48,506 nt of DNA, taken from assembly GCA_016187405.1 (NCBI GenBank), contig JACPJS010000010.1:1-48506 (forward strand), in the 5' to 3' direction. Shown one piece after another: positions 1-48,506 of this stretch. A model generated the notes under the pieces. That model was given only the letters and a program-made list of their open reading frames with translations, did no database searches and had not been told where the DNA came from. Position 1 is the first letter of the stretch, and the number at the start of each line of letters is the position of its first letter. Origin of the DNA: Candidatus Aenigmatarchaeota archaeon (lineage in GTDB: Archaea > Aenigmatarchaeota > Aenigmatarchaeia > CG10238-14 > SCSR01). The translations under genes were made by a program, and so were the position numbers.

Positions 1-1292
1 CAAGGACATACAGTTTCTATGACACGTTGAACAGATTCCTGATATATTCGGGATACAATGTGACATACCTGCAGAACGTGACTGATGTTGGGCACTTGTT
101 TGATACTGGTGAAGACAAGATTCTCAAGAAGGCGAAAGAGGAGCACAAAAGTCCTATAGAAATCGCTACGCATTATCTGGATCATTGGTTGGCAATGATG
201 GACAGATTAAGAATACGAAGACCTGATTTGATGCCGCGCGCGACCGACCACGTAAATGAAATAATAGACCAAGTACAGAAGATAATCAAGAATGGATATG
301 CATATGTCTCGCATGGAAGTGTCTATTTCGACTTGAACAAGTTCAAGGATTATGGAAAGTTGTCCAAGAGTATACCTAAGGAATTGGTGGAGGGAATTCG
401 TATTGCTGTAAATCCTGAAAAGAAGGATGCAAAAGACTTTGCATTGTGGATCAAGGCTCCTGAATTGCATGCACTGAAATGGGAATCTCCATGGGGAATG
501 GGATATCCGGGATGGCACATAGAGGATACTGCGATTGCTGTGAAATATTTCGGCCCTCAGTATGACTTGCATGGCGGTGGATTGGAACTGGCATTCCCTC
601 ATCATGAGGCAGAGATTGCACAGGCTGAGACTGCGACTGGAAAGAAACCATTCGTAAAATATTGGGTTCATACGGGGACTCTTACAATCAATAAACAGAA
701 AATGGCCAAGTCCATTGGCAATGTTGTCGCCATATCAGATGTTCTTGATAAATGGTCTCCTGAAACATTGAGATTATGGATAGCATCAACGCACTATAGG
801 AAACCATTGGACTATAATGAAAATGACCTTAGTGTAGCCAGCAAGAAAGTCGAAAGGATACGTGCGACATTGGAGAAGATAAGAGAAGCTAAACCTGGAA
901 AGAAATCTTTGTTATCAAATAAAATCTTGAAACTGAAAAAGGATTTCTTGAAAGCAATGGAAGACGACATGAACACACCATTAGCACTGACAAAATATTT
1001 CGAAATTATTTCGCTCGTTAACAAGAATATTGATCAGGATAAAATTTCCAAAAGTGATTTGAAACTTGCAGAAAAAACAATCTACGAACTTGGTGAGTTC
1101 TTCCAGATAGTCCCTGAAATTAAAAAGAAGGAAATCGCTAAGGAAGCGATGGATTTGATAAAGAAAAGAAATGCAGCAAGAATTGTTGGTAATTTTGAAG
1201 TCGCAGACCAGTTGAGAAAAGAACTGAAAGATAAATACGGGATTATTATAGAGGATACTCCTGATGGAGTCAAATGGAAATTTACTGATTAA
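1..1292 (+). CDS. cysS: Cysteinyl-tRNA synthetase, N-terminus cut off by the window edge
   Basis: Frame 3 is open from nt 3; the listed ORF merely starts at an internal TTG at nt 27. Class-I aaRS motifs are present: WHIEDTAIA, HGGGLELAFPHHEAEIAQ and KMAKSIGN (KMSKS type). The N-terminal RTYSFYDTLNRFL..YNVTYLQNVTDVG stretch is CysRS-like. Confidence 0.9.
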   Translation, partial: RTYSFYDTLNRFLIYSGYNVTYLQNVTDVGHLFDTGEDKILKKAKEEHKSPIEIATHYLDHWLAMMDRLRIRRPDLMPRATDHVNEIIDQVQKIIKNGYAYVSHGSVYFDLNKFKDYGKLSKSIPKELVEGIRIAVNPEKKDAKDFALWIKAPELHALKWESPWGMGYPGWHIEDTAIAVKYFGPQYDLHGGGLELAFPHHEAEIAQAETATGKKPFVKYWVHTGTLTINKQKMAKSIGNVVAISDVLDKWSPETLRLWIASTHYRKPLDYNENDLSVASKKVERIRATLEKIREAKPGKKSLLSNKILKLKKDFLKAMEDDMNTPLALTKYFEIISLVNKNIDQDKISKSDLKLAEKTIYELGEFFQIVPEIKKKEIAKEAMDLIKKRNAARIVGNFEVADQLRKELKDKYGIIIEDTPDGVKWKFTD

Positions 1293-1400
1293 AGTTCGGT
1301 CAAGAAATATTAACGACCGCAATTTTCAATTTCAAATCTGACTTACGACGGCTAATTTAAACTTTTTAAATGCTACTTCCTTACATAATAGAGTGAAAAC

Positions 1401-1787
1401 ATGTTGCAGGACCCTTTAGCAGATGCCCTGACTGTGATAAAGAACGCAGAGAGGATAGGTAAGATTAGCTGTACTGTGAAGGCCAGCACTTTGTTAGGCA
1501 ACATTCTGAAAGTCGTACAGGAAAACGGATATATAAAATCTTTTGAAAAAATCGAAGACGGTAGGGGTGCCAAGTTCAAGATCGAATTGAAGGGCAAGAT
1601 AGTCAACACGAATGTTATCAAGCCTAGTCTTTCTGTTAAAGTGGAGGAATTCGAAAAGTGGGAAAAGAGATACCTTCCTGGAAGAAACATGGGACTGTTG
1701 ATTATTTCTACGCCAAAGGGTGTCATGCAGCACAACCAGGCCAAAGAACTCCATGTCGGTGGCAAGTTGATTTCTTTTGTATATTGA
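1401..1787 (+). CDS. rps8: Ribosomal protein uS8
   Basis: 128 aa with the typical uS8 N-terminus MLQDPLADALTVIKNAE. It is the first member of a co-linear r-protein string. Confidence 0.95.
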   Translation: MLQDPLADALTVIKNAERIGKISCTVKASTLLGNILKVVQENGYIKSFEKIEDGRGAKFKIELKGKIVNTNVIKPSLSVKVEEFEKWEKRYLPGRNMGLLIISTPKGVMQHNQAKELHVGGKLISFVY

Positions 1788-1795
1788 GTGATGAT

Positions 1796-2320
1796 ATGTA
1801 TTCGCGCGAGATTTCTATCCCAGAAGGAGTTTCAATTGATGTCGATGGAACAAAGATGAAAGTTTCCGGGACAAAGGGTGAATTGAAGAGAGAGTTCAAG
1901 TTGACATACGGAGCAAAGATAACGAAAGAAGATAGCAAAATCAAAGTCACTTCTGAAATCGACAGGAGAAAGGCAAAGGCATTGGTAGGAACAGTAATTG
2001 CGCACACAAGAAACATGATAAGAGGAGTGACAAAAGGATACACATACAGATTGAAGATCGTATACAGCCACTTTCCAATGACTGCAAAGGTTGAAGGGAA
2101 GAAAGTTATGGTTAGTAATTTTATCGGCGAAAGAACATCAAGAATCGCAAAGATCGTAGGAAATACCCAGGTGAAGATAGAAGGCCAAGATGTAACTGTG
2201 ACTGGGAATGACCCAGAAGAAACTGGACAAACTGCAGGCAACATCGAACTGGCATGCAGAATAGTCGGTTACGACAAGAGAAGATTCGCCGACGGTATAT
2301 TCATAACAGGAAAGGAATGA
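1796..2320 (+). CDS. rpl6: Ribosomal protein uL6
   Basis: Start set to ATG 1796 (MYSREISIPEGVSIDVDGTKMKVSGTKGEL), because the upstream part of the listed ORF overlaps uS8. The position after uS8 and the repeat pattern are typical of uL6. Confidence 0.92.
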   Translation: MYSREISIPEGVSIDVDGTKMKVSGTKGELKREFKLTYGAKITKEDSKIKVTSEIDRRKAKALVGTVIAHTRNMIRGVTKGYTYRLKIVYSHFPMTAKVEGKKVMVSNFIGERTSRIAKIVGNTQVKIEGQDVTVTGNDPEETGQTAGNIELACRIVGYDKRRFADGIFITGKE

Positions 2321-2324
2321 TATT

Positions 2325-2681
2325 ATGGTTAACAAAAAGAAGATACCTGATTTTACAAGATGGACTTCGAAATCAAGAGCTGCACTCAAGCCTGCATGGA
2401 GAAAGCCTAGAGGAATCAACTCCAAGATAAGAAGGGTGTTTGGTGGAAAAATGAAGATGCCTTCTGTGAGTTACGGTGCCAATAGAGACTTGAGATATGT
2501 CCATCCATCGGGAAAGATGGAAGTCCTTGTATACACGATGAAAGACTTGGAAAAAGTAAATCATGACAAGCAAGCTGTAAGAATTGCTGCAGCCGTGGGA
2601 AAGAAAAAGAGAATGGAAATTATCAAGAGATCAGAAGAGATGAAATTAAAAGTTCTGAATCCAATGAGGAAGTCGGTGTAA
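2325..2681 (+). CDS. rpl32e: Ribosomal protein eL32
   Basis: Contains WRKPRGINSKIRR, and sits in the order uL6-eL32-eL19 typical of archaea. Confidence 0.92.
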   Translation: MVNKKKIPDFTRWTSKSRAALKPAWRKPRGINSKIRRVFGGKMKMPSVSYGANRDLRYVHPSGKMEVLVYTMKDLEKVNHDKQAVRIAAAVGKKKRMEIIKRSEEMKLKVLNPMRKSV

Positions 2682-3104
2682 ATGTCTAGCGTACAAAAAA
2701 GATTGTCAGCAAAAGTTTTGAAAATCGGCGGGTCGAGGGTATGGTTGAATCCTGATAAGATGAAAGATATCGAAAAGGCTATTACAAAGATTGACATCAG
2801 GAAACTTGTGAAGAAGGGTGACATAAAATCACTGCCTGAAAAGGTAAGGATTAAAGTTCCTATGAAAAACAGGAAACGTGGTCATGGAAGCAAGAAAGGT
2901 AGAAAACATTCCATTGTTCCGAGCAAGACAAAATGGATCAATACTGTCATGCCTCAGAGAAGGTTGTTGAGTGAATTGAAGACCGATGGGCTGATTGACG
3001 GTAAAACATACAGAAAGATGTACAAGTTAGTTAAAGGTGGTATGTTCAGGAGCAGGTCGCACTTGAAATTGTACATGCAACAGAGCAGGATATTGAAGGG
3101 ATGA
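2682..3104 (+). CDS. rpl19e: Ribosomal protein eL19
   Basis: Begins MSSVQKRLSAKVLKIGGSRVWLNPDK, an eL19 N-terminal signature. Synteny agrees. Confidence 0.92.
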   Translation: MSSVQKRLSAKVLKIGGSRVWLNPDKMKDIEKAITKIDIRKLVKKGDIKSLPEKVRIKVPMKNRKRGHGSKKGRKHSIVPSKTKWINTVMPQRRLLSELKTDGLIDGKTYRKMYKLVKGGMFRSRSHLKLYMQQSRILKG

Positions 3105-3105
3105 T

Positions 3106-3612
3106 ATGAAACTTTCACCAAAATACAGAATGCCATTCAAAAGAAGATTGGAAGGAAAGACTGATTATGACAAGAGATTGGAATTGTTGAAATCGGGAAT
3201 GCCGCAGATTGTCGTGAGAAAGAGTTTGAAATATATCAAGGCACAGGTGACTGATTTTGATTCCAAAGGCGACAAGACATTATCGTCTGCGAACAGCAAG
3301 GAATTGAAGAAACTCGGATGGAATTTCGCTTATGACAATATACCTGCAGCTTACCTTACAGGATTGTTGCTGGGAAAGAAATCATTGAAGAACAATGTGA
3401 ATGAAGTCGTTCTCAATGCTGGATTGTATCCATCTGTAAAAGGATCCAGGATATACGCGACTGTGAAAGGTGCGTTGGATGCCGGATTGAAAGTTTCTGT
3501 TGATGAAGAAATCCTACCAAGTGAACAAAGAATAAAGGGCGAACACATAACAAAGTTTAAGAACTTGCCAATGGAATTTGAAAAGGTTAAACAAAAAATA
3601 TTGAGTGGTTAA
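3106..3612 (+). CDS. rpl18: Ribosomal protein uL18
   Basis: Contains FKRRLEGKTDYDKRLELLKSG, a uL18 motif. Synteny agrees. Confidence 0.92.
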   Translation: MKLSPKYRMPFKRRLEGKTDYDKRLELLKSGMPQIVVRKSLKYIKAQVTDFDSKGDKTLSSANSKELKKLGWNFAYDNIPAAYLTGLLLGKKSLKNNVNEVVLNAGLYPSVKGSRIYATVKGALDAGLKVSVDEEILPSEQRIKGEHITKFKNLPMEFEKVKQKILSG

Positions 3613-4374
3613 ATGGAAAAGCACAAGGAAGAAAAAGTTCTAGCAACAGAAGTTAAAAACGAATTGGAAGTTCCTAAGGAATTGCCAATAGAGCCAGAAG
3701 AAATCAAAGAACCTATTATCGAAGAGACCAGAAGAGACATTGATTGGACTCCAAAGACAGTTTTAGGGAAACAGGTTTTTGAGGGAAAGATTACAAGCGT
3801 TGAACAGATTTTGACAAGTGGCAAGAAAATTCTCGAGCCAAAGATTGTCGAATATTTGATTCCTGATTTAAAGACAGAATTGATTTTGATCGGTGGAAGA
3901 GGTGGAAAGGGTGGAGGTGCACAGAGGATTCCAATCAGAATAACTGCAAAGATGCACTCATCCGGAAGAAGATTCAGAACATCTTCATTGATTGCAGTCG
4001 GAAATGGAAACGGTCTGATTGGTATCGGCAGGGCGAGCAGTGTGGAGCCTAGGACAGCAATGGAAAAGGCTACCAACAAGGCAAAATTGAACATTATGAT
4101 GATAAACCGTGGATGCGGTGATTGGGAGTGCGGTTGTGGAACAAATCATTCTATTCTTTTCAAGACAAAAGGAAAATCCGGAAGCGTACACGTTCAGATA
4201 CTACCGGCACCAAAAGGAGTGGGGCTTGTTGCAGATAATGAAACGAAGAAATTGTTGAGACTCGCCGGAATAAAGGACGCTTGGTCTAGAACATCTGGTA
4301 ACACAGGAAACAGGATCAACTTGATATCAGCAGTTGCAGATGCGTTGAAGAAATTGTACATTTACGAGAAATAA
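3613..4374 (+). CDS. rps5: Ribosomal protein uS5
   Basis: Contains the uS5 dsRBD-like and C-terminal domain patterns (GGRGGKGGGAQRIP..FRTSSLIAVGNGNG, GCGDWECGCG). An acidic N-terminal extension is present. Confidence 0.92.
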   Translation: MEKHKEEKVLATEVKNELEVPKELPIEPEEIKEPIIEETRRDIDWTPKTVLGKQVFEGKITSVEQILTSGKKILEPKIVEYLIPDLKTELILIGGRGGKGGGAQRIPIRITAKMHSSGRRFRTSSLIAVGNGNGLIGIGRASSVEPRTAMEKATNKAKLNIMMINRGCGDWECGCGTNHSILFKTKGKSGSVHVQILPAPKGVGLVADNETKKLLRLAGIKDAWSRTSGNTGNRINLISAVADALKKLYIYEK

Positions 4375-4375
4375 T

Positions 4376-4801
4376 TTAGATTGATTGTTGTGCTCTCATA
4401 ATACTTTCTAGAAATGCGATTTCAAAGTCCGATTGTTGTTGATAATCAGCTGTCCTTTGACGAACATGTGCTATTTCAGCTGTTATTTCAGCTTGTAAAT
4501 CATCCGGTTTAGATAAATTTCCTTTATAATAAAGTCTATATCCACGTGGTGTTCTTACTGGAACTTGATCCATAGATTGTGCAAGTTCTATAGCTCTTCT
4601 AGCATCTTCTTCAGTAGCTCCCTTTCCCAGTTCTCTATAATGTTCTTCATATTCTCGAGGTGAAACAACTACACCGTACGTACTGTAAGTTAAAGTTGTT
4701 GCAAAGTATCCTCTATAAATAAAACCCTGAGCTCGTCCTTCGCTATACAAAACTACGTCTCCTTCTTTTAATTCCTCTCTCTCCTGAATTTGTGAAACCA
4801 T
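4376..4801 (-). CDS. Hypothetical protein (Arg-rich ORFan class)
   Basis: 141-aa ORF with an ATG start and no motif I recognise. R:K is 13:4, Phe is 4/4 TTT and Gln is 10/12 CAA. A native-type A/T box lies 22 nt upstream. Confidence 0.6.
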   Translation of the reverse strand: MVSQIQEREELKEGDVVLYSEGRAQGFIYRGYFATTLTYSTYGVVVSPREYEEHYRELGKGATEEDARRAIELAQSMDQVPVRTPRGYRLYYKGNLSKPDDLQAEITAEIAHVRQRTADYQQQSDFEIAFLESIMRAQQSI

Positions 4802-4823
4802 ATTTAGAAGTTGAATGTTAACG

Positions 4824-4834
4824 ATTTAAGCTTT
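4824..4834 (-). promoter_or_regulatory. BRE/TATA-like box AAAGCTTAAAT, 22 nt upstream of ATG 4801
   Basis: The same 11-mer occurs 23 nt upstream of ORF 47998..48342. The spacing fits a leaderless archaeal transcript. Confidence 0.5.
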
Positions 4835-4864
4835 AACACAAAAGAATTGATCAGAAGGTTTAAT

Positions 4865-5581
4865 TTAATTAGCACAAACTTGCTGCGCGACTTCTAGCAC
4901 TCTTTGTTTGTAAAACGGTTTATCATGTTCGGCGCGTTCCGGTATGTATTTGACTGAGGTAACATCATTTGCTATTCTCTCTGCTTCTTTTGCTGGATTT
5001 TTGCATAAATCAGACGAATAAAGCGCAAAGGCTTCGATCCATGGATAGTAATCTTCGAGAATTTGACTGGCATCATTGCCAGAAGGTCTTTGCTCAGGTT
5101 TTCGATCTCTCTCGACTACATAGAAACCTTCAAATTTGTAGGTTACATAGTCGTCTGATGAGTATTCTGGAATAAAAATTCTCTGTCCATGATAACTAGA
5201 TGAGCGCCTTTCAAGTTCAGCACGTGTCAAGTCTGTTTGGCCATAAATGTGTATCATGTCTGGAGTTGTTCTTGATAAAACTCTGTTTAATTGTCGGTCG
5301 ATTCTTTTCATGTCAATTTGGAGTTGGTCGACTTTTCCTGACAAATCAGATTTGTCTTTCTGAAGAGCTACTTTCTCTGCATTCGATAAGGCTGCCTCTG
5401 TTCTTAGCGTATCTACTGTTGCAGAAAGTGCTTGATTTTCTCTCCTGAAATCGTTTGATGTACGTCTTGCCAAATCTGATTCATTATATGATGCGAGTGT
5501 AGAAACTGCAAGAACACTGGAAGCCACCAAAAGAAGCGGAGTTGTGTACCATCTGTAGAATCTTCTCAGCCTATTTATCAC
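4865..5581 (-). CDS. Hypothetical membrane-anchored coiled-coil protein (Arg-rich ORFan class)
   Basis: 238 aa with a GTG start 21 nt after the sodX-like stop. It has an N-terminal hydrophobic helix (TTPLLLVASSVLAVSTLA), a heptad-like region and a C-terminal domain with 2 Cys. R:K is 23:12. Confidence 0.55.
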   Translation of the reverse strand: MINRLRRFYRWYTTPLLLVASSVLAVSTLASYNESDLARRTSNDFRRENQALSATVDTLRTEAALSNAEKVALQKDKSDLSGKVDQLQIDMKRIDRQLNRVLSRTTPDMIHIYGQTDLTRAELERRSSSYHGQRIFIPEYSSDDYVTYKFEGFYVVERDRKPEQRPSGNDASQILEDYYPWIEAFALYSSDLCKNPAKEAERIANDVTSVKYIPERAEHDKPFYKQRVLEVAQQVCAN

Positions 5582-5602
5582 AATTTATTCTATGCATTTA
5601 AA

Positions 5603-5899
5603 TTATTTAACGTTGGGACGATCGCTTATTTTCAGAATAACTTTTCCAACTACTGAATTTTTGTTTATCGATTTTATTTTCTTGCTGAGAATGTTGTCGC
5701 CTTCAACAAAAATTTTATCGTAATATACTTTCGTAACGCGCTTCACCAAGAATTTATTGGAGTTTTTGAAAACGATCACATCGCCTTCATCAGGCATTTT
5801 AAGAACATACGCGAGCTTATTCACAAATACGTAATCTCCAGATTTCAGAAAAGGTTCCATACTTTTGTCTTCGATTCTGAAACGTGATACTGGAAGCAT
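5603..5899 (-). CDS. sodX: S26-family signal-peptidase-like protease, Ni-SOD maturation protease type
   Basis: 98 aa. DKSMEPFLKSGDYVFV carries the Ser nucleophile context, and GDVIVFK..LVKRV carries the Lys context. It lies in the same transcription direction as sodN, 222 nt downstream. Confidence 0.75.
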   Translation of the reverse strand: MLPVSRFRIEDKSMEPFLKSGDYVFVNKLAYVLKMPDEGDVIVFKNSNKFLVKRVTKVYYDKIFVEGDNILSKKIKSINKNSVVGKVILKISDRPNVK

Positions 5900-5901
5900 A
5901 A

Positions 5902-6120
5902 TTATTGAATTAATTCCAATTGTTTTATTCTAGGGATGTATCTTGCAGGAACGGACATTAAATAAACTTCGAGTCCTTCTATAATATCACGCTCGTAACG
6001 AACTGGGATACCATGTTGACCAATTGTTCTTTTCCATCTATCAAGTTCCTTATAATCTGCTGGTCTAATGGATACATTTGTCCAGTTTCTCTCGAATAAT
6101 TCTTGTAACCAAGGAAACAT
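5902..6120 (-). CDS. Hypothetical 72-aa protein between sodN and sodX
   Basis: ORF with 4-nt and 2-nt gaps to its neighbours. R:K is 8:3, Gln is 4/4 CAA and Leu is mostly TTA. No recognisable motif. Confidence 0.5.
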   Translation of the reverse strand: MFPWLQELFERNWTNVSIRPADYKELDRWKRTIGQHGIPVRYERDIIEGLEVYLMSVPARYIPRIKQLELIQ

Positions 6121-6124
6121 ATCA

Positions 6125-6613
6125 TCATTTCTTCAATATAGGATAAACAGTTTCTTTTGCAGTTGGATAAGGTGCAGAAAATGTGGTTGTATCATAACCT
6201 TTTGTTTTCCAGAATATCTCTGCAATCTTGTTCATAGTTCCTAACAACTCTTCAGCTGCTTCCATGTTTACTTCCTGTTTTACCTTCGATCCCAATTTCA
6301 TAACTTTCCATACCAGTTCGTGGAGTTCTGGATATTTCTGAACATGTTCCGGTTTGAAATAGTCTCCCCATAATATTCTGACTTCGTGTTTGCACAATTC
6401 AGCATGATGCTCCTTCACATCAGTGAGACGATCTATCTTATGTGCATCGTCTTTTGTTTCATTAATCAAGGTGGTCATCCTGATGACAGTGTGAGCAGCC
6501 ATTTGTGCAAGATGTGGATCGTATATCCCACATGGTATGTCACAATGAGCGTATGCTACCTTTGCTGGGAATATCTTGTCTATTAGTTTGAAAGTAGAAT
6601 GTAACAGTGACAT
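6125..6613 (-). CDS. sodN: Nickel superoxide dismutase precursor
   Basis: The Ni-hook HCDIPCGIYDP starts at residue 23, after a leader ending AYA (nt 6521-6547 encode HCDIPCGIY). Size and helical remainder fit NiSOD, and codon choice is native. Confidence 0.9.
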   Translation of the reverse strand: MSLLHSTFKLIDKIFPAKVAYAHCDIPCGIYDPHLAQMAAHTVIRMTTLINETKDDAHKIDRLTDVKEHHAELCKHEVRILWGDYFKPEHVQKYPELHELVWKVMKLGSKVKQEVNMEAAEELLGTMNKIAEIFWKTKGYDTTTFSAPYPTAKETVYPILKK

Positions 6614-6636
6614 ATGTTAGTTTACATGTCCCAGAT

Positions 6637-6648
6637 ATTTAAAACTTT
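6637..6648 (-). promoter_or_regulatory. BRE/TATA-like box AAAGTTTTAAAT, 23 nt upstream of the sodN ATG
   Basis: Matches the window-wide box-N22/23-start pattern. Confidence 0.5.
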
Positions 6649-6659
6649 GAAATGAACAG

Positions 6660-7007
6660 ATGGTTGTCTTTATTAAGACAGTGTTTGAAAAAGTAAGTAT
6701 GATTGACCCTATTGTTATAGAAATTCTAACTAAAGGATTAACAGCTTCTTTAGGTATAATTCTAGGTGCGTATTTCTTCAAATCAATAAAGCATGGTATT
6801 GTAATTCCTATTGTTTCTTATAAAATAGTTACAAAAAGAGACGCTTTCATATTTTTTATAATTTCAGTATTTATTGTTGGATATTTTTCAAGTTGGATAG
6901 AACCTCAAATCAAAAATCTAATGATACAGAATGGGACGAATCTATTTCTTGGTTTTGGTTTACCTTTAATTGCTTTATGGTTTATTTTTAATAAATTATT
7001 TTATTAA
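6660..7007 (+). CDS. Hypothetical small membrane protein
   Basis: 115 aa with 3-4 hydrophobic helices. It is very A+T-rich with TTA/TTT-rich codons. No recognisable motif. Confidence 0.5.
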   Translation: MVVFIKTVFEKVSMIDPIVIEILTKGLTASLGIILGAYFFKSIKHGIVIPIVSYKIVTKRDAFIFFIISVFIVGYFSSWIEPQIKNLMIQNGTNLFLGFGLPLIALWFIFNKLFY

Positions 7008-7127
7008 TGATTTTATATGTATTCCCAAAATCAATAAAATGCGACAGCTAACCCGTCAATAACATTTGCGACAGAACCAGTTTGACTATCTTTAAAAACA
7101 TTAATTATCATAATCCAAAAGAGGAAT

Positions 7128-7589
7128 ATGTTAGCGGTAGTTAGGATAAAGGGAATTGTAGGCATGTCCCACCATGTAAAGGACACATTGAAGATGCTGA
7201 GACTGGATACGACCAACAGTTGCTCGATTATACCTGAAACTAAAATTTACAGGGGAATGATTCAAGTTATCAAGGACCATGTCACATTTGGTGAGGTCGA
7301 CAAGGAAACTGTGACAAAACTCTTGGAGAAGAGACTAAGAATGACTAGCAACAACAAAAGAGTCGATGAGAAATCTTTGAAATCATTGACAGGATTCAAT
7401 TCTTATAGCGAACTTGCAGATATGCTGCTTCAGGGAACTGTCAAGTTGAACAGTTTCAAGGGAATACAACCTAATTTCAGACTGACACCTCCTTCCAAAG
7501 GCTTCAAGTCAGTAAATGAACACTATCCAAGAGGGGACATAGGAAACAGGGGCAAAGAAATTAAAACACTTATCGAGAGTATGATTTAA
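7128..7589 (+). CDS. rpl30: Ribosomal protein uL30
   Basis: Begins MLAVVRIKGIVGMSHHVKDTLKMLRL, a typical archaeal uL30 start, and is followed by uL15. Confidence 0.92.
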   Translation: MLAVVRIKGIVGMSHHVKDTLKMLRLDTTNSCSIIPETKIYRGMIQVIKDHVTFGEVDKETVTKLLEKRLRMTSNNKRVDEKSLKSLTGFNSYSELADMLLQGTVKLNSFKGIQPNFRLTPPSKGFKSVNEHYPRGDIGNRGKEIKTLIESMI

Positions 7590-8026
7590 TGGTCGTCAGA
7601 AAAAGAAAGAAGCATGAAGGTTTTAGAGGAGTAAGAACTTACCACGGTTCTCACAAGCTGCATAAGGGAGCTGGAGGAAGAGGTGGAAGAGGTAATGCAG
7701 GATTGAGAAGGCACAAGAAAGGATGGATGTTGAAGAATGATCCTATGCATTTCGGTAAGCACGGATTCACTAGGTTGCCGACTCTTGTTAGAAATCTGAA
7801 AACGATAAACTTGCGCGAATTGGATTTGCTTGTCAACAAACTTGTTGAAAAGAAATTGGTCGAGAATGAGAATGGCAAGATCAAAGTCAATCTCAAGAAA
7901 ATTGGATATGACAAATTGTTGGGAACCGGAAAGATAACGAAACCCTTGATTGTCGAGGCTAAATATTTTTCAAAGATTGCTGTTCAGAAACTGGAAAAAA
8001 TCGGTGGAAAAACGGTTAACATATGA
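7589..8026 (+). CDS. rpl15: Ribosomal protein uL15
   Basis: Has the Gly/Arg-rich N-terminus HKGAGGRGGRGNAGLRRHKK. It overlaps the uL30 stop by 1 nt and precedes secY. Confidence 0.92.
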   Translation: MVVRKRKKHEGFRGVRTYHGSHKLHKGAGGRGGRGNAGLRRHKKGWMLKNDPMHFGKHGFTRLPTLVRNLKTINLRELDLLVNKLVEKKLVENENGKIKVNLKKIGYDKLLGTGKITKPLIVEAKYFSKIAVQKLEKIGGKTVNI

Positions 8027-9447
8027 CTGATGAGAAAGAAGAGAAGAAAGATATTGCTGCAAAGATAGTAAGACTTTTACCTGCCATTGCGAAACCAGAT
8101 TACAAAGAAAGCCTCAATTCAAAATTAAAATGGACGGGAATCGCACTCGGACTATATCTTCTGTTATCATACATAACTGTTTTTGGTGTAAACAAAGCAA
8201 CATCATTTGAACAATTCCAATTCTTTGAAATTGTCCTTGGTTCGAAATTCGGAAGTATAATGACACTTGGTATCGGACCGATAGTTACTGGTGGTATCAT
8301 CATGCAGCTATTGGTCGGTTCAAAGATAATCAACTGGGACACTACAAAACCCGAGGGAAGAAAGAAATTCCAGACTTGGAACAAGCTGATGGCAATAGTA
8401 TTGGCATTTGTTGAAGCTGCGGCATTCGTATTGGCAGGTGCATTACCAGTAATCCCGTCGTTGCCAATAATTCTTTTTGTAATTCTTCAGTTAGCAGCAG
8501 GTGGAATAATTGTTATAATTCTTGACGAACTCATTACAAAATGGGGATTCGGTTCTGGTGTCAGCCTATTCATTGCAACAGGAGTGGCAACACAATTCAT
8601 CATTGGCTTGATTAGTCCTTTTTCAGTCACCGGTAGAATTGCAGGTGCTATCCCAGGATTTCTTGTCAGCATGGGTATGAATCAACCCGCCCTAGCATTT
8701 GCTTACATACTCCCAGTAATAACAACATTCCTTGTATTCTTGGTTGTAATCTACGTCCAGCACATCAAAGTTCAAATACCATTATCATTCGCTAAGATGC
8801 GCGGATTCGGCAGGACATGGGAACTGAAACTATTGTACACGAGTAACATTCCTGTTATTCTTGTCGCAGCATTGATTGCCAACATGCAACTGGTTGCACA
8901 CATAGGAATACAGCCAACATCAACTGGCTTGAACTGTAGCTTGATCGGGTGTTTTGATCAGGCCGGAACTTTGGTTAGCGGATTTGTTTATTATTTATCA
9001 ACACCTGGCGGGGGACAAGTGAACAACAGTTTCTTATACCAGGTAATTAGTGGAACGTTGCTACCCGGCGAAGTCATCAGAGCTATCACATATACATTAT
9101 TCCTAGTTATTGGAGCGGTAATATTCTCGGTTTTCTGGGTCGGCACTGCAGGTATGGGTGCCAGTACAGTTGCTGGACAGTTGGATAGTGCGGGGATGCA
9201 AATACCTGGATACAGAAGAGATCCTAAGGTGATGGAATCCGTATTGGACAGATATATCCCGCATCTTGCTGTATTGGGTGGAGTAACAATAGGTTTGCTC
9301 GCGGCATTCGCAGATTTGATTGGCGCAATAGGAACCGGAACAGGTATCTTGCTGACGGTAATGATAGTTTACAATTATTACGAGCAATTGCAGCACGAGA
9401 AATTGGACGAGGCTCATCCATTGATAAGAAAAATCGTAGGTGAGTAG
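8023..9447 (+). CDS. secY: Preprotein translocase subunit SecY
   Basis: 474 aa with about 10 TM helices. Contains GIGPIVTGGIIMQLL and LYTSNIPVIL motifs. It has an ATGA overlap with uL15. Confidence 0.95.
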   Translation: MTDEKEEKKDIAAKIVRLLPAIAKPDYKESLNSKLKWTGIALGLYLLLSYITVFGVNKATSFEQFQFFEIVLGSKFGSIMTLGIGPIVTGGIIMQLLVGSKIINWDTTKPEGRKKFQTWNKLMAIVLAFVEAAAFVLAGALPVIPSLPIILFVILQLAAGGIIVIILDELITKWGFGSGVSLFIATGVATQFIIGLISPFSVTGRIAGAIPGFLVSMGMNQPALAFAYILPVITTFLVFLVVIYVQHIKVQIPLSFAKMRGFGRTWELKLLYTSNIPVILVAALIANMQLVAHIGIQPTSTGLNCSLIGCFDQAGTLVSGFVYYLSTPGGGQVNNSFLYQVISGTLLPGEVIRAITYTLFLVIGAVIFSVFWVGTAGMGASTVAGQLDSAGMQIPGYRRDPKVMESVLDRYIPHLAVLGGVTIGLLAAFADLIGAIGTGTGILLTVMIVYNYYEQLQHEKLDEAHPLIRKIVGE

Positions 9448-9939
9448 ATGGTATTTGATTTTATTCCTAATTTTGTTGATCCGATATTCAATCCTTTGCT
9501 AAGCTTGAATCCTGTTCTCGCATTATTAATTTTCTCGGGAATACTCACATCAATAATTTATTTCATAAACAAAATATTCGTCAATCAGAAAGAATTGAAA
9601 AAGATGCGACAGGACATAACAGATGTCAGGGAAAAATTATCAGAGGCGCAGAAGAGCGGAAACAAGGAAGAGATAAACAAACTTTTGAACGATATGATGA
9701 AAATCAACAACGATTATTTCAAACAGACTTTCAAGACTCTGATAGTGTCCATGATTGTCCTTGTACTGTTATTCCCATGGGCAAATAACGCGTTCGGCGA
9801 GAAGACGGTGGTAACCCATCCTTTTATATCGTTTATTAGCCTAGTTCCATTACTGAATTTGATACCGAACTGGTTGGCTTGGTATATCTTAAGCTCGATA
9901 ACAATAAGCTGGTTGTTGAGAAAATTCATAGGTGAGTAA
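9448..9939 (+). CDS. DUF106 / EMC3-TMCO1-like membrane protein (archaeal YidC/Oxa1-like insertase)
   Basis: 163 aa: TM1, a basic/acidic coiled-coil hairpin (KELKKMRQDITDVREKLSEAQKSG), then 2 TMs. It holds the conserved position after secY in archaea. Confidence 0.75.
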   Translation: MVFDFIPNFVDPIFNPLLSLNPVLALLIFSGILTSIIYFINKIFVNQKELKKMRQDITDVREKLSEAQKSGNKEEINKLLNDMMKINNDYFKQTFKTLIVSMIVLVLLFPWANNAFGEKTVVTHPFISFISLVPLLNLIPNWLAWYILSSITISWLLRKFIGE

Positions 9940-10167
9940 ATGAAGACAGTAAGAAGAAAAACGATAAAGGGGAAGATAAAATTTGTGCATAGGAAGGAAA
10001 GGAACAGCCCTGCATTGTGTGCAAACTGCAAGAAGCAATTACATGGAGTTCCTAGAGCATCAGTGAAATTATCAAAGAGTGAGAAGATTCCTAACAGACC
10101 ATTTGGTGGGAACCTTTGTTCAAATTGCAGCAGGCAAGTTTTAAGAGAGAGGGCGAGAGGTATATGA
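9940..10167 (+). CDS. rpl34e: Ribosomal protein eL34
   Basis: Contains CANCKKQLHGVP and a basic N-terminus typical of eL34. Confidence 0.9.
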   Translation: MKTVRRKTIKGKIKFVHRKERNSPALCANCKKQLHGVPRASVKLSKSEKIPNRPFGGNLCSNCSRQVLRERARGI

Positions 10168-10168
10168 T

Positions 10169-10519
10169 ATGGCTAGTTTAGAAGTCGGAACAGTCGGAAT
10201 AAAGATTGTTGGAAGAGAAGGCGGAATGATTTGTACTGTTGTCAAGAAATTGGACAAGAGTTTTGTAATGATCACGGGACCTAAATTGGTCAGCGGAATC
10301 AAGAGAAGAAAATGCAATATCGCACATATCGAACCTACTAGTTACAAATTGGATATATCCGAAGACGCAAGCGACGAGCAAATTATAGAGGCTTACAAGA
10401 AAGCGGGTATTGTTTCGAAATTCAAATTGAAACTTCCTTCTGCAGGCGAGATGAAGAATGTAAAAGTTAAAAAAGCAAAGGAAGAGCCTGAGAAAAAAGA
10501 ATCTAAGAAAGAAAAGTAA
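10169..10519 (+). CDS. rpl14e: Ribosomal protein eL14
   Basis: Contains VGREGGMICTVVKKLDKSFVMITGP..GIKRRKCNIAHIEPT, an eL14 KOW-like pattern. Confidence 0.88.
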   Translation: MASLEVGTVGIKIVGREGGMICTVVKKLDKSFVMITGPKLVSGIKRRKCNIAHIEPTSYKLDISEDASDEQIIEAYKKAGIVSKFKLKLPSAGEMKNVKVKKAKEEPEKKESKKEK

Positions 10520-10527
10520 CTCTAATT

Positions 10528-11478
10528 ATGTGGTTAATAAAATCTGACGAAGAGACAAATCCTGATTATGGAAAATCTCCTAAGGACAGGACTATCGAAG
10601 AACTGATTCAATCGTCTGTTGTTCTTCTTGACAAGAATTCTGGGCCTACATCTCATCAGGTATCGGCATGGGCGAGAGATATTTTCAATCTGAAATTAGC
10701 CGGGCATTCTGGAACATTGGATCCAGCTGTCACTGGTGTACTTCCGGTCGCACTTGATAATGCAACCAAATCGATGCCTGTGTTGACAGGATTGGACAAG
10801 GAGTATGTTGGTGTGATGCAATTGCACAAGCCAGTGCCAGAGGGTTTGTTGAGAAAAATTATTCAAGATAAATTTCTCGGAAAGATAATACAACTTCCAC
10901 CAAAGAAATCTGCAGTCGCAAGAAGGGAAAGGGAACGTGAAATAAAATTTTTCGATATACTTGAAATGAATGGACAGGAAGTATTGTTCAAAGTTGGTTG
11001 TGAAGCTGGGACATACATCAGAAAATTATGTCATGACATTGGGAAAGCACTTGGTGTCGGTGCGCATATGGCTGAACTGAGAAGGACTCGAGTCGGTAAT
11101 TTTACAGAAGAACAGACACATTCGCTTGTTGAATTGAGGGACTCATATGAAATATGGAAAGAAACTGGTGATGATGAGAAATTAAGAAAGATTCTAATCC
11201 CTGTTGAATATGCGATTAATCATGTGAAGAAAGTTTTCGTGAAAGATTCTGCTGTTGAAAACATTTGTAATGGTGCGCCGTTGTATCCGAATGGTATAAC
11301 ACGAATACAGAAAGAAATAATAGCTGGTGAATTGATTGCTGTGATGACATCGAAAGAAGAACTGATTGCACTGGGTATATGTAAGATGGATAGCGATGAA
11401 ATGTTGAAAAGGAAGACCGGAATTTCTGTAAGGACAGACAGGGTTTTGATGAAAAGGGGAGTGTATCCTAAACTTTAA
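10528..11478 (+). CDS. cbf5: H/ACA RNP pseudouridine synthase Cbf5
   Basis: Contains the TruB catalytic motif GHSGTLDPAVTGVLPVAL, with a C-terminal PUA-like region. It holds the conserved position after eL14. Confidence 0.92.
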   Translation: MWLIKSDEETNPDYGKSPKDRTIEELIQSSVVLLDKNSGPTSHQVSAWARDIFNLKLAGHSGTLDPAVTGVLPVALDNATKSMPVLTGLDKEYVGVMQLHKPVPEGLLRKIIQDKFLGKIIQLPPKKSAVARREREREIKFFDILEMNGQEVLFKVGCEAGTYIRKLCHDIGKALGVGAHMAELRRTRVGNFTEEQTHSLVELRDSYEIWKETGDDEKLRKILIPVEYAINHVKKVFVKDSAVENICNGAPLYPNGITRIQKEIIAGELIAVMTSKEELIALGICKMDSDEMLKRKTGISVRTDRVLMKRGVYPKL

Positions 11479-11503
11479 AAAGGAAAAAATGTAGTGAGTT
11501 TCT

Positions 11504-11791
11504 ATGAAAATCGCAGATATCAAACTTGGATTGAGTGCAATAACTGTAGAGGCTAAAGTGGTTGAAATTGGCGAACCTAGAGATGTCAATACAAAATATG
11601 GCGTGAAGAGCGTTGCTGATGCAATCCTTGAAGACGAGACTGGTCAGATAAAATTGTCATTATGGGAAGGTCAGATTGAGTCTGTAGCAATTGGTGATAC
11701 TGTAGTTGTGCATGGTGCATATGTGACACAGTTCAGAAACACATTGCAGTTGAGCATACCAAAATCTGGCAAATTGGAAAAACTAGATTAA
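11504..11791 (+). CDS. Single OB-fold nucleic-acid-binding protein (SSB/RPA-like)
   Basis: 95 aa. The pattern VEAKVVEIGEPRDV......AILEDETGQIKLSLWEGQ....GDTVVVHGAYV is typical of anticodon-type OB folds. Confidence 0.65.
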   Translation: MKIADIKLGLSAITVEAKVVEIGEPRDVNTKYGVKSVADAILEDETGQIKLSLWEGQIESVAIGDTVVVHGAYVTQFRNTLQLSIPKSGKLEKLD

Positions 11792-11839
11792 TACTTACGC
11801 TAAAATACTTTTTCTTTGAATGTTAATTTGGATATAGAT

Positions 11840-11923
11840 GCCGGAGTCGCATAACCTGGTGGTGCACTGGTCTTGAAAACCAGCGGTCGTAAGACTATAT
11901 GGGTTCAAATCCCTTCTCCGGCG
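11840..11923 (+). tRNA. tRNA-Ser (anticodon UGA)
   Basis: The acceptor GCCGGAG pairs with CTCCGGC. The anticodon stem is CTGGT/ACCAG with loop CTTGAAA. It has a long variable arm, the T-loop GGGTTCAAATCCC and discriminator G. CCA is not encoded. Confidence 0.9.
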
Positions 11924-12082
11924 CTAACCTTTAAATACCTTTACCACAAACATATTCCTAGGTGTAAATAAAATCAAGGTGATAACTAGACTGTTTCTTA
12001 TGTAACTACTCTGACTGCTAATTCTTAAAATGACGCAAGTGAGTGGACTAAGATTAAAATTAAATTAAATGGAGGAAATTAA

Positions 12083-12487
12083 ATGAGATTTGGCGGAGGA
12101 CGAAGATTCGGTAGTAACAATAACAGAAGTTTTGGTGGAGGAAATAGAAGATTTGATAGAAGACAAGACGATATGCCAAAACCAATTAAAGCTGGTGAGG
12201 AATACGATGTTGAAATCAAAGAAGTCGGCTCCAAAGGAGACGGTATCGCCCGCGTTAGCAATTTCGTAGTATTTGTTAACGGTGCAAAAATGGGTGAAAA
12301 GCTTCACATCAAAATAACAGATGTTAAAGACAGATTCGCTATCGGTGAAAAGACCGAAGGTAGCGGAACAGTTAAAACAGAATCGACAGAATCTACAGAA
12401 GAGGTGAAAGAAACGTCAAGCGACGATTGGGATTCAGACGAAGAGTCAGATGACGAATCTTCAGAAGAAAGCAACGAAGACGAGTAA
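12083..12487 (+). CDS. TRAM-domain RNA-binding protein with RGG N-terminus and acidic tail
   Basis: The TRAM core is EYDVEIKEVGSKGDGIARVSNFVVFVNGAKMGEKLHIKITDV. A GGAGG sequence lies 8 nt upstream of the ATG. Confidence 0.8.
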   Translation: MRFGGGRRFGSNNNRSFGGGNRRFDRRQDDMPKPIKAGEEYDVEIKEVGSKGDGIARVSNFVVFVNGAKMGEKLHIKITDVKDRFAIGEKTEGSGTVKTESTESTEEVKETSSDDWDSDEESDDESSEESNEDE

Positions 12488-12496
12488 TCGCTCGGG

Positions 12497-12534
12497 TTTT
12501 TTGATTCGAATTTTTTTATTTTCGAATTTTTCTT
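12497..12534 (+). terminator. Oligo-T tracts downstream of the TRAM gene
   Basis: A T6 run (12497-12502) and a T7 run (12511-12517) lie within a duplicated ttcgaattttt motif. Archaeal termination typically uses oligo-T. Confidence 0.45.
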
Positions 12535-12561
12535 TATTAAATCTAAAAGGCAACTAGAATT

Positions 12562-13146
12562 ATGGACGACGAACAGGAAGAGTTTGTCTTAAAGACTTCC
12601 AGGATATTCTTTCTGGGAAATTATATAATCGCATTTCTTGTTGGTATTTTCCTAGTTCTTGCCATAATAAGTTTCAAACTCACATTCACGTTCTTTCCAT
12701 CAACTCTAAATGATTTGTTATCGACTTTGACCATACTTGGTATAGCGGCACTTGGACTAACTATGATCGAGCAGCCGGAATGGGCAAGATTTAGAGAGAA
12801 ATTCGTAGTCACTATGAACGAGGTTATAAGAGAGCATGGAATATTCACAAGAGAACGTGTAATACTTCCATATGCCACTATTGCTGACATAAGCGTTCAT
12901 CGGAGTGTAATTGGTAGAATTTTAAATTATGGTACGATAAGCGTCAGTTCATTCAAGTCTGGAAGCGACATGGTAATGCACGGTATAAGAAGTCCTGAGA
13001 AATACCACGTTATCATACAGAACCGTGTCAACCTGATAAGAGAAGGACAGATTAGGATGTTCAAAGAAGAAAAAATGGAAGGAAAATCTGAATCAGAAAA
13101 AGCTGAACGCAAATCTAAAAAACCCAGTAAAAAAGAAAAAGACTGA
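12562..13146 (+). CDS. Membrane protein with bacterial-type PH (YdbS/DUF304-like) domain
   Basis: It has two TM helices, then RVILPYATIADISVHRSVIGRILNYGTISV, a bPH-like pattern, and a Lys-rich tail. Confidence 0.65.
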   Translation: MDDEQEEFVLKTSRIFFLGNYIIAFLVGIFLVLAIISFKLTFTFFPSTLNDLLSTLTILGIAALGLTMIEQPEWARFREKFVVTMNEVIREHGIFTRERVILPYATIADISVHRSVIGRILNYGTISVSSFKSGSDMVMHGIRSPEKYHVIIQNRVNLIREGQIRMFKEEKMEGKSESEKAERKSKKPSKKEKD

Positions 13147-13160
13147 AAATAATTCTAATT

Positions 13161-14048
13161 ATGCCAATTAATGCCGGACAGGAATATTTTGTTGCAGAAA
13201 AAAAGTATTCTGATGCTAGGACAAATGAAGAGAAGATAAAAGCTCTGGAAGAAATGATAAGAGCGTTACCCAAACACAAAGGTACGCACAATGTTCTTGC
13301 GGATTTGAAGAAAAGATTGTCAAAGCTGAAAAAAGAATCTGCTGTAAGCAAAAGAAAGTCGAGTAAGCCAAGTTTTATAATTAGAAAAGAAGGTTCGGCG
13401 CAGATTTGTATAATCGGAATGACCAAATCAGGCAAGAGCTCCTTGTTGAATTCATTGACAAATGCGAAAGCGCAAGTTGCAGAATATCCTTATACTACAA
13501 AAAAACCTCAAGTCGGGATGATGTATTACAAGGACATACAATTCCAGATGATAGAAATACCATCAACATTTAATTCAGAATTCATGAGCTTGCTGTATTC
13601 ATGTGATTTGATTGTTATGATGATGGATGCTATGCAAAATCCAATGAAACAAAAGGAAGAGATTTTAAAAATATTGAAGAAAAACAAACTTGACAACAAG
13701 GACATGGTATTTGTAAAAAACAAAAGCAAGGTTTGTGGATTGGATCCTAAGGAAGTTTGTATGGATACCAAGTCCGGAATAGGAATAGATGAATTGAAAG
13801 AACGCATGTGGGAAGAACTGAAAATGATTAGAATCTATACAAAATCACCGAACAAACCAAAAGCCATACCTGCGATTGGGATGCTAAAAAATTCTACTGT
13901 GAAAGATCTTACTAAGGAAATACACAAAGACTTGTTGAAAGACTTCAAGTTCGCAAAGATATTCAATTCGACGAAATACTCGGGAAAGAAAGTCGGATTA
14001 GAATACAAACTGCAAGACAACGATGTTGTGGAGATTCATTCCGAATAA
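13161..14048 (+). CDS. DRG/Rbg-like GTPase-fold protein with C-terminal TGS domain (G3/G4 motifs degenerate)
   Basis: G1 is GMTKSGKSS and G2 is EYPYTT. The C-terminal TGS-like end is KLQDNDVVEIH. The expected DxPG is IEIPS, and the expected NKxD is KNKS. Confidence 0.8.
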   Translation: MPINAGQEYFVAEKKYSDARTNEEKIKALEEMIRALPKHKGTHNVLADLKKRLSKLKKESAVSKRKSSKPSFIIRKEGSAQICIIGMTKSGKSSLLNSLTNAKAQVAEYPYTTKKPQVGMMYYKDIQFQMIEIPSTFNSEFMSLLYSCDLIVMMMDAMQNPMKQKEEILKILKKNKLDNKDMVFVKNKSKVCGLDPKEVCMDTKSGIGIDELKERMWEELKMIRIYTKSPNKPKAIPAIGMLKNSTVKDLTKEIHKDLLKDFKFAKIFNSTKYSGKKVGLEYKLQDNDVVEIHSE

Positions 14049-15077
14049 TCATTCAATTACAGTTTCTAATTTTTCCAAGTCACAAAAATCTGTCGAGTAC
14101 GTATACGCGCCTGCATCAAGAAAAATTATCTTGTCACCGACTTTGGGATTGTCAAGATAAACTCTGTATCTGAATATGTCCATCGAATCCGGTGTGCAAC
14201 CTTTGATTGTAAATGGTTCACCCTTCTCCAACTCACCATCGACAAACAATCTTGTATGTGCAACAAAAGTATCCATGGCTGCATTGTAGACTGAACAGTT
14301 GATTATGATGTTATTGTCGTATATTCCAGTTATCTCAGTTTCCAATTTTATACACGGTGCAGCGAGAAATCTTCCAGGTTCCACCATCATTTTGATATTG
14401 TTCTTGTTCAACCATTCTCTGAGTTCTTTTATTTTATCGAAAATATAATGCGTGACCTCGTTGACATTGCCATGACTCTTGTATTTTATCGGTATTCCTC
14501 CACCGATGTTCAATACATCTATGTTTTCTATCGTGGTTTTATCAAGTACATCTTCGAGTTCTCGTTTGAAAGACCATTCACTAACATTTTGTGTCTTTTT
14601 GTGAAAATGCAATCCGAGTTTTTCTATTTTATTATTTTTTCTCAATTCAGGTATCAATTCATTGATTTGGTTGGAGTACATGCCAAAAACAAAATATTTT
14701 TCGGTTTTTATCGTGTGTTCCTTCATCCTCATTCTTAACAATAGGTTGATTTTACAATCATTGTCTGAGATATAATCCAAAAGTATTTTCAGATCCGATT
14801 CGTTATCAACGATAAAATATTTTATACCAAGCTTGAATAGATTGTCCAAGATTTCTTTATTCAAACTCTGAGCAACAAAAATTATTTTACTCTTGTCTTT
14901 TATTGTATGTAATGACTCTGTTGAATGCAATGTAAACAATGAATCAGTATTCTCTTCTAATACCTGACCAACTTTAGGGTTTGTCTTAAGACTGTAAGAT
15001 ACTTCGTCTGATATTCCTTTTAGGAAATTATATTGTTCTAAAAGTTTTGACTTGTTCAAAACAAATTTCGCTTTCAT
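14049..15077 (-). CDS. PLP-dependent group IV (Orn/Arg/DAP-type) decarboxylase
   Basis: Contains YSLKTNP (PLP-Lys context), NIGGGIPIKY, the catalytic-Cys context GCTPDSMD, and FLDAGAYTYS. Substrate is not assignable from sequence. Confidence 0.8.
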   Translation of the reverse strand: MKAKFVLNKSKLLEQYNFLKGISDEVSYSLKTNPKVGQVLEENTDSLFTLHSTESLHTIKDKSKIIFVAQSLNKEILDNLFKLGIKYFIVDNESDLKILLDYISDNDCKINLLLRMRMKEHTIKTEKYFVFGMYSNQINELIPELRKNNKIEKLGLHFHKKTQNVSEWSFKRELEDVLDKTTIENIDVLNIGGGIPIKYKSHGNVNEVTHYIFDKIKELREWLNKNNIKMMVEPGRFLAAPCIKLETEITGIYDNNIIINCSVYNAAMDTFVAHTRLFVDGELEKGEPFTIKGCTPDSMDIFRYRVYLDNPKVGDKIIFLDAGAYTYSTDFCDLEKLETVIE

Positions 15078-15078
15078 T

Positions 15079-16023
15079 CTAATCGTTCTTTACCAGACCT
15101 TTCTTTGAAAGTTCCTCGAGTGCTTTGATCATTGCCAGAGGGAATGTAATCGTGACATCACCAATGACAGTTGCTACATCAGAATTGTCTTTTATCTTAC
15201 CCCAGCTTTTGGCCTCTCTCGTTGTAGCGCTGCCCATGCTTCCAGAAGATTCTCTGGATGTAGTCATGTAAACTGCATAATCCAATCCACCATTTATGAG
15301 ACATGCCAGTATCGCATGATGTTTTGAAACACCACCACCGAGAGATATCATTCCTTTCATTTCATCCTGGCTTGTACTGAATAGAATATTGGCAAAATCC
15401 TTCACAACATCCAAAATGAAATCTGGATATTTTTGCTGGAACATATACAAGTGAAATCCGAATGCACCATCCGTGATAGCTGGACAAAATATAGGAACGT
15501 TGTTTTTCGATGCCTGATAAAGAATAGAGTTCTCGTCATTCAACATGGATCCTATTTCCATCAACAATTCTGAAACTGTCCATCTTTTCTTCTTGTCATA
15601 GACTTTCTTGAGCATGTCGTGTATTATGTCCTCGAATCTCTCGTAGCTCTTGTTTGTAACATAAAGATTTCCGATTCTGTTTGTTCCTTTTTCATGCAGT
15701 TCAACATCATCAGCTGTGAACTCTCCTATAGGGAATTTCTCCCCGAAAGATTTCATTATATCCTCTTCTATACCTCCTACTGTAGTTACGACTACGTCTG
15801 CCATTTTCAATCTTATCACCTGTGCAAAGAAACCACGCAATCCAGAAGTGACCATGTTCGAAGTGAATGTGAAAAATATTTTAGCGCCAGATTCTTTCAT
15901 CTTGATTATAGTCTCAGATGCTTTTGCAAGTTCGACACTCTGGAAACCGACGCTATCAAGACCAGTAACCAACTCCTCGACAGTCATTCCTCTTGTCCAT
16001 TTGAAATCTTTTACATAAACCAT
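15079..16023 (-). CDS. dys: Deoxyhypusine synthase
   Basis: 314 aa with FFTFTSNMVTSGLRG, VVVTTVGGIEEDI and GGGVSKHH, which are typical DHS blocks. Confidence 0.92.
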   Translation of the reverse strand: MVYVKDFKWTRGMTVEELVTGLDSVGFQSVELAKASETIIKMKESGAKIFFTFTSNMVTSGLRGFFAQVIRLKMADVVVTTVGGIEEDIMKSFGEKFPIGEFTADDVELHEKGTNRIGNLYVTNKSYERFEDIIHDMLKKVYDKKKRWTVSELLMEIGSMLNDENSILYQASKNNVPIFCPAITDGAFGFHLYMFQQKYPDFILDVVKDFANILFSTSQDEMKGMISLGGGVSKHHAILACLINGGLDYAVYMTTSRESSGSMGSATTREAKSWGKIKDNSDVATVIGDVTITFPLAMIKALEELSKKGLVKND

Positions 16024-16139
16024 AGTATCACTAAATTCTGAATGGGATAGATAGTTCTAGCAGAAAGCAATTAGATGTAAATTAACTTCTCTAAAGTTCG
16101 AAGTTGAAATCCCATATACTTCAATTAACACAAAGCCAT

Positions 16140-16982
16140 TTAAATGTTTGCCTGATATAGTACTTCCATCATGGATCTAGTGGCCAAGAATTCGGATATT
16201 TCATTTCCTTCCATAGAGTTCAAGCAGCACAAGTCCATTCCAACAATCTTTCCACCGATTGATTTCACAGCATTCTGGAAATTGTTGAAGAATATTCCAT
16301 CTGATTCAGGCATTTCCACCGCAGGTGCTACACTAGGATCGAAAACATCGAAATCCAATGAAACATAAACGTCAGAACTTTTTGTAAAGTGTTCAATCGC
16401 ATTGTAGACTTCCTCAGGATTCTCCAACATGTGCCTGCTTGTGAAAAATTGTATCCCGCTGTTCTTCATGAAATTGAATTCAAATTCATCGCAAGATCTC
16501 ACACCAATCAACATTATGTTCTCTGGCTGAATAATTTCAGATATACGTCTCAACCATGTCGCATCACAAAATTTAGGATTGAATTCTACACCTTCATTCA
16601 TCGCACGAATCTTTTCATCGTCATAAGAATTCTTAAAGTCCCCATGAGCATCGAAAACAATCAGCTTCACCTTCTTGAAAGCGCGCACTGAATAATAAGA
16701 CGATAAATGATTACCACCTAGCATCAATGGAATCTTTTTCATATTCAAAATATTCTTTATCTCTTCTGTAATCTTGTCCAAAGAATCAAGTTCTATGTTG
16801 CCCTTATCGAATGTCTTAACTTTCTCAAGAAGATTCACGTCATAATCCAAATCCATTGGTTCTACAAAACTGCTGACACGTCTTATGGATTCTAATGACT
16901 TGATTGAACCTTTACCTAACGGCACGCCGAATACGACTGCGTTAGATTCTTCTAAACTGAAGTCTGTTCCTAAGAATTTCAT
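16140..16982 (-). CDS. speB: Agmatinase / ureohydrolase family protein
   Basis: Arginase-fold metal motifs are present: GGNH, FDAHGDF and SLDFDVFDP. Confidence 0.85.
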   Translation of the reverse strand: MKFLGTDFSLEESNAVVFGVPLGKGSIKSLESIRRVSSFVEPMDLDYDVNLLEKVKTFDKGNIELDSLDKITEEIKNILNMKKIPLMLGGNHLSSYYSVRAFKKVKLIVFDAHGDFKNSYDDEKIRAMNEGVEFNPKFCDATWLRRISEIIQPENIMLIGVRSCDEFEFNFMKNSGIQFFTSRHMLENPEEVYNAIEHFTKSSDVYVSLDFDVFDPSVAPAVEMPESDGIFFNNFQNAVKSIGGKIVGMDLCCLNSMEGNEISEFLATRSMMEVLYQANI

Positions 16983-16987
16983 AGATA

Positions 16988-18451
16988 CTATTTTTTAATC
17001 AAGCTTTTAACAATATGCATTACTTCTTGGGAATCTATCTTCCCACGAACTTTGCTCATCACAATTCCGTAAAGTTTCTCGAATTGTATGTTGGGTTGTT
17101 CTGATAATATCGAATTCGCTATGTCCTTAACTTCACTCGCTGTCAACGGTCTCAAGTTCAATTCCTTTACAGCGTCACTTACGCCATCCTGTGGATATGA
17201 TGCGAGGTATTTTATGATTTCTGGTATGGATTCCTTGATTATTTTCTTGTCAGCAAGATGTTCAAACAGTTCAAAGAATCTATGTTCGTATATGCGATTA
17301 ATCTCAACTTTTTCACGTCTTACCAAGTCCTTGATTATAGATGTGAATGTGTTAGCAACTATCGTAGGATCAGCCTTTACCTTTTCCATAATCTTCTCAA
17401 ACAATGAGAGATATTCAGATTCCATTATTTCTTCTGCAAGTGAATTTGAAAGTTTGAACTTGCTTTTGAATCTTTCAAGCTTGTGTATAAGTGGTTCTGG
17501 TAATGATTTCTTCAATTCTTCCAAATGTTGTTTGCTAATAACGAAAGGTGGTATATCAGTTTCTGGGTACATCCTATTTGATCCTGATAACGGCCTGAGA
17601 AATCTCGTGGTTCCATCTTGATTCGCACCGCGTGTCTCTGGTTTGGCATGTTCTTTCATCTGTCTTTGAACTTCGAACTCAACAACCTTTGATAACAAAC
17701 TCAATTCCTGAATCCCCTTTACTTCAACTCTCTGACCGTTTCTTATGCTGACATTCATGTCCTGCCTTATCGCTCCAATACCTTGTTTTGTCTTACCTGT
17801 AGACCTGACCATTATTCCTATGATGTATGCAATCTCCTGCAATTCTGCTGGTCCGAATCCTTCCAAGATTCCTGTATCAATCTCGACCAATGGAACTCCT
17901 ATTCTGTTCAAACGGAAAGTAACATTACCACCTTTCTCTTCAACAATCGCACCTGCATCTTCTTCCAATGTGATTTGTGTTATCGGGATTCTTTTTCCTT
18001 TGAAACCTATATGACCATTCATTCCAACAACTACAGTCCTCTGAAATCCCATCGGTGTGCTACCATCTATAACGATCTTTCTCATCACGTGTAATTCTGT
18101 TGGTATAGTTTCGCAATTCAATAACAATGCAACTTGCAATGCTATATCAAGTGCTTCTCTGTTCAATTCATGTGGTGGTTCTTCGTCTACACATACCAAA
18201 CAAACTTCTTCAGGAAATATCTGATAATGAAATGTTCTATCGCGGAGGAATTCAAATTGTGCGGCTGTATCTGCTTCACCCAATTCACTTCTCACGACAT
18301 GTTGTTTTCTGATTATTGCGGAATGATTTGTTTTTGCTTTCATCTCAGTCGGACATTTACAGAATAGTTTATGCTTCGTGTTCAGCTGCTGGTGCAATTC
18401 CAATCCTGCTTTCAGTCTGACACTTTTATAATTTATTTTCTTGTCCATCAC
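16988..18451 (-). CDS. gatE: Glutamyl-tRNA(Gln) amidotransferase subunit E (short form)
   Basis: Contains GLELHQQLNTKHKLFCKC and CLVCVDEEPPHELN (GatE type). It has a 4-nt overlap with gatD upstream. Confidence 0.85.
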   Translation of the reverse strand: MMDKKINYKSVRLKAGLELHQQLNTKHKLFCKCPTEMKAKTNHSAIIRKQHVVRSELGEADTAAQFEFLRDRTFHYQIFPEEVCLVCVDEEPPHELNREALDIALQVALLLNCETIPTELHVMRKIVIDGSTPMGFQRTVVVGMNGHIGFKGKRIPITQITLEEDAGAIVEEKGGNVTFRLNRIGVPLVEIDTGILEGFGPAELQEIAYIIGIMVRSTGKTKQGIGAIRQDMNVSIRNGQRVEVKGIQELSLLSKVVEFEVQRQMKEHAKPETRGANQDGTTRFLRPLSGSNRMYPETDIPPFVISKQHLEELKKSLPEPLIHKLERFKSKFKLSNSLAEEIMESEYLSLFEKIMEKVKADPTIVANTFTSIIKDLVRREKVEINRIYEHRFFELFEHLADKKIIKESIPEIIKYLASYPQDGVSDAVKELNLRPLTASEVKDIANSILSEQPNIQFEKLYGIVMSKVRGKIDSQEVMHIVKSLIKK

Positions 18452-19779
18452 AATACCTCTGTTCTTTCAGAAACTTCACCGGAAATGTTTGTCGTCATCA
18501 TTTCTCGAACCTTGTTCATATCTTTCGTGTGACCAAGAACGAACATCAGTTTAATCAAAGCAGTTTCTGGTGTCCAATCACATTCATTCCCAATTACACC
18601 GACTTTCTCCATTCTTCTTCCTGTCTCGTAAACATTCAGGTTCAACCTTCCGTGAATTGTTTGTGGCGCGATGACAACTGGAATATTGGAATCGATCAAA
18701 TTCTTCACTGCAAGCAGAACACTTTTCGTAAACGAATCGTTAGTCGGATTTGTTGGAAAATGACCCAGTCCTGTCCCTGCGATTACAACTCCCTCGAATG
18801 TTCTCAACGATTGGATGAATTCAGGTTTTATTCCTGGATACGTGTATATCAAAGCTACATTTGTATTGAACTTGTCATCAATTTTCACAGTTTTTTTGTC
18901 ACGTTTCCTGTAATCTGTTCTGAGCATTTCGATTTTCTTTTCTGGATAAGAAATTTTGGCGTAGGGTAAGACATTCACAGATTGGAATGCGTCACGCCTT
19001 GATGTGTGTAATTTTCTGACTTTGGTTCCTTGATGAAGATAACAGAAATTGTCGCTCATGTTCGCATGCATGCATACCATCACTTCTGCTATGTCAGACC
19101 TTGCTGCAGCAACGACTGCTGATACAAGATTCGGAAGATTGTCACTACTCCCACGATCGCTGCTTCTTTGTGCGCCTACCAGTATGACAGGCACTGGCAA
19201 ATCCTTCAACATGAAACTCAATGCTGCCGCAGTGAAATGAAGCGTGTCAGTACCATGCATCAGTACAATACCATCGACACCTGATTCTATCTCTTTTACA
19301 ACTTCTTTCGCAACGACTTTCCAATGTTCAGGCGTCATGTCTTCTGATAAAATGTCGAACAGTTTCTTTCCTTTGATATTGGCTATGTCCCCGAGTTCAG
19401 GAAAAGAAGCAATCAAGTCTCCTGGTGAGAACGCCGGAAATACCGCACCTGTGGTATATTCTACCCTGGCACCTATGGTTCCGCCGCATCCTAGAATGGA
19501 AACAGTAGGTTTGTTCGGATCTTTCCTAGCAGTCATCTCAGCTGGCTTGAATCTGATAGGCTTGCCTTTCTGTGAAAGTCTGATTTTAGTGTCTTTTTCG
19601 AACTTGACACCAATGTTATAACCGTTATCCAGCTTCAGAACCAATGAAGAAGTGTCACCAAGCTCGATTCTAGGCATAAGGATGCCTGAATAGGTCGATT
19701 TGCCCTTAGAAACCAGTATCTTATCTCCAACTTTTATCTTCTTTGACTTGAGCAGAGACTCGATTTCTTGAGAATACAA
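18448..19779 (-). CDS. gatD: Glutamyl-tRNA(Gln) amidotransferase subunit D
   Basis: It has an asparaginase-like core (ILGCGGTIG, LMHGTDTL, GTGLGH) with the GatD N-terminal domain. The start is probably TTG. Confidence 0.9.
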   Translation of the reverse strand: MYSQEIESLLKSKKIKVGDKILVSKGKSTYSGILMPRIELGDTSSLVLKLDNGYNIGVKFEKDTKIRLSQKGKPIRFKPAEMTARKDPNKPTVSILGCGGTIGARVEYTTGAVFPAFSPGDLIASFPELGDIANIKGKKLFDILSEDMTPEHWKVVAKEVVKEIESGVDGIVLMHGTDTLHFTAAALSFMLKDLPVPVILVGAQRSSDRGSSDNLPNLVSAVVAAARSDIAEVMVCMHANMSDNFCYLHQGTKVRKLHTSRRDAFQSVNVLPYAKISYPEKKIEMLRTDYRKRDKKTVKIDDKFNTNVALIYTYPGIKPEFIQSLRTFEGVVIAGTGLGHFPTNPTNDSFTKSVLLAVKNLIDSNIPVVIAPQTIHGRLNLNVYETGRRMEKVGVIGNECDWTPETALIKLMFVLGHTKDMNKVREMMTTNISGEVSERTEVL

Positions 19780-19826
19780 GATATCAGTTCATTATATGTA
19801 ACGCATGCAGTAATAAAGGTTGTAGT

Positions 19827-20321
19827 TTAGAAGCGATATTCTTCCAATTTGTACAGTCTAGAGACGACAACTTCCTTCCATTCGCCTATTATGCTGCCGA
19901 ATTTTTCCCTAATTTCGAGTTTCATCTCGTCCATCTCCATGTTGTCTTTCGACAAGAAGACTATGTAAAGGTCGTAATCACCCAGCATGGTCATCAAATC
20001 TATCACACTAGGGTTTTTCATCATATCCTCGATGAGTGCATTGTACTTCTCCTTGACTATGTCCTTCAGTTTGACATATACATGAGTAGCCTGTAAAAGT
20101 CCTAGTTTGGTTACGCCAACTTGTATGGTATATTTGTTAATGACACCATCAAATTCCAGTTTCTGGATCCTCTTTTTTGTGGAATCTACTGAAAGACCTA
20201 TCTGTCTTGCTATAACTGTTAGCTTGGTTCTCGCATTCTTGGATAGAATATTGAGTATTTGACGGTCTTTTTCATCGACCTCACGTAATTTTATAGGGAA
20301 AGTGTCTGTTTTTGGTCTCAT
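19827..20321 (-). CDS. Lrp/AsnC-family transcriptional regulator
   Basis: An N-terminal HTH (DRQILNILSKNARTKLTVIARQIGLSVDSTKKRIQKLE) is followed by a RAM-like domain. Confidence 0.88.
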   Translation of the reverse strand: MRPKTDTFPIKLREVDEKDRQILNILSKNARTKLTVIARQIGLSVDSTKKRIQKLEFDGVINKYTIQVGVTKLGLLQATHVYVKLKDIVKEKYNALIEDMMKNPSVIDLMTMLGDYDLYIVFLSKDNMEMDEMKLEIREKFGSIIGEWKEVVVSRLYKLEEYRF

Positions 20322-20378
20322 ATCTCTTATTTATTAAGACAAATATTTAAATCTATCGTATTTTTAAGGCATTTTAAA

Positions 20379-20774
20379 GTGAAACTATTAGTATTTCTAC
20401 GACATCTATTACAACAAGTGAAAATAATGGATAATCAACCTTCTAGTGAAATGGACGACAGACTAGAATCTTCTGAGAGATATCATTTGGATTTAGCCCG
20501 TGGTGTAACGACAGTAAAGAGGGGTTTAGAAGAATACTCGCAGCTTTGGGATTCACTAGATAGAAGACTTGGTGATGGGAACGAAATTACGCAAGCTTAC
20601 GTAAAAGAATTTATGTCTAGAGACGATGGAGTCCATCTGCAAGATGATCCTTATGATAGAGAACGTGTTGAACTTATGAAAGCTAGTTTTCTTTACAAAC
20701 GTCTATGGCCTCCAGATCTGGCAAGAGCACTAACTTTTAGTACAATTTTCAATTCAAAGAAATATCGACGATAA
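20379..20774 (+). CDS. Hypothetical protein (Arg-rich ORFan class); start uncertain (GTG 20379 or ATG 20427)
   Basis: No recognisable motif. R:K is 13:6 counted from ATG 20427. It overlaps the downstream Cys-rich ORF by TAATG. Confidence 0.5.
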   Translation: MKLLVFLRHLLQQVKIMDNQPSSEMDDRLESSERYHLDLARGVTTVKRGLEEYSQLWDSLDRRLGDGNEITQAYVKEFMSRDDGVHLQDDPYDRERVELMKASFLYKRLWPPDLARALTFSTIFNSKKYRR

Positions 20775-20998
20775 TGAACATGGAATGTAAGATATGCAAA
20801 TCTCCTATATTTGAAGGACAAGTGAGAGGTCCATGTCCGAAATGTGATGTTAACACATGTGTATACTGCAGCAGAATGTGCGATGTATGTCTGAGAAATT
20901 TTTGCTTTGAACATGTCAAACTTGCCAAGTCCATAGTTCCGGGTGGAATGCAGCTGATGAAGTTGTGTGATTTCTGCAAGCCTGCTTGGAAGGCATGA
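20774..20998 (+). CDS. Cys-rich multi-CxxC zinc-finger protein
   Basis: 74 aa with five CxxC pairs (CKIC, CPKC, CVYC, CDVC, CDFC) plus CFEH, giving about 12 potential Zn ligands. Confidence 0.6.
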   Translation: MNMECKICKSPIFEGQVRGPCPKCDVNTCVYCSRMCDVCLRNFCFEHVKLAKSIVPGGMQLMKLCDFCKPAWKA

Positions 20999-21034
20999 TT
21001 AATTTATAGAAAATAAATTACAATGAGGTAAAAC

Positions 21035-21766
21035 ATGGAAGATCTAGTTCTTTGGAAGCCGCTTTACTATACTAGCATAGCACTTTTCATTTTGTCGTTG
21101 GTTCTTTTCCCATTCAACTCACAATGGTCTATAGTAACAATATTGTTACTATTATCACTCTGGACTAGAATACCGGGATTCATCCATTTTATTTTTAACA
21201 AACTAGCAATGAACGACATGTTCACTTTGATTATAGCTGCGAACATGGGAGGTTTGGCTGGTGGGATATTCGGCGCGTTCACAATGGTATTCTCAAGGTT
21301 ATTCGGACCGAATGAATGGATGCCGTATACAATCAGGGCAACAGTCGCGCTTTTTGTCGGTGGTCTAAGTGTTCCTTTAATTATAGCTTCAACTGGCGGG
21401 GTGAACACACTCGCGCTTTATTTGTTTGAAGGTGTTGTCTATGCAGTTTTCTATATTCAAGTTCTGCTTTTCTGGAGAGAGGAGATTGGAATTGAAATAG
21501 GTCTTCTGCCGATTGTTATTTTCTTCGACTTTTTCTTGACAGGCTGGTTGGTAGGTGCTTTCGGCCAGACGCTTTCAGATATGCTGACCAAGGGGCTGAC
21601 TTCTGGATGGCCATTCATAATATTCAGTGGAATAATATTGTTTTACATTTGGTTTTCTGTAAATGGAAAGAAAATAGAAGGTTTCCTAGAATCAATATGG
21701 AATAGAATCGGTGGTAAAAAAATTCATAAGAAAGATAAAGAATTTTTCGATGAATTAGAAAATTAA
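21035..21766 (+). CDS. Hypothetical polytopic membrane protein
   Basis: 243 aa with about 7 hydrophobic helices and a charged C-terminal tail. No recognisable family motif. Confidence 0.65.
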   Translation: MEDLVLWKPLYYTSIALFILSLVLFPFNSQWSIVTILLLLSLWTRIPGFIHFIFNKLAMNDMFTLIIAANMGGLAGGIFGAFTMVFSRLFGPNEWMPYTIRATVALFVGGLSVPLIIASTGGVNTLALYLFEGVVYAVFYIQVLLFWREEIGIEIGLLPIVIFFDFFLTGWLVGAFGQTLSDMLTKGLTSGWPFIIFSGIILFYIWFSVNGKKIEGFLESIWNRIGGKKIHKKDKEFFDELEN

Positions 21767-21893
21767 TTTCGTCTGATTTTTCTAAGATATTTCATAATGT
21801 TAACTTTACCCCAAACAGCACGAGATTTCTTCAGACCTTGTTTGATATGCATGAATCTTTTCTTGAAGTGTACCATAATATTATTTGGTTTAT

Positions 21894-23606
21894 TTATTGA
21901 TTAACACATGCTTGAACAAATCCCATGAACAATGGGCTAGGTGTCAGTGGACGTGATGTGAATTCTCCATGGGCTTGTGTTGCAACAAAGAATTTGTTTT
22001 TTGGTAATTCTATAAATTCGCACAGGTTTCTTTTCTCATATATGCCTGACAGGGACATTCCATTCTTTTCAAGTGTTTCATGAAATTCTGGGTTCAGTTC
22101 CCATCTATGTCTGTGTCTTTCTGTTATAACATCTTTATCATATAACTTTCTAACAAGAGAACCTGGTTTCAATTTTGCAGAAAAAGAACCCAGTCTCATG
22201 GTACCGCCCATGTTGGATTTTTCCAATATATCCTTCTGTTCTGGGATTATATCAATAATAGGACATTCTGTATCCGGATTTATCTCAGTCGATTGCGCTG
22301 TTTTCAAACCGCAAATATTTCTTGCAAATTCGACAACTGCCATTTGCATTCCGTAACATAATCCAAGATAAGGAATATTATTTTCGCGTACATATTTTAT
22401 TGCTGCAATTTTTCCTTCGATTCCCCTTTTTCCAAAGCCACCTGGAACTATAACACCATCAACACCTTTCAATGCATCTTCGACCTTTGTCTTACCATCT
22501 TCTATGTCACCTGCTTCAATCCATTTCACTTTTACTTTCGTATCGAAATATGGTGCTGCATGCTCGAGTGATTTCAAAACACTCAAATACGAATCGTGCA
22601 CATTCGTATATTTACCGACAATTCCAACAACGATTTCCTTGTTTGCATTTTCCACTTTGTTTAAAAATTTTTCCCATGTTTTAAAATTAAGCAAAGTATC
22701 ATCGTTTTCTTTAGGTGAAATATTCAGAATCGAAAATAATTCTTTATCCAAACTCAAATCACGAAGTGCTAAAGGTATTTCATAAATGTTTGAAAAATCG
22801 TAGAGATTGTAAACTCGCGATAACGGTACGTTCCCGAATCCGCTGATTTTCTCCTTCACGGAATTTGGTATAGGAGTTTGTGATCTGCACACTATCATAT
22901 CTGGCTGTACACCGAGTGTAAGAAGTTGTCTTAGGCCTAATTGAGCGGCTTTACTTTTGTATTCATCAAGTGAATTTGGTTCTATGATATATGTGACATT
23001 TACAAACATCACATTATCTTTACCTTCTTCATATCGTAACTCGCGCATCGCCTCGACAAAATAAGAATTCTCCAAGTCACCGACAGTTCCACCAACTTCA
23101 ACAAGAACCACATCAGCATCGGATTTCATTGCAAGTTGGCGCAAGAAATTTTTGATTTCACCTGTAACATGCGGAATGAACTGGACATCACGACCCAAGA
23201 ATTTCCCCGCACGTTCTTTGTCGATAATAGTTTTGAAAATCTTTCCACCAGTAAGATAATTATCCTTTGTCAAATTCCTATGAAGAGCACGTTCATAGGA
23301 ACCTAGATCCAAGTCACCTTCTGTCCCATCTTCCAAAACAAAAACTTCACCATGCCTGAAAGGATTCAACGTACCAGCATCATAGTTGATATATCCATCG
23401 AATTTAACAGGAGAAACTTTAAACCCATGACAACTGAGTAATGTAGCCAACGCACCAGAGAAAGTCCCTTTACCAACGCCAGACATCACACTTCCTGTAA
23501 CTACAATGTACTTCGTCTTGCCAGATTGATAACCATAAGGGAACCAAGAATAATATTCGTGCTCTATAGTGCTTTCAGCCAAATTTTTCGATTCGTTGAG
23601 CGACAC
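21894..23606 (-). CDS. pyrG: CTP synthase
   Basis: Contains KYIVVTGSVMSGVGKG (synthase P-loop) and GLCYGMQ (GATase Cys). A GTG start gives a roughly 30-aa N-terminal extension. Confidence 0.95.
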   Translation of the reverse strand: MSLNESKNLAESTIEHEYYSWFPYGYQSGKTKYIVVTGSVMSGVGKGTFSGALATLLSCHGFKVSPVKFDGYINYDAGTLNPFRHGEVFVLEDGTEGDLDLGSYERALHRNLTKDNYLTGGKIFKTIIDKERAGKFLGRDVQFIPHVTGEIKNFLRQLAMKSDADVVLVEVGGTVGDLENSYFVEAMRELRYEEGKDNVMFVNVTYIIEPNSLDEYKSKAAQLGLRQLLTLGVQPDMIVCRSQTPIPNSVKEKISGFGNVPLSRVYNLYDFSNIYEIPLALRDLSLDKELFSILNISPKENDDTLLNFKTWEKFLNKVENANKEIVVGIVGKYTNVHDSYLSVLKSLEHAAPYFDTKVKVKWIEAGDIEDGKTKVEDALKGVDGVIVPGGFGKRGIEGKIAAIKYVRENNIPYLGLCYGMQMAVVEFARNICGLKTAQSTEINPDTECPIIDIIPEQKDILEKSNMGGTMRLGSFSAKLKPGSLVRKLYDKDVITERHRHRWELNPEFHETLEKNGMSLSGIYEKRNLCEFIELPKNKFFVATQAHGEFTSRPLTPSPLFMGFVQACVNQ

Positions 23607-23665
23607 ACCAAAATAGGCTTCTGAAACTTATAAGCTTTTGTTGCAATTAGTCTGACAAATTAAGT

Positions 23666-24385
23666 TCAAATTTTACTCGAATGTTTCCAAAGAATGTCAA
23701 AATATTCTTTCAAAGAATCTGCAACAGCCTTGTTCTGTATCACCACGCCTTCAGGAGGATCAGTCCATATTATAATTGCGACCTTGTCATTGTAAATATC
23801 AAAAACAGCTTCGGATGCGATTTTCTTTTTGATATACCTCACTTCCGTTGTCTTGGATTGATGAACATCCCTACCTTCCCTCACAAGGTGTTTTATTTTT
23901 ATTTTCTTTTTCTCCAATTGTCTTACGAAATGCTTCGCAAAATAAGGCATCCTTTCAGAGAATTTTCCTTCCGAGTCCATCAAATAATGAACTTTCGTAT
24001 TTCTCAGGAAATCCTCAAAGATTGATTTGACACCATGATAACCATAGTACAATGTCACATTATGTTTTTCTTCAGGGGTTTTGTAAATCTTTTCGAGTGA
24101 CGGAAGAAGCTTGATTACCTCGAATTTCTTTTCGTCTACAAAATCTTTCAATTGGTTCGGATTTGAAACCTCGAAATATTTCACCTTTCCCTTGACAACA
24201 TATCCAATCAGTCCCTTGTCCAAAAGCCTTTTCAGAACATCATAAGTTGTTGTCCTGTTTATTTGAGAAATTTTACTTATTTTTCCAACCTTGCATGTCC
24301 CATGCTTTAACAAAGTCAGATAAACTTGTGCTTCATTACTCGTCAATCCTATCCTTTCGAGACCTTTGCTAATCTCTTCCATCAT
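23666..24385 (-). CDS. TrmB-family transcriptional regulator
   Basis: The N-terminal wHTH LTSNEAQVYLTLLKHGTCKVGKISKISQINRTTTYDVLKRLLDKGL is followed by a C-terminal TrmB-type domain. Confidence 0.85.
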   Translation of the reverse strand: MMEEISKGLERIGLTSNEAQVYLTLLKHGTCKVGKISKISQINRTTTYDVLKRLLDKGLIGYVVKGKVKYFEVSNPNQLKDFVDEKKFEVIKLLPSLEKIYKTPEEKHNVTLYYGYHGVKSIFEDFLRNTKVHYLMDSEGKFSERMPYFAKHFVRQLEKKKIKIKHLVREGRDVHQSKTTEVRYIKKKIASEAVFDIYNDKVAIIIWTDPPEGVVIQNKAVADSLKEYFDILWKHSSKI

Positions 24386-24464
24386 ATTAAATCATGGAAA
24401 AATAGCGATAAATAAAAGTGTTGTAAAAATCCTAACAACAAATTCTATTATAGTAAATGTCACC

Positions 24465-24629
24465 ATGACTAATCAGGTGATTCAAATGATTCCAGATTCT
24501 GATATCGTAGGATTATTATGCCCAGGATGTGACATGGTGGTTGCCCAAAATGAAATAATAGAAAGAAATGGACGGATAGGATGTATAAAATGCTGGAAAA
24601 TATCATGGATAGAAGTTTCTAAATCATAA
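24465..24629 (+). CDS. Possible small zinc-ribbon protein
   Basis: 54 aa counted from ATG 24465, with CPGC....CIKC. It is a weak call: the listed longer ORF overlaps the trmB-like start. Confidence 0.35.
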   Translation: MTNQVIQMIPDSDIVGLLCPGCDMVVAQNEIIERNGRIGCIKCWKISWIEVSKS

Positions 24630-24646
24630 AAGCTTCTAAAATTTGT

Positions 24647-25789
24647 TTATTTTCCAAAAACAATCGAAACAACATCTTTGTGCTTTAATTGATGGTCTGC
24701 ACCTAACCTTAATTTTGTCCTAGCATCAACACCTGTAATAAACTTATTGCCTAGCTCTGTATGAACTTTGAATGCAAACTCCTTCATTGTAGTTCCATTC
24801 GGGACAAGTATAACATCGGGTAATTTATTTCCATCTTTGTCAGTCAATTTGTTTGCATCGGCAACAGGATACACGGCAATGTAATTAAGAATATCAAATA
24901 CGGATTTGTTCAAACATTCTTGTACACCTGTAGAATTGAACTTGTCAAGAACCTGACTCTTAATATATTCCAAGCCTACCTTTCTAGCAGAGTCTAATTC
25001 ACCAACAATCTCAAAACTGTTTCCATTATATTTTATTAGATATTTTTCATCTGCTTTCTTCAATGCAATTTCAGATTCGGCACTTGTAGGTATCATATTA
25101 GAATAATCCTTTTTCAATTTTTCATAATTTTCCTGCGACGGTTTCAAATCAATCTTATTCGCTGCTATTATGAATGGTTTTGATATTCTCCTAAGCTCTT
25201 TGGAAAAGTTTTCCATGTCTTCAATGGTATATTTTTGCAACGTCTGAGAGACTTCGTTTCTTGTCACACCAAGTCCACTTAATTTTTCCTGGAGCAGAAC
25301 TATCAAATCAGATTCTGAAGATGGTAATTTTAATTTCTCAATATTTCTTTTCACAACAGACTCAAACCATAAATCAATCTCTTCCCGTAGAAATTCTATT
25401 TCCTTTGTTGGATCGAAATTTTCTGTTGGTTTACCTTCTTCATCAGTCATACCAGATGCGTCAATAATCTGAATCATAACAGACGCTTGACGTATATCGT
25501 CCAGGAATTTATTTCCAATTCCTTTTCCCAAATGTGAACCCGGTATCAATCCTCCCACATCTACAAGATTTACTGGAATGTATCTTTTGCCGTTTTTACA
25601 AACACCGTGTTTAGGTTTGCAGGTCGTATTGAATTCCTTGCATATACAATCTATCGTAACATACGCCACACCTTTATTCGGATTTATCGTAGTGAATGGG
25701 ACTGAAGATGTCTTCACATCAATCATAGTCGCTGCTTTGAAGAAACTTGACTTGCCTGCAGACGGTTTACCGATAAGACCGATTATCAT
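24647..25789 (-). CDS. Obg/YchF-family GTPase with C-terminal TGS domain
   Basis: G1 is GLIGKPSAGKSS, G3 is DVGGLIPG and G4 is ANKID, with a TGS-like C-terminus (KHKDVVSIVF). Start taken at ATG 25789. Confidence 0.85.
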   Translation of the reverse strand: MIIGLIGKPSAGKSSFFKAATMIDVKTSSVPFTTINPNKGVAYVTIDCICKEFNTTCKPKHGVCKNGKRYIPVNLVDVGGLIPGSHLGKGIGNKFLDDIRQASVMIQIIDASGMTDEEGKPTENFDPTKEIEFLREEIDLWFESVVKRNIEKLKLPSSESDLIVLLQEKLSGLGVTRNEVSQTLQKYTIEDMENFSKELRRISKPFIIAANKIDLKPSQENYEKLKKDYSNMIPTSAESEIALKKADEKYLIKYNGNSFEIVGELDSARKVGLEYIKSQVLDKFNSTGVQECLNKSVFDILNYIAVYPVADANKLTDKDGNKLPDVILVPNGTTMKEFAFKVHTELGNKFITGVDARTKLRLGADHQLKHKDVVSIVFGK

Positions 25790-25821
25790 ATCAAATAAAC
25801 ATCTAGTCAAGAATTAAAGAG

Positions 25822-26142
25822 TTAGCTTTTTGCCATTGTGTAGATTTCTTTCACCATTCTTTCTATGTTCGCGATTCTCTGGTTGATTGCTTCATATTCC
25901 AATTTCAAACTGTCCATCTGTGCAGACATCAAATCAACTCTGGCTCCTGTATTATCTGCACTGGGATAACTAGTCTGCTGGTTTGGATATTGTGACTGTG
26001 GCGGATAGTTTGTTTGAGGTTGGTATTGTGATTGGTTTGGATAAGATGTTTCATCTTCCTTTTTCTTGAAAAGTTTGGTTGGTAATAGGATTATCTTGAA
26101 TGGCAAAGTAACGACTGATTTTAGAATATCTCCAACTCCCAT
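25822..26142 (-). CDS. Hypothetical protein with Q/P/Y-rich low-complexity linker and C-terminal coiled coil
   Basis: 106 aa: an amphipathic N-terminus, then SYPNQSQYQPQTNYPPQSQYPNQQTSYP, then heptad-like LKLEYEAINQRIANIERMVKEIY. Confidence 0.6.
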   Translation of the reverse strand: MGVGDILKSVVTLPFKIILLPTKLFKKKEDETSYPNQSQYQPQTNYPPQSQYPNQQTSYPSADNTGARVDLMSAQMDSLKLEYEAINQRIANIERMVKEIYTMAKS

Positions 26143-26146
26143 TCAA

Positions 26147-26662
26147 TTACCTCATTACTGCCTCTGCTGAAATTCCAAGTGATTTCTGGATTGCATTTCT
26201 CAAATCTGTCACCTTTATCCTACATTCCTCTATTAGATTTCGTCTCACGTCATTATAAAGAGTTCTCAGGTATATCCATCTCAATGATTTGTAAATCGGG
26301 CTGGTGTTCCACATGTTGTTTTCATCAAAACCAGTTTTTATTTTTCCTGTGATCATTACCGTAACTTCACCATCCTTGTTTGGATCGGGATTGTTCTTTC
26401 CCTGAACTATAACTTCTATAAAGGCTTTCGTCCACATGTCATAACCCTTCACCACTATGAACCTGAACAAAAAGTCTCTCATGGCTCCTGTATTGTCCCA
26501 TCTGAATTCCCTTTCCCAGACATCTTTACCTCTGACATCGAATATCGCTCTTAGAAGTTGGGGTATCGAATGGTAGATACGGAATGGGTTCGGTCCCTTG
26601 TAATCAACTTTAATAATTCTCTCTGGTACCAGACAATCGTCTTCCAATATCCATTTTGCCAT
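26147..26662 (-). CDS. Hypothetical protein, paralog 2 of a tandem pair
   Basis: 171 aa. It shares Y-x-GPNP-x3-IY, EREFRWD, GKI(K/R)T, N-x-W-x2-S-x-IY and IE(E/D)CR blocks with ORF 26667..27194. Confidence 0.7.
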   Translation of the reverse strand: MAKWILEDDCLVPERIIKVDYKGPNPFRIYHSIPQLLRAIFDVRGKDVWEREFRWDNTGAMRDFLFRFIVVKGYDMWTKAFIEVIVQGKNNPDPNKDGEVTVMITGKIKTGFDENNMWNTSPIYKSLRWIYLRTLYNDVRRNLIEECRIKVTDLRNAIQKSLGISAEAVMR

Positions 26663-26666
26663 TTAA

Positions 26667-27194
26667 TCACGTCTTCGGTAGCAAGTTGAAGAAGCTCTTT
26701 AATTCATCACTAAAAGCAAGCAACAGTTCACGGCAGTCCTCGATATATTTCTTTCTAGTGGACTCGTAAATAAATTTATGATAAAATGTTCTAAACATTT
26801 CATAAATCAAACTTCTCTGCCACGTGTTATCTTGAGGGTATTCTGTTCTAATTTTTCCTTCAAAAGTGATTTTAACCGAACCTTCCTTGCCAAATTCCTT
26901 GCTTGGTTTTACAGTACCGTCGATTGTAACAGTAACATCACGGAATGTGTAGAAATCTAGGTCCTTTATAGTCTCCCATCTTACATGGAAGCTTTCACCG
27001 CTTGCCGTCTTGTCCCATCTGAATTCCCTTTCCTGGAGTTCCTTTTCTGTAATGTTGAACAAGGTGTAGAATTGCTTTCTGATAAATTCGTATATCTGCT
27101 GTGGGTTGGGTCCTGTATATTCTATAGTCGCGGCAGGTCTCGGTATGAGGCAGTAATCATGTATCAAAATCCTTGATCTTTGGAATACTGGCAA
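26667..27194 (-). CDS. Hypothetical protein, paralog 1 of a tandem pair
   Basis: 175 aa with a TTG start, which is supported by the alignment of RILIHDYCLIP with WILEDDCLVP of the paralog. It shares the same blocks as ORF 26147..26662. Confidence 0.7.
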   Translation of the reverse strand: MPVFQRSRILIHDYCLIPRPAATIEYTGPNPQQIYEFIRKQFYTLFNITEKELQEREFRWDKTASGESFHVRWETIKDLDFYTFRDVTVTIDGTVKPSKEFGKEGSVKITFEGKIRTEYPQDNTWQRSLIYEMFRTFYHKFIYESTRKKYIEDCRELLLAFSDELKSFFNLLPKT

Positions 27195-27257
27195 TAAATC
27201 ACTGAATAAAATATTGTGTTCTTTTAAACTAAAAAGTATAGGTTACCAAATAATAGT

Positions 27258-27443
27258 ATGGTCTGGGATAAGATACTGGGCTGGATACTGACATTGGTAG
27301 GATTGTTCTTCATAGTCGCCATGCCTGGCATGGGTACAGGTGGTCCAGGAAAAGGCTATCAACCAGTTGAATTTGGAAACTCGTTCGTTCTGATAGGAAT
27401 CATTCTGACAGCCATAGGCATATTTCTCATAGTAAAAACTTAA
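27258..27443 (+). CDS. Hypothetical two-helix small membrane protein
   Basis: 61 aa with two hydrophobic helices flanking a Gly/Pro loop (GMGTGGPGKGYQP). It is the first ORF of the plus-strand operon. Confidence 0.5.
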   Translation: MVWDKILGWILTLVGLFFIVAMPGMGTGGPGKGYQPVEFGNSFVLIGIILTAIGIFLIVKT

Positions 27444-27470
27444 TGAAAAGGGAAATACATAATATAATTG

Positions 27471-29288
27471 ATGTCAAACGTATTGTCGCCGCTCAATGAC
27501 CTCATTTTAGATAAAGATCCTGGGTTAGGATTGAATGCAAATCCATTCGAGTCAGAGATATATTTAGATTTGACTGGTCCTCTTGGTTCATTGACTGCAC
27601 AATATTATTCTTTGATGTTCCAGTTGCGTAAAAATGGGTTTGAGGTATTCAAGATGGACGAACAGATCGATGTATCGCCGTCATTCAAACAATATTACGA
27701 TTTGACTCTGCAGCAGAACGCTGCGCTTGAAGCCCAGTTGAAAGCCGGACTAGGGCAGGTTGCAAATGCTATACACGATTATGAACTGATTGCACATGAT
27801 TTGAGAAAATACAAGGAATACCTAGATTATTTCGTGAAAATGGAAGAAGGGGAACATTTGATGAAATCTAAGAAAAAAGGTGATATGGAAAAAGGCGAGC
27901 CAATGAAAAAAGAAGGTGCTCAGCTTTTGAAATCTGTGTTCATTGATCAGGTGGATGCACATACGGGTGAAGGTATTGCACTAAGAACAATTACACAGAG
28001 ATGGCCGACGATAATTGTAGACTTTATGCGATTGGATGACAAGGATATTGACCAGAAAGATATAGCGAAAAAATATCAATTTACAGAAGCTGAAGGATCG
28101 ATACTCGCAACTAAGAACAAAATATTCCTCGAATGGAGGGACAATCTATTCAAACCCACATTGCAGGAAAGATACCAGAATATTTTGAGGTTGACTGAAT
28201 CGAGGAGGAATTCTATTCAAAGATATACTGAAATGTTGAAACCAATCGCTGCAAGATATAAACTGATTACAGATTCCTTGGAGGGTTCGCCCGGAAGAGC
28301 ATTTGCTACAGGAGGATTCTTTCAACCTTCTTCCCAAGCATATTCAATAGACCAAACACGAATTTGGGCCTTCCTCCCGTTCGAGCCTGCTGAAAAGTAC
28401 AAGTACACGAGAGAATTTGTCAATGAAATTCCGATAAGTCAAACAGGATTTAAAAAAGACCACATAGAAGAATTAATTAAAATGGGAAAAATCAAAAAGA
28501 AAGATGAAAAAGTGGATTCATTGCCAATCGAGCCGTCCATCGATGAAATTATATGGAGATATTTCGACAGGGTGCAGGATTATTACAAGGTCAAACTAAC
28601 GATAGGTGATATTTTTGAAGCAAGAAAACGTCTTGTTGATTATTTCAAAATGCACATGCCAGAAGTTTATGGAGGATCACTAAAACCAGGAGGAACAACT
28701 TCTGGAAATACATGGATACTCAGTCCGTATTTTGTATTTCTTGACATACCTTTTATAAGAGCAGTTTTGAGAATGCCTAATGGTGATGAACTGGAAAATT
28801 TGATGTTGTCGAACATGACAGTTCAAAATAGATCACAGAATGTTATCATAGTCAATTTGTTGGAAGTAATAGCACGTGAGAAACAGTTAGAAAACTATAT
28901 CAATCAACTCTTGGGTGAAGTTGGAGTTAGTAATCCCGAAGAAGTTAGAAAAGGGAAGATACCTGAATTTGATACAATTGAAAATATGGCGAAGAAACAG
29001 TATCCTAGAATATTCAAAACTAAAGAAGAGTTGGAAAAGGAAGAAAAGAAAAAAATGGAGAAATTAAAAGACCAGAGACCACCGGTAACAAAGGCTAAGA
29101 ATGTAATTGGAGATTTCCTAAATCTATTCGGAATCAAGCTGGGATTCTTCAGAGGAAGGGGCCCTTACGAAATTGCAATGGACGACAGAATTTCAGAAAT
29201 GTATCAGTTGGAAGCTGCATTCCAGGGTTATCTCTTTGTTCTAAGATATTTACAACAAGGTGCAGGAGTACCTGGAGTAAAGGTATAA
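27471..29288 (+). CDS. Hypothetical 605-aa protein (coiled-coil segments, no recognisable catalytic motif)
   Basis: A long ORF with native codon choice (TTG/TTC/CAG) and an ATG at 27471. The stop overlaps the next start (TAATG). No P-loop or other motif was recognised. Confidence 0.75.
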   Translation: MSNVLSPLNDLILDKDPGLGLNANPFESEIYLDLTGPLGSLTAQYYSLMFQLRKNGFEVFKMDEQIDVSPSFKQYYDLTLQQNAALEAQLKAGLGQVANAIHDYELIAHDLRKYKEYLDYFVKMEEGEHLMKSKKKGDMEKGEPMKKEGAQLLKSVFIDQVDAHTGEGIALRTITQRWPTIIVDFMRLDDKDIDQKDIAKKYQFTEAEGSILATKNKIFLEWRDNLFKPTLQERYQNILRLTESRRNSIQRYTEMLKPIAARYKLITDSLEGSPGRAFATGGFFQPSSQAYSIDQTRIWAFLPFEPAEKYKYTREFVNEIPISQTGFKKDHIEELIKMGKIKKKDEKVDSLPIEPSIDEIIWRYFDRVQDYYKVKLTIGDIFEARKRLVDYFKMHMPEVYGGSLKPGGTTSGNTWILSPYFVFLDIPFIRAVLRMPNGDELENLMLSNMTVQNRSQNVIIVNLLEVIAREKQLENYINQLLGEVGVSNPEEVRKGKIPEFDTIENMAKKQYPRIFKTKEELEKEEKKKMEKLKDQRPPVTKAKNVIGDFLNLFGIKLGFFRGRGPYEIAMDDRISEMYQLEAAFQGYLFVLRYLQQGAGVPGVKV

Positions 29289-31126
29289 TGACATATAATA
29301 TTGCTGTTACTAGTGGCTTGTGGAGCATAGCACGTGGAAGAGATCTTGCTGGAATAAAAGCAAAAATTTCTCAGGTTCTTACACAAGGTGTTAATAGCAT
29401 TCAGGTTGATCTTGACAGCGTTTCTGAATTGACCGAACCTGGAATCGAAGACACGATAAGAAGATTCGTTGATGACCTTCAGGTGAAATGGGTCATGCAT
29501 ACCGAGATCATCGAAGAGACTGCACTTGAGACAGCTATGCAAACTACATGGAGGCATTCTCAGAGAAGATTGCACATGTACTTGGACACGCTGTATGAGA
29601 AATTTGTGAAGAAGGGTCTGAAGAAATTACTGCCAGAATACATAAACTTTCATATTTCGATAATGATGTCGATGGGTTATTTTGGTGAACGTTATAGAAT
29701 CGCTGGTATGCCGATGCTAACTTTTGGTGGGGAGTATGATTGGTCTGCAAAATTTTTGGATATACCTGCAAATGAAGATTTGAAAGACTGGTTTAGAAAA
29801 GATATGGTGATGATAGTAATAGGGCGAGAAGCGCCTATAGCTATCACTCCAACAGAACTTAGAATTAGAACTAGGGGTAACGTCGCTGCAAGAAATTTTC
29901 AAAATATGCAGCGTGAAAATCCTTCTGAATTAGGTAGGCGTGTACAGGAATTTCAAAATAGAAATAATAACAGGCAACCTGATCTTGACAATCCTAATGA
30001 TTTGATACAAATAATGGGCGAGCCGAATGAAAAAGATGTGGGTGATGAGTTGATAAAACAATGGTTGGAATACAGTAGGATGAGATTCAACAGAGGTGCT
30101 ATAACAGACGAAGAGGTCGCATATGCTGTAATAACAAAGTATCTTGAACTAAAGAGAAATGATCCAAAAGAACCTTTATGGAAACTTTTCTTCGGCGATA
30201 AAACAATAGATGAAATGGAGGGAAAAATAGGAGAAAAGAAGAAATGGGAGAAACCATTAATCAACATTGATACAAATGAAATTTATTTACACCCTGATGT
30301 AATTGCTATGGTAGCATGCAGATACATTTTAGGCCATTTCGATTCGGATCCAGGAGAATTCTACTTGGACGAGAGTTACAAAACAAATCCTGATAGAGAC
30401 AAAGATCCATTTTTCAAAAAGAAAGCTATAGAAAAATTAAAAGAGATGGGGCCCAATTTGGTTTTGGTTTTTGAGAATCCTGAAGCCGCGCCAGGATCAG
30501 AAGGATTGAGAAGAGTGTTCCATGCGAAGCACATGTATAATTTTGTCAAGGCTGCGCAGGATGTACTGAAAACAAATCAGATACGTTTGTTGATAGATTT
30601 CAATCATTGGCTCAATCAGGGAATAGATCCTGAAAGAGAAGTTGATCAGGTATCAAAGGAGGCCCCTGATTTCGGGAAATATGTATTCGCAACTCACATA
30701 TACAATCCTGTTGGTGTGCACGAGCACATGCCATTTGAAATCCCATCAGACGAACAATTCAGGATGTATGGTTGGTTATACAAATTACGACAGGTTGGGT
30801 TCAAGGACGGTTTCCTTACGTTTGAAAGGGGTGGTGGGCAGAACATGTTGGAAATAGCAAGATCTGTAATACCTGCATTGAGGGAAATCAGAACTCACCT
30901 AGAGAAAGACATAGCACCCGACAAGCTTCCGATGGAGTTCTTCGGTATATCCCCAGAAGGAATTCTATCTCCACAGAGACAGATGGTCATCATACGAGAG
31001 CATGCAAGAGATCCATTGAGAGGATTGATTCTATCTCCAGAAGAGGAACACACAGCATTGGGCAAAGAAGCACTTTCCAAACCTGGCATGACTCCTGAGA
31101 AATGGAAGAAAGAAGAATTAAGATAG
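29288..31126 (+). CDS. Xylose-isomerase-like (AP endonuclease 2 type) TIM-barrel protein with a large internal insertion
   Basis: Strand motifs line up with the 265-aa TIM-barrel gene at 33285: YINFHIS/LINFHFY, LVLVFENPE/LTVMYENSP, RLLIDFNHW/KVHLDIPHA, ATHIYNP..HEHMPF/IAHIHLHDN..DQHLPL and FLTFERG/ITLEVF. About 250 extra residues lie between the NFH and FEN blocks. Confidence 0.7.
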   Translation: MTYNIAVTSGLWSIARGRDLAGIKAKISQVLTQGVNSIQVDLDSVSELTEPGIEDTIRRFVDDLQVKWVMHTEIIEETALETAMQTTWRHSQRRLHMYLDTLYEKFVKKGLKKLLPEYINFHISIMMSMGYFGERYRIAGMPMLTFGGEYDWSAKFLDIPANEDLKDWFRKDMVMIVIGREAPIAITPTELRIRTRGNVAARNFQNMQRENPSELGRRVQEFQNRNNNRQPDLDNPNDLIQIMGEPNEKDVGDELIKQWLEYSRMRFNRGAITDEEVAYAVITKYLELKRNDPKEPLWKLFFGDKTIDEMEGKIGEKKKWEKPLINIDTNEIYLHPDVIAMVACRYILGHFDSDPGEFYLDESYKTNPDRDKDPFFKKKAIEKLKEMGPNLVLVFENPEAAPGSEGLRRVFHAKHMYNFVKAAQDVLKTNQIRLLIDFNHWLNQGIDPEREVDQVSKEAPDFGKYVFATHIYNPVGVHEHMPFEIPSDEQFRMYGWLYKLRQVGFKDGFLTFERGGGQNMLEIARSVIPALREIRTHLEKDIAPDKLPMEFFGISPEGILSPQRQMVIIREHARDPLRGLILSPEEEHTALGKEALSKPGMTPEKWKKEELR

Positions 31127-31152
31127 TTAATTCACCACTTCTAAGTAACAGT

Positions 31153-31164
31153 AAGCTTTATATA
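31153..31164 (+). promoter_or_regulatory. BRE/TATA-like box AAGCTTTATATA, 21 nt upstream of ATG 31186
   Basis: This is the consensus-like archaeal box. The spacing implies a leaderless mRNA and a separate transcription start inside the block. Confidence 0.55.
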
Positions 31165-31185
31165 CGCTGGATGTGAAAGATATTT

Positions 31186-32046
31186 ATGGTTTTCGAAAAA
31201 CTCGAACAAGATTTGGAAGATACGGAACTTGTAAAGAAGGAAAACAAGGATAACACTATCAATTCAGCCAACAAAGAAACGATAGAAAAGGCTGTTGCGT
31301 TCACAAACTCATTGAGAAAGCAATACGGTGAACTTGTAAAATCAGTTCTTATCTTCGGTTCAAGCGTTAAAGGGACCATGGTTAAGGGTTCTGACATTGA
31401 CATGTGGGTCATTCTTGATGATACTGCGACTAAAGCGTCTCAGGACATCAACAGGATAATCGACCATGCACACATACTGGCAGGTGAGTTCAAAGACATG
31501 CATCTGCAGATCCACACATTGACAGAATTCTGGCAGTCTATAAGAATCGGTTCGCCTGAATTTTCAAACTTTCTTAGATATGGACTTGCAATCTATGACA
31601 CTGGATTCATTAAACCTATCCAAAGAATGTTGCAGATGGGATTGATTCCACCTAGTGACGAGACAATAAGTTTGAAGGCGAGATCATCAATAACAAGATT
31701 CAGAAAAATAAAACAAGAGGTCAAGCTTTTGATTTTCGATTTGAGATACACAATGTTGGACATGGTACAGGCAGTCATCATGCATTATTACAAGGAGACT
31801 CCTGATTACAAGAAAGCACCTGAATTCTTGGAAAAACTTGTGAAACAAAAGAAATTGGAGAAAAAATATGTCGATCTGTTTGTTAAACTGGACAAGTTGT
31901 GGAAGGACATAGATCACAATGAAATAAAGAACGTCACGACTGATCATCTTAATGAAGCCATAGAAACAACAGAAGAGATGATTGAAAGAATGAAGAAACT
32001 TTTGCCAAAAGATTTTGTTGGCGAAGAAATGCCAAAGGAAGGATAG
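31186..32046 (+). CDS. Pol-beta-type nucleotidyltransferase domain protein with helical (HEPN/KNTase_C-like) C-terminal half
   Basis: The NTase motif is GSSVKGTMVKGSDIDMWVILDD. TLTEFW and IYDTGF blocks are shared with the next gene. Confidence 0.8.
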   Translation: MVFEKLEQDLEDTELVKKENKDNTINSANKETIEKAVAFTNSLRKQYGELVKSVLIFGSSVKGTMVKGSDIDMWVILDDTATKASQDINRIIDHAHILAGEFKDMHLQIHTLTEFWQSIRIGSPEFSNFLRYGLAIYDTGFIKPIQRMLQMGLIPPSDETISLKARSSITRFRKIKQEVKLLIFDLRYTMLDMVQAVIMHYYKETPDYKKAPEFLEKLVKQKKLEKKYVDLFVKLDKLWKDIDHNEIKNVTTDHLNEAIETTEEMIERMKKLLPKDFVGEEMPKEG

Positions 32047-32048
32047 AA

Positions 32049-33284
32049 ATGCCGAGAAAAGAAGATGAAAGAGATATTCCTGTAACTGATCCTAGTGAAA
32101 CCAAATTGGAAACCAGAGAACAGAGAATGGAACTTGTTAAAAATTATACAAAGAAAGTCATCGACAAATACGGGCAGTATGTCAAAGCAATTGTAATGAT
32201 GGGTTCTGTTGTGAGAGACGAATTCAAACCAAAAAGTGATATCGATGTTTTTGCAATCGTCGACGACACTACATTCAATCTTACAAACGAAATGTTGGAC
32301 AAGATTGATCAGGACATGCTGAAGATGGCTGATGAGATTCCAGAAGCTTGGATAACTGTAAAGAACGAACATGGTAAGGATGAAAAGATTTGTTTGATAT
32401 CAGTACAACCTGTTTATACATTGACAGAATTCTGGGATTATGCAAGAGTCGCCCATCCAATAATTTACAATTTCATCAAGGAAGGCGTTCCGATTTATGA
32501 TACCGGATTCTTTGCACCAATCAAGAAACTGCTTGAGATGGGAAAGATACCTGCGACAAGAGAGGCTATCGAAAGTTACATGGAAGCTGCACCAAAGAAA
32601 TTGAACCGTGCAAAGACTGTGAAACTTTTGATGTTGGCCGAGGATTGTTATTATGCGATGTTGAACTCTACACAGGCAGTGTTGATGTTCATGGGACTTG
32701 CACCTCCAGTTCCTAGCAAGGCTTATGATGAAGTTATTTTACATTTGGTAAAGACAAACATACTTGAACAACAGTATGCAGATTGGCTGAAAGAAATAAT
32801 TGAAATCAGAAAGAAAATCGAGCACAAGGAACTAATGGATGCGAGTGGTGTATTTGTCGACGAGTGGTTGGAAAAGGCTGAAAAATATGTTGACAAGATG
32901 TTCGGTCTATTGAATGCGCTTGAAATGAGAAAGAAAGAAAAGATTCTCGAAAGAACACATGAGGTAATGTACAAGGCTGCTATAACTGCAATAAAGAGCT
33001 TGAAGAAATTCCCTGAAGACACGAAAGACGCAGATGTTGTTAAGAAAGTTGGTTCTGTATATGACGCATTCAACACAGAACTGGTTCAATCCGGAATACT
33101 CGAAAGTTATTATTCTGACGTGTGGAAAAGGATCGAACAGATGAAGAAATTGTCTGACGAGAAGAAGATTAACGAGGTTCCTGACAGGGATGTTTATGAA
33201 ATGAGAGAGCATGTCAGAAAATTGATTCGTGACTTGGCAAAAGTGTTGAAGGACAAAGGTATATCCGAAGAAAATACGGAATAG
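32049..33284 (+). CDS. Pol-beta-type nucleotidyltransferase domain protein, longer paralog
   Basis: Contains GSVVRDEFKPKSDIDVFAIVDD, TLTEFW and IYDTGF. The C-terminal helical region is extended. Confidence 0.8.
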   Translation: MPRKEDERDIPVTDPSETKLETREQRMELVKNYTKKVIDKYGQYVKAIVMMGSVVRDEFKPKSDIDVFAIVDDTTFNLTNEMLDKIDQDMLKMADEIPEAWITVKNEHGKDEKICLISVQPVYTLTEFWDYARVAHPIIYNFIKEGVPIYDTGFFAPIKKLLEMGKIPATREAIESYMEAAPKKLNRAKTVKLLMLAEDCYYAMLNSTQAVLMFMGLAPPVPSKAYDEVILHLVKTNILEQQYADWLKEIIEIRKKIEHKELMDASGVFVDEWLEKAEKYVDKMFGLLNALEMRKKEKILERTHEVMYKAAITAIKSLKKFPEDTKDADVVKKVGSVYDAFNTELVQSGILESYYSDVWKRIEQMKKLSDEKKINEVPDRDVYEMREHVRKLIRDLAKVLKDKGISEENTE

Positions 33285-34082
33285 ATGCTTATGTCTATCA
33301 AATTTGGTTTGTTAACATATCCTAAACTGAATATAATGGATGAGATTAGGACAATCAAGTCACTTGGATTTGATTATGTGGAAATTGGAATAGAGTTACC
33401 TGAAGGTGCCCCTGAAATTCTGATGAAAAAGAAGAACAAGGTAATGAAACTAGTTTCTGAATTCAGTTATCCTGCAATCGCCCATACAGCATGGTGGATC
33501 GATCTTGGTAGTGGATACGAATATATACGCCAGGCATGGGTAGAGGAATCGAAAAAATGTATCGACACAGCAGAAGCACTTGGACTAAAATTAATCAATT
33601 TTCATTTTTATTCAATCGGGCTGGTAGAAGATTACAAGGCATATCACAGGTTTATTGTCAATAACATCATCAGAAGCCTGAAAGAGATTGTCGAATATGC
33701 AGATAGTAAGGGATTAACTGTAATGTATGAGAATTCTCCTACAAAGAAATCCAATGTAGGGTTTAAGGAATACAAGACAATAATGGACAAAGTTCCGAAA
33801 TTGAAAGTGCATCTGGACATACCTCATGCGTTTGTTGAGAACGGAATGGACGGGATAAAAGAATATCTGTTTTCATTCAAGGATAGAATAGCACACATAC
33901 ATCTACATGACAATGACGGGACTGAAGACCAGCATCTTCCATTGGGTAAAGGTAAGATTGATTTTAAATTGCTCGTGAAATGGCTGCATGAAATAAAATA
34001 CGATAAGACGATTACACTCGAAGTGTTCACTAGCAAAGAAGATGCCAAAGATTCTATGATCAAGTTCAAAAAAATGTTATAG
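33285..34082 (+). CDS. Sugar-phosphate isomerase/epimerase-type (xylose-isomerase-like) TIM-barrel protein
   Basis: 265 aa with NFH, YEN, HLDIPH, HIHLHDNDG..DQHLPLGKGKIDF and TLEV blocks, characteristic of the AP_endonuc_2 fold. Confidence 0.85.
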   Translation: MLMSIKFGLLTYPKLNIMDEIRTIKSLGFDYVEIGIELPEGAPEILMKKKNKVMKLVSEFSYPAIAHTAWWIDLGSGYEYIRQAWVEESKKCIDTAEALGLKLINFHFYSIGLVEDYKAYHRFIVNNIIRSLKEIVEYADSKGLTVMYENSPTKKSNVGFKEYKTIMDKVPKLKVHLDIPHAFVENGMDGIKEYLFSFKDRIAHIHLHDNDGTEDQHLPLGKGKIDFKLLVKWLHEIKYDKTITLEVFTSKEDAKDSMIKFKKML

Positions 34083-34123
34083 TAGAGATTTTTAATCTAG
34101 GATTTGAATATTAATACTATAGG

Positions 34124-34429
34124 TTGATCGGAACGAGTTTGGTTATATATCCTCCAGATGAAATTGAGCCTGATGTTGATCATTTATTACGCTCTATGCT
34201 TGATTCATTAGAAGATGAAATTGGAATCTTAGAGGGGATAGAAAGAGGATTGTCATATAATCACCTCCCACTTGGAGCAGCTGATTATAATAGTAGATAT
34301 CGAAAATGGAAAGACATTGCTTATCAAACTGCAGTTGGGTTAGTTGCAAAGTTTCCAGATCAAAAAGATAAGGTAAGAAAGTTGGTTGACAGAGCTTATG
34401 GATTGAAAGATGTTCAATTACCTGAATAG
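34124..34429 (+). CDS. Hypothetical protein (weak call, TTG start)
   Basis: 101-aa ORF with no ATG near its 5' end. It overlaps the 3' end of the convergent membrane ORF by 12 nt. No recognisable motif. Confidence 0.35.
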   Translation: MIGTSLVIYPPDEIEPDVDHLLRSMLDSLEDEIGILEGIERGLSYNHLPLGAADYNSRYRKWKDIAYQTAVGLVAKFPDQKDKVRKLVDRAYGLKDVQLPE

Positions 34430-34714
34430 ATAAATAATTCCTTTTTGGATTAACCATCCTATGAAAATAATATTCAATATTGTGTTTGAGAATATTCCAA
34501 GGACTGGTAATAGCAAATAAATTCCAGCAATAGTATCTGATAGACTTAACAAATTCTGTTTCATGAATGTGAATCCTATTCCTTTTACAATGAAGAATGC
34601 AACCGCTATCAATGCAATGTTTCTAGGAATCGTACCGTCTGTGAGAATATACAGTATAACAACTGAAACTGCTATCAGTTGAAGTATTCCAGTTATCTTG
34701 TGTTCAGCACCCAT
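34418..34714 (-). CDS. Hypothetical small membrane protein
   Basis: 98 aa with three hydrophobic helices. Confidence 0.55.
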   Translation of the reverse strand: MGAEHKITGILQLIAVSVVILYILTDGTIPRNIALIAVAFFIVKGIGFTFMKQNLLSLSDTIAGIYLLLPVLGIFSNTILNIIFIGWLIQKGIIYLFR

Positions 34715-34720
34715 ACCTAT

Positions 34721-35260
34721 CTATTTAGAATTCCACTCTTTTTCTTCTTTTCCTTCCTTCTTGTTCACGTATCTAGAGAGTGTGAAGAACAGATCTGATA
34801 GTCTGTTTACATATGCAACACAGTTCTCATCAAGTTGTTTTTGTTTTGACAATGATACTATACTTCGTTCGGTCCTTCTGCAAACTGCTCGTGCTACATG
34901 AAACATTGATGCAAGTTTAGTTCCTGTTGGTAAAATGAAATTTTTTAATTCTGGCAATTCTTTTTCAAACTCTAAAATATCTTCTTCAAGCAATTTTATG
35001 TCTTCAATCTTTATTTTCGGTGTGTGTGAATTTTCATTTGATGATGCTAGTTGAGAACCGATTGTGAACAGATTGTTTTGAATAGTTTCTAAAACTGAAT
35101 CAATCTCTTTGTTTTCATTGAATGATCTGATTAAACCAACGTTAGAATTTAGTTCATCTATATTGCCGTAAGATTCGACTTGCAAATTGTCTTTATCGAC
35201 TTTGGTTCCACCGAACAATGATGTTGTACCCTTGTCGCCTTGACCTATGTTGGGTTTCAT
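34721..35260 (-). CDS. ATP:cob(I)alamin adenosyltransferase, PduO/MMAB type
   Basis: Contains GDKGTTSLFGGTKVDKDNLQVESYGNIDELNSNVG and CRRTERS, typical PduO-type blocks. Confidence 0.88.
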   Translation of the reverse strand: MKPNIGQGDKGTTSLFGGTKVDKDNLQVESYGNIDELNSNVGLIRSFNENKEIDSVLETIQNNLFTIGSQLASSNENSHTPKIKIEDIKLLEEDILEFEKELPELKNFILPTGTKLASMFHVARAVCRRTERSIVSLSKQKQLDENCVAYVNRLSDLFFTLSRYVNKKEGKEEKEWNSK

Positions 35261-35291
35261 TAATTGAGATTAGAAATTAAGAATTATTAAG

Positions 35292-35711
35292 TTACTCTAG
35301 AAGTTGTGAAACAGCGTAATCAAATCTTTCAGGTGTATAGTGAAGTTTTCCTTCTTTACCTAATTGTTCAAATGCAGCTTGTATTCCACTTCTTCGAAAA
35401 CCTAGCCCACCATAACTCCTAAGATGTGTAATTTTCGTTAAATCAACACATGATTCAGGAGGAATTCTTCGTTCAATCAATCTAAATTCACTTGCAACCT
35501 CTGCAAAAGGCGAAAGATACCTCGAATACCCTAATATATAGGCTAAGGTATTTATTTGAGGTGGTGTCAAAACCTGTTCACCTAATTCCTTCGCGGCTTT
35601 TTGACAAGCTCTTTTCCGATTTATTTCTGCTCTGAAATATTCAGCACTAAGATTATAATTAAATTCTTGTAATCTTTCGTCAATATCTTGATATGTTCTT
35701 GTGGTGGGCAC
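35292..35711 (-). CDS. Hypothetical protein (Arg-rich ORFan class), last gene of the TFB operon
   Basis: 139 aa with a GTG start preceded by AGGA. R:K is 13:6. It looks mostly helical, with no recognisable motif. Confidence 0.55.
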   Translation of the reverse strand: MPTTRTYQDIDERLQEFNYNLSAEYFRAEINRKRACQKAAKELGEQVLTPPQINTLAYILGYSRYLSPFAEVASEFRLIERRIPPESCVDLTKITHLRSYGGLGFRRSGIQAAFEQLGKEGKLHYTPERFDYAVSQLLE

Positions 35712-35717
35712 TATCCT

Positions 35718-36149
35718 TCACTCTTCTTTGACTCTCTTTTTCTTTTGTATAGGCCTTGGTTTTGGTTCAATTCCATAAAAAGATGGGAAGATTCTTTGTT
35801 TAGATGGTAACTCATAAATTGTGACGTTATGTCCATTTAATCTATCGAAATCCTTTTCCCCGATAGTTGTTTGACTCTCAGGTAATTTAATATCAAAATC
35901 TGTTAGCAAACCGGCAACATCCCCTACTCTGAAGTATCCCATTGCACCAATGGCATCAATGTCTGGTTTGGGTCGTCTATAACTAACAACAACTCCGCAA
36001 CACAACGAACCTGCATAAGCTCCAGAACCAGGTAGTTGCGTAATTACAACTCTTTCTATTGTTGCTCTTCTAGGCTGTAACCAAGGTCGCAAACTTGAGA
36101 AGTCCATAGCGGAAAATGCATATCGAGTTTCAGGTTGGTATGTCGTCAT
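35718..36149 (-). CDS. Hypothetical protein (Arg-rich ORFan class), immediately downstream of tfb
   Basis: 143 aa. Its ATG lies 2 nt after the TFB stop (GAATAAATATG). It has a Lys-rich tail and no recognisable motif. Confidence 0.55.
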   Translation of the reverse strand: MTTYQPETRYAFSAMDFSSLRPWLQPRRATIERVVITQLPGSGAYAGSLCCGVVVSYRRPKPDIDAIGAMGYFRVGDVAGLLTDFDIKLPESQTTIGEKDFDRLNGHNVTIYELPSKQRIFPSFYGIEPKPRPIQKKKRVKEE

Positions 36150-36151
36150 AT

Positions 36152-37129
36152 TTATTCCTCTTTAGCTCTCTTTTCCATCTCGTCTTCAAGATTCAATTTC
36201 TTTACCAATTCAGTGTATCTGTTTCTGATTGTGACTTCTGTGATGTTTGTCGTATCAGCAACTTCTCTTTGTGTTCTCTTTTCACCGATAAGAACGCATG
36301 CTATGTAAATAGCCGCAGCTGCAACACCAGTTGGTCCTTTACCACTTGTTATGTCGTGTTTCTTTGCTTTCTTCAAAATCTCTATAGCCTTTGCCTGTAC
36401 CCTGTCGCTCAATCCCAACATTGAACAGAATCTTGGAACGTAGGACATTGGATCTGCTGGCAAAATTCTGATTTGCAATTCCCTTGAAATGTATCTATAT
36501 GTTCTTCCGATTTCTCTCTTGTCTTCACCAGATGCTTCTGTTATTTCATCCAAAGTTCTTGGTGAACCGAATTCTCTTGAAACTGCATATGTCAAAGCTG
36601 CGATAACTGATTCAATTGATCTTCCTCTGACCAATCCCTTGTTAACAGCCTGCTCGTAATATCTTGCAATTCTTTCGTGAACGCTTCTTGAAAGATTCAA
36701 GAACGAGACAATTCTCTGAAGTTCACTAAGAGCAAAAGAAAGATTTCTATCCTTAGACTTGATTAGTCTCTTGTGCCATTTTGTCAATCTGTAATATTGT
36801 GCTCTCTTCTTTGTTGGAACCTTGTACAATTCACCGACACCCTTGCCAATTTCAGTCGTCATACCCTTGTCGTGTTTTGTGAATGTTAATGGTGCACCAG
36901 ATCTTGCTCTCTTTGACATCTGTTCGGTGTCGAAAGCTCTCCATTCCTGGCCTGTATCTATCATCGATTCTTCCATGACCAATCCACAGTTGGAACAAAC
37001 AAGTTCTCCTCTCTGTGAATCTTCTAGAAAATTAGTATTACCGCAATCAGGACATTTCTTTGAATACTTTGACCCCGTCTTTGAAGGTGGAGCTGTTCTT
37101 GTTGATTTTGATACTTTTCTTTTTGGCAT
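36152..37129 (-). CDS. tfb: Transcription initiation factor B (TFIIB homolog)
   Basis: It has the Zn ribbon CPDCGNTNFLEDSQRGELVCSNCG, the B-reader/linker, and two cyclin-fold repeats. Confidence 0.95.
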   Translation of the reverse strand: MPKRKVSKSTRTAPPSKTGSKYSKKCPDCGNTNFLEDSQRGELVCSNCGLVMEESMIDTGQEWRAFDTEQMSKRARSGAPLTFTKHDKGMTTEIGKGVGELYKVPTKKRAQYYRLTKWHKRLIKSKDRNLSFALSELQRIVSFLNLSRSVHERIARYYEQAVNKGLVRGRSIESVIAALTYAVSREFGSPRTLDEITEASGEDKREIGRTYRYISRELQIRILPADPMSYVPRFCSMLGLSDRVQAKAIEILKKAKKHDITSGKGPTGVAAAAIYIACVLIGEKRTQREVADTTNITEVTIRNRYTELVKKLNLEDEMEKRAKEE

Positions 37130-37135
37130 GTTTTA

Positions 37136-37462
37136 TCACTTTCTTCTATGCCATACACCAGAAACTTCGTCTCTGCGATACAAAAGTGGCAATAATTCTT
37201 CTCTTATAGCTCTCTCAGATCCTTCTGATAGGGATAATCCCTCAGGAGACAAAGCTTGATTCAATCCATCAACAATTTCATATGCGTGGATATAACCTAG
37301 ACGAGGTAATTCATAAGTAAATGTTCTTGGACCTGGTCTAGTAATAACAGCTACAACATATGCTGACATAGCTCCATTAACTGGTCCAATTCCAAGTATT
37401 AAATGACCATGGGCTATAGAACGTCCAGTTTCTCGAGATGAACTTTGTATTGCGCTTGTCAT
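37136..37462 (-). CDS. Hypothetical protein (Arg-rich ORFan class), in frame upstream of tfb
   Basis: 108 aa with R:K of 11:1. It ends AAG TGA TAA AAC and is then followed by the tfb ATG. It is flanked by an exact 16-nt direct repeat. Confidence 0.5.
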   Translation of the reverse strand: MTSAIQSSSRETGRSIAHGHLILGIGPVNGAMSAYVVAVITRPGPRTFTYELPRLGYIHAYEIVDGLNQALSPEGLSLSEGSERAIREELLPLLYRRDEVSGVWHRRK

Positions 37463-37546
37463 GTTTTATCACTTTAGAGTGAATTCAAATTTTACTATAA
37501 ACAGTTAACTATTTAAGCATTTCGATTTTACTTATTTTAGCTTTCC

Positions 37547-38020
37547 CTAACTTAAAGATATATTACTAACACGCTTCCTAATCAAATCACCGCCGCACCT
37601 AGAACAATGCAACTGGTCGTCATAGAATTTCTCGCAGTTCTCACAGTAACTTCTCCATATAACAACCTTTTTTATTTTCTTGTCAGTGGCTGAAACATAA
37701 TTGATGCCGAATTTCTGTGCGACGTTCTGTATGTTGAAATCATTGGAAACTATTGTAAGGTTCTTTTCCTTTGCAAGCGCGAGTATTTTAACGTCTGTCT
37801 GGGATAATTTTCCAGAATCACCAGTCTCACTCGACATCTTCTTTATCTCCTTTACAGATTTTTCATCAGGCTCTCTTGTCTTGATGTTCATGCCAGATAA
37901 TTTCATAGAAGTATTTCTATCCTTAATCTCATCCATCACTTCCGGCACTGTGAATATCTCCTCAAAGTTCCTGAAATCGTTCAGGAATATCACTGCATTG
38001 GTATCCAGCACTACTTTCAT
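37547..38020 (-). CDS. nob1: PIN-domain endonuclease with C-terminal zinc ribbon (archaeal Nob1-like)
   Basis: The PIN start is MKVVLDTNAVIF, with acidic residues spaced as in PIN domains. The C-terminus is CENC...CSRCG. Confidence 0.78.
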   Translation of the reverse strand: MKVVLDTNAVIFLNDFRNFEEIFTVPEVMDEIKDRNTSMKLSGMNIKTREPDEKSVKEIKKMSSETGDSGKLSQTDVKILALAKEKNLTIVSNDFNIQNVAQKFGINYVSATDKKIKKVVIWRSYCENCEKFYDDQLHCSRCGGDLIRKRVSNISLS

Positions 38021-38075
38021 ACAACTCTGATGATGTTGAGAAATTTATATTACTTGCGGAAGACAATAATTGTAT

Positions 38076-38282
38076 ATGGTAAAAGATTTCCCGCTGTTGC
38101 CTTTGGAGAAAATCGCGCGTGAAGCCGGAGCAGAAAGGGTATCCGCATCGGCACTTCATGAACTGAAGAAAGTTTTACTCGAGATATCAGAAGATATTGC
38201 AAGGAATGCAGTCAAATTCTCTGAGCACGCTAAAAGAGTCACTGTAAAAAGCGAAGATATCGTACTTGCTAACAAGAGATAG
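38076..38282 (+). CDS. Archaeal histone (HMf family)
   Basis: 68 aa counted from ATG 38076. LPLEKIAREAGAERVSASALHELKKVLLEISEDIARNAVKFSEHAKRVTVKSEDI is a histone fold. Confidence 0.9.
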   Translation: MVKDFPLLPLEKIAREAGAERVSASALHELKKVLLEISEDIARNAVKFSEHAKRVTVKSEDIVLANKR

Positions 38283-38345
38283 TTAATTTTTTAAACAATT
38301 TTCTCTTTGGAAATTAATTTAAATCAAACTGTACAGATATTGTGA

Positions 38346-38738
38346 ATGGCTGATTTTACTAGAACAGGAATCAAAGACCTTAAACCGGGCAGCTATGTCA
38401 TTATAGACGATGCTCCATGTAAGGTTGAGAAGGTACAGGTTTCTACATCCGGGAAGCATGGTCATGCAAAGATCAGAATTGAAGCCATGGGAATTTTAGA
38501 CGGCAGAAGAAGAAGCATACTAGGTCCGTCACATGAAGAAGTATCCGCTCCGATAATTCTGAAGAAAGAGGCGCAGGTACTTGCAGTTTCAGGAAACACA
38601 GCACAACTGATGGATATGGTTGATTATTCTACATTTGAATTGGAAATCGACGAGGCAGTGAGAGACAAGGTAATCGCAGGGAATGAGATTTCATACTTTG
38701 AAGTTCTGGGAATCAAAACTTTGAAACCGTTAAAGTAA
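38346..38738 (+). CDS. aIF5A: Translation initiation factor 5A
   Basis: Contains the hypusination loop STSGKHGHAK. The target Lys37 codon AAG lies at 38454-38456. Confidence 0.93.
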   Translation: MADFTRTGIKDLKPGSYVIIDDAPCKVEKVQVSTSGKHGHAKIRIEAMGILDGRRRSILGPSHEEVSAPIILKKEAQVLAVSGNTAQLMDMVDYSTFELEIDEAVRDKVIAGNEISYFEVLGIKTLKPLK

Positions 38739-38775
38739 ATTTCTGATAATGTCACCTATTGAAACGATAAGTCAG

Positions 38776-39087
38776 TTAGACCTGTCCGGTAAGAACTAAT
38801 GCAATTGCAAATAAGAACAATATGATATCTATCACAATCAAAACTACACCGATAACCAAACCGATTATTGGCAATGTCTTTTTGGATTTTTTATTAAACA
38901 AATCGATTATACCCAGCACGACAGCAAATATGGCCGAGAATACTGATACAAAAATTGATAATAATATCAAAGTGTCTGCGATAGTTCCTGCTGCGGTAAC
39001 ACCTGCGATAATAAAATAAATCAATAAAGTCGCTATACCAACTAATGAAAGGATGAAGCTTGTTTTCCCTAAAGCAGAGGTCTCCAT
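38776..39087 (-). CDS. Hypothetical small membrane protein
   Basis: 103 aa with three or four hydrophobic helices. Confidence 0.6.
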   Translation of the reverse strand: METSALGKTSFILSLVGIATLLIYFIIAGVTAAGTIADTLILLSIFVSVFSAIFAVVLGIIDLFNKKSKKTLPIIGLVIGVVLIVIDIILFLFAIALVLTGQV

Positions 39088-39138
39088 GATTTTACTTATG
39101 TTATAAGGATTAAATACTATCCGGTCTGCAGTATATTG

Positions 39139-39145
39139 TTTAAAT
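39139..39145 (+). promoter_or_regulatory. TATA-like box TTTAAAT, 23 nt upstream of ATG 39169
   Basis: It has the same box-to-start spacing as the other boxes in this window. Confidence 0.45.
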
Positions 39146-39168
39146 GCTTAATTCTCCTTTGTTAATTT

Positions 39169-39945
39169 ATGACTGGAGTTAGTACACGACTGGATGAATC
39201 TCAACAAGATACTAAACCTGCTTATACCCAACGTGTTGTATCTGGATTGTGGCATACTATTGATGAACTGAAAGTAGCTCAAGATGCCAGACTTCCGCCA
39301 GGTTATACAGTAAGTGTTAAATACAATTATGTTAATACACCGCATTATTACAATAATACAGCGAAAGTTACAGTTACACCTGACCGTATTTATGTTTTTG
39401 GTGGTGAACTGCAACCACGTACAGCATTGGTTGAACTGGGTAATCCGTATTCAGTTTATGACGAAAGACATCTTTATGTTGATCCGGATAATGTTAAACT
39501 TGAGAAAGCTGTAAGATTGTTGGCGCTCCATATTCAAGATGATATAAGAAGAAGAGGTAATGAAGAGGTAGAATTCATGTATGGCAAACTTAAAGACGCC
39601 GTTGAAAAAGGACTTATCATACCCGATGAAATACCATTAAGAAACATACCTGTTGGTAATCATGAATTTCCTGAGTTAATGGAGACCGCACAAGGAAATG
39701 CAATACTGCCTCAGAATGTAGGTGATTTCAGAGAAAACCCCATGGCATTATTTTGTTATCCTTTAGTTGGTTTACAAGAATACGAACGAATCGTAAAAAG
39801 ATTGTATAATGATTTTGGTATTCAGATACCACACAGCATGCGGCTAGATTTGGACTCTCTTGCTAGAAAATCAAATGCAAACGAAAAAAAGAGAAGACGC
39901 GTGTATATTGGTTTTGCATCGCATTATGAAGTTGATGTGGGATAA
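39169..39945 (+). CDS. Hypothetical protein (Arg-rich ORFan class)
   Basis: 258 aa with an ATG start and R:K of 19:13. No recognisable motif. It converges on the 3' end of the 23S rRNA. Confidence 0.6.
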   Translation: MTGVSTRLDESQQDTKPAYTQRVVSGLWHTIDELKVAQDARLPPGYTVSVKYNYVNTPHYYNNTAKVTVTPDRIYVFGGELQPRTALVELGNPYSVYDERHLYVDPDNVKLEKAVRLLALHIQDDIRRRGNEEVEFMYGKLKDAVEKGLIIPDEIPLRNIPVGNHEFPELMETAQGNAILPQNVGDFRENPMALFCYPLVGLQEYERIVKRLYNDFGIQIPHSMRLDLDSLARKSNANEKKRRRVYIGFASHYEVDVG

Positions 39946-40003
39946 ATTCTTTTCCGATAAATATCTCTAGTGAAATTAATTTTGAAAAAATGAAGAGTGT
40001 TTC

Positions 40004-40037
40004 CACTATTCATAGGAACAGGTCATTTATCAAGGCC
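40004..40037 (-). repeat. 3' half of the 23S rRNA processing stem (bulge-helix-bulge-like)
   Basis: nt 40004-40023 are the perfect reverse complement of 43201-43220 (20 bp). A second short helix pairs aaggcc (40032-40037) with ggcctt (43187-43192) across unpaired bases. Confidence 0.85.
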
Positions 40038-43000
40038 CATCAATCTCAGACGATTAGTAAGAGCCAGCTGAAATTCTCGCTCGAAAGCTTGAATCTTACA
40101 CCGCTCTCCTATCAACGCTATCGTCTATAGCAGTCCTCGTCCAATCACCGGTCCTTGCGAACCAGCAATCGGAATAGTTGTCTATTTTTTCGGATGGTTT
40201 CGTCCTTAGATGCTTTCAGGTCTTATCCATGTATGGCTTAGCTGCCCAGCAATGCGCAAACAACTGGTACACCAGAGGCCACGGGGGGATGTTCCTTTCG
40301 TACTTAACCCTCCTTCCGATCAGACAACTGACACCTCCTGTAGATAGCGACCGAACTGTCTCACAACGTTCTGAACCCAGCTAGCGTCCCCTTTTAACCA
40401 GTGGACACCTGTACCCTTGGCCGCTGCTGCACGGCCAGGAGAGGGGGAGCCGACAACGACGCATCAACGCGCCGGGTCAATTTACTCGCACATTATCTTC
40501 TGGGAAATAAATCGACCCCAAAGAGCTATATGCCAGTGAGCTTTCACCGGCCACGAACCCATTATCCCCGAGGTAGCTTTTCTCATACCACCGGCACCCA
40601 TTAATGGTAACCGATGTATCGCTAACCCGCGCTTTCGCGGTTGAATTCCTTGCTGGTCGGAATCCAATCAGACTTCCTTTTGCGTTTATGCTCTATTCCG
40701 GATTTCTGTCGGGTAATGTGAAATGATAAACCGTAACTCATAAGCTACCTCGCTTATCATCTTTTTTTCAAACATAAAGCTTGTATTCATCATCACGTAC
40801 ACAATTCACACTATGACCCGGATGAGGAAATCTTAGGAGACCCTTGATCCTTTATCGAGGGTGTACCGCCCCAGCCGAACTACCCATCTGATGCTGTTCT
40901 CTTGCAAGTAAGCAATACAATTCTGAAAGGGTAGTGTTACAATTGCCTCTCAGTTTTACCCAAAGGCAAAACCTGATAGCGAGTCCTACCTACACTATGC
41001 AGCCAAAATCGTACCGCAACAACAGACTGTAGTAAAGCTCTACGGGGTCTACGTTTCCCACAGGAGGTCTCAGGCCTATTCACCTGAAAAGCAACTTCAC
41101 TGGGTATCAGTTCAAGACAGTAGAGAAGTCGTTAAGCCATTCAGACGGGCCGTCAATCAAACGGCAAGGGATTACGCTACTTTACGACGGTCAGAGTTAC
41201 CGCCACCGTTTACTAGGGCTTTTTTCGGTTGAACCCGAATTTCACACACTAGTACTGGGTAGGCATCAGAAACTGTACTTATCTTTTCAGACTTGCAGTC
41301 TCAGTTGTTTTTGTTAAACAGTCGCTCCCCTCTTGTTATTGAAACCTACAGTTCCCCTTGCGGAAAACCATAGGCACTCCTTCTCGCGAACTTACGGAGC
41401 CAAATTGCCGAGTTCCTTGAACAGAGTTGTCCCAACACGCCTTCGCCTTCTCAGCGAGTCCACCTGTGACGGTTCTCGGTATGGACATGAAGGATCCTTC
41501 CCGATTCGATTTTCACGGGCTCCTAGAGTCGACAGAACTCTACATACATAGAGCTATTCCTACTTTCCTCTCTTTCTCCTCGTTACAAGACTCCAGAGAA
41601 TTCAGTAGTTAACTTGCGTCTGCCTATCTTGAAGCGTCTCAAATCGGGCTTGCGTTACCGCGCGTACCTCCATGGTATCGGAATATTAACCGATTTCCCT
41701 ATCGTGTTTTTAGATTAGCGAAACACTTAGGACCAACTAACTGCCAGCTGACGAACATTGCTGACAAACCCTTGGACTTTAGGCGGCTGGAATTCTCATC
41801 CAGCTATGTTGCTACTATTGGCAGGATCTTTATTTCTACATGATCTACTCCTGCTCACGCAGAAGCTTCTATTCACGAAGAACACTCATCTACCCTCTCT
41901 TTCGAGAGCTTGAGTATCGATAGCTGACTTAGTCCCTTCCATTTTCAGGGCATAAATCCTCGGTAGGTAAGTTGTTACACACTTCTTAGCTAATGGCTAC
42001 TTCTAAGCCTATAGTCCTACTGTCTGAGGATTCACACTCCCTTCTTCGTTTAGTCAGCATTTAGGGATCTTAACTCAAGTCTGGCTTTTTTTCCTTTTGG
42101 ACGCCGAGCTTACCCCAGCGACCTAACTCCGGTCTTCTACGACTACAAGAGATTCGGAGTTTAACAAGAAAACTGGACCTTTCGATCCGTGGTTTTCTAA
42201 TTAGTATCTCTACCCTCCCGTAAGTCTCAGACCAGGCTGCACCAAGATGCATTTCGATGAGAACCAGCTATCACTAGATTCGATAGGCTTTTCACCCCTA
42301 ACCCCGGATCACCCGAAGGAATGGATCTCACAACCGGTAGCGGACCTCCACCTACCTTTCAGTAGGCTTCATCCTGCCCAGGGTTAGATCATCTAGTTTC
42401 AGGTCCTATCCTAGTAACTTCAGGCACTTTCACACCTTGTCCCACGCAGTTTTTACACTGTTACGGACGTATCGCTTTCGCTTGTGTTCCTTGGCTTAAA
42501 CCAATTAACATCGCTACTAGGATAGACTCCCTGCCCCGTTTTTCGGAACGGACGATACGATCCTGTAATCTATCTTTCGTACCACAAGTTCTCACTTGTT
42601 TCCTTCAAGACAGAACCTTCCGGACCGTATCTGACTATGACCACATTGGTTTCAAGCTCTATTTCACCCTGTTTTCACAGTACTTTTCAGCTTTCAATCG
42701 CTTTACTACTTTGCTATCGGACTTTGGCAATATTTAGAGTTGCTAGTTAATTCTAGCGGATTTATGCACAATATTCAGTGTACATTACTCAGGATACTCG
42801 CCATTTCCCACCAATCTACCTCTACGGGACTATCACCCTCTAAGGTGCCGTTTTCCAACAGACTTTAAGTCGAGAGGTTCAGGGAAGACACGAGTCCTAC
42901 AACACCACATCCATCCTTGCTTTCACAAGGTGTTCGGTTTGCTCTGTTTCGCTTTCGCTCGCCGTTACTCGCGAAATCTCAATTGATTTCTCTTCCTGCG

Positions 43001-43186
43001 GCTACTAAGATGCTTCAATTTACCGCGTTCCTTACCCTTTCGGGTTGACTCTCAACGAGCCATGATTCACATTTAGACATTCCAGGGTCAAATCCTCCTT
43101 GCGGATAACCTGGACTTATCACAGCTTGGCATGTCCTTCTTCAGTCCCAAAGCCTAGCTATCCACCAAGTGGCGTATTTATTGACA
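40038..43186 (-). rRNA. rrl: 23S rRNA (about 3.15 kb; ends +/- 20 nt)
   Basis: On the minus strand I read the 5' block GCCACTTGGTGGATAGCTAGGCTTTGGGACTGAAGAAGGACATGCCAAGCTG. I also read the P-loop CTGGGGCGG, the PTC blocks GGGGATAA and GTCGGCTC, GAGACAGTTCGGTC, and the sarcin-ricin loop AGTACGAAAGGAAC. Confidence 0.92.
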
Positions 43187-43220
43187 GGCCTTATTGACCA
43201 ACCTGTTCCTATGAATAGTG
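43187..43220 (-). repeat. 5' half of the 23S rRNA processing stem
   Basis: It is the partner of 40004-40037 (see that feature). Confidence 0.85.
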
Positions 43221-43543
43221 TCATCTTTGTGGTTTCATTTGACAGTTCGCTCTTCATATCAGCATCAGATACTAAACTTCAATCACTAACCTTCACTCTT
43301 CAATCCATATACGCATATGGATCTGCATAAACATAGATGCCTCATGCGAAATTTTTAGAATCACAGAGAAGCACGTGTAATTAAACACTCCTATGAAGCG
43401 GTTTAGGCAAACATAGTATCACAATTTTTGTATTAACTTTATTGACACCAAACGTTTAAATAGATTTCGAGATTTCGGGCGTTGCCTAAGAAGTGATTCT
43501 TGCACAAAAAGTTCTTTAATTGATTTGAGATAAATTATTATTA

Positions 43544-44206
43544 ATGCCATACAAACTTTCGCCTTCTTCATTGTCTTTATTGAAAGAATGTCCGAGATGT
43601 TTCTGGCTCCAATTTAACAAAAAGATACATAGACCTAACGGTGTATTTCCATCTCTCCCGTCAGGTATGGACAGAATATTCAAGACACATTTTGATTCCT
43701 TCCGTGACAAAGGATTGTTACCGCCTGAACTTGAAAAACTGGATGGCAGTACGAAATTATTTGGTGACAAGCAAGTTCTGGATATATGGAGAAACAATCT
43801 CAAAGGCATTCAATGGACTGACGATGAAGGCAACATATTCAGGGGTGCAGTCGATAATATCCTCCAGAAAGGCAAGAAACTCATAGTCCTTGATTACAAA
43901 ACAAGAGGATATGAACTGAAGGAAGACACCCATGAACACTATCAGGACCAGTTGGACATCTACAACCTCCTGTTAAGGAAGAACGGGTATGATACAGAAG
44001 ATTATGCATATCTACTGTTCTATTATCCTAATAAAATTAATGAGAACGGGGATGTGCTGTTTCACAATAAGTTGCTGAAAATGAAGATTTCAATAAAGAA
44101 TGCCGAAAGGATTTTTAAGGAAGCTATTAATATCTTAAAGGGAGATATGCCGGAAATCAATGATGATTGTGTATTTTGTGAATGGATTGAAGTGAACAAT
44201 ATATAA
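43544..44206 (+). CDS. PD-(D/E)XK nuclease, Cas4/RecB-like with Cys cluster
   Basis: Has an N-terminal CPRC. The core is GAVDNIL...LIVLDYKT....QDQLDIYNLL, with a C-terminal CVFC. No CRISPR array or other cas gene is present in the window. Confidence 0.78.
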   Translation: MPYKLSPSSLSLLKECPRCFWLQFNKKIHRPNGVFPSLPSGMDRIFKTHFDSFRDKGLLPPELEKLDGSTKLFGDKQVLDIWRNNLKGIQWTDDEGNIFRGAVDNILQKGKKLIVLDYKTRGYELKEDTHEHYQDQLDIYNLLLRKNGYDTEDYAYLLFYYPNKINENGDVLFHNKLLKMKISIKNAERIFKEAINILKGDMPEINDDCVFCEWIEVNNI

Positions 44207-44268
44207 GAAGTGTATTATGTTAAATGAAGAAAACATTAAAAAAGAAATTAAAACTCAATTCTATCAAT

Positions 44269-48506: not shown

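What the first reader, a model, noticed from the sequence alone, without database searches (positions are those of the whole stretch)
24647..34082. 9.4-kb divergent two-operon block built from duplicated, unassigned parts: main candidate for an undescribed system
Two tight operons run outward from one 63-nt A/T-rich divergent region (27195-27257). Leftward lie two paralogous 171/175-aa proteins, a Q/P/Y-rich coiled-coil protein and an Obg/YchF-type GTPase. Rightward lie a 61-aa two-helix membrane protein, a 605-aa protein with no recognisable motif, a 612-aa TIM-barrel with a giant insertion, two paralogous Pol-beta NTase/helical proteins and a second, minimal TIM-barrel. Gaps inside the operons are 0-32 nt, apart from one internal promoter at 31153. 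Three components occur as diverged pairs (small proteins, NTases, TIM barrels), and all use native codon choice. So this is not a recent mobile insertion but a maintained multi-component unit. I cannot map it to any pathway or defence system I know.
Basis: partly seen in the sequence, partly recalled or inferred. Interest (0 to 1): 0.8.

Follow-up and report, generated by a model that had tools for sequence, protein, structure and literature searches.

The report
Phylum-wide archaeal gene cluster, function unknown
Eight genes, most with no recognisable relatives or known fold, stay side by side in the genomes of one phylum of tiny uncultured archaea (Aenigmatarchaeota), so they probably build an undescribed piece of core cell machinery, not a mobile or defence element.

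Summary
The 171/175-aa pair and the two nucleotidyltransferases are true paralogues. The 612-aa protein is predicted to be a xylose-isomerase-like TIM barrel with a helical insertion of about 265 aa.

The window comes from an Aenigmatarchaeota (DPANN) archaeon. Relatives of the 606-aa protein occur in 202 species genomes, and every named one is Aenigmatarchaeota. Only 240 clusters out of 1.84 billion proteins match its profile.

Across 84 related loci:
- The 612-aa gene follows the 606-aa gene in 72/72.
- The nucleotidyltransferase pair follows in 49/55.
- The 171/175 pair lies divergently upstream in 66/73.
- A small two-helix membrane protein and a small coiled-coil protein usually accompany them.
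- The YchF-type GTPase is a housekeeping neighbour at variable distance.
- The second TIM barrel is present in only 9/45 loci.

The conserved unit is therefore eight genes, not ten.

The 606-aa model (pLDDT 80) has no significant structural match. No known pathway, defence system or virus fits.

My low-confidence mechanism is a membrane-associated complex. In it, a MNT–HEPN nucleotidyltransferase heterodimer and a metal-dependent phosphoesterase-like barrel add and remove a nucleotidyl group on a substrate held by the structural subunits.

The parts
24647..25810 (-). YchF-related Obg-like GTPase with TGS domain. A housekeeping neighbour, not a core member. Probably co-transcribed in this genome, because the gap to the next gene is 11 nt.
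   Evidence: NCBIfam PRK09602 507 bits (cut-off 387). Pfam YGR210-like_G4, MMR_HSR1 and TGS. Within 10 kb in 35/43 loci but within 4.5 kb in only 27/60, with other genes in between.
25822..26142 (-). cc106: a small protein with a short hydrophobic/basic N-terminus (MG-I/L-F..KKK), a variable P/Q/Y-rich linker and a conserved C-terminal coiled coil (…NERIKNIEKMVKEIYxMAKS). Member of the leftward module.
   Evidence: No family. An HMM built from 53 homologues finds it in 58 of 85 sources, always just after the 171-aa gene.
26147..26662 (-). p171: alpha+beta protein, paralogue of p175. Member of the leftward module.
   Evidence: 34% identical to p175, E 5e-34. No Pfam, NCBIfam or PDB match. The pair is present in 66/73 loci. 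An HMM finds 141 ORFs in 73 sources.
26667..27194 (-). p175 (TTG start, MPVF…): the most conserved protein of the block (45-95% identity among the 120 hits listed). Motifs GPNPQ, EREFxWD and RTEYPQDTxWQRS.
   Evidence: 147 homologues, all named ones Aenigmatarchaeota, none with a Pfam domain. Alignment A3. Profile searches of PDB and Pfam found nothing.
27195..27257 (.). 63-nt divergent promoter region. TTTTAAA at 27222-27228 lies about 31-33 nt from both start codons. CTAAAAAG-TATA starts at 27229.
   Evidence: Sequence. The [CT]TAAAAA[GT] motif occurs in 19/72 related intergenic regions against 3.6% of background windows. Promoter function is inferred, not shown.
27258..27443 (+). tm61: a two-helix membrane hairpin protein with a conserved loop (FP…YQPE/YMPD). 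First gene of the rightward module.
   Evidence: Translation. An HMM finds it in 63 of 85 sources. The ORF-cluster members sit at a median of 193 nt upstream of the p606 start.
27468..29288 (+). p606 (605 aa from the ATG at 27471): a long antiparallel helical stalk (helices 73-131, 136-160, 206-271). The tip is highly conserved (FIDQVDAHTGEG…RWPTIIxDF). The base is an alpha/beta domain built from N- and C-terminal strands. No known fold; anchor of the cluster.
   Evidence: AF2 model pLDDT 80.3, pTM 0.71. Best Foldseek E is 0.15 against PDB and 0.028 against BFVD. No Pfam, NCBIfam or PDB match. 113 homologues. 240 clusters out of 1.84e9 proteins. 202 species genomes.
29288..31126 (+). p612: a xylose-isomerase-like (AP_endonuc_2 superfamily) TIM barrel. 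A helical insertion of about 265 aa (residues ~125-390) lies between strands 3 and 4. The C-terminal tail is conserved but poorly modelled. H71, H122, E396, D437, H470, H480 and E513 are invariant, and H440 is kept in 70/72.
   Evidence: AF2 model pLDDT 84.8, pTM 0.84. Foldseek against PDB: ketose 3-epimerases, UlaE and MJ1311, E 1e-4, target TM 0.6-0.69. Residue conservation in 72 sequences. Immediately downstream of p606 in 72/72 loci.
31127..31185 (+). Intergenic gap with TTTATATA at 31157-31164, about 26 nt before the ATG. A possible internal promoter for the nucleotidyltransferase pair.
   Evidence: Sequence only; function inferred.
31186..32046 (+). NT286: Pol-beta-type minimal nucleotidyltransferase (G58 S59 … D70xD72) fused to a HEPN-like helical domain. 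The Rx4-6H motif is degenerate here (W239x4H244).
   Evidence: Pfam NTP_transf_2 4.9e-8. The helical domain gives sub-threshold HEPN PF05168 hits, E 0.003-0.005. Residue conservation. Paralogue of NT411.
32049..33284 (+). NT411: minimal nucleotidyltransferase (G52 S53 … D64xD66), a HEPN-like domain with an intact R254x4H259 motif, and an extra C-terminal helical (HepT-like) domain.
   Evidence: Pfam NTP_transf_2 in 20/20, DUF294 in 15/20, HepT-like in 4/20 members. KNTase matches the N-terminal ~60 residues, E 5e-9. R254 and H259 are conserved in at least 95% of 52 sequences. The pair follows p612 in 49/55 loci.
33285..34082 (+). XI265: a plain xylose-isomerase-like TIM barrel (MJ1311-like). 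A clade-specific add-on, not a core member.
   Evidence: Pfam AP_endonuc_2 5e-39. PDB 3wqo (MJ1311) 8.5e-17. Present in 9/45 loci. No sequence similarity to p612.

Best explanation
SHOWN. This is a chromosomal, vertically inherited gene cluster specific to the phylum Aenigmatarchaeota. It has two back-to-back operons.
- Rightward module: a 2-TM hairpin protein, a ~600-aa stalk protein of unknown fold, a ~610-aa metal-site TIM barrel with a large helical insertion, and two paralogous MNT-HEPN nucleotidyltransferases.
- Leftward module: two paralogous ~175-aa alpha+beta proteins and a small N-terminally hydrophobic coiled-coil protein.
- The YchF GTPase and the small TIM barrel are neighbours, not members.

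INFERRED (low confidence). The products form one membrane-associated complex that runs a nucleotidyl-transfer and phosphodiester-hydrolysis cycle.
- The two nucleotidyltransferases act as a KNTase-like or GlnE-like heterodimer. Both keep the GS…DxD catalytic motif. They attach a nucleotidyl group to a hydroxyl of a substrate.
- The TIM barrel has eight conserved His/Glu/Asp residues that resemble an endonuclease-IV-type multi-metal site. It removes or processes that phosphodiester.
- The stalk protein, the p171/p175 heterodimer, the coiled-coil protein and the membrane hairpin are the scaffold, the membrane anchor, or themselves the targets.
- The function is housekeeping for this phylum, not defence.
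For: Distribution. All named homologues of p606, p612 and p175 are Aenigmatarchaeota. Relatives occur in 202 GTDB species genomes. Only 240 clusters out of 1.84e9 proteins match the p606 profile.

Synteny. p612 follows p606 in 72/72 loci, the NT pair follows in 49/55, and p171+p175 lie upstream in 66/73. tm61 is found in 63 and cc106 in 58 of 85 sources. A reverse look-up from a p175 homologue finds the same block.

Native origin. Codon usage matches the genome. The context is housekeeping: CTP synthase, TFIIB, aIF5A. The other recurrent neighbours are unrelated housekeeping genes. There are no viral relatives, no PHROG hits, and only generic MNT hits in PADLOC.

Enzymology.
- The GS…DxD motif is conserved in at least 95% of both NT paralogues.
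- The NT proteins match KNTase in their N-terminal part.
- The TIM-barrel fold of p612 is supported.
- In p612, H71, H122, E396, D437, H470, H480 and E513 are invariant in 72/72 sequences, and H440 in 70/72.

Membrane link. tm61 has two TM helices. cc106 has a conserved hydrophobic/basic N-terminus.
Against: - No direct evidence shows that the proteins interact or that the two modules share a function.
- The leftward module is absent next to the rightward one in three lineages (7/73 loci). The NT pair is not adjacent in 6/55.
- The link between p612 residues and endonuclease IV ligands rests on my recollection of the Nfo ligand set and on motif order. The only profile alignment, to XI265, is non-significant (probability 2%). 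The ninth position (H478) is variable. No NCBIfam nfo hit was found. The best structural matches are sugar epimerases.
- The intact Rx4H motif in NT411 points to an RNase activity that this model does not use.
- p171/p175 have no structure model here. p606 has no interpretable fold.
- Substrate identity is pure inference.
Confidence: 0.4

Rival explanations
1. The block holds two or three functionally independent modules kept adjacent only by the generally conserved gene order of these small genomes. These would be tm61-p606-p612, the MNT-HEPN pair, and p175-p171-cc106. No single 'system' exists.
For: The leftward module is missing next to the rightward one in three lineages (L001/63/68/74/75, L070/71, L081). 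The NT pair is displaced or absent nearby in 6/55 loci. A possible internal promoter precedes the NT pair. Unrelated housekeeping genes (YchF, TFIIB, GatD, ABCE1) are also semi-syntenic nearby. MNT-HEPN fusions are reported across DPANN in housekeeping contexts (PMC6393860).
Against: Spacing within the eight genes is far tighter and more constant than for the merely syntenic neighbours. The GTPase wanders between -1.7 and -10 kb, while p175 stays at -0.5 to -2 kb and p612 at +1.7 to +2.1 kb. The shared divergent promoter region is kept in 66/73 loci.
Confidence: 0.25
2. An RNA processing or repair machine. The NT411 HEPN domain (Rx4H) cuts RNA, leaving a 2',3'-cyclic phosphate. The endonuclease-IV-like barrel p612 heals the 3' end. 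The Pol-beta nucleotidyltransferases add nucleotides. p606 and p171/p175 bind the RNA or the ribosome.
For: R254x4H259 is conserved in at least 95% of NT411 homologues. The helical domains give HEPN, HepT and DUF4145-type sub-threshold hits. Poly(A)-polymerase-like (MTPAP central) hits occur in 19/20 members. p612 has a conserved His/Glu/Asp set. A ribosome-associated YchF/TGS GTPase often lies nearby.
Against: p606, p612 and both NTs are acidic (pI 5.5-6.7). No RNA-binding domain was detected. NT286 has lost the Arg of the motif, so a heterodimer would carry only one intact half-site. A membrane protein and a membrane-tethered coiled coil in the same operons are unexpected for an RNA enzyme. 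The GTPase linkage is loose.
Confidence: 0.15
3. A sugar or inositol-type carbohydrate conversion operon. p612 (and XI265 where present) act as metal-dependent ketose isomerases/epimerases. The other proteins are accessory.
For: The best structural matches of p612 are ketose 3-epimerases and L-xylulose-5-P 3-epimerase. XI265 hits epimerase families. A TrmB-type sugar regulator lies 2 genes away in the window. p612 has many conserved Trp/Tyr residues.
Against: No kinase, transporter or other carbohydrate enzyme is conserved in the block. TrmB and XI265 are not conserved neighbours. Sugar epimerases need only the E-D-H-E set, but p612 also keeps four more invariant or near-invariant His. This model does not explain the NT pair, the stalk protein or the small paralogues.
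Confidence: 0.1
4. A domesticated toxin-antitoxin or anti-virus defence module built around MNT-HEPN, with p606/p612 as effectors or sensors.
For: MNT-HEPN is the architecture of type VII HepT/MntA toxin-antitoxin systems. PADLOC PDC-S09 (MNT-like) hits reach 4e-11, with weak hits to CBASS cyclases and to candidate PDC-M70A/B. An intact Rx4H motif is present.
Against: The cluster is found in 202 species genomes of one phylum (all named ones Aenigmatarchaeota), at one locus in all but one of those retrieved, at a conserved housekeeping position, with native codon usage. That is the opposite of the patchy, island-borne pattern of defence genes. No PADLOC model matches p606, p612, p171/p175, cc106 or tm61. 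NCBIfam MntA scores 24 and 19.6 bits against a cut-off of 60. No relatives in IMG/VR.
Confidence: 0.07
5. An integrated virus or other mobile element.
For: Weak, sub-threshold coiled-coil hits of p606 to a viral Pfam family (PHA01746-like, E 3.5e-4 to 5e-4, 7/50 members) and to phrog_7201.
Against: No integrase, capsid or terminase. No IMG/VR relatives. BFVD Foldseek is not significant. Codon usage is native. The locus is conserved across the phylum.
Confidence: 0.01

Closest known systems
MNT-HEPN modules: type VII toxin-antitoxin HepT/MntA, and the DPANN cluster cls.004259 ('MNT fused to HEPN', representative NEQ050) listed by Makarova, Wolf & Koonin 2019 (PMC6393860)
   Same: NT286 and NT411 have an N-terminal minimal Pol-beta nucleotidyltransferase (GS…DxD) followed by a HEPN-like helical domain. 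NT411 keeps Rx4H. They sit in a housekeeping context, as noted for the DPANN cluster (PMC6393860).
   Different: They are fused rather than two small genes. They are duplicated into an obligate-looking pair in which one partner has lost the Arg of the motif. They are found throughout one phylum and syntenic, not patchy. They are linked to p606/p612, which no toxin-antitoxin system has. NCBIfam MntA is below its cut-off. Identity with cls.004259 was not tested because no NEQ050 sequence was at hand.
Kanamycin nucleotidyltransferase ANT(4') (PDB 1kny, 6p01) and, by architecture only, GlnE (two tandem nucleotidyltransferase-plus-helical-domain modules that add and remove AMP)
   Same: KNTase is the best PDB sequence match (E 5e-9). 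It has the same NTase plus helical C-domain layout and works as a dimer (established knowledge). Two paralogous modules side by side recall the writer/eraser halves of GlnE.
   Different: The similarity covers only the first ~60 residues. NCBIfam ANT(4') scores 33 bits against a cut-off of 350. No GlnE family hit was found. The GlnE analogy is recalled from memory, not tested.
Xylose-isomerase-like TIM barrels (Pfam AP_endonuc_2): ketose 3-epimerases, UlaE, MJ1311 (3wqo), endonuclease IV
   Same: The predicted fold of p612 matches (Foldseek E 1e-4, target TM up to 0.69). It keeps the E-D-H-E metal ligands plus further His residues in the order seen in endonuclease IV (the ligand list is from my own knowledge).
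   Different: A helical insertion of about 265 aa, a conserved C-terminal tail, and a length of ~600 aa against ~280. Pfam AP_endonuc_2 matches only 1 of 26 members, at E 0.001, plus a 'faint' precomputed hit on the L003 homologue. No NCBIfam family matches. No PDB sequence match even with a profile.
Aenigmarchaeota lineage-specific protein-family module 128 of Castelle et al. 2021 (PMC8204110)
   Same: That paper reports a set of Aenigmarchaeota-specific families 'completely lacking functional predictions'. The p606, p612 and p171/p175 families fit that description.
   Different: The paper lists families in bulk. It describes no gene cluster, structure or mechanism. Whether these families belong to module 128 was not checked.

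Membership tests
Xylose-isomerase-like TIM barrel superfamily (Pfam AP_endonuc_2) - p612 | (beta/alpha)8 barrel of the xylose-isomerase-like type | tested here: met
   AF2 model pLDDT 84.8. 28 Foldseek PDB hits with E<=1e-3, all of this superfamily, target TM 0.57-0.67.
Xylose-isomerase-like TIM barrel superfamily (Pfam AP_endonuc_2) - p612 | Sequence match to the Pfam model above its gathering score | tested here: not met
   No hit for the window protein. 1 of 26 family members hits at E 0.001. PDB profile search is empty.
Xylose-isomerase-like TIM barrel superfamily (Pfam AP_endonuc_2) - p612 | Conserved Glu-Asp-His-Glu metal ligands at the barrel's C-terminal face | tested here: inconclusive
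   E396, D437, H470 and E513 are invariant in 72/72 sequences and in the right order and spacing. Residue equivalence rests on motif order and a non-significant hhalign. No residue-level superposition was available.
Endonuclease IV (Nfo) - p612 | Nine ligands of a trinuclear Zn site (H, H, E, D, H, H, D, H, E; list from my own knowledge) | tested here: inconclusive
   Eight candidate positions are conserved: H71, H122, E396, D437, H470, H480 and E513 in 72/72, H440 in 70/72. The ninth (H478) is variable: H31/A23/Q7/G5.
Endonuclease IV (Nfo) - p612 | Match to the NCBIfam/TIGR nfo models | tested here: not met
   No NCBIfam hit at E<=0.01. p612 is not filed as Nfo.
Type VII toxin-antitoxin HepT/MntA - NT286, NT411 | MNT with GSx(9-13)DxD | tested here: met
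   G58 S59…D70xD72 and G52 S53…D64xD66, conserved in at least 95% of sequences. Pfam NTP_transf_2 hits.
Type VII toxin-antitoxin HepT/MntA - NT286, NT411 | HEPN partner with a catalytic Rx4-6H motif | tested here: inconclusive
   NT411 has R254x4H259, conserved. NT286 has W239x4H244. HEPN Pfam hits are only sub-threshold (E 0.003-0.08).
Type VII toxin-antitoxin HepT/MntA - NT286, NT411 | Two separate small genes, patchy and mobile distribution, NCBIfam MntA at or above its cut-off | tested here: not met
   The proteins are fused (286 and 411 aa). They are syntenic across the phylum. MntA scores 24 and 19.6 bits against a cut-off of 60.
Aminoglycoside nucleotidyltransferase ANT(4')/KNTase - NT286, NT411 | Full-length match to the ANT(4') models | tested here: not met
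   33 bits against a cut-off of 350. The PDB match covers the N-terminal ~60 residues only.
CBASS CD-NTase - NT286 | Match to the CD-NTase models and an adjacent effector | tested here: not met
   NCBIfam CBASS cyclase 19.8 bits against a cut-off of 200. PADLOC cyclase hits are weak, E 3e-6 to 9e-4. No known effector is present.
YchF-related Obg-like GTPase (NCBIfam PRK09602) - 24647-25810 | Score above the curated cut-off, with G domain, YGR210-like G4 domain and TGS domain | tested here: met
   507 bits against 387. Pfam MMR_HSR1, YGR210-like_G4 and TGS.
Any known anti-phage defence system (PADLOC-DB 2.0) | Several components matching the models of one system | tested here: not met
   Only the NT domains (generic MNT PDC-S09) and XI265 (PDC-M70B, E 1.5e-4) give hits. 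Seven of the ten proteins give none.

The most novel reading that the evidence does not exclude
The eight genes encode one phylum-defining, membrane-associated cellular machine of Aenigmatarchaeota. It would be built on at least two protein folds with no known relatives: the p606 stalk protein and the p171/p175 heterodimer. It would be driven by a reversible nucleotidylylation cycle (MNT-HEPN heterodimer as writer, insertion-bearing metallo-TIM barrel as eraser). That would make it a new kind of housekeeping apparatus, possibly tied to the envelope or host-contact biology of these symbionts.
Probability: 0.3. Interest if true: 0.8.

Novelty: categorically new. Interest (0 to 1): 0.6.

Why it matters
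Aenigmatarchaeota are uncultured, have genomes of about 0.8 Mb, and are thought to depend on hosts. Genes kept across the phylum in such reduced genomes are very likely essential.

This block is about 8 kb, roughly 1% of the genome, and its products have no assignable function. Two of the families have no detectable homologue or fold match. Working out what it does would address what is biologically distinctive about this phylum.

It would also give the first functional context for the housekeeping MNT-HEPN fusions already flagged as a DPANN puzzle (PMC6393860). It offers defined targets for structural and biochemical work that needs no cultivation, because the proteins can be expressed heterologously.

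Tried and rejected
**Family scans of all ten proteins**
- Pfam and NCBIfam gave only generic hits for the GTPase, the NT domains and XI265.
- Per-member Pfam scans of the p612, p606 and p171/p175 alignments gave scattered, inconsistent weak hits. PHA01746-like appears in 7/50 p606 members within the coiled-coil stretch and is treated as compositional.

**PDB sequence and profile searches**
- Nothing was found for p606, p612 or p171/p175.

**Structure search with the p606 model**
- Foldseek against PDB and BFVD was not significant. The top hits (dynein stalk, SMC coils, levivirus maturation proteins) only reflect long helices.

**Profile-profile tests for hidden relationships between the families**
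- p17x vs p606, p17x vs p612, and p612 vs XI265 were all negative.

**Defence and virus hypotheses**
- PADLOC, PHROGs and two IMG/VR scans were negative.

**Extra conserved neighbours that might hint at function**
- Only unrelated housekeeping genes turned up: GatD, ABCE1, Lrp/AsnC, DUF488, Yip1, CTP synthase, TFIIB, aIF5A.

**Literature**
- No description of the cluster was found.
- The only relevant mentions are bulk listings of DPANN or Aenigmarchaeota dark-matter families.

- Multimer prediction.
- AlphaFold DB search.
- Whole-genome checks for the leftward module in the lineages that lack it beside p606.
- A direct comparison with NEQ050.

Full report
**1. Observation**

- Leftward genes: p175 (27194-26667, TTG start), p171, the 106-aa coiled-coil protein and the GTPase. 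The gaps between them are 4, 4 and 11 nt.
- Rightward genes: the 61-aa membrane protein, p606, p612 (1-nt overlap with p606), NT286, NT411 and XI265. The gaps are 24, -1, 59, 2 and 0 nt.
- The 63-nt divergent region has TTTTAAA at 27222-27228, about 31-33 nt from both start codons. A CTAAAAAG-TATA motif follows at 27229. A relaxed form of that motif occurs beside the p175 start in 19/72 related loci, against 3.6% of background windows.
- The 59-nt gap before NT286 holds TTTATATA, about 26 nt before the ATG.
- Codon usage of the block matches the rest of the window: RSCU r = 0.973, against 0.965 for two random halves of the rest. GC content is unremarkable.
- The 171/175 pair (34% identity, E 5e-34) and the two nucleotidyltransferases (32% identity, E 2e-36) are real paralogues. 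The two TIM barrels show no sequence similarity.

**2. Organism and distribution**

The window carries an archaeal 23S rRNA. All named homologues of p606, p612 and p175 are from Candidatus Aenigmarchaeota/Aenigmatarchaeota, a DPANN phylum.
- A pattern scan of one genome per GTDB species found p606 relatives in 202 genomes. The 80 best loci are all Aenigmatarchaeota or unnamed archaeal MAGs.
- An exhaustive HMMER profile search of 1.84 billion representative proteins found only 240 clusters. The most divergent named ones are still Aenigmatarchaeota.
- None of these families carries a Pfam domain.
- There are no relatives in IMG/VR.

**3. What is conserved together**

I compared 84 related loci with the window by tblastn, ORF clustering and HMMs. 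Counts use only loci with enough flank.

| Feature | Result |
|---|---|
| p612 directly after p606 | 72/72 |
| Both nucleotidyltransferases downstream | 49/55 |
| p171+p175 divergently upstream | 66/73 |
| tm61 (HMM) | 63 of 85 sources |
| cc106 (HMM) | 58 of 85 sources |
| YchF GTPase within 10 kb | 35/43 |
| YchF GTPase within 4.5 kb | 27/60 |
| XI265 | 9/45 (mostly the window's own clade) |

- Unrelated genes such as NUDIX, KH, NAD kinase, cytidylate kinase and ABCE1 sit between the GTPase and the cluster.
- Looking up a distant p175 homologue found the same block from the other side.
- Three lineages keep the rightward module without the leftward one beside it.
- Other recurrent neighbours are unrelated housekeeping genes.

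The conserved unit is therefore eight genes in two modules. The GTPase and XI265 are neighbours.

**4. The parts**

p612.
- The AF2 model is good (pLDDT 84.8, pTM 0.84).
- It matches xylose-isomerase-like barrels (ketose 3-epimerases, UlaE, MJ1311) at E 1e-4 and target TM 0.6-0.69.
- An all-helical insertion of about 265 residues lies between strands 118-122 and 392-396.
- In 72 distinct homologues, H71, H122, E396, D437, H470, H480 and E513 are invariant. H440 is kept in 70/72. H478 varies.
- From my own knowledge, this order (H, H, E, DxxH, H, xH, E) resembles the ligand set of endonuclease IV more than the four-ligand set of sugar epimerases. No Nfo model matches, and I could not superpose residues.

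p606.
- The model is usable (pLDDT 80.3, pTM 0.71).
- It has a long antiparallel helical stalk. The tip carries the most conserved residues of the family: H109, D110, D159, D162, H164, R177-W-P-T180 and D184.
- The base is an alpha/beta domain.
- Nothing in PDB or BFVD matches significantly.

NT286 and NT411.
- Both keep GS…DxD.
- Their helical domains give sub-threshold HEPN-type hits.
- NT411 keeps an Rx4H motif (R254…H259). NT286 has Wx4H.
- This matches the 'MNT fused to HEPN, house-keeping context' DPANN family noted by Makarova et al. (PMC6393860). I could not test identity with it.

p171/p175.
- p175 is the most conserved protein of the block: 45-95% identity among the 120 hits listed.
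- They have no detectable relatives.

tm61 is a two-helix membrane hairpin. cc106 has a conserved hydrophobic/basic N-terminus, a variable linker and a conserved coiled coil.

**5. Mechanism**

Shown: a phylum-restricted, vertically inherited, tightly syntenic eight-gene unit in a housekeeping context. It includes two catalytically competent-looking nucleotidyltransferases and one metal-site TIM barrel.

Inferred (confidence about 0.4 for the package, and less for the chemistry): one membrane-associated complex.
- The MNT-HEPN heterodimer adds a nucleotidyl group.
- The barrel hydrolyses the resulting phosphodiester.
- The remaining proteins serve as scaffold, anchor or substrate.

Rivals:
- Independent modules held together by synteny (0.25).
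- An RNA cleavage, end-healing and tailing machine that uses the HEPN motif (0.15). Against it: the proteins are acidic and the block has membrane components.
- A carbohydrate isomerase operon (0.10).
- A domesticated toxin-antitoxin or defence module (0.07).
- A mobile element (0.01).

**6. Comparison with known systems**

No known system has this composition. The nearest named things are:
- HepT/MntA and KNTase, for the NT domains only.
- The AP_endonuc_2 superfamily, for the p612 barrel only.
- Two bulk mentions of unannotated DPANN or Aenigmarchaeota families (PMC6393860; PMC8204110).

Every curated family cut-off except the GTPase's is missed.

**7. Verdict**

It lies outside every described kind of system, yet its function remains unknown.

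I score interest at 0.6. It is a well-defined, testable piece of phylum-specific core biology with apparently new folds. It comes from an uncultured lineage, and no mechanism is yet established.

Noticed in passing
window 43544-47787: A low-GC island (GC 0.29-0.34; GC3 0.27 against 0.35 elsewhere; RSCU r 0.91) sits between tRNA-Ala(TGC) at 47881-47953(-) and the 23S rRNA at 40034-43190(-). It encodes a PD-(D/E)XK nuclease, a Schlafen-group-3/DUF2075-type helicase and two MazG-like proteins. It looks like a defence or mobile insertion that splits the usual tRNA-Ala-23S spacer. No 16S rRNA is in the window.
   Followed up: partly
window 40034-43190 (-): The 23S rRNA match spans 3157 nt against a 2987-position model, so it may contain an insertion or intron.
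   Followed up: no
L014-L053, just upstream of the tm61 homologue (e.g. L017:9608-9754): A second family of ~48-aa two-helix membrane ORFs precedes the tm61 homologue in 14 loci. It is absent from the window.
   Followed up: partly
window 31186-34082: NT286/NT411 weakly hit PADLOC candidate PDC-M70A (E 4e-5 and 1.4e-4). XI265 weakly hits PDC-M70B (E 1.5e-4). This hints that nucleotidyltransferase plus xylose-isomerase-like barrel pairs recur elsewhere as candidate defence genes.
   Followed up: no
window 27468-29288 (p606 residues 109-110, 159-165, 177-184): A conserved polar cluster (H109 D110; D159 D162 H164 T165; R177 W178 P179 T180 D184) lies at the predicted tip of the stalk. It could be a metal-binding, catalytic or docking site.
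   Followed up: no
L002:15996-16973; L004:15954-16511: In some relatives, a LAGLIDADG-type ORF (L002) or an HD-domain ORF (L004) directly follows the nucleotidyltransferase pair, in place of XI265.
   Followed up: no
L058:7321-7818 and 15 other loci, about 2.3 kb upstream of p606 on the + strand: A ~165-aa Cys-rich protein (multiple CxxC, no Pfam family) lies next to the cc106 homologue in 16 loci. It is not present at that position in the window.
   Followed up: partly
window 29288-31126 (p612 residues 571-612): The C-terminal tail of p612 (…APEEEHTALGKEALxKPGMTPEKWKKEELR) is almost invariant across the family but modelled with pLDDT below 50 at residues 571-589. It may be a docking or auto-regulatory peptide.
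   Followed up: no

What the first reader, a model, noticed from the sequence alone, without database searches (positions are those of the whole stretch)
27471..31126. Translationally coupled 605-aa unknown protein and a TIM-barrel carrying an insertion of about 250 residues
The 612-aa protein reproduces, in order, the strand motifs of the neighbouring 265-aa xylose-isomerase-like barrel (NFH, FEN, D-x-NH, H-x-YN..H-x-H-x-P, FE). About 250 residues, rich in Arg, Asn, Glu and Lys, are inserted between barrel strands 4 and 5. Its start overlaps the stop of the 605-aa protein (TAATG), which suggests a stoichiometric complex. The putative metal ligands appear retained, so a catalytic role is plausible. 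The insertion and the partner are uncharacterised.
Basis: partly seen in the sequence, partly recalled or inferred. Interest (0 to 1): 0.65.

Follow-up and report, generated by a model that had tools for sequence, protein, structure and literature searches.

The report
Split TIM-barrel enzyme with coiled-coil partner
Two tightly coupled genes of an uncultured DPANN archaeon (Aenigmatarchaeota) encode a coiled-coil protein of no known fold and a metal-binding TIM-barrel enzyme split by a roughly 270-residue helical insertion, and both sit in an eight-gene block of unknown function kept across the phylum.

Summary
ORF-A (27471-29288, 605 aa) and ORF-B (29288-31126, 612 aa) overlap in TAATG.

An AlphaFold2 model of ORF-B (pLDDT 84.9) has eight beta-alpha units. 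Residues 123-391 are inserted after strand 4. Foldseek's best matches are all xylose-isomerase-like barrels.

With the insertion cut out, hhalign matches the neighbouring 265-aa AP_endonuc_2 barrel (92.5%, E 5e-7). In addition, 32 of 67 diverse family members hit Pfam AP_endonuc_2 (best E 4e-17).

H71, H122, E396, D437 and E513 are invariant, and H440, H470 and H480 nearly so. These are eight of the nine endonuclease IV ligand positions. A multi-metal phosphoesterase therefore fits better than a sugar isomerase, but this is inferred.

ORF-A is a long antiparallel coiled-coil stalk on an alpha/beta base and matches no family or fold.

The two genes lie -4 to +12 nt apart in 68 of 77 loci. They sit in a block with a coiled-coil protein, two paralogous ~175-aa proteins, a 2-TM peptide and two kanamycin-nucleotidyltransferase-like enzymes. 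ORF-A relatives occur in 214 species genomes; every named one is Aenigmatarchaeota.

A physical complex and the substrate remain untested. I class it as a new variant of a known fold inside an uncharacterised lineage-specific module.

The parts
27471..29288 (+). ORF-A, 605 aa (a TTG at 27468 would give 606). An alpha/beta base (strands 29-37, 58-68, 290-304, 420-434, 440-455) carries a long antiparallel coiled coil (helices 73-132 and 206-271). The tip segment (~150-230: FIDQVDAHTGEG..RWPTII.DF) is very conserved. A disordered Lys/Glu-rich stretch spans 484-538. No known family or fold.
   Evidence: ORF. No Pfam or NCBIfam hit. AF2 pLDDT 79, pTM 0.71. Foldseek against PDB gives best E 0.23 (coiled-coil stalks only) and against BFVD best E 0.01, neither significant. 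161 homologues. Relatives in 214 GTDB species genomes. Invariant residues from A2.
29286..29290 (+). TAATG junction: the stop of ORF-A overlaps the start of ORF-B by one base.
   Evidence: Sequence. Spacing is -4 to +12 nt in 68 of 77 related loci, with overlaps in 17, often behind a GGTG(A) purine motif.
29288..29653 (+). ORF-B residues 1-122: barrel strands 1-4 (3-8, 37-41, 67-71, 118-122). Carries invariant H71 (strand 3) and H122 (strand 4).
   Evidence: AF2 model. hhalign register. The PDB profile hit to T. maritima endonuclease IV aligns H71 with H69 and H122 with H109. Invariance.
29654..30460 (+). ORF-B residues 123-391: mostly helical insertion between strand 4 and helix 4. Conserved lid-like parts: W168, Y279 (GAITDEEVAYA), P296/W298 (EPLWKLFF), R345-Y346-x-x-G349-H350 (RYILGHF). 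The helical arm (~182-262) varies in length and is rich in Arg/Asn.
   Evidence: AF2, mostly pLDDT >90. Alignment A1. Strand-4 His to strand-5 Glu spacing is 176-498 aa in 86 representatives, against 52 in the 265-aa barrel. Coiled-coil Pfam hits fall in this region in the long forms.
30461..30967 (+). ORF-B residues 392-560: barrel strands 5-8 (392-396, 432-437, 466-470, 508-512). Carries E396, D437, H440, H470, H478, H480, E513.
   Evidence: The PDB profile hit to AP endonuclease 6khy aligns E396, D437 and H440.
30968..31126 (+). ORF-B residues 561-612 plus stop: a C-terminal tail with a very conserved motif (DPL.G...PEEEH..LG......E.WKKEELR). Predicted to be flexible (pLDDT <50 at 577-589). 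Candidate docking peptide.
   Evidence: Alignments A1 and A3. AF2. The motif is kept even in 818-862-aa distant homologues.
27258..27443 (+). 61-aa peptide with two hydrophobic helices, directly upstream of ORF-A ('TM57').
   Evidence: Sequence. Found in most related loci in the same place, and duplicated in tandem in L088-L090.
26667..27194 (-). P175, 175 aa, unknown family, transcribed divergently from ORF-A.
   Evidence: 34% identical to P171. Syntenic in nearly all loci and still next to ORF-B in the rearranged loci L088-L090. No PDB or Pfam hit with a 60-sequence profile.
26147..26662 (-). P171, 171 aa, paralogue of P175.
25822..26142 (-). 106-aa protein: a hydrophobic and basic (possibly amphipathic) N-terminus, a Pro/Gln-rich linker and a C-terminal coiled coil.
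   Evidence: Only weak coiled-coil family hits. Syntenic in most loci.
31186..32046 (+). NT1, 286 aa: a pol-beta-type nucleotidyltransferase with a helical C-terminal part. G58-S59 and D70-x-D72 are invariant.
   Evidence: Pfam NTP_transf_2 E 4.9e-8. A7 mean column identity 64%. Follows ORF-B in nearly all loci.
32049..33284 (+). NT2, 411 aa: paralogous nucleotidyltransferase (G52-S53, D64-x-D66) with a longer helical C-terminal part.
   Evidence: Pfam NTP_transf_2 E 1.4e-7. The nearest solved structure is kanamycin nucleotidyltransferase, over the core only. A6. Synteny.
33285..34082 (+). 265-aa canonical AP_endonuc_2 barrel, MJ1311-like. A neighbour only in the window's close relatives, so not a core member of the block.
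   Evidence: Pfam E 5e-39. PDB 3wqo E 8.5e-17. Present after NT2 in the window and 10 of the 87 loci held at that point.

Best explanation
ORF-B is a very divergent member of the xylose-isomerase-like (AP_endonuc_2) TIM-barrel superfamily. The loop between strand 4 and helix 4 has grown into a helical domain of about 270 residues. Part of this domain is a conserved 'lid' that should sit over the catalytic face of the barrel (position inferred). The rest is a helical or coiled-coil arm of variable length.

The barrel keeps an endonuclease IV-type set of metal ligands. By analogy with Nfo these would form three sites:
- site 1: H71, H122, E396;
- site 2: E396, D437, H470, E513;
- site 3: H440, H480, plus H478 in some members.

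The most likely chemistry is therefore metal-activated hydrolysis of a phosphoester or phosphodiester. A nucleic-acid end or lesion is the leading candidate substrate.

ORF-A is a coiled-coil stalk protein with a conserved tip and no known fold. It is made from the same transcript with translational coupling, and it most likely acts as a scaffold or targeting partner of ORF-B.

Both genes belong to a block kept across Aenigmatarchaeota and some other DPANN archaea. The block also holds a coiled-coil protein, two paralogous ~175-aa proteins, a two-helix membrane peptide and a pair of kanamycin-nucleotidyltransferase-like enzymes. This suggests one membrane-tethered multi-protein machine that couples phosphoester cleavage to nucleotidyl transfer.

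Shown here: the genes, the fold, the insertion, ligand conservation, coupling and synteny.
Inferred: metal binding, the chemistry, the physical complex, the substrate and membrane tethering.
For: Fold
- AF2 pLDDT 84.9, pTM 0.84, with eight strands each followed by a helix and the insertion at 123-391.
- The best Foldseek matches are all ketose 3-epimerases or xylose isomerases: E down to 5.5e-5, probability 1.0, target TM-score up to 0.69.

Homology
- hhalign with the insertion removed: 92.5%, E 4.9e-7, 245 columns, ligands in register.
- 32 of 67 diverse members hit PF01261, best E 3.9e-17. P0231 scores 30.0 bits against a cut-off of 31.1.

Ligands
- H71, H122, E396, D437 and E513 are invariant and H440, H470, H480 are >=90% conserved in 86 representatives at 19-44% identity.
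- With the broad profile, the three best of 177,635 PDB sequences are endonuclease IV family proteins, aligned on H71/H122 and on E396/D437/H440.

Coupling and synteny
- TAATG overlap.
- Spacing of -4 to +12 nt in 68 of 77 loci.
- ORF-B follows ORF-A in every locus with enough sequence, and NT1 and NT2 follow in nearly all.
- P175, P171 and the membrane peptide stay next to ORF-B even after rearrangement in L088-L090.

Nucleic-acid hint
- The fused nucleotidyltransferase of L089 carries a helix-hairpin-helix domain: HHH_5 E 2.3e-5, and AF1548-like_C at 24.4 bits against a cut-off of 23.9.

Core-genome character
- G+C is the same as the surroundings.
- Housekeeping neighbours.
- No PADLOC or meaningful PHROG hits.
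Against: - The window's own ORF-B has no Pfam, NCBIfam or PDB sequence hit.
- The endonuclease IV hits are individually weak (E 0.011-0.04).
- The best structural matches are sugar epimerases, not nucleases.
- The ninth Nfo ligand (D229) has no conserved counterpart. H478 is lost in distant orthologues.
- The proteins are not basic (pI 5.5-6.7), so there is no general nucleic-acid-binding signal.
- I could not read model coordinates. Ligand geometry and the position of the lid over the active site are therefore unverified.
- No co-fold, no expression data (only DNA metagenomes hold the locus) and no experiment.
- In L088 and L089 no ORF-A lies next to ORF-B, so an obligate 1:1 complex is not required everywhere.
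Confidence: 0.55

Rival explanations
1. ORF-B is a sugar or ketose isomerase or epimerase (or another small-molecule enzyme of the AP_endonuc_2 superfamily, such as a dehydratase). It uses one or two metals, and the insertion forms a substrate-specific cap. The neighbouring genes are then functionally unrelated or serve glycan or cofactor chemistry.
For: The best Foldseek matches are D-psicose, D-tagatose and L-ribulose 3-epimerases and xylose isomerases. The E396-D437-H470-E513 core equals the epimerase Mn site, as aligned to PcDTE through the 265-aa barrel. D-x-x-H is also present in the epimerases. In the window's clade a second barrel follows in the same gene row; its best NCBIfam hits are epimerases.
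Against: The additional invariant His on strands 3 and 4 and after strand 7 are absent from the epimerases in the same alignment: PcDTE has C/G and C at those places. The sequence-profile hits go to endonuclease IV, not to epimerases. No sugar-metabolism gene lies in the conserved block.
Confidence: 0.2
2. ORF-B is a non-catalytic, structural barrel (a pseudoenzyme). Together with ORF-A and the other coiled-coil and membrane proteins it builds a lineage-specific cytoskeletal, division or cell-surface attachment structure of these episymbiotic archaea. The metal site serves only for stability.
For: Coiled-coil content is high in ORF-A, in the 106-aa protein and in the ORF-B insertion of the long forms. 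A membrane peptide is present. The family is restricted to DPANN. Castelle et al. 2021 note that many DPANN lineage-specific families are predicted to be membrane-bound or extracellular (PMC8204110).
Against: Eight ligand positions are invariant or nearly so at about 20% overall identity, which is typical of a working active site. Two nucleotidyltransferases with intact G-S and D-x-D motifs are co-conserved. No signal peptide or surface-protein domain was found in ORF-A or ORF-B.
Confidence: 0.12
3. The block is a defence or mobile module, such as a nucleotidyltransferase-based toxin-antitoxin or abortive-infection system with a nuclease effector, rather than a housekeeping machine.
For: NT1 and NT2 give weak hits to MntA antitoxin, CBASS cyclase, Hailong HalB and PADLOC candidate families. 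HEPN and HepT-like traces occur in their C-terminal parts. ORF-B is nuclease-like.
Against: The gene order is the same next to the same housekeeping genes (Obg-like GTPase, GatDE, TFIIB, histone, IF5A) in genomes across a phylum. There is no compositional anomaly. ORF-A, ORF-B, P175 and P171 have no PADLOC hit. NT1 and NT2 are unusually conserved, with 64% and 51% mean column identity, unlike fast-evolving defence genes.
Confidence: 0.05

Closest known systems
Endonuclease IV (Nfo, AP endonuclease family 2; e.g. T. maritima 2x7v/4hno and the 'probable AP endonuclease' 6khy)
   Same: (beta-alpha)8 barrel of the same superfamily. His on strand 3, His on strand 4, Glu on strand 5, D-x-x-H on strand 6, His on strand 7, His after strand 7 and Glu on strand 8, in the same order. 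These were aligned directly to H69 and H109 of the T. maritima enzyme and to the E...D-x-x-H of 6khy, and through the 265-aa barrel.
   Different: ORF-B has 180-500 residues between the strand-4 His and the strand-5 Glu, against about 36 in Nfo. The Asp of the D-x-H motif is not conserved. ORF-B has a long conserved C-terminal tail. It gives no hit to the NCBIfam nfo models. The PDB E-values are only 0.01-0.04. DNA-binding loops were not examined.
Ketose 3-epimerases and xylose isomerases (Pfam PF01261 AP_endonuc_2 / xylose isomerase-like TIM barrel)
   Same: These are the best structural matches: Foldseek E 5.5e-5, probability 1.0, target TM-score up to 0.69. The E-D-H-E metal core is shared. 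32 of 67 family members hit the Pfam model.
   Different: About 8% identity. The epimerases lack the strand-3, strand-4 and post-strand-7 His residues. They have no insertion, no partner protein and no such gene neighbourhood.
MJ1311 (PDB 3wqo) and the window's own 265-aa barrel
   Same: Archaeal AP_endonuc_2 barrels that carry the same extended His-rich ligand set. The 265-aa barrel is the profile that ORF-B matches once the insertion is removed.
   Different: Ordinary size (265-293 aa), no insertion, detectable by plain searches. The 265-aa gene adjoins the block only in the window's close relatives.
Bacterial and archaeal family X DNA polymerases (a pol-beta nucleotidyltransferase fused to a PHP multi-metal phosphoesterase); comparison from general knowledge, not tested here
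   Same: They pair a pol-beta-type nucleotidyltransferase with a His/Asp/Glu multi-metal phosphoesterase barrel. One fused nucleotidyltransferase of the block carries a helix-hairpin-helix domain.
   Different: The barrel here is the AP_endonuc_2 type, not PHP. The nucleotidyltransferases are minimal and kanamycin-nucleotidyltransferase-like, without polymerase fingers or thumb. The components are separate proteins.
Aenigmarchaeota lineage-specific 'module 128' of Castelle et al. 2021 (PMC8204110)
   Same: A set of protein families restricted to Aenigmarchaeota and 'completely lacking functional predictions'. That description fits the families found here.
   Different: I could not check that these particular families are in module 128. 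The paper assigns no fold or function.

Membership tests
Xylose isomerase-like TIM barrel superfamily (Pfam PF01261 AP_endonuc_2) | (beta-alpha)8 barrel fold similar to solved members | tested here: met
   The AF2 model has eight strand-helix units. The best Foldseek matches are all members, with probability 1.0 and E down to 5.5e-5.
Xylose isomerase-like TIM barrel superfamily (Pfam PF01261 AP_endonuc_2) | Match to the family profile | tested here: inconclusive
   The window protein has no PF01261 hit at E <= 1. However, 32 of 67 homologues do (best E 3.9e-17), and hhalign without the insertion gives 92.5%, E 4.9e-7. Membership follows by transitivity, not by a direct hit.
Xylose isomerase-like TIM barrel superfamily (Pfam PF01261 AP_endonuc_2) | Conserved Glu (strand 5), Asp (strand 6), His (strand 7), Glu (strand 8) metal core | tested here: met
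   E396, D437 and E513 are invariant and H470 is >=90% conserved in 86 representatives. They are in register with the 265-aa barrel.
Endonuclease IV (Nfo) family | Nine ligands of the trinuclear site (E. coli Nfo H69, H109, E145, D179, H182, H216, D229, H231, E261; numbering recalled from the literature) | tested here: inconclusive
   Eight positions are kept: H71, H122, E396, D437, H440, H470, H480, E513. The D229 position is not conserved: it is H478 in the window and A, Q or M in distant orthologues. Geometry was not checked.
Endonuclease IV (Nfo) family | Match to curated nfo models (NCBIfam TIGR00587, PRK01060) | tested here: not met
   No NCBIfam hit for ORF-B at E <= 1. The 265-aa neighbour does hit nfo at 7.9e-10.
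Endonuclease IV (Nfo) family | AP-site incision or 3'-diesterase activity on DNA | not testable with these tools
   Needs biochemistry.
Ketose 3-epimerase family | Match to curated epimerase models and substrate-binding residues | tested here: not met
   No NCBIfam epimerase hit for ORF-B. The structural similarity concerns the fold only, at about 8% identity.
SMC/Rad50-like coiled-coil ATPases (considered for ORF-A) | ABC-type ATPase head with Walker A and B motifs at the ends of the coiled coil | tested here: not met
   No Pfam or NCBIfam ATPase hit. I saw no G-x-x-G-x-G-K-[ST] motif on reading the sequence. The Foldseek similarity is limited to the coiled coil (E 0.27).
Pol-beta-type minimal nucleotidyltransferases, kanamycin-nucleotidyltransferase-like (NT1, NT2) | h-G-[GS] and D-x-D catalytic motifs, and a profile match | tested here: met
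   PF01909 at E 4.9e-8 and 1.4e-7. Invariant G58-S59 and D70/D72 in NT1, and G52-S53 and D64/D66 in NT2. The best PDB hit is kanamycin nucleotidyltransferase, E 1.2e-10.

The most novel reading that the evidence does not exclude
The eight-gene block encodes a previously unknown, membrane-tethered nucleic-acid end-processing or salvage machine specific to Aenigmatarchaeota and related DPANN archaea. An endonuclease IV-like nuclease with a coiled-coil arm (ORF-B) sits on a stalk-shaped scaffold of new fold (ORF-A). It cleaves or cleans nucleic-acid ends, which a heterodimer of kanamycin-nucleotidyltransferase-like enzymes then extends or tags. The P175/P171 pair and the 2-TM peptide anchor the assembly at the membrane. 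Such a machine could process host-derived DNA or RNA in organisms thought to have little capacity for nucleotide synthesis.
Probability: 0.15. Interest if true: 0.8.

Novelty: new variant of a known kind. Interest (0 to 1): 0.55.

Why it matters
Aenigmatarchaeota are uncultured, small-genome DPANN archaea, and their lineage-specific genes have had no functional prediction at all (Castelle et al. 2021, PMC8204110).

This work gives the first fold and active-site assignment to one of those families: an endonuclease IV-type multi-metal barrel with a large lid and arm insertion. It also shows that this protein is locked into a roughly 8-kb block of eight genes. On contigs of about 0.79 Mb that is close to 1% of the DNA, and the block is kept across 214 species-level genomes.

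Retaining that much DNA in a reduced genome argues for an important, lineage-defining function. The catalytic barrel and the two nucleotidyltransferases offer concrete handles for biochemistry.

ORF-A, P175 and P171 remain without any recognisable relative and are good targets for structure determination.

The practical lesson for annotation is that a long insertion can hide a common fold from ordinary profile searches.

Tried and rejected
- BLASTP of ORF-B against the 265-aa barrel: nothing (E 3.7).
- phmmer of ORF-B, and the A1 profile, against PDB sequences: no hit at E <= 10.
- Full-length global hhalign of ORF-B against the barrel profile: 4.5% probability. The insertion wrecks the alignment, and only excising it worked.
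- ORF-A: no Pfam or NCBIfam hit and no PADLOC hit. PHROGs gives one weak coiled-coil hit (E 0.0025), PDB sequences nothing below E 0.18, Foldseek PDB nothing below E 0.23 and Foldseek viral nothing below E 0.01. All of these are coiled-coil noise.
- P175/P171 60-sequence profile: no PDB hit below E 0.15 and no recurrent Pfam family. A database search returned only unnamed or Aenigmatarchaeota proteins. I do not rely on it.
- Search for an insertion-free ancestor: none among the best 150 of 206 representatives. The short entries are fragments.
- Transcript evidence: only groundwater DNA metagenomes hold the locus.
- Literature: no paper combines DPANN with a xylose isomerase-like barrel. Two surveys of lineage-specific families give no function.
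- Defence system or prophage: rejected on synteny, composition and the lack of hits.
- Co-folding of ORF-A with ORF-B: not possible with the tools (single chains only, cap reached).
It was redone with 67 members.

Full report
**1. The observation**

The window carries two head-to-tail ORFs on the + strand. ORF-A runs 27468/27471..29288 (606 aa from TTG, 605 aa from ATG) and ORF-B runs 29288..31126 (612 aa). The junction reads TAATG at 29286-29290, so stop and start share one base.

The 265-aa protein at 33285..34082 is a clear Pfam AP_endonuc_2 member (E 5e-39). Its best solved relative is MJ1311, PDB 3wqo (E 8.5e-17).

ORF-A and ORF-B have no Pfam or NCBIfam hit. ORF-B has no PDB sequence hit at E <= 10, and ORF-A has none below E 0.18. 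BLASTP of ORF-B against the 265-aa barrel finds nothing (E 3.7).

**2. ORF-B is a xylose-isomerase-like barrel with an insertion after strand 4**

A database search found 33 homologues, all unnamed or labelled Aenigmarchaeota/Aenigmatarchaeota. They were aligned as A1.

AlphaFold2 on that alignment gives a confident model (pLDDT 84.9, pTM 0.84). It has eight strands, each followed by a helix: 3-8, 37-41, 67-71 and 118-122, then 392-396, 432-437, 466-470 and 508-512. Residues 123-391 lie between the fourth and fifth strands and form a mostly helical domain with pLDDT mostly above 90.

Foldseek against the PDB returns, as its best matches, only D-psicose, D-allulose, D-tagatose and L-ribulose 3-epimerases and xylose isomerases. 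E-values go down to 5.5e-5, probability is 1.0, and the TM-score normalised to the target is 0.55-0.69. Alignments span about 560 columns, that is, across the insertion.

An independent sequence test used hhalign. The full-length family alignment fails against a small AP_endonuc_2 profile (4.5%). That profile was built from the 265-aa protein, nine orthologues and PDB fragments of MJ1311, T. maritima endonuclease IV, D-tagatose epimerase and 7cj9. With residues 136-379 excised, the comparison gives 92.5% probability, E 4.9e-7, over 245 columns.

A profile search of 1.84 billion cluster representatives found 206 family members, 511-862 aa long. Scanning 67 diverse ones against Pfam, 32 hit PF01261 AP_endonuc_2, with a best E of 3.9e-17. 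The barrel assignment therefore rests on fold, profile-profile and curated-profile evidence.

The distance from the strand-4 His to the strand-5 Glu is 273 residues in the window protein. It ranges from 176 to 498 in 86 representatives, against 52 in the 265-aa barrel. The insertion is thus universal in the family but variable in length. No insertion-free full-length member appears among the best 150 representatives.

In the long forms the variable part is an extended Glu/Lys-rich coiled coil. In the window it is the Arg/Asn-rich stretch at about 185-262.

**3. The active site**

Across 86 representatives at 19-44% identity to the window protein, H71, H122, E396, D437 and E513 are invariant. 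H440, H470 and H480 are at least 90% conserved.

The hhalign register pairs them with residues of the 265-aa barrel as follows:
- H71 with the His of AIAHT;
- H122 with the His of NFH;
- E396 with the Glu of YEN;
- D437 and H440 with LDIPH;
- H470 with the middle His of HIHLHD;
- H480 with the His of DQH;
- E513 with the Glu of LEV.

phmmer aligns those same 265-aa residues with H69, H109, the Glu of LLEN, D-T-C-H, the His of IHLND and the D-R-H of T. maritima endonuclease IV.

With the broad family profile A3, the three best hits among 177,635 PDB sequences are all endonuclease IV family proteins. 6khy (E 0.011) aligns E396, D437 and H440. 4hno and 2x7v (E 0.041) align H71 with H69 and H122 with H109. 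These E-values are weak one by one, but the hits are consistent and in register.

The ligand set is therefore the extended endonuclease IV/MJ1311 type, with eight of the nine Nfo positions. It is not the four-ligand E-D-H-E set of the ketose epimerases, which lack the strand-3 and strand-4 His in the same alignment. The ninth position (Nfo D229) is H478 in the window but is not conserved in distant orthologues.

I infer a two- or three-metal phosphoesterase. Metal binding and chemistry were not tested. I could not read model coordinates, so I could not check geometry.

The insertion contains strongly conserved aromatic and charged residues: W168, Y279, P296/W298, R345, Y346 and H350. An insertion after strand 4 emerges on the catalytic face of a TIM barrel, so these residues probably form a substrate lid. 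This too is inferred.

The C-terminal tail (DPL.G..PEEEH..LG...E.WKKEELR) is among the most conserved parts of the protein, yet it is predicted to be flexible. That combination is typical of a docking peptide.

**4. ORF-A**

There are 161 homologues, all unnamed or Aenigmatarchaeota. The AF2 model (pLDDT 79, pTM 0.71) has these parts:
- a sheet of long strands (29-37, 58-68, 290-304, 420-434, 440-455);
- two helices of 60 and 66 residues (73-132 and 206-271) that form an antiparallel coiled-coil stalk;
- a very conserved segment at the distal tip (about 150-230, including D159, D162, H164, R177-W178-P179-T180 and D184-F185);
- a disordered Lys/Glu-rich region at 484-538.

Foldseek finds nothing significant in the PDB (best E 0.23, dynein stalk and SMC coiled coils) or among viral models (best E 0.01). 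There is no ATPase motif. ORF-A is best described as a stalk-shaped scaffold of unknown fold with a conserved tip.

**5. Coupling and gene neighbourhood**

A scan of one genome per GTDB species found ORF-A relatives in 214 genomes. All of those listed are labelled Aenigmatarchaeota or 'uncultured archaeon'.

In the 80 loci fetched, plus earlier ones, HMMs built here show the following order in the great majority:
- on the minus strand: coiled-coil protein (~70-140 aa), P171, P175;
- on the plus strand: 2-TM peptide (~55 aa), ORF-A, ORF-B, NT1, NT2.

ORF-B directly follows ORF-A wherever sequence is available. The A-stop to B-start distance is -4 to +12 nt in 68 of 77 loci, with overlaps in 17, frequently behind a GGTG(A) purine motif.

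The neighbours are housekeeping genes: Obg-like GTPase, GatD/E, TFIIB, histone and IF5A. G+C is unremarkable. No PADLOC or meaningful PHROG hits exist for ORF-A, ORF-B, P175 or P171. This is core genome, not an island.

More distant homologues of 818-862 aa, one of them labelled 'DPANN group archaeon', sit in rearranged loci:
- L088: P175, a duplicated membrane peptide and ORF-B, with no ORF-A between them;
- L089: membrane peptide, P175, P171, a coiled-coil protein, ORF-B and a single 520-aa fused nucleotidyltransferase;
- L090: ORF-A and the membrane peptide, divergent from P175, P171 and ORF-B.

The association of ORF-B with P175, P171 and the membrane peptide therefore survives rearrangement, as does its association with ORF-A and with the nucleotidyltransferases in part of these loci. 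This argues for one functional module. It also shows that immediate A-B coupling is a feature of Aenigmatarchaeota and not an absolute requirement.

The 265-aa barrel follows NT2 only in the window and in 10 of the 87 loci held at that point, mainly the window's near clade. It is not a core member of the block.

**6. The other members**

- P175 and P171 are paralogues (34% identity). They have no detectable relatives outside the family.
- NT1 and NT2 are paralogous pol-beta-type nucleotidyltransferases with intact G-S and D-x-D motifs. They are unusually conserved, with 64% and 51% mean column identity.
- The nearest solved relative of NT2 is kanamycin nucleotidyltransferase, over the catalytic core only. 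That enzyme works as a dimer (general knowledge), so an NT1/NT2 heterodimer is plausible.
- The fused nucleotidyltransferase of L089 carries an N-terminal helix-hairpin-helix domain: HHH_5 E 2.3e-5, and AF1548-like_C at 24.4 bits, above its cut-off. This is one hint towards a nucleic-acid substrate.
- Against that hint, none of the proteins is basic.

**7. Mechanism and rivals**

The best-supported reading has four parts:
- ORF-B is a multi-metal phosphoesterase of the AP_endonuc_2 superfamily with a lid-and-arm insertion.
- It is co-translated with a coiled-coil scaffold, ORF-A.
- Both work within a membrane-associated module that also contains a nucleotidyltransferase pair.
- Phosphoester cleavage coupled to nucleotidyl transfer on nucleic-acid ends is the leading specific idea.

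This pairing resembles the nucleotidyltransferase plus metal-phosphoesterase combination of family X polymerases with PHP domains. That is a comparison from general knowledge and was not tested here.

The rivals are:
- a sugar or small-molecule isomerase, favoured by the structural matches and disfavoured by the ligand pattern and context;
- a structural pseudoenzyme in a cytoskeletal or attachment apparatus, disfavoured by ligand invariance;
- a defence module, disfavoured by synteny and conservation.

**8. Novelty**

Large insertions in TIM barrels are common, and the superfamily is well known, so the barrel is a new variant of a known kind.

What is new is the assignment itself. These families have been reported only as lineage-specific proteins without prediction (PMC8204110), and no paper links DPANN to a xylose isomerase-like barrel. 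Also new are the endonuclease IV-type site and the definition of the conserved eight-gene block. ORF-A, P175 and P171 remain orphans.

No expression data exist, since only groundwater DNA metagenomes hold the locus. No co-fold could be run.

Noticed in passing
window 25822-27194 (-) and 27258-27443 (+): A coiled-coil protein, two paralogous ~175-aa proteins (34% identical) and a 61-aa two-helix membrane peptide lie divergently upstream of ORF-A. They are syntenic across the phylum and stay beside ORF-B even in rearranged distant loci. A 60-sequence profile finds no family or solved relative.
   Followed up: yes
window 31186-33284 (+): Two paralogous kanamycin-nucleotidyltransferase-like enzymes follow ORF-B, 2 nt apart from each other. 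They are more conserved across the phylum (64% and 51% mean column identity) than ORF-A or ORF-B, and their acceptor substrate is unknown.
   Followed up: partly
L089:12537-14099 (GCA_053998655.1): In a distant lineage the two nucleotidyltransferases are replaced by one 520-aa protein with an N-terminal helix-hairpin-helix domain. Uracil-DNA glycosylase, endonuclease V and a DHH (RecJ-like) phosphoesterase lie 5-8 kb upstream.
   Followed up: partly
window 33285-34082 (+): The 265-aa barrel is MJ1311-like (3wqo, E 8.5e-17). By alignment it carries the endonuclease IV-type ligand positions from strand 3 to the D-x-H motif, plus a strand-8 Glu. Even so, its best NCBIfam hits are sugar epimerases, far below their cut-offs, so its function is also open.
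   Followed up: partly
window 40034-43190 (-) and 47881-47953 (-): A complete archaeal 23S rRNA (3157 nt against a 2987-position model, so possibly carrying an insertion) lies 4.7 kb from a tRNA-Ala(TGC) on the same strand, with protein ORFs in between. No 16S or 5S rRNA match was found in the window, which suggests an unlinked or interrupted rRNA operon.
   Followed up: no
L088:990-3578, L089:10001-12457, L090:10001-12574: ORF-B homologues of 818-862 aa have the insertion expanded into a long Glu/Lys-rich coiled coil. In L088 and L089 no ORF-A gene is adjacent, which raises the question whether the longer arm substitutes for ORF-A.
   Followed up: partly
window 24647-25810 (-): An Obg-like (YchF/YGR210-type) GTPase with a TGS domain lies near the block in the window and in L001, L003, L005 and L007. 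This may be simple conserved gene order.
   Followed up: no

What the first reader, a model, noticed from the sequence alone, without database searches (positions are those of the whole stretch)
35292..37462. General transcription factor TFB embedded in a four-gene operon with three ORFans
On the minus strand the order is orf108 - tfb - orf143 - orf139, with gaps of 6, 2 and 6 nt and no promoter-like box in between. The nearest box (GCTTAAAT) lies upstream of orf108. TFB would therefore be co-transcribed and probably translationally coupled with three proteins of unknown function. All three are Arg-rich with non-native codon preference, whereas tfb itself is native-like. They are candidates for TFB-binding modulators, or for a selfish element that has hijacked an essential gene's transcript.
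Basis: partly seen in the sequence, partly recalled or inferred. Interest (0 to 1): 0.65.

Follow-up and report, generated by a model that had tools for sequence, protein, structure and literature searches.

The report
Orphan genes inserted around archaeal tfb
In this groundwater DPANN archaeon (Aenigmatarchaeota), three genes with no known relatives were inserted exactly at the start and stop of the transcription factor B gene and probably use its promoter, and related species carry different unrelated genes at the same two junctions, so this looks like a gene-insertion hot spot rather than a TFB partner system.

Summary
On the minus strand, orf108, tfb, orf143 and orf139 are separated by 6, 2 and 6 nt. 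The only strong TATA-like box lies upstream of orf108.

Comparison with 80 Aenigmatarchaeota tfb loci changes the interpretation:
- That box is the conserved ancestral tfb promoter and leader.
- orf108 sits between the leader and the tfb ATG, and 20 nt (SD plus ATG) are duplicated.
- orf143 and orf139 sit directly after the tfb stop. The last 24 nt of orf143 look like a copy of the tfb 3' end.
- Relatives L003, L007 and L009 have PIN-tfb-cobA with no inserts.
- No ORFan has a homologue, in the relatives or in 5.8 billion proteins.
- Both tfb junctions are insertion hot spots: 31/48 versus 12/86 at neighbouring junctions. In other species they hold unrelated small ORFs, IS240-type transposases and LAGLIDADG-type genes.

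The ORFans score as coding. Their synonymous codon choice is host-like, so the "non-native" claim fails. GC3 is unusually low and the proteins are Arg-rich, as in other accessory genes here.

Best reading: accessory passenger genes that use tfb's transcription. A TFB-modulator role is unsupported. Co-transcription is inferred only, because no RNA data exist.

The parts
37510..37518 (-). BRE/TATA-like box (GCTTAAATA). It is the ancestral tfb promoter and now lies upstream of orf108.
   Evidence: It aligns with the conserved 'aaagaTTTAAATAgtttactgtttataga...' promoter that precedes tfb in L002-L004, L006-L009 and L056. It is the only strong TATA-like hexamer upstream of the cluster.
37456..37475 (-). 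Direct-repeat copy 1: leader end, SD (GTGAT) and ATG. It now serves orf108.
   Evidence: the repeat finder family D5, 19/20 identical to 37123-37142 with 333 nt spacing. The 16-nt core occurs only at these two places in the window.
37136..37462 (-). orf108, an ORFan inserted between the tfb leader/SD and the tfb ATG. Its TGA stop lies inside the duplicated SD.
   Evidence: Only a self hit in 5.8e9 proteins. Codes in its own frame, margin 0.166. GC3 is 0.157 and R/(R+K) is 0.92.
37123..37142 (-). Direct-repeat copy 2: SD and ATG, retained for tfb.
36152..37129 (-). tfb (transcription initiation factor B/TFIIB), conserved and strongly codon-biased.
   Evidence: It is 65-93% identical to the tfb of 80 Aenigmatarchaeota loci. 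RSCU score 0.263, and all 30 Arg codons are AGR (AGA/AGG).
36151..36174 (-). tfb 3'-terminal codons and stop (…EKRAKEE*): reference copy of the 3' repeat. The GAGGA within it is placed as an SD for orf143.
   Evidence: the repeat finder family D2; sequence.
35718..36149 (-). orf143, an ORFan that starts 2 nt after the tfb stop.
   Evidence: The exhaustive HMMER hits are repeat-summing artefacts. Coding margin 0.134. AF2 pLDDT 47.8, unusable.
35717..35740 (-). The orf143 3' end (…KKRVKEE*) looks like an in-frame duplicate of a tfb 3' terminus.
   Evidence: 19/24 identical to 36151-36174 with 434 nt spacing. It is the best match in the 2.6 kb downstream of tfb (18/24 as counted), shuffle p 0.005. 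It is 21/23 identical to the tfb 3' end of L001.
35292..35711 (-). orf139, an ORFan with a GTG start and no internal Met.
   Evidence: Coding margin 0.068, weak but positive. AF2 pLDDT 44.7.
35261..35291 (-). Ancestral tfb-cobA spacer, now between orf139 and cobA.
   Evidence: It resembles the 29-nt tfb-cobA spacers of L003 and L009.
34418..35260 (-). cobA (Cob_adeno_trans, 34721-35260) and orf98 (34418-34714): conserved downstream genes and the probable tail of the same transcription unit.
   Evidence: Pfam; synteny in relatives. There is no TATA-like hexamer before cobA. The first intergenic T5 run on this strand is at 34366-34362, after orf98.
37547..38020 (-). PIN_6 plus Zn-ribbon (Nob1-like) gene, the conserved upstream anchor.
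   Evidence: Pfam PF17146, E 4.6e-20. It is syntenic in 28 loci.

Best explanation
The three ORFans are lineage-specific accessory genes. They were inserted into an ancestral [promoter]-tfb-cobA-orf98 unit exactly at the two borders of tfb.

Anatomy.
- orf108 landed between the tfb leader/SD and the tfb ATG. It therefore took over the conserved tfb promoter, leader and SD, and a 20-nt copy of SD plus ATG was kept for tfb.
- orf143 and orf139 landed directly after the tfb stop. orf143 ends in what looks like a copy of the last tfb codons and stop.

Expression (inferred). All four genes, and probably cobA and orf98, are transcribed from the one tfb promoter. Translation is by SD-dependent initiation or reinitiation across gaps of 2-6 nt.

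Why here (inferred from comparison). Both flanks of tfb are hot spots of gene turnover across Aenigmatarchaeota. The likely cause is that the very conserved tfb sequence serves as a homology anchor or target for recombination and mobile elements.

Nature of the ORFans. They behave as passengers from an AT3-rich accessory gene pool, either a mobile element or a virus of unknown type. They gain expression from an essential, well-expressed gene and are hard to delete imprecisely. Nothing indicates that they act on TFB.
For: Shown:
- ORF layout and gaps.
- The promoter, leader and SD that precede tfb in relatives precede orf108 here.
- A 19/20 direct repeat brackets orf108 and is unique in the window.
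- A 19/24 repeat of the tfb 3' end forms the orf143 3' end. Shuffle p is 0.005, and it is 21/23 identical to the L001 tfb end.
- The orf139-cobA spacer matches the relatives' tfb-cobA spacer.
- L003, L007 and L009 have PIN-tfb-cobA with no insert.
- There are no ORFan homologues in the 80 loci, in 5.8e9 proteins, in the viral contig scans or in PDB.
- Insertions above 300 nt occur at PIN-tfb in 18/28 loci and at tfb-cobA in 13/20, against 12/86 at five neighbouring junctions (Fisher OR 11, p 4e-9).
- 29 ORFs that abut tfb in the same orientation in relatives fall into 25 unrelated families. Of the 20 co-oriented flanking ORFs scanned, 17 have no Pfam match.
- IS240 DDE transposases (L004, L012, L013), LAGLIDADG_1 (L021) and a LAGLIDADG_3 plus wHTH family that abuts the tfb stop (L001, L012, L017) occupy the same junctions.
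- The ORFans code in their own frame, and antisense controls are negative.
- Low GC3 marks them and 18/19 of the relatives' abutting ORFs (p 7.6e-6). In the window, 7 of the 9 other low-GC3 genes have no Pfam match and 2 are defence- or mobile-element-like.
- There is no TATA-like box and no T5 run at the internal junctions.
- Depth is uniform and no variants appear in four metagenomes.
Against: - No RNA data exist, so co-transcription and translation are unproven.
- The coding signal of orf139 lies below the range of the reference genes (0.068 against a minimum of 0.082).
- The hot-spot statistic ignores phylogenetic non-independence, rests on only seven junctions within +/-6 kb of tfb, and has no genome-wide control.
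- The 3' repeat is purine-rich and low in complexity.
- No mobile-element gene lies next to tfb in the window itself, so the insertion mechanism is not identified.
- Absence of homologues cannot exclude a lineage-specific function that involves TFB.
Confidence: 0.6

Rival explanations
1. The ORFans are lineage-specific modulators of TFB, TBP or RNAP. Co-expression and translational coupling with tfb would set their stoichiometry.
For: The ORFs are tightly packed and co-oriented under the tfb promoter. The proteins are basic and Arg-rich. Many relatives also have some small ORF that abuts tfb.
Against: The ORFans are not conserved in any of 80 relatives or anywhere else. The abutting ORFs of relatives are mutually unrelated. 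Close relatives work with no such partner (L003, L007, L009). There is no recognisable domain and no usable structure. The same junctions hold transposases and metabolic genes.
Confidence: 0.08
2. tfb flanks are a dedicated capture site for promoterless ORFs, or a homing target. Insertion would be driven by a site-specific activity, for example free-standing LAGLIDADG endonucleases that cut conserved tfb sequence and co-convert flanking DNA, or short-repeat recombination at the tfb SD.
For: Repeats bracket orf108 and orf143. L001 and L005 have a different ORF at the same leader/ATG position. L001 also carries a duplicated SD; the copy in L005 is degenerate. LAGLIDADG-type genes abut tfb in L001, L012, L017 and L021. 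The hot spot is significantly enriched. Free-standing homing endonucleases are known to mobilise flanking DNA (PMC2790892).
Against: There is no endonuclease, integrase or transposase next to tfb in the window. No attC-like inverted repeats lie at the borders. Relatives' downstream inserts lack the 3' repeat. The repeats consist of functional signals that selection alone would preserve. Insert sizes and orientations in relatives are heterogeneous.
Confidence: 0.15
3. The small ORFs next to tfb are positional orthologues of one or two ancient, very fast-evolving tfb-linked genes. They have diverged beyond recognition and were lost in some lineages.
For: The window groups with L001, and L005 is basal in the same clade. 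All three have an upstream ORF. L001U and L005U are only 33% identical, while core proteins are about 81% identical.
Against: hhalign of the L001U/L005U profile against orf108 gives probability 0.25%. At similar core divergence, an orthologue should be about 30% identical and detectable. Lengths differ (108 aa against about 145 aa). Insert-free relatives keep an intact short leader and spacer. Direct repeats indicate insertion.
Confidence: 0.08
4. The ORFans are not functional genes. They are untranslated relics or chance ORFs in inserted DNA.
For: They have no homologues and no population variation that could test for purifying selection. The coding signal of orf139 is weak and it starts with GTG. 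Spurious antisense ORFs of 102-145 aa exist in this genome.
Against: All three score as coding in their own frame, while five antisense controls score negative. Each has an SD-like motif at -5 to -13. There are no competing ORFs on the other strand across most of 35292-36116. The ORFs fill the inserts end to end, leaving gaps of 2-6 nt.
Confidence: 0.09

Closest known systems
Gene-flux hot spots, or flexible genomic islets, between conserved core genes. Novel ORFan genes are concentrated in such islands (Hsiao et al. 2005, PMC1285063). Hypervariable regions next to rRNA genes in streamlined bacteria are a further example, cited from my own knowledge.
   Same: Variable and mostly unannotated gene content sits between the same conserved anchors across species. 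It is enriched relative to neighbouring junctions. Mobile-element genes are present in some genomes. Composition is atypical, with low GC3.
   Different: The inserts here are single small ORFs placed inside an essential gene's transcription unit, at its SD/ATG and at its stop codon. They have no promoter of their own, and the host gene's translation signals are duplicated.
Integron gene cassettes: promoterless ORFs captured downstream of a resident promoter.
   Same: Promoterless ORFs are stacked in one orientation behind a single promoter. Short direct repeats lie at two borders. Different 'cassettes' occupy the same site in different genomes.
   Different: No integrase and no attC-type inverted repeats are present. 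The repeats are the host gene's own SD/ATG and 3' codons. An essential gene sits in the middle of the array.
Free-standing homing endonuclease genes of T4-like phages, which undergo 'intronless homing' and mobilise flanking DNA (PMC2790892, PMC2988022).
   Same: Endonuclease-type genes (LAGLIDADG) lie immediately beside a highly conserved gene in several relatives, and the neighbouring DNA is variable.
   Different: No endonuclease gene lies next to tfb in the window. Cleavage of tfb is untested. The hosts are cellular archaeal chromosomes, not phages.
Archaeal TFB / eukaryotic TFIIB (the tfb gene itself).
   Same: A Zn ribbon plus two cyclin-like repeats, scoring above the NCBIfam cutoff.
   Different: Nothing unusual in the protein. 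Only its genomic embedding is unusual.

Membership tests
TFB/TFIIB (tfb gene) | N-terminal zinc ribbon | tested here: met
   PF08271, E 2.7e-18, residues 25-66.
TFB/TFIIB (tfb gene) | Two cyclin-like TFIIB repeats, with a full-length match above the curated cutoff | tested here: met
   PF00382, 2 stretches, E 6.3e-42. NF001658, 409.8 bits against a cutoff of 384.
Operon (single transcription unit) | Same strand and very short intergenic gaps | tested here: met
   Gaps of 6, 2 and 6 nt, then 31 nt to cobA and 6 nt to orf98.
Operon (single transcription unit) | No internal promoter or terminator motifs, and one upstream promoter | tested here: met
   The only TATA-like box within 80 nt of a start codon is upstream of orf108. 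There are no T5 runs at the junctions. This is motif-level evidence only.
Operon (single transcription unit) | A polycistronic RNA that spans the junctions | not testable with these tools
   No RNA run holds the locus.
Gene-flux hot spot between core genes | Different gene content between the same conserved anchors in related genomes | tested here: met
   The PIN-tfb gap is 21-5691 nt and the tfb-cobA gap is 22-2281 nt. There are 25 unrelated families among 29 abutting ORFs.
Gene-flux hot spot between core genes | Enrichment over other junctions | tested here: met
   31/48 against 12/86, Fisher p 4e-9. The control is local (five junctions) and is not corrected for phylogeny.
Gene-flux hot spot between core genes | Mobile-element hallmark genes in some occupants | tested here: met
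   IS240 DDE transposases in L004, L012 and L013. LAGLIDADG in L021 and L012.
Integron cassette array | Tyrosine-recombinase integrase next to the array | tested here: not met
   The neighbours are a PIN/Nob1-like gene, a histone gene, eIF5A, cobA and orf98.
Integron cassette array | attC-type imperfect inverted repeats at cassette ends | tested here: not met
   No inverted repeat lies at any ORF border.
IS/transposon insertion | Transposase, terminal inverted repeats and a short target-site duplication | tested here: not met
   There is no transposase domain in the ORFans and no terminal inverted repeats. The direct repeats are 20-24 nt, imperfect, and made of tfb signals.
Toxin-antitoxin or known defence module (orf143/orf139 pair) | A match to a known toxin, antitoxin or defence protein family | tested here: not met
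   Pfam, NCBIfam and PADLOC give no match.

The most novel reading that the evidence does not exclude
In Aenigmatarchaeota the general transcription factor gene tfb may act as a dedicated landing pad for promoterless ORFs. They would be captured precisely at its SD/ATG and at its stop codon. The mechanism would be homing-type or short-repeat recombination that duplicates tfb's own translation signals. Foreign genes would then gain instant expression and protection from deletion by hiding inside an essential transcript. Some of them could then be co-opted as lineage-specific modulators of transcription initiation.
Probability: 0.12. Interest if true: 0.8.

Novelty: new member of a known kind. 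Interest (0 to 1): 0.4.

Why it matters
This is a clean, base-pair-resolved example of how orphan genes enter a streamlined DPANN genome. They insert at the exact borders of an essential, highly conserved gene, take over its promoter and leader, and leave its translation signals duplicated and intact.

Unrelated ORFs, transposases and LAGLIDADG-type genes recur at the same two junctions in many species. This points to conserved genes acting as anchors for gene flux in Aenigmatarchaeota.

It also cautions against reading tight operon linkage with a key factor as functional partnership. If the ORFans did act on TFB, they would be a new class of archaeal transcription modulators, but the present evidence argues against that.

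Tried and rejected
1. Homology searches for all three ORFans returned nothing real. I tried Pfam, NCBIfam, PHROGs and PADLOC, the 5.8e9-protein search, PDB sequences, viral contig scans, and tblastn and phmmer with E up to 10 against the 80 related loci.

2. The exhaustive HMMER scan for orf143 gave 15 'hits' with E down to 5e-19. All 15 are long proteins (462-5992 aa) hit through several weak stretches, and the seven I examined are BspA-LRR or cadherin-like repeat proteins. Matches of about 22 bits to many repeats are summed, and different families hit different parts of the query. I rejected them as artefacts.

3. AlphaFold2 without an alignment gave pLDDT 44.7 for orf139 and 47.8 for orf143. 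These models are unusable, so I ran no fold search.

4. Origin by tandem duplication, with orf108 derived from the tfb 5' part and orf143 from the tfb 3' part (suggested by the 333 and 434 nt repeat spacings). Rejected: apart from the border repeats there is no DNA or protein similarity, and the predicted secondary structure is beta-rich whereas the TFB cyclin fold is all-alpha.

5. Antisense or alternative-frame origin from native genes. The GC1/GC2/GC3 pattern (about 0.5/0.45/0.17) matches no permutation of the native 0.445/0.332/0.368.

6. 'Non-native codon usage' is not supported by the RSCU score.

7. Search for closer relatives. The metagenome scan with the PIN protein found nothing above 59% identity. 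Other runs hold only tfb k-mers.

8. Assembly chimera. Rejected by four independent assemblies with co-varying depth. Contig breaks inside tfb come from k-mers shared with co-occurring relatives.

9. The bacterial promoter and terminator scanner was not used, because it does not apply to archaeal promoters.

10. Literature searches found no report of tfb-linked ORFan cassettes.
Full report
**1. Observation**

On the minus strand the window holds four ORFs:
- orf108, 37136-37462
- tfb, 36152-37129
- orf143, 35718-36149
- orf139, 35292-35711, with a GTG start

The gaps between them are 6, 2 and 6 nt.

tfb is an unambiguous TFB. It has a Zn ribbon (PF08271, E 2.7e-18) and two TFIIB repeats (E 6e-42), and it scores 409.8 bits on NCBIfam NF001658 against a cutoff of 384. 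The other three ORFs match nothing in Pfam, NCBIfam, PHROGs or PADLOC.

The box GCTTAAAT lies at 37518-37511, upstream of orf108. No TATA-like hexamer lies within 80 nt upstream of tfb, orf143, orf139 or cobA.

The locus is not an assembly artefact. Both tfb-ORFan junctions lie inside independent contigs from four groundwater metagenome runs. Depth equals that of the flanks and there are no variants. Public contigs break inside tfb (36770-36796) only because co-occurring relatives share tfb k-mers.

**2. Organism and context**

The neighbours are:
- a PIN_6/Nob1-like gene (37547-38020, minus strand)
- a histone gene and eIF5A (plus strand)
- 23S rRNA (40034-43190)
- downstream, cob(I)alamin adenosyltransferase (34721-35260) and a 98-aa ORF

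A scan of species-representative genomes with the TFB protein returned 80 loci. Those labelled to phylum are, with one exception (L076, labelled Nanoarchaeota), Aenigmatarchaeota (DPANN) MAGs, and their TFB is 65-93% identical to the window's.

The conserved order in the closest clade is eIF5A <- histone <- | PIN -> tfb -> cobA -> orf98 | <- AP_endonuc_2 <- orf411.

**3. The ORFans are lineage-specific insertions at the borders of tfb**

None of the three has a tblastn or phmmer hit, even at E <= 10, in any of the 80 loci. L003, L007 and L009 have PIN, a promoter/leader of about 115 nt, tfb, a spacer of 29-100 nt and then cobA, with nothing in between.

In those relatives tfb is preceded by a conserved promoter and leader, 'aaagaTTTAAATAgtttactgtttatagataatctaataaaatttgatttacttcaaaGTGATAAAtaATG'. 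In the window the same promoter, leader and SD precede orf108.

A 20-nt segment (AAAGTGATAAAACATG-N-CAA) is repeated 333 nt downstream in front of tfb. The copies are 19/20 identical, and the 16-nt core is found nowhere else in the window. The orf108 TGA stop lies inside the second GTGATAA.

At the other end, orf143 starts 2 nt after the tfb stop. Its last 24 nt (…KKRVKEE-TGA) are 19/24 identical, and in frame, with the tfb terminus (…EKRAKEE-TAA). This is the best match in the 2.6 kb downstream of tfb (shuffle p 0.005), and it is 21/23 identical to the tfb terminus of relative L001.

The 31-nt spacer after orf139 resembles the relatives' tfb-cobA spacer. The ancestral unit was therefore promoter-tfb-cobA(-orf98). 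orf108 was inserted between the leader and the ATG, and orf143-orf139 right after the stop. In both cases tfb's translation signals remained intact.

**4. No homologues anywhere**

Each ORFan finds only itself among 5.8 billion clustered proteins. Nothing turns up in the viral contig scans or in PDB sequences.

An exhaustive HMMER scan of 1.84 billion representatives with orf143 listed 15 long proteins (462-5992 aa) besides orf143 itself. The seven I examined are BspA-type LRR or cadherin-like repeat proteins. They were hit through many summed matches of about 22 bits to their repeats, and unrelated families hit different parts of the query. These are artefacts.

AlphaFold2 without an alignment gave pLDDT 44.7 and 47.8, so I attempted no fold comparison.

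**5. Are they genes?**

A frame-specific codon model was trained on 45 window genes. It puts all three ORFans in their own frame, with margins of 0.166, 0.134 and 0.068. Reference genes score 0.224 +/- 0.058 with a minimum of 0.082. Five spurious antisense ORFs all score negative.

Each ORFan has an SD-like motif 5-13 nt upstream of its start. They are probably real, weakly optimised genes. orf139 is the least certain.

**6. Composition**

The scores of 0.143, 0.151 and 0.264 compare with a window mean of 0.121 +/- 0.051. Arg AGR use is 26/36 against 505/624. tfb is the outlier, with a score of 0.263 and 30/30 AGR (AGA/AGG) Arg codons.

The ORFans are atypical in other ways:
- GC3 is 0.16-0.27, against 0.37.
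- GC2 is 0.41-0.50, against 0.33.
- Arg is 8.4-10.2%, against 4.1%.
- R/(R+K) is 0.57-0.92, against 0.31.

Nine other window genes share the low GC3. Seven have no Pfam match. The other two are a Schlafen/DUF2075-type helicase and a MazG-like protein, both typical accessory genes.

In 19 relatives, the lineage-specific ORFs that abut tfb have lower GC3 than the conserved genes of the same locus in 18 cases. The mean difference is -0.18 (p 7.6e-6), whatever the host GC3, which ranges from 0.22 to 0.85. This points to a shared AT3-rich accessory or foreign gene pool rather than to native or de novo origin.

**7. A recurrent hot spot**

| Junction | Loci with a gap above 300 nt |
|---|---|
| PIN-tfb | 18/28 |
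| tfb-cobA | 13/20 |
| Five neighbouring junctions combined | 12/86 |

The odds ratio is 11 and Fisher p is 4e-9. This is not corrected for phylogeny.

L001 and L005 carry a different ORF of about 145 aa at exactly the leader/ATG position. L001 also has a duplicated SD; in L005 the copy is degenerate. That ORF is unrelated to orf108 (hhalign probability 0.25%). L024, and L070 with L080, carry yet others.

Directly after the tfb stop, L056 (TAAATG), L033, L002, L013, L010 and further loci carry unrelated co-oriented ORFs. In all, 29 such abutting ORFs form 25 families. Of the 20 co-oriented flanking ORFs scanned, 17 have no Pfam match.

The same junctions also hold:
- IS240-type DDE transposases in L004, L012 and L013
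- a LAGLIDADG_1 endonuclease in L021
- a LAGLIDADG_3 plus winged-helix family that abuts the tfb stop in L001, L012 and L017

**8. How it most likely works**

Shown: the anatomy and the comparative pattern described above.

Inferred:
- One transcript runs from the tfb promoter through orf108-tfb-orf143-orf139 and probably cobA-orf98. The only intergenic T5 run on this strand is at 34366-34362.
- Translation proceeds by SD-dependent initiation or reinitiation across the gaps of 2-6 nt.
- The ORFans are passengers from a mobile or accessory pool. They persist because they are expressed from, and physically interleaved with, an essential gene.

The insertion mechanism is unresolved. Homology-anchored recombination at the very conserved tfb, and endonuclease-triggered repair comparable to the intronless homing of free-standing homing endonucleases (PMC2790892), are both compatible with the data.

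No evidence ties the ORFans functionally to TFB. No RNA data exist.

**9. Comparison and novelty**

This is a member of the known class of gene-flux hot spots, or ORFan-rich flexible islets, between core genes (PMC1285063). Its unusual and tidy feature is insertion inside the transcription unit of a general transcription factor, at that gene's start and stop signals.

It resembles an integron array in logic: promoterless ORFs sit behind one promoter. It fails the membership tests, because there is no integrase and no attC. It is not an IS element, a TA module or a known defence module.

**10. Verdict**

The operon architecture is plausible and the hijack-like embedding is supported. The TFB-modulator idea and the codon argument are not.
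- Interest is moderate (0.4).
- The most novel reading still open is a dedicated capture or homing site at tfb, at about 12%.

Noticed in passing
window 43191-47953: tRNA-Ala(TGC) (47881-47953, minus strand) and the 23S rRNA (40034-43190, minus strand) are 4.7 kb apart. The gap has GC of 0.29-0.30 around 44-46 kb. It encodes a Schlafen-group-3/DUF2075-type helicase (44269-45579) and a MazG-like protein (46045-46404). This looks like another accessory or defence-like insert next to very conserved sequence. No 16S rRNA is in the window.
   Followed up: partly
window 40034-43190: The 23S rRNA match spans 3157 nt against a 2987-nt Rfam model, so about 170 nt of extra sequence (insertions or expansions) were not examined.
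   Followed up: no
window 4376-4801, 6660-7007, 20379-20774, 34124-34429, 39169-39945, 47065-47787, 47998-48342: Seven further genes with low GC3 (<=0.24) have no Pfam match. Several have a TTAAAT box about 30 nt before the ATG, which is a leaderless-type arrangement. Low GC3 seems to mark the accessory or ORFan gene class of this genome.
   Followed up: partly
window 34124-34429 (+): A 101-aa ORFan lies between the AP_endonuc_2 gene and orf98 and overlaps the orf98 3' end by 12 nt. It is absent from all relatives, where this junction is 0-19 nt in 6 of 8 loci.
   Followed up: partly
L001 1925-3076, L012 6922-7959, L017 6908-8023 (all minus strand, convergent with tfb): A family of 345-383 aa has a LAGLIDADG_3-like domain (24.5 bits in L012, cutoff 22.5) and a C-terminal MarR/ArsR-like winged helix (PDB 3f3x, E 1.6e-6). 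It starts or ends within a few nt of the tfb stop in three species, which makes it a possible free-standing homing-type gene.
   Followed up: partly
L004 4827-5849, L012 5054-5443, L013 3143-4327: IS240-type DDE transposase genes, one of them truncated, lie between PIN or histone and tfb in three relatives.
   Followed up: partly
window 36121-36939 in runs X1-X4: Contig depth over the conserved part of tfb rises up to about 10-fold (up to about 600x) with many variant positions. Numerous related Aenigmatarchaeota populations therefore co-occur in the same groundwater. One 85%-similar contig joins 35260 directly to 36152, which is tfb followed by cobA without orf143/orf139.
   Followed up: partly
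L037 2234-3100 and 3540-4436: Two tfb paralogues in tandem (85% and 42% identical to the window's TFB) occur in one relative.
   Followed up: no
window 36822-37259 (+) and 36116-36424 (+): Antisense ORFs of 145 and 102 aa run opposite tfb. They score clearly non-coding and were used as negative controls. They are a reminder that ORF length alone is weak evidence in this genome.
   Followed up: yes
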